The notes under the pieces are model-generated. The model searched no databases. It was given only the letters and a program-made list of their open reading frames with translations, and was not told the origin of the DNA. Positions 1 to 27,860 of a DNA stretch of 27,860 bases are shown one piece after another (the first letter of the stretch is position 1; the number at the start of each line of letters is the position of its first letter). A program made the translations under genes and the position numbers. The stretch is from positions 1 through 27,860 of IMG/VR virus record IMGVR_UViG_3300037424_002918; one strand, given 5' to 3'. The stretch comes from a virus (taxonomy: Duplodnaviria > Caudoviricetes).

Positions 1-136
1 ATCGGTAGCATAAAGGATAAAAGTTACCCCAGAGTTTATGCTTCAAAGTAGCGCAACTTCATTATTGCCAAATCAAGCACCACGATTGACTTGGCAGCAT
101 TTAAGCACTACACACCATGGTTAGCATACAAACAGA

Positions 137-162
137 ACAGACGACTTATTTGAGTCGTCTGT
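137..162 (-). terminator. Probable intrinsic terminator after the KOW/Rho-N-like gene
   Basis: Perfect 10-bp stem ACAGACGACT (137-146) / AGTCGTCTGT (153-162), followed on the minus strand by TCTGTTTG, 25 nt past the stop at 188. Confidence 0.6.
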
Positions 163-187
163 CCTTTATTTGAACTTGTTGTTCCGT

Positions 188-766
188 TTATGCTTCCAGC
201 ATCCGCACCAGATCAGCCTTCGTCCTGAGCCTCGAGATGTGAAGTTCACTGACCCGATTGAACAGTGTCTTGCCGGTGAGCTGATCCAGATCCTCTTCTG
301 GATTCTTTTCCTTGATAATCCTGAGAAAGTCTGACTTGGTTCTTGCAATCCCGATCCCACGCTGTTTTGCCAGTGCTTGTAGTTGCTTCACTGTCATCTT
401 GGTGATGTCTTGTTCTCCTGCTTCAACATTCGGATCCTGTTCTTCTTCGTTCGATTCTGAATCAGAATCAGTAGTCTGTTCAGTCTGGGTTTCAGAATCA
501 GCTTGATCGATAGGTTCTAATGCTTGATCTGAATCGGTCGTCTCTGCAGCAGTCTCTTGTTCTGAGGGTTGTGTTTCCACCTCAGCTTGCGTTTCTGAAT
601 TCTGAACCAGGGCTACCATCGGGAAGGACACTGACACTCTCTGTCCATCCTCAAGTTCGACAGTCCATCCACGACGTTCCTTGCTAGTGATTGTACCGAC
701 CGAGTCCTTGAATTGACCAGCAGTGATCATTACCTGATCACCAATCTGCTTTTTCACTTTACTCAT
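188..766 (-). CDS. KOW-motif protein with acidic linker and two C-terminal Rho-N/SAP-like helix-extension-helix modules
   Basis: IGDQVMITAGQFKDSVGTI is a KOW motif; the linker is E/D/T/Q-rich; DITKMTVKQLQALAKQRGI..RTKSDFL and LDQLTGKTL..LRTKADLVRML resemble Rho-N modules; AGGAG SD upstream. Confidence 0.75.
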   Translation of the reverse strand: MSKVKKQIGDQVMITAGQFKDSVGTITSKERRGWTVELEDGQRVSVSFPMVALVQNSETQAEVETQPSEQETAAETTDSDQALEPIDQADSETQTEQTTDSDSESNEEEQDPNVEAGEQDITKMTVKQLQALAKQRGIGIARTKSDFLRIIKEKNPEEDLDQLTGKTLFNRVSELHISRLRTKADLVRMLEA

Positions 767-793
767 TTCGTTCTCCTAAAGATTATGTTGTTG

Positions 794-813
794 ATGTGTA
801 ACCACTTACACAT
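794..813. promoter_or_regulatory. Palindrome, operator-like or 5'-UTR hairpin
   Basis: ATGTGTAA-CCAC-TTACACAT, perfect 8-bp arms, 27 nt upstream of the start at 766. Confidence 0.45.
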
Positions 814-874
814 GCCAATCTAAATCTTGGGTGTCCTTAATCCAGTCAATTCTGAAGAAAGCTGAGAAGACATT

Positions 875-914
875 AAAAAAGGCGGAGAACCCTGCCAATG
901 GGCGCTCCGCCTTT
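875..914 (-). terminator. Intrinsic terminator ending the late operon
   Basis: AAAGGCGGAG (878-887) / CTCCGCCTTT (905-914) stem, with a T6 run on the minus strand, just after the stop at 937. Confidence 0.8.
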
Positions 915-936
915 CTATGATTCGCTGATTCGGTTG

Positions 937-1308
937 TCAGGTGACCGGTTGTTTCGCCCAGATTGTCTGGTTGAAAACCGATACTGCCTGCCCGATCAGG
1001 AAGTCGACTAATTTCCTTAAGAAAGCTCCATCAAACGGCTCCAGGAAAAACGGCAGCGGAAGCAGGTCATCGATGCGGTCGATGATTCGGTACTTATTGT
1101 CAAAATATTCGAATGCCTCCCTCACGAGCTTGTGTTTTGCCTCTCCAGAACTGGGGGCGGTGATAATTGATTCTGCTGTCCTTACCAAGGATGAAATCAA
1201 GTTGAACACCTCCTGGATATGAAACTTGCCGGAAAACAGCTCTTGCCAGTCCTTCCCAACAGATTCAACCTCAGCGAGAATCTGATCGAGATATGTATTG
1301 TCACTCAT
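937..1308 (-). CDS. Holin-like / lysis-cassette protein (LL-H holin-like pattern)
   Basis: Start moved to ATG 1308 (GAGG SD). SGEAKHKLV...LIGQAVSVFN resembles the G-x-E-K...IExAV pattern. Last gene of the late operon. Confidence 0.5.
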   Translation of the reverse strand: MSDNTYLDQILAEVESVGKDWQELFSGKFHIQEVFNLISSLVRTAESIITAPSSGEAKHKLVREAFEYFDNKYRIIDRIDDLLPLPFFLEPFDGAFLRKLVDFLIGQAVSVFNQTIWAKQPVT

Positions 1309-1319
1309 TGTAAACCTCG

Positions 1320-1634
1320 TTAATTGAAGAATAATGTTTTTATCAGCAGCACTATCAATCCACCGTACAGCGGAGTAAAAAGAGCCCAAAGCAAGCGTGT
1401 AATCATCGTCCGGAAATTGGTGTTGCGGTCCACACGAACCAGCAATCCTTCTTTATGGTTGCCAGTAATCGATTCACGCAGACCGTTCAGGGCAATCCAA
1501 AGCTCCTTTTGATCAGACTTGCTTCCAGAACGAATTTCACGAATATCCTCCTTGATATCATGGAGGTCTGCCTGAACCTGTTCGATCAGGGCGATGTAAG
1601 AGCCACTCGGTGAATTGTCGTGCTGCTTATTCAT
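1320..1634 (-). CDS. Small coiled-coil protein with a C-terminal transmembrane segment (holin/XhlA-like)
   Basis: Heptad-like IEQVQADLHDIKEDIREIR, then hydrophobic LLWALFTPLYGGLIVLLIKTLFF; follows the fibre genes. Confidence 0.55.
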   Translation of the reverse strand: MNKQHDNSPSGSYIALIEQVQADLHDIKEDIREIRSGSKSDQKELWIALNGLRESITGNHKEGLLVRVDRNTNFRTMITRLLWALFTPLYGGLIVLLIKTLFFN

Positions 1635-1636
1635 TT

Positions 1637-2986
1637 TTAAACCGCGATGTAATCCACGACGATCTTCTGACCACTCAACGGCGCCGACAGGAAACTGATT
1701 GTCTGATTTGAGACCGTATAGTCATCGGTCGGCGTCTGCCGCAGACCACCTAGGTAGACAGCCAAATAACCACCTGGAGTATTTGTCAGCACGAAGTCAG
1801 TGGTTATACCATCGCCACCGAAAATCTCCGTCTGCGGGTATTTTATAACGCCCTTCTGACTTGTGGTCGCCGATGGCACATCGAGTACTTCGCTGGCGAT
1901 ACTTAACGATGATCCAACCTTGACACCGCCCTTAGTTGATCCGCCAGCAGTTGGCAGTGAGTAGTTGTTAGCATTTTCTGCCACACTATTGAGCTTTGAA
2001 CCGTAAGCAGAACTCATCAAACCATTCTGTGAACCGGTAGCATCTCGCGTAGCTGCGGTCTTCTGAGCTGAAGAGAGGAAACGACTGTCGTCCTCCTTAG
2101 CGATGTTGTGAAAGGCAACGCCGTCTTCTGTCAGCTCCCACTTGTCGGTGAGTTCATTGAACTGCAACTTGACGTTGTCTGCATCACCACGCTCCACCTC
2201 AATTCCGGAACGCAGAGTCGTCGGAGGAGTACCTGTCTGATTACTATTCAAGAGGACGACATTATCCTCAATTTCCAGGTTTACCGTATCGATTGAGGTG
2301 GTCGTTCCTTCAACAGTAAGATCACCGGATACAGTCAAGTCACCTGTAACAGTACCGCCTGCCTTATCAAGCTTGCCATTCCATGTGGATTTCTCGGTAT
2401 CACTCACGAAGCGGTTCGAGGAATCCTCATCAATCATCGTCGCCGGATGCGATGCCGGATGTGAATAGTTGTTGGCATTTGCTGCCACGCCGTCCAGCTT
2501 GCTCTTGTCCGCAGCAGCCATCAGTCCATCAGCGCCACTGGTTGCCACATCGGTCTCAGCCTTGGCATTCCAGTCCGCCTTCTCGGTATCGGAAACGAAG
2601 CGCTTGCTTGTGCTCTCCGTGATCACGGATGCTGGATGACTCGCCGGATGTGAATAATTGTTGGCGCTTGCCTCAATACCGGTGAGCTTGGTGCGCTCGA
2701 TGTCCGTCATTATCTTCTTCGAAGCAGTCTCGGTTATGATATCGAGACTGTGATTTGCCGGATGAGAATAGTTGTTGGCGCTATTCTCGACTCCATCCAG
2801 CTTTGTCTTGTCAGTTGACGACATCAGCCCTGCAACCGATGTCGTCGCGTTGTCGGTATCTGCCTTCGCACTCCATCCGGACTTCTCAGAATCCGTTACT
2901 AGCCGGTTGGATGCGTCCTGCGCAATATTGGCGGGTGCGAGCTGATCCTCAACCTGTGTAGACAGGTTAATCTTTGTCCTTGCCAT
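1637..2986 (-). CDS. Tail fibre-like repeat protein
   Basis: Repeated GLMS..DK.KLDG / ANNYSHPASHPA units, GGTVTGDLTV motif, C-terminal VYLGGLRQTPTDDY domain; GGAG SD. Confidence 0.75.
   Translation of the reverse strand: MARTKINLSTQVEDQLAPANIAQDASNRLVTDSEKSGWSAKADTDNATTSVAGLMSSTDKTKLDGVENSANNYSHPANHSLDIITETASKKIMTDIERTKLTGIEASANNYSHPASHPASVITESTSKRFVSDTEKADWNAKAETDVATSGADGLMAAADKSKLDGVAANANNYSHPASHPATMIDEDSSNRFVSDTEKSTWNGKLDKAGGTVTGDLTVSGDLTVEGTTTSIDTVNLEIEDNVVLLNSNQTGTPPTTLRSGIEVERGDADNVKLQFNELTDKWELTEDGVAFHNIAKEDDSRFLSSAQKTAATRDATGSQNGLMSSAYGSKLNSVAENANNYSLPTAGGSTKGGVKVGSSLSIASEVLDVPSATTSQKGVIKYPQTEIFGGDGITTDFVLTNTPGGYLAVYLGGLRQTPTDDYTVSNQTISFLSAPLSGQKIVVDYIAV
2454..2779. repeat. Three intragenic 23-bp direct repeats encoding ANNYSHPA
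   Basis: GCCGGATG(T/A)GAATA(G/A)TTGTTGGC at 2454, 2643 and 2757; spacings of 189 and 114 nt are both multiples of 3. Confidence 0.8.
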
Positions 2987-2998
2987 GTGTGTAAACTC

Positions 2999-3229
2999 CT
3001 AAAGTTTTTTCAAACCCAAAATTTCATTGTAAAACCGCAGGATATCGCTGTTTACAAATTCAAGCTTCAGTTCCTGCAGTTGTGATTCGGGCACTTCGAA
3101 ATAGAATGCCCTTTTTGAGTCAGTTCGGTTGGGTTGGATTTTCTCCACTCGGCTAAGTTGGAAACCTTTAACGCGCAGAAAGGCTGCAAGCGCCAGGTCA
3201 TCGGTTCTGTATTGGTTCGGTTCACACAC
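2999..3229 (-). CDS. Small phage protein, DUF5659-like
   Basis: YRTDDLALAAFLRVKGFQL...RAFYFE pattern; overlaps the upstream stop. Confidence 0.6.
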   Translation of the reverse strand: MCEPNQYRTDDLALAAFLRVKGFQLSRVEKIQPNRTDSKRAFYFEVPESQLQELKLEFVNSDILRFYNEILGLKKL

Positions 3230-3575
3230 GGCTATATTCCGTTTTTAATGTTTCGTTAAGTTTCAAGTTGCGGTAGAATTGAATGCGAGTGCTGTCCAGA
3301 ACAACATAATCCGCATCCACTCCCGCGCTCTGTTCCAGCCCATTCAGGATCACACGTATCTCACTGAAGGGCTGCTGGGTTTGAAAAATGGAGGTCTCAC
3401 CATCAATCTGCGATGTAAGGTTCTCCGATACTGTTTCAAGTTCATATATCGCCTGGTCAAGCAGCTCAAGCGCCTGCTGAAAGTCCTCGGCATCATCGAG
3501 GTGATGAGTCCCTGAGAACTCCGCCAGGATCTGCCCGGCGACCCTGAGTTTGGCTTTAATTCTTTTCGTTGCCAT
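3222..3575 (-). CDS. Small tail/fibre-associated protein
   Basis: N-terminus resembles that of 4698..6293; C-terminal VILNGLEQ..ADY domain resembles the end of 1637..2986. Confidence 0.65.
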   Translation of the reverse strand: MATKRIKAKLRVAGQILAEFSGTHHLDDAEDFQQALELLDQAIYELETVSENLTSQIDGETSIFQTQQPFSEIRVILNGLEQSAGVDADYVVLDSTRIQFYRNLKLNETLKTEYSRV

Positions 3576-3581
3576 TGGCAG

Positions 3582-4688
3582 CTATCCCATAAGGACAATT
3601 TTACCAATGAATGTCTCCTCGAAATTGACGGTCACCGAACTCCAGTCCGATGCCCAGATGACTTCCGCCTCGACCTGTTCGAGCTGCCCGGTAATATCTT
3701 CGAATATCTGGATCGTGCAGCCCGGGATATTGACCTTGTTGCCAACGTCATTTATCACAACCGTTAAGCTGGGAGTACCGACAGTTTCCACGTACTTACG
3801 AACAGCAGTATATGCCGGGACTTGATCGCTGGTTGCCAGATCAAAGAAGGTGTCATTGTCTAGGGATATCTGCCACTTCTTGGTCGTATTGTTCCAACGT
3901 AGCGTCGGCTTTGTATTGCCCGAACCACGATCAATCTCGATCCCGGAAGTAAAAGTTGATGGCGGCGTCTGCGCCGATTCCTGCTTATTAAGGGTGAGGA
4001 TATTATCCTTGACCTCGGTATCGGTGGTCTCGACCTTGGTCACCGCGCCCTCGATCACCAGATCTTTCAGTGTGACCTGTTTATTCGCCTCGTCAATCTC
4101 AAGCAAAGGTGTGTTGTCAGACGCCTTGATCAGCAACGATCCGTTAGGACTGAGCTTTACCTCTGCATTGGCAAGCCCCGAATCGTAAGTCTCCTGCAGG
4201 TTCTGAGTTCCGCTGCCCACACCCTTATCGCCGACATAGCGGTATCCCGATATCTTGAAACCGGTCGCGGTGGCATGCGAATTCTCGAGGATGAGAATAC
4301 CCGCTTTATAGTCGAATACCCAGTTGCATTCATTGGTTGTGAATACCTGGTTGCCGTCCTGATCGAAGAGCTGAACGGTATATCCCTGCCCGAAGCGTGG
4401 ACTGATCCAGTCCTGCAGGCGAACGCCTCCACTCTTTGCTACCCAAGCTTTCTTACCTGCTACAGAGAGATCCTCTTCGAGAACCAGTTCCTGGTATAAT
4501 TGAGCGACGCCATCGTTAATAGCTTGAGCTGGATCGGGATCGACTGCCTCTTTCCAGATATCATCAGCATGGACTGTTCTGCCGGTGGAATATTGCTCCT
4601 CGTAGAATTCTTTGGCTGTCGAGGTTAACGCCCGGTCGAGCGCCAGCTTCCACGCTCGGTCTATTTTTACTTCATTGCCTATTGCCAT
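3582..4688 (-). CDS. Tail/fibre structural protein
   Basis: 368 aa, GGAG SD; shares the DNILTLN..SGIEIDRG..LRWN domain with 1637..2986. Confidence 0.7.
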   Translation of the reverse strand: MAIGNEVKIDRAWKLALDRALTSTAKEFYEEQYSTGRTVHADDIWKEAVDPDPAQAINDGVAQLYQELVLEEDLSVAGKKAWVAKSGGVRLQDWISPRFGQGYTVQLFDQDGNQVFTTNECNWVFDYKAGILILENSHATATGFKISGYRYVGDKGVGSGTQNLQETYDSGLANAEVKLSPNGSLLIKASDNTPLLEIDEANKQVTLKDLVIEGAVTKVETTDTEVKDNILTLNKQESAQTPPSTFTSGIEIDRGSGNTKPTLRWNNTTKKWQISLDNDTFFDLATSDQVPAYTAVRKYVETVGTPSLTVVINDVGNKVNIPGCTIQIFEDITGQLEQVEAEVIWASDWSSVTVNFEETFIGKIVLMG

Positions 4689-4697
4689 AATTTCTCC

Positions 4698-6293
4698 TTA
4701 CCAGCTCGTCATTTGAAGTTCAGTGATAGCAGGAGCTGAAGAGTTCTTCAACGTAATCCTGACGATAACCATATACCCGGAATCGGCGGTGCTGTTAGTA
4801 CCGGCGCTCCAACCGAACTGGTCACCGTTAGCAGAAGTCCGACAGCCATCTCCATCATTCCCCTGGAAACTTCCAGCATCATAGGGTTCACCCAAATCCA
4901 ACCAACCGGTCTTACCGGGCAGCTTGATCTCAACCTTAACGTCTCCTCCGGCTTCAATGTCCGGCAGAATCAATCCAGCAACCTCCAATACTCCAGAATT
5001 ATGCGGATTGCCCTGATCGCGGAACGCCCTTAAGAATAACTGGTCACCGGTAAATCCACTCGAATAATCGGGTTGACCTGCATTAGGTGTGTATCCACTT
5101 GAATAATCGGTCACGGGATAAATCAGGGCTCCGGAAATCTGTGCGTTGCCATTGGATAGGGCGTTGGAGCTCGTCAACTGGTCAACTATCGATCCGGGTA
5201 TGCTGTCATAAGCTCCCAGAGGCAAACGGTATTTCTCGTCCAGGAACTTTTCAAGCAGATCAGATGACTGCTGGGCATAGCTGTTCACCAGCATAATCCG
5301 GTTGTCCTGGCGAGGAATCTCGACCTGTGATGAGACAGAAAAAGGATCTCTGGCAAGGGCGTACAGCCTGCCATTCAGTGTGAAAAATCCGGCTGTTAGA
5401 ATGATATCTTTTTGGACAATAAAGTTTTCATCAATTGCAGGTGGATTGGAGTATCCGGATAGTTCAGCATTACCGCCCACTACGAAAGCGATATTCTGGT
5501 TGGAAAATCCCGCCTGTGTTCCTATGATGGTCAAAGGTTGCGAGTGGAAACTGTTTTCGAAGATGTTCTGCCCGGTTACCTTGACGCCAATGGCAGCTCC
5601 TGCTGGCAGGTATTTGATGCCGGACAAATAGACCGGAGTCACCGGATCAGCGATAGTAACCAGCGAATCAGCAACATTGGTCGAGATGGAAGGGTTATTC
5701 ACACCATCATCGAAAAACATGTCCAGCTCGGCAGAACCGTGTAATTGACTTTCGATCTCGTGCTCAAGCCGAATCCGGTTGGCACCTGCTCTTAGATTGC
5801 AACCATTGGAACCGATGTAAATTCTCATTCGACCACGTTTGTACGGTTCAAAATCGTTATGACTGACAATCTCGATCCGTTCCAAGGCATGACCTGTTTC
5901 CCGCAGATGTCCATTGCCATCACCAGCCTGCGTCAGATCGAGGGTTTCCTTCTCTGTGCCATTGATGATCAGTTTCATCAACCCTTCATTCGCTTTATCG
6001 AAGTGGTTGGAGTTGATTGTCACTATCTGTGGAGTGCTGTCATTAATCACATTGGGTGTGTCCAGATCACCGGCTGCCATATCATAGGCGTATGTTGAAG
6101 CGGGATCGTCCGACAGTCCTGCACTCTGCACGCCACCCGACACCTGCCCGGCTTCGAGCTCCATGTCATCCAACGGAAGCGGAGCTTCCGGCAGCAGGTA
6201 TTCCAGGTTATCGATCTTCTGATTCAGATTCTCGCCGTTCGAGATCACCTCACCGGCCACATCCAAATCGGCATTTACGCGTTTTGTCGCCAC
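4698..6293 (-). CDS. Virion structural protein (tail/fibre region), function unknown
   Basis: 531 aa, GTG start with GGAGGA SD; Gly/Asn/Ser-rich, beta-like composition; lies among the fibre genes. Confidence 0.7.
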   Translation of the reverse strand: MATKRVNADLDVAGEVISNGENLNQKIDNLEYLLPEAPLPLDDMELEAGQVSGGVQSAGLSDDPASTYAYDMAAGDLDTPNVINDSTPQIVTINSNHFDKANEGLMKLIINGTEKETLDLTQAGDGNGHLRETGHALERIEIVSHNDFEPYKRGRMRIYIGSNGCNLRAGANRIRLEHEIESQLHGSAELDMFFDDGVNNPSISTNVADSLVTIADPVTPVYLSGIKYLPAGAAIGVKVTGQNIFENSFHSQPLTIIGTQAGFSNQNIAFVVGGNAELSGYSNPPAIDENFIVQKDIILTAGFFTLNGRLYALARDPFSVSSQVEIPRQDNRIMLVNSYAQQSSDLLEKFLDEKYRLPLGAYDSIPGSIVDQLTSSNALSNGNAQISGALIYPVTDYSSGYTPNAGQPDYSSGFTGDQLFLRAFRDQGNPHNSGVLEVAGLILPDIEAGGDVKVEIKLPGKTGWLDLGEPYDAGSFQGNDGDGCRTSANGDQFGWSAGTNSTADSGYMVIVRITLKNSSAPAITELQMTSW

Positions 6294-6306
6294 ATATCCT
6301 CCTGAC

Positions 6307-8439
6307 TTAAGTTTGTAAAAGTTCTGCGTTCACGATGATCACAGTCCCCGCCATAGGTTGGGCTAACCTGATCACCACTTCCCAATCGTTCAAATCAATT
6401 TCTGCATCAACCAGATTACCATTATCGTCCCGCACCTGTACGATATAATTCTGATGCCCCAGTTCATGGTCGAAGGTCTGTTCTATTGAATCGGGATCAA
6501 GGTCAAATACCATATATCCTTCTTCTGTGCTGTCGCGTCCCAAGAGAGGTACATCGGCAACTTCAGGGAAGGGAATCGTAACATTAGCAGACTGATCGAA
6601 CTGAGTGTATTGCTGCCCTTCACTGACAGCCGTATTCAGCGTCACCAACTGATCCTCGATCATTGAGCTTTGAGCCTGGCGGATCGCGTCAAAGTTGCGG
6701 ACAGTCTTGTTCAAGCTGTCCAGATTTTCTGTCAACACCTGCACTGCACGTACTACCGAGGCTTGCCCGACATAGGGATCGATTTCAAGCGTAATCTCAG
6801 CCGAAACCGGATTACCCACGACCTGCCCTCCGATCAGGGGACGCACCGCGAACCGGTAACGATTCCTGATCGGACTGAGGCGCGATCCGACAATGGGCAG
6901 ACCTTGATTGATGTTCAGGAACTGGCTGGTGTATGCGGGATTAGCGATCACGCTTAAGAAATCCTCCAGCGTCAGAACAGCGATACTCCTGCCCGCAGTC
7001 ACACCCGGATGATGTGACTGGTTATTGAAATCGACAGATTCGCCTTCAGCGCCAGTGGTCTTAATCCAGCCATATTCCAGCAGGTCAGCATCATCCCAGC
7101 CATTCACCGAAGCGATGAATCCCTCTCCATCGTCCATCGCTTCCAGACTCAAGGTTGCATCTTCAAGCATGGGCAGAGCAATAAGAAACGGATGTGAATA
7201 GGATACCTGTTGCCCCTGCCAGTTGAAAGCACCCGCTCCCATAACCGTAAAAGAGGAGACCGTATTATACCGCACTGACTGCACCTGAAAGATGAAAAAC
7301 GATCCCAGTGGCAGCCTCAGCATACAATCCGACGTTACCGGTGAAGTGTTCATGCGACTCGAACCTTCCAGGCGCTGATTGATCTCGATTGGCAATGTTA
7401 CAATGGGAGGTGGTGTCAGATTCGGATTGGTAATAATGGTCGTATTCTGATTAACAATCACCGGTATGGCGTTGAAGCGATATTCAGTCACACCGGGATG
7501 GATCACCGCCGGATGCGTGAGTGCGGAAAGACCATTCAGGTTGCCGAGGACGGTCAACAAAGTCTGAGCGTTCTGAGTGGCGCTGTTACCAGTAATCAGG
7601 AACTCTTCACCTGAAGCAAAGGTCAGATAATAGTCTTTTAACTGGTTCTGTATGAAGCTGTATCCGGGATTATCGATCCTGAAGGTATCAGAAGCAACGC
7701 CTTCACCAATGATATCTCGGTAATCCCAGGCGAAGGAGACCCGCGCCATGCCGGACGACCTGCCGGCATTCATTGAAATATCCGGCATGATATTCAACTG
7801 CACAGCTCCAGAATTGAAGCGATAATCGGGCTGGATCGCGGTAATTCTCACATTGAGCGGTTTCTTGGGAACAGGGCTTTCGGTGAGCACCTTTAACCCA
7901 TCCGGATGTGCCGGATTGCCCACAGCAATACGGAATTCTTCTGCGGTCGTTCCGGTGTCGCTGTTGGGCACATGGATGCGGTCATCGACGGCGACTCGAA
8001 TGAAAGTCCTTCTGTCAAGAATTCCAGTGGTTGACACCTCTGCGATCAGCAATTCGCTCGAACCAATCTCGTCGCTATTCCTCACTTCAATACTGAAGAT
8101 GTCCGATTGGTAGATATTATGGGTGTCTCCTGTCACGAAATGATCAACCGGATGAGAGATCTCATGCAGATGCTTCAGGAATAGATATTGAGGCTCCTCA
8201 TCCGGTGATATTTCCACTTCCTGAGCTTCAGTTACTTCTATCCTTTCACCACCGACATATCCCACACCGGGCTGCAATGAGAACACACCATCCTCTTCGA
8301 TCAGTTGCAATCCAGTGAGGATGCCATTTGAAAACATCTCATGCTGCCGGTCGAGGATCGCGCTTTCCTTGCCCTGCTGGTCGAATTCAATATCCTCAAG
8401 AGTCGGTTTAATACCGGAGAAATATTTTAGTTTTTTCAT
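6307..8439 (-). CDS. Baseplate-anchored tail fibre protein
   Basis: Follows the J and I homologues. N-terminal GILTGLQL..LQPGVGYVGGERI..DRR fibre-anchor pattern; C-terminal FDHELGHQNYIVQVRD domain. Confidence 0.7.
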   Translation of the reverse strand: MKKLKYFSGIKPTLEDIEFDQQGKESAILDRQHEMFSNGILTGLQLIEEDGVFSLQPGVGYVGGERIEVTEAQEVEISPDEEPQYLFLKHLHEISHPVDHFVTGDTHNIYQSDIFSIEVRNSDEIGSSELLIAEVSTTGILDRRTFIRVAVDDRIHVPNSDTGTTAEEFRIAVGNPAHPDGLKVLTESPVPKKPLNVRITAIQPDYRFNSGAVQLNIMPDISMNAGRSSGMARVSFAWDYRDIIGEGVASDTFRIDNPGYSFIQNQLKDYYLTFASGEEFLITGNSATQNAQTLLTVLGNLNGLSALTHPAVIHPGVTEYRFNAIPVIVNQNTTIITNPNLTPPPIVTLPIEINQRLEGSSRMNTSPVTSDCMLRLPLGSFFIFQVQSVRYNTVSSFTVMGAGAFNWQGQQVSYSHPFLIALPMLEDATLSLEAMDDGEGFIASVNGWDDADLLEYGWIKTTGAEGESVDFNNQSHHPGVTAGRSIAVLTLEDFLSVIANPAYTSQFLNINQGLPIVGSRLSPIRNRYRFAVRPLIGGQVVGNPVSAEITLEIDPYVGQASVVRAVQVLTENLDSLNKTVRNFDAIRQAQSSMIEDQLVTLNTAVSEGQQYTQFDQSANVTIPFPEVADVPLLGRDSTEEGYMVFDLDPDSIEQTFDHELGHQNYIVQVRDDNGNLVDAEIDLNDWEVVIRLAQPMAGTVIIVNAELLQT

Positions 8440-8440
8440 A

Positions 8441-9127
8441 TCAAATCACCGGAACTTCAGTTTCTGTAAAGTGAACTACCGCACGGGTATGCGCCGGTTT
8501 CTGGGCGTTAATCGCTTCGATTATCACCTGCTGGTCAACTTCCATGCCTTGCGAATATGTGATGTGAATCCAGAAGTGGAAGGCAAGTGAAAGGTCACTG
8601 ATCGAATAGATCCTCGTCTGCCGGTATGCTTCATAGATACCGATATCATCCGCACTGAAAATATGCGAGACATTGACTTCCGCTTCTCTGGACTGGTCTT
8701 CACTATCCAGAATAATCCGCGCCTGATCATCAGCGTAATACTCGACAATCTGCTCACAGGTGATTCCAAAGATCTCTTCGATCAGGTATTTCATACCTGC
8801 CTTGGTGCCCAGAAATTGGTTGCGATAAGCCTGAGTCGAAATCCTTTCCAACAATGCAGAATCATTCTCACCGGACAATCGCCTGAGTCCCCTGTCGAAC
8901 GCATGCAAATCGAGGTCTGCCGTTCTCAATTCTGAGCTGTAATAGGGATCTGCTTCATGCCGAATGAGGAAATACCGCCTTAGTCGAGCTGTTAAAATGG
9001 CAATCTTCAACTCTTCCAGAACCAACCCGATCGAAACCAGCAATCCATATAACTTGGACTCATGTTTCTCCTTACACTTGCGCACAGATGGCAACAGCCA
9101 CCACATAAAGTCTGCAAAATTATTCAA
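8441..9127 (-). CDS. Baseplate wedge protein (P2 gpI / Mu gp48-like)
   Basis: LDLHAFDRGLRRL.GE.D..L..RI, GTKAGM and the terminal KPAHT motif; directly downstream of J. Confidence 0.8.
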   Translation of the reverse strand: MNNFADFMWWLLPSVRKCKEKHESKLYGLLVSIGLVLEELKIAILTARLRRYFLIRHEADPYYSSELRTADLDLHAFDRGLRRLSGENDSALLERISTQAYRNQFLGTKAGMKYLIEEIFGITCEQIVEYYADDQARIILDSEDQSREAEVNVSHIFSADDIGIYEAYRQTRIYSISDLSLAFHFWIHITYSQGMEVDQQVIIEAINAQKPAHTRAVVHFTETEVPVI

Positions 9128-10307
9128 TTGAGAATGTCTCCTTATTCACATCAAGGATCTGAACATTGGCAGCCGTTTCATCTCCCAGACTGCCATCGAT
9201 GCTGGCGTCCTGATAAGTTCTGTCCTTGATGCGATGTGAGATCACAATCTGGTCAAATACCAGGAACTGATCGACCGAAACATTGACATCCTGCCTGGGC
9301 GAATTAACCTTCAGATTGTAAACACCGGACACATCCATGATTTCATTGATCAGACGCGCAATTCTTAATCCCTCACCTAACTGCAGCCGACCTGAATAAT
9401 TATTGACTGCTTCACGAACTTTAGAATCAACCGTTTCTTGCGATGCATTCACATAGCGGATCACTTCCAGATCGAGGTCGATTGACCTGATTTCAGGCGC
9501 CAAAATTCTGACGTCGGCTGTCAACGGCTTGCGCGCTTTGATGCAGTGATGCACTTCATTGATCAGCTCCGCCGATGGAACGCCGTTCTCCCCCAGTATC
9601 ACCACTCCGACCGTACCTGGACCGAAGGGAAAATCATCCAGCACCGATGCTGCAACCACTCCCTGCACCGACAACGCCCAATTGCGATAAGCCTCGCGCG
9701 TGCCACCCAGTCCGAGTGTCTCCCATTTGCCAATGGCGCGTTCACGGAGTTGTTCATCGGATTCGGGATCGCTTCCTTCCTGGATCAGATAACCGGCGCT
9801 GTTGGTTACCGCATTTATTCCGGTCACTCGGGTGACCATCCGCGTAATCGTATCCTGCCCGACGTTCCAGGCTTTACCCGCTAACTCCGCTTCGGCGATC
9901 ACCTGGACAATGGTTTGATCTTCTTCAAGAACCGCTTCTGCAATGGTTATAAACCGGTAATCGTTGCCACTCGCATCCTTCTGTGATTTACAGATCGTAC
10001 CAACTGGGATGGATATATTCTGAGCTGCAGGTGTATTGCTTCTGAATGTCAGATTTACTTTCGCCTTGACCGCCTGTCTGCGGACGAGCCCCATTTCCCT
10101 CACCTTCAGATCGAGCCAGAAACCGGTTGCTGTCTGTACGAACGATTGCTGCATCACCGTCTTCACCAGTCCATATAGATCGGCAATCACTTTAGCGATC
10201 ACCTCCAACAGACCACGAATCGCAGCCGATGGGTTCAGATTGGTGAAGGGAGTGCGTACAACCAGTTCGGACATCAGATCGTCCAGGACTTCGTTAAAGG
10301 ATTTCAT
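9120..10307 (-). CDS. Baseplate J/gp47 family protein
   Basis: TATGFWLD, G.DPESDEQLRERA, GT..AY..WALSV.GV and GPGTVGV motifs. ATG 10307 is the likely native start; an in-frame GTG lies at 10313. Confidence 0.92.
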   Translation of the reverse strand: MKSFNEVLDDLMSELVVRTPFTNLNPSAAIRGLLEVIAKVIADLYGLVKTVMQQSFVQTATGFWLDLKVREMGLVRRQAVKAKVNLTFRSNTPAAQNISIPVGTICKSQKDASGNDYRFITIAEAVLEEDQTIVQVIAEAELAGKAWNVGQDTITRMVTRVTGINAVTNSAGYLIQEGSDPESDEQLRERAIGKWETLGLGGTREAYRNWALSVQGVVAASVLDDFPFGPGTVGVVILGENGVPSAELINEVHHCIKARKPLTADVRILAPEIRSIDLDLEVIRYVNASQETVDSKVREAVNNYSGRLQLGEGLRIARLINEIMDVSGVYNLKVNSPRQDVNVSVDQFLVFDQIVISHRIKDRTYQDASIDGSLGDETAANVQILDVNKETFSIE

Positions 10308-10315
10308 CTTCACTA

Positions 10316-10639
10316 TCAAATACCTTTCATTGCGACGATGAGCGGGAAACTTTTCAGGTTACTCATCCTTTCCATCCCCTTTTTGGAAAGACATTTGTTC
10401 TGATATCCCATCATCGCGCATGGGACGAGGATCGCGTGTTTTACTATAACCAGCGTGAGAAACTCTGTTCACTTCCCGCCCAATGGACAAGTGTTCTATC
10501 ACCAGAACCATTCGTTTTTGTAGCACGTGGGCGGTCACCTTTTCGTCTTGTTGATCTCTTGGAGTTATCTCGCTTACTACAGTCAATATCTGAAGGGGCA
10601 GATGCTCACAAAGCGAAACTTGACGCCGAGGATGTGTAA
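10316..10639 (+). CDS. DUF5372 (Y4bD/Y4pK)-like small protein; the conserved N-terminus has no start codon in the integrated state
   Basis: The frame is open from the left junction: SNTFHCDDERETFQVTHPFHPLFGK...SLPAQWTSV..P...GRSPFRLVDLLEL. The first GTG (10436) lies downstream of the THPFHPL motif. Family name is from recall. Confidence 0.65.
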   Translation, partial: SNTFHCDDERETFQVTHPFHPLFGKTFVLISHHRAWDEDRVFYYNQREKLCSLPAQWTSVLSPEPFVFVARGRSPFRLVDLLELSRLLQSISEGADAHKAKLDAEDV

Positions 10640-10679
10640 AGTGATTTATGCCGTAAGTGTAAAGTCTATTACGCCGTAT
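10634..10679 (+). repeat. Tandem 23-bp imperfect direct repeats, putative protein-binding sites
   Basis: GTGTAAAGTGATTTATGCCGTAA and GTGTAAAGTCTATTACGCCGTAT (18/23 identical); an inverted relative lies at 10781-10800. Confidence 0.65.
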
Positions 10680-10761
10680 AAGGTTCCAGCTCACTACATT
10701 ATGTCCCTTGATATATTGCTTGTTAATCATAGGTCTATTGGATATTTTCCTGGCAAAGGGG

Positions 10762-10791
10762 TTGACAATGCGTCATTGAAAGGCGTATATT
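10762..10791 (+). promoter_or_regulatory. Sigma70-type promoter for the HTH-recombinase operon
   Basis: TTGACA-18 nt-TATATT, about 40 nt upstream of the GGAG-preceded ATG at 10831. Confidence 0.65.
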
Positions 10792-10830
10792 ACTTAACAC
10801 ATAGTTGCAACATTGAACCTGGAGATGACA

Positions 10831-11301
10831 ATGATCCCGATAAAGACACCCGATCCCAAGCTGGAAGCATTGGTCAAGCAGCGGACACTCAATCCCAAGC
10901 CAGACTCGGTGAAGGCACCACTCTTTCAAGACAGCGACTTCTTCGATCCTCGCGACTTGATGCAGGTGAAGTACGAAATGCTGCGCCATGCCAAACAGGT
11001 TGGGAGTTCGGTCAAAGAAACAGCAGCATCCTTTGGTTTTTCTCGCGTCGCGTTCTATCAGATACGCCGAGAGTTCGAACAAAATGGACTGACGGGGCTT
11101 CTCCCGCGCTGCCGAGGTCCAAAGACCGCACACAAACTCACCGACGAAATCATGGATTTCATAAAACAAGCTCTCATCCAAGATTTTTCTTTGAAAACAC
11201 TCACTTTGGTGGAAATTGTCAAGGAGCGATTTGGGATAACCGTTCATCGACGCAGCATCGAACGAGCGCTGGCGCGACAGCAAAAAAAACTGCCTGCCTA
11301 A
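10831..11301 (+). CDS. Helix-turn-helix protein of the element
   Basis: FFDPRDLMQVKYEMLR, HTH SVKETAASFGFSRVAFYQ, GLLP..RGPK..HKLT, second HTH VHRRSIERAL; GGAG SD. Confidence 0.85.
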   Translation: MIPIKTPDPKLEALVKQRTLNPKPDSVKAPLFQDSDFFDPRDLMQVKYEMLRHAKQVGSSVKETAASFGFSRVAFYQIRREFEQNGLTGLLPRCRGPKTAHKLTDEIMDFIKQALIQDFSLKTLTLVEIVKERFGITVHRRSIERALARQQKKLPA

Positions 11302-11348
11302 CCTTGGATACTGCTCGGACATCAGTATCGTTCGCTGGACGTAGTCTG

Positions 11349-11597
11349 ATGGATGGCTACGAGGCATTGCGTAACCGGGCTATGCACAACGATGGCTCTT
11401 CTGGGGGGCTGTCATTATTCCTCACCCGCGGGATGGCTGTCTGGATGCGGGTCTGGAAAGAGCATGAACCGTCAAGAACGCGAGTGTTATCCACTAATGC
11501 AGACAAGGTGCAGGTGATGTTGCCAATTGATTTGCAGGATGATCTCGTGTCAGCACTCGTTGGTTTGGCAATAAACGTTCGAAAGGAAAGCAGATGA
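11349..11597 (+). CDS. Small element protein, possibly made as a -1 frameshift fusion to the HTH protein
   Basis: YEALR...GLSLFLTRGMAVWMRVW. Its stop overlaps the recombinase start (ATGA) and the frame is open back through the A8 run at 11282-11289. Confidence 0.65.
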   Translation: MDGYEALRNRAMHNDGSSGGLSLFLTRGMAVWMRVWKEHEPSRTRVLSTNADKVQVMLPIDLQDDLVSALVGLAINVRKESR

Positions 11598-13687
11598 TGA
11601 TAGATACAAACTCCAAAGTGACTTCTTTGCACCTCAAGCGGGATGCCTATTTGTATATCAGGCAATCCACGTTGCGACAAGTATTCGAGAATCAGGAAAG
11701 CACCAAACGTCAATATGCATTGCGCAATCGCGCCATTGCACTGGGTTGGTCTGACGACCAGTTGCAAGTCATCGACTCTGACCTCGGACATTCCGGGGCA
11801 TCTTCGGTCGATCGTGAAGGCTTCCAGAAACTGGTTGCTGAAGTTAGCATGGGACGAGCAGGGATCGTAATCGGCTTGGAGGTTTCGCGACTTGCGCGCA
11901 ACAACACCGACTGGCACCGACTGCTGGAAATCTGCGCCCTGTCCGACACTTTGATTCTCGACGAAGACGGATTTTACAATCCCAACGACTTTAATGATCG
12001 ATTGTTGTTGGGTTTGAAAGGCACGATGAGCGAAGCCGAACTGCATTTCATGCGTGCTCGACTGCGTGGCGGCGTACTGAGCAAGGCGCAACGGGGAGAA
12101 TTTCGCAGCAGACTGCCAACGGGATTTATATATGACGACCAGGGTAACGTTCAGCTGCATCCTGATAAACAGGTGAGGCAGGCAATTGCTCTCCTCTTTG
12201 CGACTTATCGCCGAACCGGTTCGGGATCGGCTACAGTAAAATTTTTCCGCGAACAGAATTTTCTTTTCCCACGGCGGGTGTATTCTAAACTCGATAAAAA
12301 TGAACATTATTGGAAGCCTCTTACTCATAACCTGGTTTTGTGGCTTTTGCATAATCCCCGCTATGCCGGTGCATACTTCTATGGGCGAACTCGCTACTCC
12401 AGGTGTATCGACGGAGGTAGTTCGACCAAAAAACTGCCCCGCGACGAGTGGCATACCTTGATTCCTGACGCGCATGACGGCTATATTACCTGGGAGGAAT
12501 ACGAAAACAATCAACGACAGCTTCTTGCATCCGCCCAAGCGTATGGATTGGATCGACGCAAAAGTCCACCACGCGAAGGACCAGCGTTGCTTCAGGGAAT
12601 TGTGGTCTGCGGCGTTTGTGGGAAGAGGATGAGCGTTAAGTATCGCTCGCGCGGAGACAAAACCATTCCGCTCTACAGGTGCGAGCGCGATGCTATACAA
12701 TACAGCAGTCAGGCTTGCCAGAGCATATTGGGAGATGAAATTGACATGGAAGTAAGTCGTCTTCTGTTGGAGACAATTACTCCATTGGCAATGGAAGCTG
12801 CTCTGGCTGTGCAGCAAGAACTTTCCGCTCGGTTGAATGAAACTGACCGACTCCGTATGCAACAGGTTGAGCGAGTGCGCCATGAAGCGGATCTCGCAAG
12901 ACGAAGATACATGCTGGTTGACCCAGATAACCGTCTGGTGGCCGATACGCTCGAAGCCGATTGGAACGAGAAACTTCGTGCGCTTCGTGATGCGAAGGAT
13001 GCTTGCGAGAAACGGCGCATTGAAGATCAGATACAAGTGAACGAAGAAGTGTGTAGTCGAGTTAAAGCGTTGACGACCGATTTCCCGCGACTTTGGAATG
13101 ATCCAAACACCTCGGACCGCGACCGCAAGCGGATTGTTCGGTTGTTGATCAATGATGTCACACTGGTCAGGGAGGACAATATTATTGTGCACGTTCGATT
13201 CAAGGGCGGCACAACAACCACCTTGACGTTGCACAAACCAAAGCAAGTTCAAGAGAAGTACCGTACGCTGCCTGAGGTGATAGAACAGATTAGTGACCTT
13301 GCAAAACAACACACGGATGGACAGATAGCGAAAATTCTCAATGAGCGCGGACACCGCTCGGGGAGAGGGTGTGCGTTCAATCCTAATATTATAAAGAATC
13401 TTCGCCAGCGTTACGATGTTAAAAGTTATTATGAGCATCTGCGTGAATCCGGAATGCTTAATGCAATAGAAATGGCAGCTCGTTTGGGAACTTGCCGCGA
13501 AACAGTTTGGGCATGGAGATCGGCAGGGCTGTTGAAGGCACATATTGCAAATGAAAAGAATGAATACCTTTTTGAGCCGCCGGGCATAAACTCACCTGTC
13601 AAACATTCGGGCAAGAAACTTTCCAAATATCTCCAGGATGCGGAGTTTTCATCCAATCCAATCATTAGGGAGCAGTATGAAGTATAG
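11594..13687 (+). CDS. Large serine recombinase (resolvase, recombinase, Zn-ribbon, coiled coil, extra C-terminal HTH)
   Basis: Catalytic AYLYIRQS, DLGHSG, VSRLARN, LHNPRYAG, CGVCG..YRC..C, and C-terminal LNAIEMAARLGTCRETVWAWRSAGLL. Confidence 0.95.
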   Translation: MMIDTNSKVTSLHLKRDAYLYIRQSTLRQVFENQESTKRQYALRNRAIALGWSDDQLQVIDSDLGHSGASSVDREGFQKLVAEVSMGRAGIVIGLEVSRLARNNTDWHRLLEICALSDTLILDEDGFYNPNDFNDRLLLGLKGTMSEAELHFMRARLRGGVLSKAQRGEFRSRLPTGFIYDDQGNVQLHPDKQVRQAIALLFATYRRTGSGSATVKFFREQNFLFPRRVYSKLDKNEHYWKPLTHNLVLWLLHNPRYAGAYFYGRTRYSRCIDGGSSTKKLPRDEWHTLIPDAHDGYITWEEYENNQRQLLASAQAYGLDRRKSPPREGPALLQGIVVCGVCGKRMSVKYRSRGDKTIPLYRCERDAIQYSSQACQSILGDEIDMEVSRLLLETITPLAMEAALAVQQELSARLNETDRLRMQQVERVRHEADLARRRYMLVDPDNRLVADTLEADWNEKLRALRDAKDACEKRRIEDQIQVNEEVCSRVKALTTDFPRLWNDPNTSDRDRKRIVRLLINDVTLVREDNIIVHVRFKGGTTTTLTLHKPKQVQEKYRTLPEVIEQISDLAKQHTDGQIAKILNERGHRSGRGCAFNPNIIKNLRQRYDVKSYYEHLRESGMLNAIEMAARLGTCRETVWAWRSAGLLKAHIANEKNEYLFEPPGINSPVKHSGKKLSKYLQDAEFSSNPIIREQYEV

Positions 13688-13694
13688 TCCTTGA

Positions 13695-14117
13695 TCATGA
13701 CTGGATTACAGCCTCCGTATCGTTCACACCGAATCCCCAGACGATTGATTCGGAATTTCTCCCGTTTACCGGTCTAAAATTGATCTCGAACCTCTTTTCT
13801 TCAGTGTCAAACACCAACGGCTTAATCGAGATCGAGATGTCCTCAATGCGTGGTTCTGCTTCGAGTGCATAACGCAAATAGCGGATCGCTATTGCCCGGT
13901 TCAGAGGCGTATCAGGCGCGCCGAGCAACCTGCCAATACCGCATCCCCAAACCGAGTGAGCGAACAGGTCGCCTGGTAAAGTCTCCAATCGATCCCGGAT
14001 ATCCTGCAGCAGGCAGTTGCTACCCTGCACACTCAGCAGGTCACCGGTTGAACTGACGACAAGATCGCCATCCTCATCGAAGAGGATATCGTTTCCTAGA
14101 TAATCTTCCCGTATCAT
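13695..14117 (-). CDS. Baseplate wedge protein (gp25/gpW-like)
   Basis: GDL..V.G..CLLQDIRDRLET..G.LF.H..WG and AL..EPRI motifs; ATG 14117 overlaps the upstream stop (ATGA). Confidence 0.85.
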   Translation of the reverse strand: MIREDYLGNDILFDEDGDLVVSSTGDLLSVQGSNCLLQDIRDRLETLPGDLFAHSVWGCGIGRLLGAPDTPLNRAIAIRYLRYALEAEPRIEDISISIKPLVFDTEEKRFEINFRPVNGRNSESIVWGFGVNDTEAVIQS

Positions 14118-14320
14118 TTGACCTCGCATTCGATTGGATTTGGATTGGGAACACCCAATGCCGGAGCGCCACCTCCGCCGGTCACCTGAGTGATCACCTG
14201 TGATACAGGAATCTTCACTTCGAGGTTATCGACAATTGCCTTGGCTAGCTTTTCACAAAATGCATCGATGTTGTCGATGTTCTGGATGGCGGCTTTAAGA
14301 GTTTCTCCGGTTAATGCCAT
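14114..14320 (-). CDS. Small baseplate-region hypothetical protein
   Basis: 68 aa with AGGA SD, coupled to the gp25-like gene. Confidence 0.7.
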   Translation of the reverse strand: MALTGETLKAAIQNIDNIDAFCEKLAKAIVDNLEVKIPVSQVITQVTGGGGAPALGVPNPNPIECEVK

Positions 14321-14337
14321 AGAATTATCCTGTTCTC

Positions 14338-14416
14338 ATCCATTTTCTCATCCAATTATATCCATTTAGCTTGACTTTCCCCTCATAATTGGATATAATT
14401 GGATGAGTAAATGGAT
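14338..14416 (+). promoter_or_regulatory. fic promoter framed by a 27-bp inverted repeat
   Basis: TTGACT (14371-14376)-17 nt-TATAAT (14394-14399); arms 14338-14364 and 14390-14416 are complementary at 26/27 positions. Confidence 0.85.
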
Positions 14417-15457
14417 ATCCAAAAATGGAAAACTATGAAAAACAAGCTTCTAAAGCAGATCGCCGAGATTGACGAGTTTAAAGGTTTCTGGAAGGGCTTA
14501 AGCTCCTTTCCCATCGAAACTCTTTCAAAACTGCGTGTTCTCGCCACGATCGAATCTATTGGTTCTTCTACTCGCATCGAAGGAGCGAAGCTCTCTGACC
14601 GCGAAGTAGACGCGCTACTGTCAGGTCTCATGCCATCCTCATTTCGCAACCGGGACGAGGAAGAAGTTGCGGGATATGCTGATGTCATGAAACTGATTCA
14701 TGAGTCCTACAACGACATTGATCTTACAGAAAACAACATCAAGTACCTTCACAAGGTGCTCTTGAATCATTCGTCCAAGGATCAGTGGCATATCGGGAAT
14801 TACAAGAAACAACCCAATCATGTTGCTGCCTTTGACGAAACAGGCAGACAGATCGGTATCGTTTTTGAGACCACTTCGCCTGCAGACACTCCGCGCGAAA
14901 TGGAATCTCTTGTTTCGAATACAACAAAGCTTCTGAAAGAAGGTGAACTCCATCCTCTACTCATTATTGCTGATTTCATTCTTCACTTTCTGGCAATCCA
15001 TCCATTCCAGGACGGCAACGGTCGTTTGTCGCGTATTCTGACCAATCTTCTACTCCTGAGATTCGGCTACGAATACGTCCAATACAGCTCACTGGAGCGG
15101 GTGGTTGAAGCCAACAAAGAGCAATATTATTCATCCCTGCGAACCTCGCAGAATGCGCTTAAAGTGCCAGAAGCTGATACAAGCGTCTGGACTGAATTCT
15201 TCCTCGAAATGCTCAAGAAGCAGAAAGATCTCCTCGCCCAAAAAATCGAGAGAGAACGCAAGATGTCAGTCCGTTCCAAATTGTCCAATGAAATCTTGAG
15301 TTATACCGAAGAACAGGGACGTGTCACTGTAGCCGGGCTCGCTCAGGCTCTTGACACCAACCGCAATACCATTAAGACTCATCTGCAAAAACTCGTCGAT
15401 GAAGGTTTGTTAGCTTTGCATGGTAAAGGACGCGGTTCTTACTACACACCCCAATGA
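14411..15457 (+). CDS. fic: Fic family AMP-transferase with an N-terminal inhibitory motif and C-terminal winged HTH
   Basis: Canonical HPFQDGNGRLSR; STRIEG matches (S/T)xxxE(G/N); C-terminal VTVAGLAQALDTNRNTIKTHLQKLVDEGLL..HGKGRGSYY. Alternative start at 14435. Confidence 0.95.
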   Translation: MDIQKWKTMKNKLLKQIAEIDEFKGFWKGLSSFPIETLSKLRVLATIESIGSSTRIEGAKLSDREVDALLSGLMPSSFRNRDEEEVAGYADVMKLIHESYNDIDLTENNIKYLHKVLLNHSSKDQWHIGNYKKQPNHVAAFDETGRQIGIVFETTSPADTPREMESLVSNTTKLLKEGELHPLLIIADFILHFLAIHPFQDGNGRLSRILTNLLLLRFGYEYVQYSSLERVVEANKEQYYSSLRTSQNALKVPEADTSVWTEFFLEMLKKQKDLLAQKIERERKMSVRSKLSNEILSYTEEQGRVTVAGLAQALDTNRNTIKTHLQKLVDEGLLALHGKGRGSYYTPQ

Positions 15458-16009
15458 TCATTTTTTCGCCTTAACGGTTGCCGAACAGGGGATCGGAGCG
15501 CCGGTAACAAAGCATGCTGGTAAAGTTCCCTGCGGACCGCCGGTAATGATCCCCGCACCATTCTCTCCCAGATCGATGTTGCCACTCGCAGTCACCTTGC
15601 AATTCTCACATGTAATCTCAATGTCTTTATCCGTCTGCAGCTCAATCTTCCCTTCCTGGTCGATCCTGATCCTCGCCTTTTCCGCTTCGATCAGCAGCAA
15701 GCCATCAGGTCCCTGATCGGGAATGAAACCTTGGATGTAGGCCAGAGTATGATCTCCATTCTCGAAACCGACCATGACCACGTCGTCCACCTTTGGTAAA
15801 ACCACAATCCGCATTGAGTCGGTCGCCCAGATCGAGAGTATCCGACACTTGGGCAGAAGCGACATGGAAGGATCTTCCGGTTGCACGTCGCAGGTGTAAT
15901 CCTTGATGTTTACTTCGACCACCTTGCCCTCGACCGGAAACCGCATATAGGCGGATAGATCTGGTCTGATCATCTCTATTATCTTTCTAAGCTTATGCAG
16001 CATGCTCAT
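15458..16009 (-). CDS. Baseplate spike (gpV/gp45-like)
   Basis: OB-fold-like N-terminus with LPKVDDVVMVGFENGD, short beta repeats and a tip-like CFVTGAP; follows the hub gene. Confidence 0.8.
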   Translation of the reverse strand: MSMLHKLRKIIEMIRPDLSAYMRFPVEGKVVEVNIKDYTCDVQPEDPSMSLLPKCRILSIWATDSMRIVVLPKVDDVVMVGFENGDHTLAYIQGFIPDQGPDGLLLIEAEKARIRIDQEGKIELQTDKDIEITCENCKVTASGNIDLGENGAGIITGGPQGTLPACFVTGAPIPCSATVKAKK

Positions 16010-16763
16010 GCCATATCTTTGTCCTGCCTCCGCCTTCCCATATGTATTCGATCTTCACCACAAATTGTCTTTCACTCTCGACTTCGATGATCTCGCTGTG
16101 TCTGACCGGCGTCACTAATGTTTCCAGAAATGATAGTTTGCCTGAACTGACATCCTGCCGGATAATATTGACGCCCATCCTGAAAGCCTCTACCGATGAT
16201 CCTGATGAATCCTTCTTTCCCCAATGAAACAACCCTTCCCTGATATAATCATAGTATTGCTCTCCCGATTCCTGTCTTACGATCTCAGTAACCGCATCAA
16301 TGCATTCTCGCGCTGTCCTGTCGAAGAACGGCAAGCGATCAATTTCCAATTGGCAATCCTCGACGTCTAATCCCAATCCTGTATCCGACAAAACTGCCCG
16401 GATAATACCTGAGGCTGTCTCGTCCTCAAATGTCATCTGAACACGATTGCTGTTAAGGATTGTATTGTAATCGATCCCACGAATGATCACCGGATCGTCC
16501 ATGCCGACTGACCTTACAACTCCTCTGAATATCTCAGTTAATCCTTCCTCGGCATATCCCCATTTGATAATCAGCGGATCGCCTCTCTTAACCGATCCCG
16601 TGAAGAAGCGGCGATAATCGGCGAGTTCCAGGACGCAGGTATCTGCCTTTTCCGGAAGACTCGAGGCGACATTGAAGCGCGCCACGACCCTACCAACCGG
16701 AGTCCCGGCAAGGGTCACATCAATCACCGGTGACAAGTGATAAGCTCTTTCATTCCAAACCAT
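15993..16763 (-). CDS. Baseplate hub (gpD/XkdQ-like)
   Basis: ADTCVLEL, GDPLIIKWGY..EIFRGVV, TASGIIRAV; lies between tape measure and spike. Confidence 0.8.
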   Translation of the reverse strand: MVWNERAYHLSPVIDVTLAGTPVGRVVARFNVASSLPEKADTCVLELADYRRFFTGSVKRGDPLIIKWGYAEEGLTEIFRGVVRSVGMDDPVIIRGIDYNTILNSNRVQMTFEDETASGIIRAVLSDTGLGLDVEDCQLEIDRLPFFDRTARECIDAVTEIVRQESGEQYYDYIREGLFHWGKKDSSGSSVEAFRMGVNIIRQDVSSGKLSFLETLVTPVRHSEIIEVESERQFVVKIEYIWEGGGRTKIWHEHAA

Positions 16764-16921
16764 GTTAAGTCTCGACTTACTCAGTAGTTACAACTTTGTA
16801 AAACATTAAATAATAATGAGTTAATCATCAAACTTGCCTTGACTTTCGTGGGTGTCGACTGCACCTTGTGCGTGAACATTAAAACGTGTCATACCAACAA
16901 GATAGGAGAAGATAAGGTTCG

Positions 16922-17830
16922 ATGATAACTGTAAAAGAACAAAATTTCGGCGTTGAAATCGAGCTCGTCGGAGCGCCAAGACGCAGCATCGCCGACGCGG
17001 TCGCTGCAGGCTTAGGCGGACGGGTCACCGCCACGCACCGAACAGGATACGACGCCACTATCGTTACCGACCAACAGGGTCGGGAGTGGAGCATCCAGAA
17101 CGACAGTTCCATCCCCGTGGTCAACGGCTACAAGGGCTCTGAAATCGTAACGCCGGTATTGACTTATGACGATATCGATCTGCTGCAGAACGTGATTCGC
17201 ACGGTCAGAGCCACACGCGCTAAAGCCCATAATGATTGCGCTATCCATATTCACGTGGATGCCTCACAGCACGACACTAAATCCCTGTCGATCCTCGCCA
17301 AAATGGTTTACAAGAACGAGGACATGATCTTCGACGCCCTGCAGGTGCATCCTGATCGCCGCCGCAGATATACCCGCCCGATGGATGATGATTTCATTGA
17401 CAAGGTTGCCAAACGCAGACCACGCTCGAAGCAAAAGCTAAACGAGATGTGGTTCGGACAATACAATCCCAATCCTGCTCACTACGAAGGGCATCGTTAT
17501 CACGGACTCAATCTCAACAACCTCTGGCGCTCAATCGGCACCGTCGAACTACGATACTTCAACTCGACACTGCATGCCGGTAAGATCAAGAGCTACATTC
17601 AGCTCTGCCTGGCATTATCAGCCAAGGCTTTGAACGCACGCTCCGCCAGCCACCGGAAAATCTCGACCGACAATCCCAAATTCAACTTCCGTGTCTGGCT
17701 AGTCTCGACCCTCGGCATGAAGGGTGATGAGTTCAAAACCGCACGCTATCACTTGACCAGATACCTGCCCGGCAACAGCGCCTGGCGGTATGGACGACCG
17801 ACAACTTCAAACGGCAGCGCAGCATCATGA
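16922..17830 (+). CDS. Amidoligase family protein (COOH-NH2 ligase, Amidoligase_2-like)
   Basis: FGVEIEL, W.I..DSSI, EIVTPVL, CAIHIHV, RYHGLNL and TVELRYFNSTL motifs. Confidence 0.92.
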   Translation: MITVKEQNFGVEIELVGAPRRSIADAVAAGLGGRVTATHRTGYDATIVTDQQGREWSIQNDSSIPVVNGYKGSEIVTPVLTYDDIDLLQNVIRTVRATRAKAHNDCAIHIHVDASQHDTKSLSILAKMVYKNEDMIFDALQVHPDRRRRYTRPMDDDFIDKVAKRRPRSKQKLNEMWFGQYNPNPAHYEGHRYHGLNLNNLWRSIGTVELRYFNSTLHAGKIKSYIQLCLALSAKALNARSASHRKISTDNPKFNFRVWLVSTLGMKGDEFKTARYHLTRYLPGNSAWRYGRPTTSNGSAAS

Positions 17831-18276
17831 AAAAAGAAACCATCATCTACTTTGCCTATGGCGCTAACCTCAATCGGGAAGGCATGGAAAATCGCTGTCC
17901 GGGCAACAAACCACTCTGCCGTGCTGTCCTCAAGAACTATCGACTCATATTCAAGAGCGTCGCCGATATCGAGGAAGCAACGAATCATAACGTGCATGGC
18001 GCATTATATGAGATTACCAAAGAGCATTTACGATCCCTCGACCGCTTTGAAGGATATCCCAGGCTTTACATCCGCAAAACCGTTCCCGTCATCACTGAAG
18101 ATGGCAGGGAAATCAAAGCCATCATTTACCAGATGAACGATCGCAACCAATACGCATCCCCTTACCGGGGATACCTGAACACCATTCTGTTAGGCTGCCT
18201 TCAATGGCAATTGCCTGAAGAATACATTCAGTACATAGTCACAAGAGCCACCGAACCAGATTTTGGAGAACTGTAA
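17827..18276 (+). CDS. Gamma-glutamylcyclotransferase (AIG2-like)
   Basis: YFAYGANL, VHGALYEI and LDRFEGYP.LY with the catalytic Glu; ATGA overlap with the amidoligase. Confidence 0.92.
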   Translation: MKKETIIYFAYGANLNREGMENRCPGNKPLCRAVLKNYRLIFKSVADIEEATNHNVHGALYEITKEHLRSLDRFEGYPRLYIRKTVPVITEDGREIKAIIYQMNDRNQYASPYRGYLNTILLGCLQWQLPEEYIQYIVTRATEPDFGEL

Positions 18277-18277
18277 A

Positions 18278-18541
18278 ATGAACACTCAAGAAGCAACCAA
18301 ACATGAAATCGTCAATGACGACACCGTCTTCGTTGGCACCGCAGTCGAGATCGTCCTCGATATGCGTGAGCAGGCATATTTTGAACGAGGCACGCCTGCC
18401 GAGTTTTATCTCGACCAGTTAGTGAACTTCATCAAGATGTTCGCTAATGAAACAATCACACTCTCCGGTAAAACTTTCGAAGAGAAAGCAGAGAGTTTTA
18501 TCCAGGAACTGCTGCGGATAGAGTATTTCAAAGAAGCATAA
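18278..18541 (+). CDS. Small acidic hypothetical protein, third gene of the amidoligase operon
   Basis: ATG 18278 with GGAG SD, 1 nt after the GGCT stop; 87 aa. Confidence 0.7.
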   Translation: MNTQEATKHEIVNDDTVFVGTAVEIVLDMREQAYFERGTPAEFYLDQLVNFIKMFANETITLSGKTFEEKAESFIQELLRIEYFKEA

Positions 18542-18548
18542 GCTGGTT

Positions 18549-18611
18549 TAAACACAGAGGGCACAGAGATCACAGAGAAGAAATCTGTGTCCTCTGTGTG
18601 CTCTGTGTTTA
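18549..18611. terminator. Long hairpin between convergent genes, built from CACAGAG units
   Basis: TAAACACAGAG..CACAGAG..CACAGA / TCTGTG..CTCTGTG..CTCTGTGTTTA, between stops at 18541 (+) and 18613 (-). Confidence 0.75.
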
Positions 18612-18612
18612 G

Positions 18613-19263
18613 CTATCCAGTATCCTCACCAGGTGCCTCGTCGGGATAATCTTCACCCATCGCGTCCGACTTGCCCTGTTCATACTGGCGATTCAGATAG
18701 TCATCGTCGGGATTACCGAGAGATTCATTAAGTTTCTCATTCCCGGCAATGGCTTCTTCGCCTTTCGCCTCCGCATCCTCACTCGCCATCTGTTCTTGAG
18801 CCTGTGCCTGCAACTGGTTCTCTACCGATTCAAACTCTGTCAATTGCAAAGTACAGGAGATGTAATCGAGGTCATTGTCATGGACTTCCAGTTCCTTGAT
18901 CAGTACTTGCCTGATGCCACAGGCATCGGTCAGAGTCGAGACTATCTCCTGCGGCTCCTGCAGCGCTTCGCGTGATGGTCGAAACATACCTTGAACCTGT
19001 TCGAACCGTTCCCGTGCAGTTTCAACAACCTTACCGCCTTCCTCTTTGTCGCAAATCTCAAGGTCAATCGTTATTAAAGCGTCCTGGTAACCGATCGGTT
19101 GCTTGATCTTACCGCTGCGACCCTTGATCTCGATCTCGTCGATCTTCAGCGCCTGCTTGATGCGCATGTGACGCGGTGGCACCGGCAGAGTGACAATCCC
19201 AATCAGGCACTCGATCTGTTCCTCATTGGTCAGTTGTTCAGTCTGGACGATCTCATCAGGCAT
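18613..19263 (-). CDS. Tail protein following the tape measure (tube-initiator position)
   Basis: ATG 19263 overlaps the end of the tape measure gene; IEIKGRSGKIKQPIGY motif; acidic C-terminus. Confidence 0.7.
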   Translation of the reverse strand: MPDEIVQTEQLTNEEQIECLIGIVTLPVPPRHMRIKQALKIDEIEIKGRSGKIKQPIGYQDALITIDLEICDKEEGGKVVETARERFEQVQGMFRPSREALQEPQEIVSTLTDACGIRQVLIKELEVHDNDLDYISCTLQLTEFESVENQLQAQAQEQMASEDAEAKGEEAIAGNEKLNESLGNPDDDYLNRQYEQGKSDAMGEDYPDEAPGEDTG

Positions 19264-22108
19264 TAACAACTACCCCTTCGATTCCCTCACTCTGAGCCGC
19301 CAACTCATCGAACACTTCCAGTAACTGATCCTTGATAGATCTGGTATTCTGACCCGAAGCATTTATTTCAAAGCGCAAGTCCCTGATGCTGCGGTCGACG
19401 CTAACGGTCTGACTTCTGGAATTAGTAATGGCATTGGAAACGATGCTGCCTCCTGCCGGAGGCGCGAACACATCTTCGTTTGAGAATGCTGCGGAAATGC
19501 TTTTTGGGGTGAGCTGTCCACTTAGATCATCTGCAGTCTTGATTGTGGGAATCAGCGGAATCTCGATCCCGACCAATCCAGCAATGTTTTGGATGCCTCC
19601 CAACAAACCATTGAGCTTGATAATAATCCAGTTGGCGGTGGAGATAAGTGCGGTCTTTATATTGCTCCAAACACTCGTGAAGAAACCTGCAATCGCACTC
19701 CCGACACCCTCGAACACACTCTGCAACACCTTCCAACCTTTGCGGAGGATCACCACAATCCATTCCCAGCCAGCCTTGATTCCTGTCCATACCCAATCGA
19801 CAACAGCTTTCATACCAGCCCACACTGTGTCCCAGTTCTTGTAGAGCAGGACAATCCCAGCGATCAACAGACCAACGGCAGTAATAATCAGTCCGATCGG
19901 ATTGGCATTCATGGCGATATTCAATGCCCATTGCGCGGCTGTGACAACGCCAGTCGCAATCGATTGTGCGATCATAGCCGCCTTGGCAACTAACATCTTC
20001 ACGCCGAACATTGCAGCTTTTGCTGCGGCTTTTACAAAGTTGAATGCCAGGATTCCCAATTGCTTGACGACCATACCGATGCCTTGCGCGAACTTGACTG
20101 TCCAGGATGCTATCGATCTGACCATGTTAGCAGAAAATGACCAGGCAGCTTTCATACCGCGTGTAAACGAGCTGATCATCGAGGTAATGGAGGATCTGAC
20201 ACTTGTTGCTGCTGCAGAAAAGGCTCCCTTGATTTTTGCCGGCAGGTTTGCCGGATCGAAGGCTGCCATCTTCAGGGACAGATATTTCAACTCAGCGCCC
20301 GCCACCCGCAGGTAATAGGGCAGAGTGCGTATGGCATTAGTCAGTCCTCCGGTCGCCTTGACATATTTCAGCATTCCAAGCGCACCGCCGCCGAAGACGA
20401 CAGCCAGACCAGCTCCCAGAACTTTATGCGCTTTCAGCCAACCGAACAGCCTTGAAAACACTCCTATTGAAAAGCCGATGGCGTAGGCTGTCAGCCCGGC
20501 AAACGCGAGCAGAGGCGCACGTGCTCCAATGAACTTCGCGTTCCAGGCTGTGTACCATCCGGATAAGCTTTTTATCCAATCCCCGAACGCGGACACGATC
20601 ACATTCTTGACACTGATGATCGTATTCTTAAGCGAGGTGAAGACCGGCGTCAATGCCGACCAGACAGCCTTGGCGGTATCTCTGAGTCCCATAAAGTTTG
20701 ACTTCCATGCCAGATAGAGCAGACCCACAGCTGCCACGATCGGCAGGATCGGAGCCATGGTTGCCCACAACGCGCCTGCCAGTCCTCCCAGTGCAGTCGT
20801 GAATGTCAGACTTGAAGCTGTTCCGATCCTCAGTGAAGCAGCGAGACCGATGATTCCCGCCATTGAAAGCTGAAGCAATCCCCCGGCTAGCGCCAGACCG
20901 CCGACCATCATCAGTAGCGCTCCACCGATCAGCGCCACACCCATACCAAGCTTCAACAATAGAGGATGCAAAGCTGCCCATTCCTGAAACGCGAGAGCCG
21001 CTTTAGAAACGGCATTCACTATCGGGATTACCACGGGCAAAATAGCCTTGCCCAACACCTCGAAGGTATTGTGTACGCGCTGTTTCAGAAGTCCGAATAC
21101 CGCACCAAGGTCAATGTTCATGGCGGTTGCCATCTCAAGTGTCGTCGCCGTTCCACCACGCATCGCGCTGCCCAGATCGGAGATGTTACCCTTCAGGGCA
21201 TCGATCTTCGGCATGAGCAGATCAACCACGGTCAGAGCCTCTATCCGTCCGAAAGCCTTCATCATACCCATCTTTTCGACCGCATCAACCGTCTCACCGT
21301 ACTTGCCGCGTATCAGTTCCAGAATATTCGGTATTGGTAATAAGTTGTTATTCGCGTCCACGAAACTGATCCCCATCTCATCACCGGCTTTGGCAGCTGA
21401 TTTAATAAAAGCACGGTATCTGGTTCCCGCTTCAGCTCCGGACATGGTCGCCTGCAGCATACCGAGTACCGAAAGTTGCTCCTCCAATGGGATCAGAGCA
21501 GATGTTGCCATTGCGCCCAAATTCTCAATTGAGGCTGCCATCTGCGGACCTGTGGTTTTGAAGGCTCTTACCGCTGCAGATATCCCCCCGGAAAACAACT
21601 CGCCGAATTCAAAGTCGGAAAGATCACCGTAAAAATCCTTGAAAATTCCATAGCCGGTGGCGAAGAGCGAGGTCATTTCAGATACACTCGCCTTAGTCGC
21701 CTTGGCAGTCAGCGCTGCAATCTTGGTGAATTCACCCACAGCAGTGTCGGAGAGGGAAGCGATGCCGGACTTGATGTCATAAGCAGCCGCAATGAAATCT
21801 GACTTGGTTATTCCAGCGAATTGATTCGAGAACTCTTTGGCTGCCCGTTCGAGAGACTTCAGATCCTTGAAACCAAGCGACGCCATCTCGCCCAAGGCTT
21901 TGGTCGTGGCATTGGTGGAGGCAACTGTCAGTCCGGCAAAGCCAAGCATGGCTGTTCCGATGCCCAGCATCCAGCCACCAACCTTCATCAGGTTCTTGGC
22001 AGATGCCTTGAAGCGATCCATCTGCGAGACCGCGTCTGACATCGTCCCTTTCAAGTTTGATGAGCCGATGATGCGGATGTTGATCCCTTGGGTAAATCCC
22101 TGAAGCAT
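19256..22108 (-). CDS. Tail tape measure protein (TP901-like core)
   Basis: About 950 aa, Ala/Gly-rich; GAEAGT, ANPIGLII..LYKNWD and Trp-periodic repeats; ATG 22108 is 2 nt after the GT stop. Confidence 0.95.
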   Translation of the reverse strand: MLQGFTQGINIRIIGSSNLKGTMSDAVSQMDRFKASAKNLMKVGGWMLGIGTAMLGFAGLTVASTNATTKALGEMASLGFKDLKSLERAAKEFSNQFAGITKSDFIAAAYDIKSGIASLSDTAVGEFTKIAALTAKATKASVSEMTSLFATGYGIFKDFYGDLSDFEFGELFSGGISAAVRAFKTTGPQMAASIENLGAMATSALIPLEEQLSVLGMLQATMSGAEAGTRYRAFIKSAAKAGDEMGISFVDANNNLLPIPNILELIRGKYGETVDAVEKMGMMKAFGRIEALTVVDLLMPKIDALKGNISDLGSAMRGGTATTLEMATAMNIDLGAVFGLLKQRVHNTFEVLGKAILPVVIPIVNAVSKAALAFQEWAALHPLLLKLGMGVALIGGALLMMVGGLALAGGLLQLSMAGIIGLAASLRIGTASSLTFTTALGGLAGALWATMAPILPIVAAVGLLYLAWKSNFMGLRDTAKAVWSALTPVFTSLKNTIISVKNVIVSAFGDWIKSLSGWYTAWNAKFIGARAPLLAFAGLTAYAIGFSIGVFSRLFGWLKAHKVLGAGLAVVFGGGALGMLKYVKATGGLTNAIRTLPYYLRVAGAELKYLSLKMAAFDPANLPAKIKGAFSAAATSVRSSITSMISSFTRGMKAAWSFSANMVRSIASWTVKFAQGIGMVVKQLGILAFNFVKAAAKAAMFGVKMLVAKAAMIAQSIATGVVTAAQWALNIAMNANPIGLIITAVGLLIAGIVLLYKNWDTVWAGMKAVVDWVWTGIKAGWEWIVVILRKGWKVLQSVFEGVGSAIAGFFTSVWSNIKTALISTANWIIIKLNGLLGGIQNIAGLVGIEIPLIPTIKTADDLSGQLTPKSISAAFSNEDVFAPPAGGSIVSNAITNSRSQTVSVDRSIRDLRFEINASGQNTRSIKDQLLEVFDELAAQSEGIEGVVVNA

Positions 22109-22110
22109 GC

Positions 22111-22320
22111 TCACCAATGTTTCCTCAAGGCTTTATCAACCAATCGTTTCTCCTCCTCAGCCATCCACTCCGCTGAAGTGTAGATCTCTATCACCTTCTG
22201 TAATGACATCTGGTCGATCATTTCAAATGTGTATGCTGGAAAGGTCTTACAGATCACAGCGCGCATCTGCTTGAACCAATGCTTGGAAATTTCACGCTTG
22301 ACCTCGCCTACAACTTTTTT
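22111..22320 (-). CDS. Tail assembly chaperone GT extension (-1 frameshift product; not in the ORF track)
   Basis: After A AAA AAG (22320-22314) the -1 frame reads KVVGEVKREISKHWFKQMRAVICKTFPAYTFEMIDQMSLQKVIEIYTSAEWMAEEEKRLVDKALRKHW to TGA at 22113-22111. Confidence 0.85.
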   Translation of the reverse strand, partial: KKVVGEVKREISKHWFKQMRAVICKTFPAYTFEMIDQMSLQKVIEIYTSAEWMAEEEKRLVDKALRKHW

Positions 22321-22643
22321 ACTGCGAAGGACTTGTTATAACCGAGCACTTCCTGAATCTGCTCAGCCAAAGCCACTATCCTTCCAGGCTGCCAGTTACA
22401 GGAACTGTTGTACTCGATATCTGCCGCGTCGATTTCCGGCCAGACCACGTAAGCCTTGACCATGTTCAACGGAACACGATTCTCTTTACCCGGCTGGACA
22501 TTGCCGATGCGGGCGAACTCGTCCCAGTTGGAACCGCGAATGATGAAGGTATCGCCGCTAACACTATCCGTTATCTGAAAGAGCGGAAATCCCTTGTACT
22601 TCTCCTTCAGTTCTGTGATAATTTTATCTGTGATGTTTTCCAT
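22308..22643 (-). CDS. Tail assembly chaperone G
   Basis: Between tube and tape measure; ends VKKL over the slippery heptamer; GGAG SD. Confidence 0.85.
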   Translation of the reverse strand: MENITDKIITELKEKYKGFPLFQITDSVSGDTFIIRGSNWDEFARIGNVQPGKENRVPLNMVKAYVVWPEIDAADIEYNSSCNWQPGRIVALAEQIQEVLGYNKSFAVKKL

Positions 22644-22667
22644 TATGTCTCCAGTGTTTTAGTTTAT

Positions 22668-22711
22668 AAGTTGGCAAGGTTGAGGTGAGTAACTTGATAA
22701 CTTGTCAACTT
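22668..22711. repeat. Intergenic imperfect hairpin
   Basis: AAGTTGGCAAG / CTTGTCAACTT arms (10/11 complementary) with iterated AACTTG units, between the tube and chaperone genes. Confidence 0.5.
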
Positions 22712-22728
22712 TCTTACTTGCTCACTTC

Positions 22729-23199
22729 TTAAAATATTCCAGTTGCTCTGGTCGCAAAGCCGCTACACTTAATCCCGATCGGTTCGGCATCCTCGCTGTC
22801 GGAGAATCCTCCCTCCTGATCGGTGATTTCTACTCCAGTGAAGGTCTTGGAACGCACCGCTGCCGCGCCCGGATACATGATGATAATCACCGCGTTGCGG
22901 ATATCGGTAAAATCCTCGAATGTCGACAGGAATACCGCATTCTTGGCGGTCTGTACCACATTGATGGCTGAGTTGATCAGTATCTCCTTGATCTCGAAGT
23001 CGATCTCGTAGATCTTGTGAGCGCTGCGTGTCACACCATGCGCCGTTTTGAACCCAGCCCCGAACAACGGTTTCTTGCCTTTCTTGATCTTCCAGTTAAA
23101 ATTCTGTAGAGCCAGCACCGGCACACCGTCCAGAAACATCTTTATCGAGTTGCCGGAGATGCCATCTGCAAAACCCAGGTCTTCGATTAAATCAGGCAT
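22729..23199 (-). CDS. Tail tube protein
   Basis: 156 aa directly downstream of the sheath; beta-rich; GGAGGTG SD. Confidence 0.8.
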   Translation of the reverse strand: MPDLIEDLGFADGISGNSIKMFLDGVPVLALQNFNWKIKKGKKPLFGAGFKTAHGVTRSAHKIYEIDFEIKEILINSAINVVQTAKNAVFLSTFEDFTDIRNAVIIIMYPGAAAVRSKTFTGVEITDQEGGFSDSEDAEPIGIKCSGFATRATGIF

Positions 23200-23209
23200 A
23201 CATCACCTC

Positions 23210-24604
23210 CTAATCCAGATAAACTTTAGTCAAGATGATCTCGAACGCCTTCATCGAATTCACTGACAGCGTCACCTGCGCTTCACCCAACGTCCGCATC
23301 TCATCAGTCGAGGTCACCGACAATTCATAGCTGTCGATCTCACCCTTTTGCCTCATCAATTCCAATGGTTGCTTGATATCCTCTTCGAGTAGTTTCAATC
23401 CCTCGCCGCCTTCGTCGTTTGGTCGTCCCAGATGTGGGAAGGCTGCGATACGCGCCTGCTTCCCGGCGCTGTAAACTGCCCGTAGTTTTTCAATCCGGTT
23501 GTAGGTTTCACCGGTTGGAGGAGCGTTGTTAGACAGGGCGATGATCTTGCCGATGCCCGACTGGGTGCGCAGGTAATTGATATTCGCTTGAATCAATTGC
23601 ACCTGTTGACCGCGTGAAAACTCCGGCAAGAGCGAGATGATGTTCACCGGCGATTCACCCAGCAGACTCTTCTGCAACGACACCGATGCCATTTTCCCGC
23701 TGCAAGAAGAACCCACTCGGTTTAAATAACCATCCCCATTCTGATCCAGGAACTTCGCTTCACCGATAAAGAACACCGCGTTGCGATTGGCAAAGTCTTC
23801 TTTCAATGTTATGCAGTTGTCGACGTAATCCTGGACTTCCTGTGGTGTCACCTGATCCGGATCATTTGGTTCAAAACGGGGCAGATCAAGCAGGGCGAAG
23901 CGTTCACCGAGGATGTTCTCGATCATGTTCTGGCAGCTGGTCACAATCGCTGTCCACAGATCTGGGGAATCAGCGCCGATAAAGTGTACCCACGAGACGT
24001 CCGAAAAATGCTCTGAGAATTCAATGGCATCGATGTAATCCCCATTGGTCAAAACCGAACCATCTGTCCCACCGCTGAGACTCTGAGCCTCAACCGCATC
24101 GGGCAGATCATCGGCAAGTTTCGATGCTACAACCAGGCCTTGACCGTTATTGATCGCTTCCACGAGCGCATCATTGGAGTCTCCGGTGAAGGCATCGGTC
24201 TCCTCGGTATCCGGATTGGTGATCTCGATCGTTCTCGAATCGCCGTCCACCGTTACATCGATTTCAATCCCATCCCACAACGAACACGGTTCGACCGCTT
24301 CAATCCGGATTACATCGGTCTCACCGGATTTTAGCATCAAGGCTGCTTTCTGAGCATCTCCAATGCGCACCGCATAGATCATGGAACTGCCTGCATCAAG
24401 ACGTTCTTCCAACGCCTTGAGCAATTCACCACCGCGAAAGATCTGTCGGGCGGTGTCCTTGTCCGAAATGGTATAACGGGTCAGCAGTTGACCACCCTCA
24501 GCCGCGCCAGCAATAAATTCGATGTTGGATGCGGGTGGCGTCACTATCACCGATCCGGACAGGTATTCGGTGTAAACGTCCTTGATAATTTTGGTCGCCA
24601 TCAT
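23210..24604 (-). CDS. Contractile tail sheath protein
   Basis: GAAEGG, IFRGGELL.A, IYAVRIG, LSGGTDG and QLIQANIN motifs; 464 aa. Confidence 0.92.
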   Translation of the reverse strand: MMATKIIKDVYTEYLSGSVIVTPPASNIEFIAGAAEGGQLLTRYTISDKDTARQIFRGGELLKALEERLDAGSSMIYAVRIGDAQKAALMLKSGETDVIRIEAVEPCSLWDGIEIDVTVDGDSRTIEITNPDTEETDAFTGDSNDALVEAINNGQGLVVASKLADDLPDAVEAQSLSGGTDGSVLTNGDYIDAIEFSEHFSDVSWVHFIGADSPDLWTAIVTSCQNMIENILGERFALLDLPRFEPNDPDQVTPQEVQDYVDNCITLKEDFANRNAVFFIGEAKFLDQNGDGYLNRVGSSCSGKMASVSLQKSLLGESPVNIISLLPEFSRGQQVQLIQANINYLRTQSGIGKIIALSNNAPPTGETYNRIEKLRAVYSAGKQARIAAFPHLGRPNDEGGEGLKLLEEDIKQPLELMRQKGEIDSYELSVTSTDEMRTLGEAQVTLSVNSMKAFEIILTKVYLD

Positions 24605-24792
24605 TTACCTCCGACTGGCTGTCTGCGCCACGCTTCAACCATTTCTCTGAATTTATCCGGTTCGATGCGATCGGTGCTTTTCAACTTATGCTTCACCATC
24701 ACCGCAGCTGCCAGATGTGGTGATATCTTCAACTGTCTGATGACTGTGGAAATCCGCATTTTGTTGTTACTGTCATCCTTTTTGCGAGGCAT
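24601..24792 (-). CDS. Small hypothetical protein upstream of the sheath
   Basis: 63 aa, GGAGGTG SD, ATGA coupling to the sheath. Confidence 0.75.
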   Translation of the reverse strand: MPRKKDDSNNKMRISTVIRQLKISPHLAAAVMVKHKLKSTDRIEPDKFREMVEAWRRQPVGGK

Positions 24793-24800
24793 GACACCTC

Positions 24801-25337
24801 CTAAATTTCTATTTTGACACGATCCATCCTGTTCTCAACCGCCCTCGTTTTGAAGCGATGTTCGACAAACAGGTATGAAAGCGTCTGCTGATAAACGAAT
24901 GGCATTCCCTTCTCGATCGGGGCAAGATCTGAATGTCCTTGAAAAACTGCCTGCTCTATATGCAGACTTTCACTTGATTCAGGATCGAACAGATCGACCG
25001 AACCTTCACGACACAGATCGGATAACAGAGTGTCAATCTGATCGGAAACTTCAGTTACAATTACATTACCGTTCTTTTCGGAACTGTTCACAGCTCGAAT
25101 TGTGAAACGCAGAACTTGGTGATGTTTGGTCACTTTTATCTGTGATGCGCTGTCTTCTGTCGTTTCTGTCTTATCCCAGAGTCCCGTTCCGAGGTTCCGT
25201 TTGCGTGTCGATATCAGGTCGATCAGGAAATAGGGATAGGGATTGCCGGCTGCGACAAAGGCGATCTCGTCCTTGAAGGCATGTAATCCAGAAACATTAT
25301 CTGTCAGATACTTCGAAATAGCGCGCTGCAATTTCAT
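24801..25337 (-). CDS. Tail terminator/completion-like protein
   Basis: Position between the gp10-like gene and the sheath; PYPY motif; ATGA coupling. Confidence 0.65.
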   Translation of the reverse strand: MKLQRAISKYLTDNVSGLHAFKDEIAFVAAGNPYPYFLIDLISTRKRNLGTGLWDKTETTEDSASQIKVTKHHQVLRFTIRAVNSSEKNGNVIVTEVSDQIDTLLSDLCREGSVDLFDPESSESLHIEQAVFQGHSDLAPIEKGMPFVYQQTLSYLFVEHRFKTRAVENRMDRVKIEI

Positions 25338-25810
25338 AATCCCACCCTTGCCATCGCCTCTTCTGCTTCACGGCGGATGATACTTGGCGCGATCTGTTTA
25401 CCTTCCTGATATGCGGGTTCCATAAACGGTTTTGGCTTTGGATGGACGTAGAAGTATTTCATCTTCTTGTCCAGATCGATTCCATGCCGTCCGAGCCAGT
25501 TTCTGAATCCATGAATTTTATCAATGGTGAGCCAGTGTCCTTTGGTGCCAAACTCCACTGCAGCTGCATATTCGACATTGGTGCCGACAACGATCTCATT
25601 TTTCGAAATCCGGTGGATATTGATCGAATTCCACAACTGCCCCAGGTCAATCGCGCCATGACTTTTAAGTTTTTCAACTGCCGTGCGCTGAATCTCGGTT
25701 GCTATGATTAAAACTCCCTCGTAAACCGCCTGCGTCAATTCACCCGGATAGCGTTTGAGAAAACTCTTCACACCCTCAATCGCCTTCATGTCTACGTCGA
25801 CCTTAATCAC
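25334..25810 (-). CDS. HK97 gp10 family tail-completion protein
   Basis: DLGQLWNSI, VGTNVEYAAAVEFGT and PKPFMEPA motifs. Confidence 0.9.
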   Translation of the reverse strand: MIKVDVDMKAIEGVKSFLKRYPGELTQAVYEGVLIIATEIQRTAVEKLKSHGAIDLGQLWNSINIHRISKNEIVVGTNVEYAAAVEFGTKGHWLTIDKIHGFRNWLGRHGIDLDKKMKYFYVHPKPKPFMEPAYQEGKQIAPSIIRREAEEAMARVGL

Positions 25811-26172
25811 GACTGGTACTCCCGTTCGAGTTTAACAATCAAATGCGAAACGGCTCCGAAGCAGTTCACCGGTTTGACATCTGAAACGCAGTACCGTACT
25901 TCATTGAAAATCAGTATATCTCCCTCGGCAACATCGGCATCCGGCAACATCGAACACAGACCATCAGCGCCGATCTGTTTCAGCTCATCCGGTGAGAGCT
26001 GCCGAAATTCGATAGGCGCTGTTCCCACAGATTCCTCGTTCGGCGTGTGAGATCCAGCAAATTCACCTGCGCCAGCAACTGCCGGGCGTAGTATCTCTGC
26101 AGTTTCACCCGAAGCACGAATCAGTTCTGCCGTATCGAGCGTAATCATCTGTTTTTCATGACTTTCTAACAA
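25807..26172 (-). CDS. Head closure / head-tail joining protein
   Basis: DVAEGDILIFNEVRYCV pattern and gene position; TTG start is uncertain. Confidence 0.65.
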   Translation of the reverse strand: MLESHEKQMITLDTAELIRASGETAEILRPAVAGAGEFAGSHTPNEESVGTAPIEFRQLSPDELKQIGADGLCSMLPDADVAEGDILIFNEVRYCVSDVKPVNCFGAVSHLIVKLEREYQS

Positions 26173-26291
26173 TATTCGGTAATCTCAACATATCGCCCAC
26201 GTGCTCTGGTAACTGTCGGTCGACCAACCACTCCAGATCGCCTCAGGTTTACCCACACGATCGAACCGGTGCGTCCGAATTCGAGTGTTTT

Positions 26292-26726
26292 CTACTCCTG
26301 TCCATAGATCTGCGGTATGACATCAGGAACGCCACTGCCAAACTCAGGGTTACGCTCGGCAACCGCCTGATTGTATTGCATCTGGTAACTGCTGCCGAGT
26401 TCCGCCCAGTAAGCCGGTTGTTTAGTCTTGTCCACCTTCTTATCACCGGATGAGAATGAAAAGTTGCGAGCTGTCTTAGCTTGCATCATCCGGCAGACCA
26501 CTGTCAAAGCACAAAGCAGCAACACCTCCTTATCCTCATCTTCCAGATCAGGTGAGATGTTGCCTTGGGCATCGACAGCATAGCTGAGTTTCATGTCTTT
26601 ATTGATCGAGACAATCCCTCTGCGCAGCGCCCGTTCCAGTTGCTCATCTTCCAGCAATGGCGAGTTCTCGTCGCGGTCGTGATACTCGAGCCGCAGCGCT
26701 GTCTTCAGATCACTCAGCGCCATCAA
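26292..26726 (-). CDS. Head-tail adaptor (gp6/gp15-like)
   Basis: LR....D....LLEDEQL, FSFSSGDKKVDKT; gene position. Confidence 0.7.
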   Translation of the reverse strand: MMALSDLKTALRLEYHDRDENSPLLEDEQLERALRRGIVSINKDMKLSYAVDAQGNISPDLEDEDKEVLLLCALTVVCRMMQAKTARNFSFSSGDKKVDKTKQPAYWAELGSSYQMQYNQAVAERNPEFGSGVPDVIPQIYGQE

Positions 26727-27105
26727 TCTGCTCCATAGCTTGCGCGGTCGGCCAGAATTGTTGCTTCTTCACCGTTCCAATATCCTTCAGCGTGAAATGC
26801 TGGTTGCCCTTCTTCTCCTGGATTTCACCGCTTAGCGATTTGCCGGAAATCTTATCCGTGATCGTGACCAGATTCTCTTCGACCCGGGAATAATCGACTT
26901 CCCAGTCGTGGGAAACAGTGTCACTATCGGTTTTGGTTTCGGAAGACTCCGGATTATCACCCTCGATCTTTAACCAACCTTTATCAATCGCTTTCTGGAT
27001 CTCATCGCTAATCTCCTCAACCAGCATTGAGGCTTTCGGCTTGAAAATCAGTTTGGACTGGGGCAATACAAGGATGCCCGGCCGTTGGTTTATCAGTTGT
27101 TTCAT
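26710..27105 (-). CDS. Hypothetical protein downstream of the capsid gene
   Basis: 131 aa, AGGAG SD, overlaps the next gene. Confidence 0.7.
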   Translation of the reverse strand: MKQLINQRPGILVLPQSKLIFKPKASMLVEEISDEIQKAIDKGWLKIEGDNPESSETKTDSDTVSHDWEVDYSRVEENLVTITDKISGKSLSGEIQEKKGNQHFTLKDIGTVKKQQFWPTAQAMEQIDGAE

Positions 27106-27118
27106 CTATCGATATCTC

Positions 27119-27781
27119 CTATCCGAGGATTTTGACTTTAGCCAGCAGATCGGATCGCAACACGCCCAACGCCAGTTCCATCCATACCACCCAACTGACC
27201 TTGAATTCGCTCGGACGATTGTCCGGTTCAACTGCAATCGGTGTTCTCACCGCCATCTTGCCGACCGGTTCATCCGGGATTAAAAGAATCTCGTCCATCT
27301 GCGCTGCTGATGTAGTAAGCACTTGCGCACCGCTGAAATACTTCAGGATGCCTTTCTCCCGAAGCTCGCGTTCAGTTACAGGATCAAGTTCCCAACCACG
27401 CATATCGTTGAACCGACCACCGCGCAGAACGATGTATTTCACTGTCAGGTCTTTATCTTCAAGCAATGATATCGCCTGGTTGAGTCCTTCCTCGGTAAGG
27501 GAAGCGCCTCCTATCTCGACTGTATTTGCTTCGGGTACAGATTCAGATATGACCTTAACAACCCGTTGATTGAGTTTCTTGCGGATCGCCGTTCCAGCCC
27601 ATTTCTCCATATCGGTCAACCGGTGAATATCACCATTGCGTAACACAGACACATCCACTGCTGGATTGGAAGCGACGCGACCAACCGGAAATTCAATTTC
27701 ATGATCATCCATGTCGGAACGGTGCACCTGACCACCGGTTGCAATCCAAAAAGCTTGTATTTCTTTTATTTTTGCGTATCT
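27119..27781 (-). pseudogene. Major capsid protein (HK97 fold), 3' part; 5' end cut by an insertion
   Basis: Ends MELALGVLRSDLLAKVKI. The frame continues upstream of GTG 27727 as RYAKIKEIQAFWIATGGQ to the CTAG at 27780, then meets an in-frame TAG at 27803-27805 with no ATG, GTG or TTG. Confidence 0.7.
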
Positions 27782-27860
27782 AGTGTTCAGTCCCTTAATT
27801 GCCTAATGAGTTATTGACTTCTGTTCACGATTTTCTTATCTTGTTCCAAATAAAACATGG
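27780..27860. mobile_element. Probable IS end (IS630-like TA/CTAG target), truncated by the window
   Basis: CTAGTGTTCAGTCCC begins where capsid-like coding stops, followed by AT-rich sequence. No transposase is visible, so the family is tentative. Confidence 0.45.

Follow-up and report, generated by a model that had tools for sequence, protein, structure and literature searches.

A large-serine-recombinase transposon in the baseplate J gene of a phage, carrying a gene predicted to be completed by its excision

The 27,860-nucleotide viral stretch analysed here (IMGVR_UViG_3300037424_002918, hereafter the window) very probably carries an intact member of an unnamed large-serine-recombinase transposon family, inserted at a TT dinucleotide within codon 3 of the gene for baseplate protein J. 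From its sequence, excision of the element is predicted to complete a DUF5372 gene that is split between the two ends of the integrated copy.

The element, its ends and its family

A block of plus-strand genes interrupts the minus-strand contractile-tail module of the phage between a gp25-like gene and baseplate J, and its ends were set at TT by comparison with approximately 200 related copies. The left TT crossover dinucleotide, where phage DNA meets the left end of the element, occupies 10303–10304 and the right one 13691–13692; the element body on the plus strand (10305–13690) measures 3,386 bp, or 3,388 bp with one TT, a length in keeping with that of its relatives (3,384 bp in L125, 3,388 bp in L127 and a family median of 3,347 bp). 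On one chromosome bearing eight near-identical copies (99.4–99.97% identical and set in six or more distinct flank contexts), identity was exact from TT-GGCCGAG... to ...AAGCC-TT and the copies differed just outside; one comparison within this set gave 95.7% identity, the alignment having run into similar flanks. Two further sets of three copies shared the same TT-to-TT span, TT abutted the left end in every copy, and in all three multi-copy sets the flanks diverged immediately beyond TT, as expected of a 2-bp core. The right-end motif, ...GCAGTATGAAG-N7-CC-TT, extends through CC-TT, gives way to unrelated flanks and was present in 135 of 164 loci. With a left-end profile derived from some 94 different ends of the family, 127 of 144 loci reached scores above 12, and the left TT of the window was located at 10303–10304; the HTH gene follows 529 bp later, a spacing shared with the three closest relatives (L125–L127). 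Since the search pattern for the right end and the profile for the left both already included TT, it is the multi-copy comparisons that give independent evidence for this dinucleotide.

Centred on TT, the two ends form imperfect inverted half-sites, three positions of which are symmetric in 99–100% of 72 elements. The first-pass annotation had stated that terminal inverted repeats are lacking, which in view of these half-sites holds only in part; a 2-bp direct repeat does lie at the ends, as it had proposed and as a serine-recombinase crossover would lead one to expect. Its TC dinucleotides are indeed present at 10316–10317 and 13688–13689, but the multi-copy sets and the profile place the junctions at TT, 13 bp away on the left and 3 bp away on the right, and alignment of other copies, which it had proposed as a check on the ends, showed that the shared sequence stops at TT and not at TC.

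Four conserved genes are arranged within the element in the order DUF5372, HTH, small ORF and large serine recombinase. The recombinase gene (11594–13687, plus strand) encodes a 697-aa protein with Resolvase (PF00239, 1e-18), Recombinase (PF07508, 4.6e-14) and Zn_ribbon_recom (PF13408, 1.3e-08) domains, all above their cut-offs, which upholds the earlier claim of a serine-recombinase element near J; it is the only recombinase of what had rightly been called a compact, little-characterised IS-like element. Residues R23-Q24-S25-T26 were invariant among 25 recombinase homologues, and S25 is presumably the nucleophile, as in the wider family. Scores against the NCBIfam models fell below the cut-offs for XisF (86 bits, cut-off 375) and for CcrA/B/C (19–38 bits, cut-offs 700–900), and the sole solved-structure match was to 3guv, an unnamed resolvase catalytic domain (E 7e-8). 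The GC content is 0.488 in the element and 0.492 and 0.496 in the phage flanks. No cargo gene was seen in the element.

At least 8,000 homologues of the recombinase were found, the best 120 being at least 57% identical and 664–710 aa in length, and approximately 4,900 matching stretches occurred in species-representative genomes of many phyla. Many of the homologues lie on contigs of approximately 3.3–3.7 kb. Family copies are also carried on plasmids of cultured Rhodococcus, Paraburkholderia, Mesorhizobium, Aromatoleum and Streptomyces. Neither RefSeq annotation nor the searched papers gave a name for the family; its proteins bear no more than labels such as 'recombinase family protein' or 'DUF5372 family protein', and the word DUF5372 is absent from all papers of the searched library. 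Among the 79 insertion sites of the family, DDE transposase genes were hit in at least 40, while the target in the window scored −21.2 against the family target profile, ranking 1,935th among the 3,309 TT sites in the phage, and the viral collection held only one other family match, a partial one. Judged by these sites, this very abundant family usually targets, and would preferentially disrupt, the transposase genes of other transposons rather than phages, and the insertion in the window is on an atypical target.

The interrupted baseplate J gene

Baseplate J in the window (9120–10313, minus strand; Baseplate_J PF04865, E 3.6e-51) has sheath, tape-measure, hub and wedge genes as its neighbours in the tail module, in keeping with its assignment. 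Only 9120–10304 of its reading frame is phage DNA. The left end of the element is the source of an in-frame start, either GTG at 10313–10311 or ATG at 10307–10305, with GAAAGG at 10328–10323, nine bases ahead of the GTG. The native start, at 13698–13696, overlaps the stop codon of the gp25-like gene (TGA, 13697–13695) as ATGA, and according to the ORF list and the sequence it now opens an 89-codon antisense ORF into the element (13429–13698, minus strand). The gp25-like baseplate wedge gene itself (13695–14129, minus strand) matched GPW_gp25 at E 3.9e-05, with 23.8 bits lying under the Pfam cut-off of 27.2, and PHROGs baseplate families at approximately 1e-10.

When the element was removed in silico, the minus strand read ATGATC-AA-ATCC, so that J begins M-I-K-S-F and the insertion point falls within its coding sequence at ATG ATC AA/A TCC. 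The uninterrupted related phage L205, whose J is 80% identical, reads ...ATGATCAGATC... with the same ATGA overlap, and both flanks in the window abut on the L205 sequence without gap or overlap. Among the matches listed, the MIKSF N-terminus was found in at least 18 of the 396-aa J homologues, and the eight closest of those listed begin with MIKSF (six), MIRSF (one) or MTKSF (one), whereas the form in the window is 395 aa long and begins MKSF. The ATGA overlap in the related phage and the MIKSF homologues therefore place the insertion in codon 3 of J, and not between a Shine-Dalgarno sequence and the J start as previously proposed; the empty site predicted under that proposal differs from these relatives, and the well-spaced RBS of its reconstruction is mostly element sequence. 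What does stand is the proposal that the phage gene would be made whole again by precise excision: the flanks would join into the gp25-J overlap and MIKSF, and J would likely be restored exactly. The interruption is reversible in principle, and the products of excision can be predicted to the base, namely a circle junction ...AGTCC-TT-CATCTTC... and an empty site ...GGAT-TT-GATCAT...; an exact search of the viral collection for the latter returned no match.

In the integrated state J would be severed from its native, translationally coupled start, and it would probably still be translated from the element's chance GTG or ATG with the preceding GAAAGG. The substitute start is particular to the window copy and is absent in L125–L127, so it may be a product of chance. 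An outward promoter-like site directed at J (TTAACA-17-CATAAT, 10698–10726, minus strand; 10/12 in a consensus scan, a pattern match only) was observed, the minus strand of the element showed no terminator-like site, and the remaining tail genes in the window are all open. The insertion is therefore better taken for a parasitic hit, tolerated or damaging, on an atypical target than for an evolved switch.

The divided DUF5372 gene and competing readings

The body of the DUF5372 gene (10304–10639, plus strand) comprises 111 codons and a stop, is open from the left end of the element and matched Pfam DUF5372 over positions 1–77 of the 78-position profile (E 2.7e-23; 82.2 bits against a cut-off of 25). 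Its frame is the one conserved across the family and was open from TT in 82/82 non-redundant elements, with the conserved DUF5372 motif exactly 20 codons past TT in 80 of them; in the window copy, no ATG, GTG or TTG lies between TT and this H-P-F-H-P motif. At the right end (13668–13692, plus strand), GGGAG at 13668–13672 is followed by ATG at 13677–13679 and the first five codons of a frame that, while the element is integrated, stops at TGA 13692–13694. Only when the ends are joined do this start and its five codons come into frame with the DUF5372 body. Joined ends gave an in-frame start in all 82 elements (ATG in 60, GTG in 21 and an ATG one codon downstream in one) and a Shine-Dalgarno-like motif precedes the right-end start in 81, counts to be read as those of related sequences and not of independent trials. 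Conservation of the right-end motif is independent of where, and in which frame, the recombinase gene stops. A structure model of the DUF5372 protein suggests a small beta-barrel and a long helix, for which a structural search gave no significant match (best E 3.7e-3, TM 0.37).

In the mechanism that we propose, the recombinase would cross over at the TT of both junctions and release a circle, leaving the phage with an intact gp25-J overlap, and the element would move by precise excision, passage through the circle and re-insertion. On the circle the DUF5372 gene would become complete and be translated, and its product would probably work with the recombinase at this stage, either favouring re-integration or reporting excision. 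We tentatively suggest, as a plausible though far from secure reading, that this undescribed IS family of many phyla senses its own topology, such that DUF5372 made from the circle only would steer re-integration, with J reversibly interrupted. If this is true, DUF5372 would act as a commitment or directionality factor whose gene spans the site of recombination, and a gene present only on the excised form would serve as a built-in excision reporter and be a candidate for a novel kind of factor controlling large serine recombinases, enzymes in wide use for genome engineering.

Four other readings were weighed against this one. That of the first-pass annotation, an element at 10318–13689 with a TC core, lying between the J RBS and its start and acting as an excision switch for tail assembly, draws on the TC at both of its proposed junctions, on joined ends that are symmetric at 9/16 positions (a count that proved arithmetically right when checked by eye) and on the precedent of skin in sigK, SPbeta in spsM and gin in gerE, which the available text of the reports describes as serine-recombinase elements that split genes rebuilt by precise excision (PMC4191935, PMC5025042, PMC5595907). 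However, the family ends and the multi-copy comparisons put the crossover at TT, with a TC core the right-end ATG would miss the DUF5372 frame, and the relatives have the ATGA overlap of gp25 and J, the closest J homologues among the matches listed being 396 aa and starting MIKSF; together with the preference of the family for transposase genes and its single partial match elsewhere in the viral collection, this makes the reading very unlikely. For an excision switch gating tail assembly as such, the usual targets, the poor target score, the near absence from the viral collection and the J start that is kept render it less likely than a plain parasitic insertion. An assembly artefact, in which a repeated element was wrongly threaded into the phage contig, might be suspected of a family so highly repetitive in metagenomes, where many contigs are of element length; it is extremely improbable, given flanks that fit to the base into the gp25-J overlap and MIKSF, as those of a chimeric join would not.

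It is possible, albeit doubtful, that the same element with the same ends has killed the phage or prophage, with J and the downstream tail genes underexpressed and the contig representing a decaying provirus. The native coupled start of J now reads the antisense ORF, the late operon holds 3.4 kb of oppositely transcribed genes and the substitute start may be fortuitous, all of which would fit such a fate; against it stand the open state of J and of every other tail gene in the window, the in-frame GTG/ATG with its GAAAGG, the lack of a terminator-like site on the minus strand of the element and the intactness of the element itself, which suggests a recent event. The last reading concerns DUF5372: its translation in the integrated state might begin at a non-canonical or internal codon, and the right-end GGAGG-ATG would then be conserved only as part of a recombinase binding site. 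RefSeq contains a shortened 'DUF5372 family protein' within an integrated copy, the right-end motif lies within the region of inverted half-sites, and sporadic GTG or TTG codons occur between TT and the motif in 31/82 elements, so an internal start may serve in those 31. Such a start is unlikely as a general explanation, as evidenced by the 51/82 elements (the window among them) that have no ATG, GTG or TTG ahead of the motif, by the uniformly open frame and near-constant motif spacing, and by a first base of the right-end start that is only ever A or G (ATG 60, GTG 21).

The accessory genes and comparison with known systems

The element with the divided gene also encodes an HTH protein of the transposase N-terminal type (10831–11301, plus strand; Pfam HTH_28 and HTH_23), with weak NCBIfam matches, below cut-off, to IS481 and IS630 N-termini; its gene precedes that of the recombinase in almost every family locus, and ahead of it in the window is a promoter-like site (TTGACA-18-TATATT, 10762–10791, plus strand; 11/12 in a consensus scan, again a pattern match only). 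Near its end, an A8 run (11282–11289, plus strand) constitutes a candidate −1 slippery site, and the small ORF that follows (82 aa; 11349–11597, plus strand) is shifted to the −1 frame with respect to the HTH gene, has a stop that overlaps the recombinase start and gave no match in Pfam or NCBIfam. Among 121 family loci, a run of six or more A residues was present in 102 and the downstream ORF was in the −1 frame in 101; in 99 this frame extended upstream without a stop to beyond the end of the HTH gene. At the sequence level this organisation, a slippery run and a −1 ORF open across the overlap, resembles that of IS3 and IS1, in which programmed −1 frameshifting occurs between the HTH ORF and the downstream ORF; unlike in those elements, the downstream ORF here encodes a short protein of no matched family and not a catalytic transposase, and the frameshift is a candidate one.

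The multi-copy distribution and the 2-bp repeats are consistent with excision to a circle and re-insertion of the Tn4451/Tn5397 type, a route that the recombinase alone would catalyse. Lyras and Rood reportedly found in 2000 that the circle joint of the clostridial Tn4451/Tn4453 (TnpX) forms a promoter for the recombinase. The likeness to those transposons lies in a single large serine recombinase, a 2-bp end repeat and a circle joint that creates an expression element. The core of Tn4451 is GA, whereas that of the present element is TT; here, moreover, there is no cargo gene, an HTH gene with an A8 run is present, the targets are transposase genes, and the joint would supply an RBS, a start codon and five codons of the separate gene DUF5372 instead of a recombinase promoter.

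With skin, SPbeta and gin, as far as the available text describes them, the element shares the rebuilding of a split gene by precise excision, and gin likewise is not a phage. Those are single-copy, host-domesticated, developmentally timed elements of Firmicutes sporulation genes with a separate directionality factor (SprB, GirX), whereas the present element belongs to a multi-copy transposon family across phyla and interrupts a phage gene that keeps a substitute start codon. A gene that spans the recombination site and is whole only in the circle is known from the 'suicidal' integrases of archaeal elements of the SSV1/pTN3/pT26-2 type, where it is the gene of the tyrosine integrase that is split, an arrangement that the available text of the source describes as exclusive to archaea (PMC8371274). 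Like those, the present element carries a gene across its recombination site that is split on integration; in contrast to what is described there, its serine recombinase stays whole and it is a small accessory gene, in bacteria, that is split.

Gene content and termini of the element

The minus strand of the 27,860-bp window carries a contractile-tail structural module with major head, neck, sheath, tape measure, hub, wedge, baseplate J and fibre-like genes. A block of plus-strand genes sits between the gp25-like baseplate wedge gene (13695–14129, minus strand, a weak Pfam gp25 match) and the baseplate J gene (9120–10307, minus strand, Pfam Baseplate_J, E 3.6e-51). It includes a gene for a large serine recombinase of 697 aa (11594–13687, plus strand, Pfam Resolvase, Recombinase and Zn_ribbon_recom) and one for a helix-turn-helix (HTH) protein that Pfam assigns to the transposase N-terminal type (10831–11301, plus strand). 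Both the gene order and the Pfam domains confirm the first-pass annotation, which had recognized an element with a serine recombinase at this position. The recombinase scored below the cut-off of every named NCBIfam equivalog.

The ends of the element were defined by comparing repeated copies. Eight near-identical copies in one Bryobacterales chromosome share exact identity from TT|GGCCGAG... to ...GAAGCGTAAGCC|TT and diverge directly outside the TTs, where their flanks represent six or more different contexts; TT also bounds a three-copy subfamily in the same Bryobacterales genome and a three-copy set in another genome. The right end of the family is a conserved motif, GAGGTGCAGTATGAAG-N7-CC-TT, which varies in its distance and frame from the recombinase stop codon and is thus conserved as DNA rather than as protein. 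The right-end pattern matched 135 of 164 loci, and the left-end profile scored above 12 in 127 of 144; both search devices contained the TT, so independent proof of it comes from the multi-copy comparisons. In the window, the left-end profile selects the TT at 10303–10304, which leaves 529 bp before the HTH gene begins. This spacing recurs in the three closest relatives (L125–L127), and their left ends align with that of the window without gaps. The two ends form imperfect inverted half-sites centred on TT, with positions 19, 17 and 15 from the core symmetric in 99–100% of 72 distinct elements. Taken together, the copy comparison and the end motifs place the element at 10305–13690 between two TTs, giving a length of 3,388 bp when one TT is counted (L125, 3,384 bp; L127, 3,388 bp; family median, 3,347 bp). 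The TC dinucleotides previously proposed as junctions are present but lie 13 bp (left) and 3 bp (right) away from these ends, and the multi-copy sets end at TT. Among the eight Bryobacterales copies (L114–L121), L115 and L117 share both flanks, while L121 has the left flank of these two and the right flank of L118, which suggests either recombination between copies or duplication of host transposons that had already been hit.

A DUF5372 gene split between the two ends

Within the 530 bp that lead up to the HTH gene from the left, one plus-strand frame is conserved throughout the family and matches Pfam DUF5372 over its full length (E 2.7e-23). Two other readings of this region were rejected: that the left 500 bp are non-coding or encode an RNA, since DUF5372 is coded there and Rfam gave no match, and that a minus-strand ORF at 10359–10730 (123 aa) is a gene, since it had no Pfam match and no tblastn match in any related locus. 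In the window, the DUF5372 frame runs uninterrupted from base 10304, the first of the element, up to its stop at 10637–10639, and no ATG, GTG or TTG precedes its conserved H-P-F-H-P motif. The right-end motif, for its part, reads as a ribosome-binding site followed by a start codon and about five codons (GGGAG at 13668–13672 and ATG at 13677–13679, plus strand, in the window).

When the ends were joined over one TT, the right-end start fell in frame with DUF5372 in all 82 non-redundant elements, these being the ones with both ends defined, drawn from 105 loci. Of the 82, 60 start with ATG and 21 with GTG, and the remaining one has its ATG a codon further downstream; a Shine-Dalgarno-like sequence preceded the start in 81, and the conserved motif lay exactly 20 codons past the TT in 80. 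Fifty-one of these elements lack any candidate start between the TT and the motif. As integrated in the window, the copy has a right-end ATG that meets a TGA after five codons. Since start and body are in frame across the joined TT and the integrated ATG is stopped at that TGA, the gene is complete only on joined ends, i.e., in an excised circle or a tandem, from which we infer that DUF5372 is translated. The predicted fold of the protein is a five-stranded small barrel with a long helix (pLDDT 82.7); a fold search with this model gave no significant match, the best of the weak ones, which were to small beta-barrel domains, having E 3.7e-3.

The mechanism that we consider most likely is a cycle of excision, circle formation and reinsertion. 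The recombinase would recombine both junctions at TT and free a circle with the predicted junction ...GTATAGTCC-TT-CATCTTCAC...; the circle would complete DUF5372 and express it, presumably at this stage only; DUF5372 would probably act there alongside the recombinase, and the circle would then re-insert at another TT site. We count Tn4451/Tn4453, in which the circle joint reportedly forms a promoter, among the closest known systems. The gene-intervening elements skin, SPbeta and gin (PMC4191935, PMC5025042 and PMC5595907) also belong there, as do the archaeal "suicidal" integrases, whose integration splits the integrase's own gene (PMC8371274).

A second feature of the coding region concerns the end of the HTH gene. 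A run of at least six A residues occurs within its last 45 nt in 102 of 121 distinct loci (A8 in the window, 11282–11289); 101 of the 121 have the small ORF that follows in the -1 frame, and in 99 that frame is open back over the HTH stop. This arrangement resembles the frameshift fusion of IS3 and IS1, and the sequence pattern suggests a fusion by programmed frameshifting or transcriptional slippage. The window also holds a single open frame of 356 codons (10527–11597, plus strand), -1 to the HTH gene, which spans the whole of that gene and ends as the small ORF; its length far exceeds what the frameshift model needs and is unusual at 49% GC.

Spread and targets of the family

Single-protein scans of viral, genome and metagenome collections returned no close recombinase relatives; relatives came from alignment-based scans and from a scan with the closest recombinase homologue (P0002, 89% identical), to which the nearest copies compared are 73–75% identical. 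There are at least 8,000 recombinase homologues, the best 120 of which are all at least 57% identical and 664–710 aa long. Many homologues lie on contigs of about 3.3–3.7 kb, a size typical of repeats at which assemblies break. With one genome taken for each species, an alignment-based scan gave at least 606 relatives, with an estimated total of about 4,900 stretches, and the hosts among the matches listed were Acidobacteriota, Planctomycetota, Proteobacteria, Actinomycetota, Chloroflexota and others, together with one archaeal MAG. In the viral collection, the alignment-based scan found just two further matches, a partial one with 54% identity and a distant one with 23%. Cultured strains of Rhodococcus, Paraburkholderia, Mesorhizobium, Aromatoleum and Streptomyces have plasmid-borne copies of the family, for instance Rhodococcus jostii RHA1 (NC_008269.1), Rhodococcus opacus (NZ_CP093381.1) and Aromatoleum aromaticum EbN1 (NC_006824.1). 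The annotations of the plasmid copies go no further than "recombinase family protein", "helix-turn-helix domain-containing protein", "DUF5372 family protein" or "hypothetical protein". Our search of openly accessible papers found no description of the family and no paper with the term "DUF5372". A contig of an archaeal MAG (Candidatus Argoarchaeum ethanivorans) encodes a family recombinase 56% identical and an HTH gene, and neither family end motif was recognized on it. A copy in a Gammaproteobacteria MAG chromosome measures 5,949 bp; its extra 2.8 kb or so between the HTH and recombinase genes probably reflects an insertion nested within the element.

Family members lie antisense to the genes that they enter: of 81 distinct right flanks, 79 have an ORF of 60 codons or more that abuts the junction on the opposite strand. 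Pfam assigned an rve integrase core to 38 of these 79 ORFs, DDE_Tnp_ISL3 to two, transposase-type HTH domains only to eight and citrate synthase to one, and gave nothing for 30. The rve match mostly stops at profile position 100–102 of 102, exactly at the junction, and the flank codons at the targets read ...GNPYDNA... or ...KG(K/R)VER... (loci L002–L204). Judged from these flanks, the family hits the DDE transposase genes of other transposons, in antisense orientation, directly after the rve core or in ISL3 transposases, and its members may be disruptors of other insertion sequences. The phage insertion site is atypical for the family; its score on the family target profile is -21.2 (family median, 23.8), with rank 1,935 among the 3,309 TT sites in the phage, and the profile does not explain the choice of this site.

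Insertion into baseplate J and its consequences

Joined over one TT, the flanks of the element read ...CAGTC-ATGATC-AA-ATCCTTTAAC... on the coding strand. The TGA that ends the gp25-like gene overlaps the ATG of J, which begins M-I-K-S-F-N-E-V-L-D-D-L-M. A related phage contig without the insertion (L205, J 80% identical) has ...ATATGATCAGATCTTTTT..., encoding M-I-R-S-F-S-E-I-L-D-D-L-M, with an ATGA overlap as well; both window flanks meet on this contig without a gap and without overlapping. A length of 396 aa is shared by nearly all of the closest J homologues, while the window form has 395 aa and starts with MKSF; among the 396-aa J proteins listed, the N-termini were MIKSF (18) and MIRSF (8) and, more rarely, others including VIKSL (4) and MIRTF (3). 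The ATGA overlap and the MIKSF starts of the relatives thus locate the insertion within codon 3 of J, and not between its ribosome-binding site and start codon as had been proposed. The native J start (13698–13696) now begins an antisense ORF of 89 codons. J stays open because the left end of the element happens to supply an in-frame GTG (10313–10311) and ATG (10307–10305), the GTG being preceded by GAAAGG nine bases ahead. This substitute start is absent in L125–L127 and hence specific to the window copy.

Excision would rebuild the gp25-J overlap to the base, leaving the predicted empty site ...AAAGGAT-TT-GATCATGAC..., for which an exact search of viral contigs gave no matches. The first-pass annotation had suggested that the element could be an excision switch for tail assembly. 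On the minus strand, a promoter-like site (10726–10698, 10 of 12 positions in a pattern match) points outward to J, and a pattern scan of the element's minus strand found no terminator-like site. We consider a switch less likely than an accidental insertion, either tolerated by the phage via the substitute J start or crippling it.

Other plus-strand genes interrupt the minus-strand tail module as well. One block (16922–18541) comprises an amidoligase-like gene, a gamma-glutamyl cyclotransferase-like gene and a 92-aa ORF, and another (14411–15457) encodes a 348-aa protein of PHROG 5978 (unknown function); both look like morons. At the left edge of the window, a 192-aa ORF (188–766, minus strand) has a weak endonuclease VII-like PHROG match (E 8.5e-06).

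Follow-up and report, generated by a model that had tools for sequence, protein, structure and literature searches.

A serine recombinase element in a phage baseplate module carries a DUF5372 gene that is probably split by its attachment site and whole only in the excised circle

We describe a mobile element, inserted among the tail genes of a phage, that probably splits one of its own genes at its attachment site. This gene, which encodes a DUF5372 protein, would be expressed from the excised circle only, as the last gene of the element's operon, and its product of 116 amino acids is predicted to bind the large serine recombinase of the element in the manner of a directionality factor, likely favouring insertion or target capture. 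By comparing DNA sequences, we were able to show the exact ends of the element, the in-frame junction that joins the two parts of the gene and the conservation of this layout in related elements.

The window, that is, the whole stretch of DNA analysed here, is a complete IMG/VR virus record of 27,860 bp that represents about 80% of the phage genome. Its minus strand carries a tail and baseplate module with tape measure, Phage_base_V, gp25-like and Baseplate_J genes. Between the gp25-like gene (13695-14129) and the Baseplate_J gene (9120-10307) we found a block of plus-strand genes made up of a DUF5372 ORF, an HTH gene, a small ORF and the gene of a large serine recombinase (table 1). The insert measures 3388 bp between the TT at 10303-10304 on the left and the TT at 13691-13692 on the right, and its exact site is the place where the stop of the gp25-like gene and the start of the Baseplate_J gene overlap.

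Table 1. Features of the element and of the phage genes that flank it, with positions in the window and the basis of each assignment
Feature	Position	Strand	Basis or remark
Baseplate_J gene, separated by the insertion from its first two codons	9120..10307	-	Baseplate_J E 3.7e-51
Left crossover dinucleotide TT (attL core)	10303..10304	.	Unoccupied site in run X6; empty-site relative L082; TCAAAT arm motif 11 nt away, as in relatives
Left arm (P' arm), also residues 6-16 of the predicted circle-form DUF5372 protein	10305..10336	+	Left-end alignment of 41 rows; arm profile
DUF5372 gene body, without own start codon, ribosome site or promoter	10305..10639	+	Stop TAA 10637-10639; PF17342; ORF tables
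Promoter-like site TTGACA-18-TATATT	10762..10791	+	Best of consensus scan, 11/12 matches; consensus match only
HTH protein gene, 162 aa	10813..11301	+	HTH_28/HTH_23/HTH_32; position conserved in 39/40 related elements
Small conserved ORF between the HTH and recombinase genes; start uncertain (TTG 11304 or ATG 11349)	11304..11597	+	tblastn matches at the same place in 17/40 related elements
Large serine recombinase gene, 697 aa, stop TAG 13685-13687	11594..13687	+	Resolvase + Recombinase + Zn_ribbon_recom domains
Right arm: SD-like AGGGAG 13667-13672, ATG 13677-13679, first five DUF5372 codons	13667..13691	+	Overlaps the recombinase 3' end in another frame
Right crossover dinucleotide TT (attR core)	13691..13692	.	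X4 copy matches to 13692, then another flank; unoccupied site in X6
gp25-like baseplate wedge gene; stop TGA 13695-13697 overlaps the original Baseplate_J ATG 13696-13698	13695..14129	-	GPW_gp25 E 3.9e-5, below the Pfam cut-off

In a lake-water metagenome (run X6, record 14), a contig of 632 nt aligned with the window over 10222-10286 and then continued into AAGGATTTGATCATG. This contig, which belongs to a related phage, holds the unoccupied site AAGGAT-TT-GATCATG, corresponding to the left flank of the window, a TT and the right flank. An IMG/VR phage whose Baseplate_J is 80% identical to that of the window (L082) also has no insert and offers an empty site; the stop of its gp25-like gene overlaps the ATG of a gene beginning M-I-R-S-F-S-E-I, and the window flanks, when joined at TT, give M-I-K-S-F-N-E-V with the same ATGA overlap. 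Moreover, near-identical copies of the element were found in other metagenomes, where the match with the window ended on the right at 13692 (X4) or 13697 (X2, X3 and X7) and on the left at 10287 (X4) or 10267 (X2). The divergence of the flanks beyond these positions indicates that diverged phages in these four metagenomes carry the element at the same site. The unoccupied site, L082 and the copies in X2, X3, X4 and X7 therefore place the crossover at TT, at 10303-10304 and 13691-13692.

Copies of the same element lying in different contexts (L035 and L036, identical over 3363 bp, and L045 and L051) have a right end in ...CCTT and a left start in ...CTT, which pointed to a TT core in the window and not to TC. 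The crossover had been placed at a TC (10316-10317 / 13688-13689) in a preliminary description of this DNA, a position that has to be given up in the light of the unoccupied site and of L082. We also considered a TT at 10309-10310, which shares the CTT, and rejected it: it predicts a Baseplate_J beginning M-I-K-M-K-S-F, two residues longer than that of L082, and does not fit the X6 site.

The X6 contigs contained the unoccupied phage site (contig depth 12.7) alongside pieces of the element (depth about 3-4; window 11485-13324), so that the insertion may be polymorphic in this population. Apart from a skip of 105 nt within the recombinase gene in X1 and a stretch of divergence in the flank of X2, the contigs of eight public runs (X1-X7 and X10), an assembled form of the data that drops rare forms, listed no joint, and the circle junction was not seen among them.

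The left end of the element belongs to an ORF that was correctly recognised at the outset as lacking a start. In the frame of position 10316, it runs to the TAA at 10637-10639 and contains a complete DUF5372 domain (PF17342, E 2.8e-23; 82.2 bits, the cut-off being 25; positions 1-77 of the 78 in the profile), with no canonical start before its motif. From the TAA at 10295-10297 to this VTHPFHPL motif there is no ATG, GTG or TTG in frame, and the first canonical start in this frame, GTG 10436, comes only after the motif. We collected 138 homologues of this ORF at E<=0.001; alignment A1 has 13 invariant columns.

At the other end, the recombinase gene terminates with GAA GTA TAG and a GGGAG-CAGT-ATG is present at 13668-13679, both as first described. 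This ATG had been thought to open a different, short frame in the circle, whereas at the TT junction it is actually in frame with DUF5372. The circle junction would consist of AGGGAG, four bases, the ATG at 13677, four codons, a codon lying across the TT and the left arm, in frame and open into VTHPFHPL, and the product of the joined gene would be the protein of 116 amino acids. As far as can be read from the DNA, then, the attachment site splits the DUF5372 gene, which would be complete only where the ends of the element are joined in the excised circle, with the SD-ATG at 13677 supplying its start. Both arms of the window copy, as well as its target, are diverged from the family consensus; the arms have GGAGCA, not GGTGCA, and the SD-like GGGAG is only 4 nt from the ATG.

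A pattern search of bacterial genomes with the DUF5372 alignment revealed 437 relatives, and we retained the 80 best loci. Together with the window these made up 81 rows, 41 of them with both arms recognised, which formed 32 clusters at >=90% nucleotide identity; the other 40 rows, without a recognisable right or left arm, mostly represent short contigs or interrupted elements. The related elements come from many phyla. In 29 of the 32 clusters the junction ORF was in frame and open (the failures are L005, L068 and L072, while L076 passes with a doubtful right arm), and the other two frames were open over the same span in 9 and 5 clusters. In the stretch from the left TT to the V codon, no in-frame ATG occurs in any of the 32 clusters; a GTG or TTG occurs there in seven, three of which are V codons in an RVRV stretch. 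Since the junction measures 23 codons in 27 of the 32 clusters, the conservation of the frame is mostly a matter of inheritance and not of renewed evolution. Only two clusters, L070 and L075, contain indels that preserve the frame, with length changes of 6 and 9 nt.

The right-arm starts of the 29 representatives are ATG in 19, GTG in nine and CTG followed by ATG in one. All 29 carry an SD-like motif on the right arm, against a single one at the same positions of the left arm. An AGGTGCA, likely a recombinase half-site, lies 16 nt from the TT on both arms and overlaps the SD-like GAGG. Since part of the SD-like motif coincides with a half-site shared symmetrically by the two arms, recombinase binding partly accounts for its conservation; the G that completes GAGG, and the ATG or GTG, are present in the right arm only.

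The window copy follows the same right-arm rule as the family, with an SD-like motif and an ATG or GTG 14 nt before the TT, in frame with the left-end ORF, and the copy on the rhizobial plasmid pNGR234a has the same right-arm start and in-frame junction. In RefSeq, the DUF5372 CDS of pNGR234a (L083:4504-4767, NC_000914.2) is annotated with an ATA start; the split-gene reading explains why a proper start is missing from it. The window also shares the family layout, in which DUF5372 body, HTH gene, small ORF and recombinase gene follow each other over about 3.3-3.6 kb. When the four proteins of the window were compared by tblastn with 40 other elements, DUF5372 was found in all 40, the HTH protein and the recombinase in 39 and the small ORF in 17.

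The recombinase is a large serine recombinase, with PF00239, PF07508 and PF13408 all above their cut-offs. It is 49-59% identical to the recombinases of 29 related elements, and Ser25, invariant in the 30 sequences, is inferred from its position in the motif to be the nucleophile. The score for XisF, the excision recombinase of the fdxN element (NF041201), was 86.3 bits against an NCBIfam equivalog cut-off of 375, which leaves the protein outside that group. The HTH protein is similar to the HTH at the N-terminus of IS481/IS630 transposases (partial NCBIfam matches, E 1e-10); IS481 transposases have an rve-type catalytic fold. The small ORF at 11304-11597 is without a family in Pfam or NCBIfam.

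The promoter-like site at 10762-10791, which follows the DUF5372 body and precedes the HTH gene, is likely the promoter of the operon. A scan of both strands detected one terminator-like site in the stretch scanned, at 11391-11413 (+) inside the small ORF, and none after the recombinase gene. On the minus strand, a promoter-like TTAACA-17-CATAAT (10698-10726, 10/12 matches) points out of the element to the left, running antisense to the DUF5372 body in the direction of Baseplate_J, and makes up a divergent pair with the putative operon promoter. Two near-repeats TTAYGCCGTA, each with an A-rich tail, were noticed by eye at 10643-10682, between the DUF5372 stop and the promoter-like site, and may be binding sites of the HTH protein.

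Models of the complex between the recombinase and DUF5372 reached an ipSAE of 0.75 (median of three runs), compared with 0.00 for the best of three controls. The 0.75 mark is reached by 116 of 157 solved complexes and by 2 of 215 mismatched pairs, although this yardstick is only a rough one here, our own alignments (A2 and A1) having been used. The runs share >=83% of their contacts, with a partner pLDDT of >=68. In the modelled interface, residues 338-343 (zinc ribbon), 394-414 and 480-542 of the recombinase face residues 24-28 (the invariant PFHPL) and 71-101 of DUF5372, which supports a predicted binding of DUF5372 at the base of the recombinase coiled coil. The directionality factors of serine integrases bind at the base of the coiled coil, and we therefore read DUF5372 as a putative subunit of the directionality-factor type. 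Its own fold model (mean pLDDT 79.5) is a small SH3/KOW-like barrel with a long helix, a generic shape that indicates no function. Foldseek returned nothing at E<=0.001 for this fold and the best match of VIA-align (Z 5.2) was to generic KOW/SH3-like barrels; with the sequence, the best E of a PDB profile search was 0.37 and no NCBIfam family was matched. These searches revealed no likeness of DUF5372, in sequence or fold, to a solved protein of known function, and its predicted binding comes from the contrast between the complex model and the controls.

Following the example of transposons with large serine recombinases, the element would be excised as a circle. In the integrated state the DUF5372 body has no promoter, ribosome site or start, and the protein would be absent. 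In the circle it would become the last cistron of the operon, with a start overlapping the last codons of the recombinase gene, and transcription from the promoter-like site at 10762 would run through the recombinase gene and across the junction. The protein would then bind the base of the coiled coil and the zinc-ribbon domain of the recombinase. The recombinase alone would excise, whereas DUF5372 would bias it towards insertion or target capture, and the state of the DNA would in this way set the mode of the enzyme. The role in insertion is a guess, because a partner made by the circle only reverses the logic of the known recombination directionality factors: to our knowledge, those of serine integrases are all needed for excision. 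Two ideas of the preliminary description live on in this scheme, namely a circle-only product at the end of the HTH-recombinase operon and a recombinase partner encoded across the att site, which the geometry of the junction and the complex model favour; amber read-through or re-initiation as its means of expression does not. We would go only tentatively, and with more doubt than confidence, as far as a fuller version, in which excision assembles and insertion dismantles the partner gene, DNA topology is the sensor of a self-contained switch, the recombinase excises by itself and inserts together with DUF5372, and the baseplate insert is removable and provides Baseplate_J with a substitute start.

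The expression route first proposed for the circle was a read-through of the recombinase amber stop, giving a fusion of about 805 amino acids, or a re-initiation after this TAG. The stop of the window is indeed TAG and the frames would agree if the crossover were the TC at 10316/13688, but at the TT junction the DUF5372 ORF does not follow the recombinase in frame: it lies one base off the recombinase frame and in that of ATG 13677. The two frames are equal in only one of the 29 representatives, whose stops vary (TGA in 12, TAG in nine and TAA in eight), with the crossover TT ending 5 to 145 nt downstream of them. It had been laid down beforehand that the idea would fall if frame and stop identity varied across homologous junctions; the comparison found neither of them conserved. 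A programmed fusion of this kind is thus refuted, and a re-initiation is hardly credible. Expression from the integrated copy, which would use a non-canonical start (e.g., ATT 10301) or signals of the flank and would make the right-end SD-ATG a by-product of the recombinase site, seems unlikely to us on other grounds. The overlap of the right-arm GAGG with the symmetric AGGTGCA half-site speaks for it, as do the ATA start given to the pNGR234a homologue in RefSeq and the in-frame ATG, GTG or TTG that the flank offers in 9 of the 32 clusters. Additionally, the RNA library X4 yielded contigs spanning the element, with the DUF5372 body in its integrated context and both integrated junctions, although true transcription, its strand and DNA carry-over are indistinguishable in them. 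Nevertheless, in the window a TAA precedes the crossover by two codons and AAGGA directly adjoins the ATT, with no spacing, and in the relatives the flank starts lie 20-86 codons upstream, at no fixed place and on the antisense strand of transposase genes. The N-terminal extension is open and in frame to the end of the element in 29 of the 32 clusters, with no conserved internal start, and it is the right arm alone that carries the SD and the start.

The gene may also be truly split and yet encode a classical excision factor acting in trans, so that a rare circle, or a head-to-tail tandem with the same junction, drives a burst of excision of other copies. Several copies per genome are in fact found in relatives (three loci each in two genomes and two or three in others), and the modelled contact at the coiled-coil base falls on the site of the known directionality factors. 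Such a factor would, however, hinder the re-insertion of the very circle that encodes it, and the window phage has a single copy of the element; we regard this alternative as improbable. We prefer the reading of a split gene whose product is made by the circle and serves the circle's own insertion or target capture.

Most relatives sit antisense in rve-type transposase genes belonging to other insertion sequences, at a point immediately before the codons for the motif KGKxER or NAYAERF. We tested 14 flank ORFs (e.g., L016:9348-10124, L035:9327-10229 and L012:5168-5962): six match rve and end at profile position 99-102 of 102, one has a Mu-transposase C-terminal domain, three show only transposase-type HTH domains and four gave no match. 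From its insertion in transposase genes of insertion sequences, the element family thus appears to prey on other mobile elements. The copy in the window departs from insertion just before the catalytic Glu motif codons of an rve-type transposase gene and occupies the baseplate site instead. DUF5372 was found neither in 50,697 phage records nor in the other records of the viral-contig collection, and close relatives of the window recombinase were found in neither the genome-contig nor the viral-contig collection searched. What is new is the phage-borne copy, absent from the other phage collections searched, and its exact baseplate insertion site. A literature search returned no paper for the term DUF5372; among the matches listed for junction promoters of large serine recombinase circular intermediates, none, judging by titles and the start of abstracts, deals with such an element.

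The insertion also left traces in the phage genes. The first three bases of the element, CAT (10305-10307), provide a minus-strand ATG in frame with Baseplate_J, so that the protein would begin with M-K-S-F instead of M-I-K-S-F; no good ribosome site precedes this ATG, which could be there by chance (1 in 64) or be an adaptation to life in a phage. The orphaned original start of Baseplate_J (ATG 13696-13698) opens an ORF of 89 amino acids (13429-13698, minus strand) that extends antisense into the 3' end of the recombinase gene and is probably a meaningless by-product of the insertion. Farther along, other plus-strand genes were observed. A Fic/DOC protein with a C-terminal winged HTH is encoded at 14411-15457, on the opposite strand between genes of the baseplate module, and resembles an insertion of the moron type. 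Within the structural region of the phage, an Amidoligase_2 family gene (16922-17830, E 4.1e-56) is followed by an ORF of 149 amino acids.

Elements on rhizobial plasmids such as pNGR234a belong to the same four-gene family of DUF5372, HTH protein, small ORF and serine recombinase. In their records the genes are annotated singly (DUF5372 with the ATA start) and not as a split gene, and the window copy differs from them in its phage location and in its diverged arms and target. The crossover of Tn4451 is GA, unlike the TT found here, and the gene content, with DUF5372, the HTH gene and the small ORF, is also different. The likeness to Tn4451 and Tn4453 lies in the movement by a large serine recombinase and in gene expression tied to the excised state: in these transposons, which depend on the large resolvase TnpX, the circular intermediate creates an expression signal across the joint (Lyras and Rood 2000, cited in PMC13023037). 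As presented there, the joint of Tn4451 forms a promoter for the recombinase gene, whereas in the present element an accessory coding sequence would be assembled from a ribosome site, a start, five codons and the gene body. In ICEclc and ICEKp1, a gene at one end comes under the control of a promoter at the opposite end only once the element is circular (PMC13023037); to judge from that account the coupling is only transcriptional, and these are large conjugative elements with tyrosine integrases.

Genes interrupted by the attachment site are also on record. In the "suicidal" tyrosine integrases of the SSV1, pTN3 and pT26-2 type, attP lies inside a gene of the element that is split on integration and whole in the circle (PMC8371274). 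The review in question likens them to a built-in directionality control and places such cases only in archaea (PMC8371274). As described in it, the integrase itself is split, whereas here an element of bacteria and phages, with a serine recombinase that stays intact, splits an accessory gene five codons after its start. The integration-dependent immunity of mycobacteriophage BPs and its relatives involves an attP in the repressor gene, with different products in the integrated and circular states (PMC4557955). According to this source, the tyrosine-integrase phage trims the C-terminus of its repressor, which carries a degradation tag, and both forms are made; in the element studied here the 5' end and the initiation signals are removed, which predicts an on/off switch. 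None of these systems (Tn4451, ICEclc and ICEKp1, BPs and the archaeal integrases), as the cited sources portray them, is a serine recombinase element in which an accessory gene is interrupted directly behind its start, and the present case would represent a new form of a known principle.

Expression across an att site that depends on the state of the element is thus familiar, in the sources cited above, in the form of promoters (Tn4451 and ICEclc), of a repressor tail (BPs) and of archaeal integrase genes (SSV1). A split five codons after the start predicts a clean on/off switch tied to excision. It also explains the odd or missing starts of DUF5372 genes in public records, and the location of a DUF5372 element in a phage is unusual. 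If true, the split gene would be a natural and compact answer to the question of how a serine recombinase is told whether it is in a circle or in a chromosome, and would be of interest both to the biology of mobile elements and to the design of reversible integrase tools.
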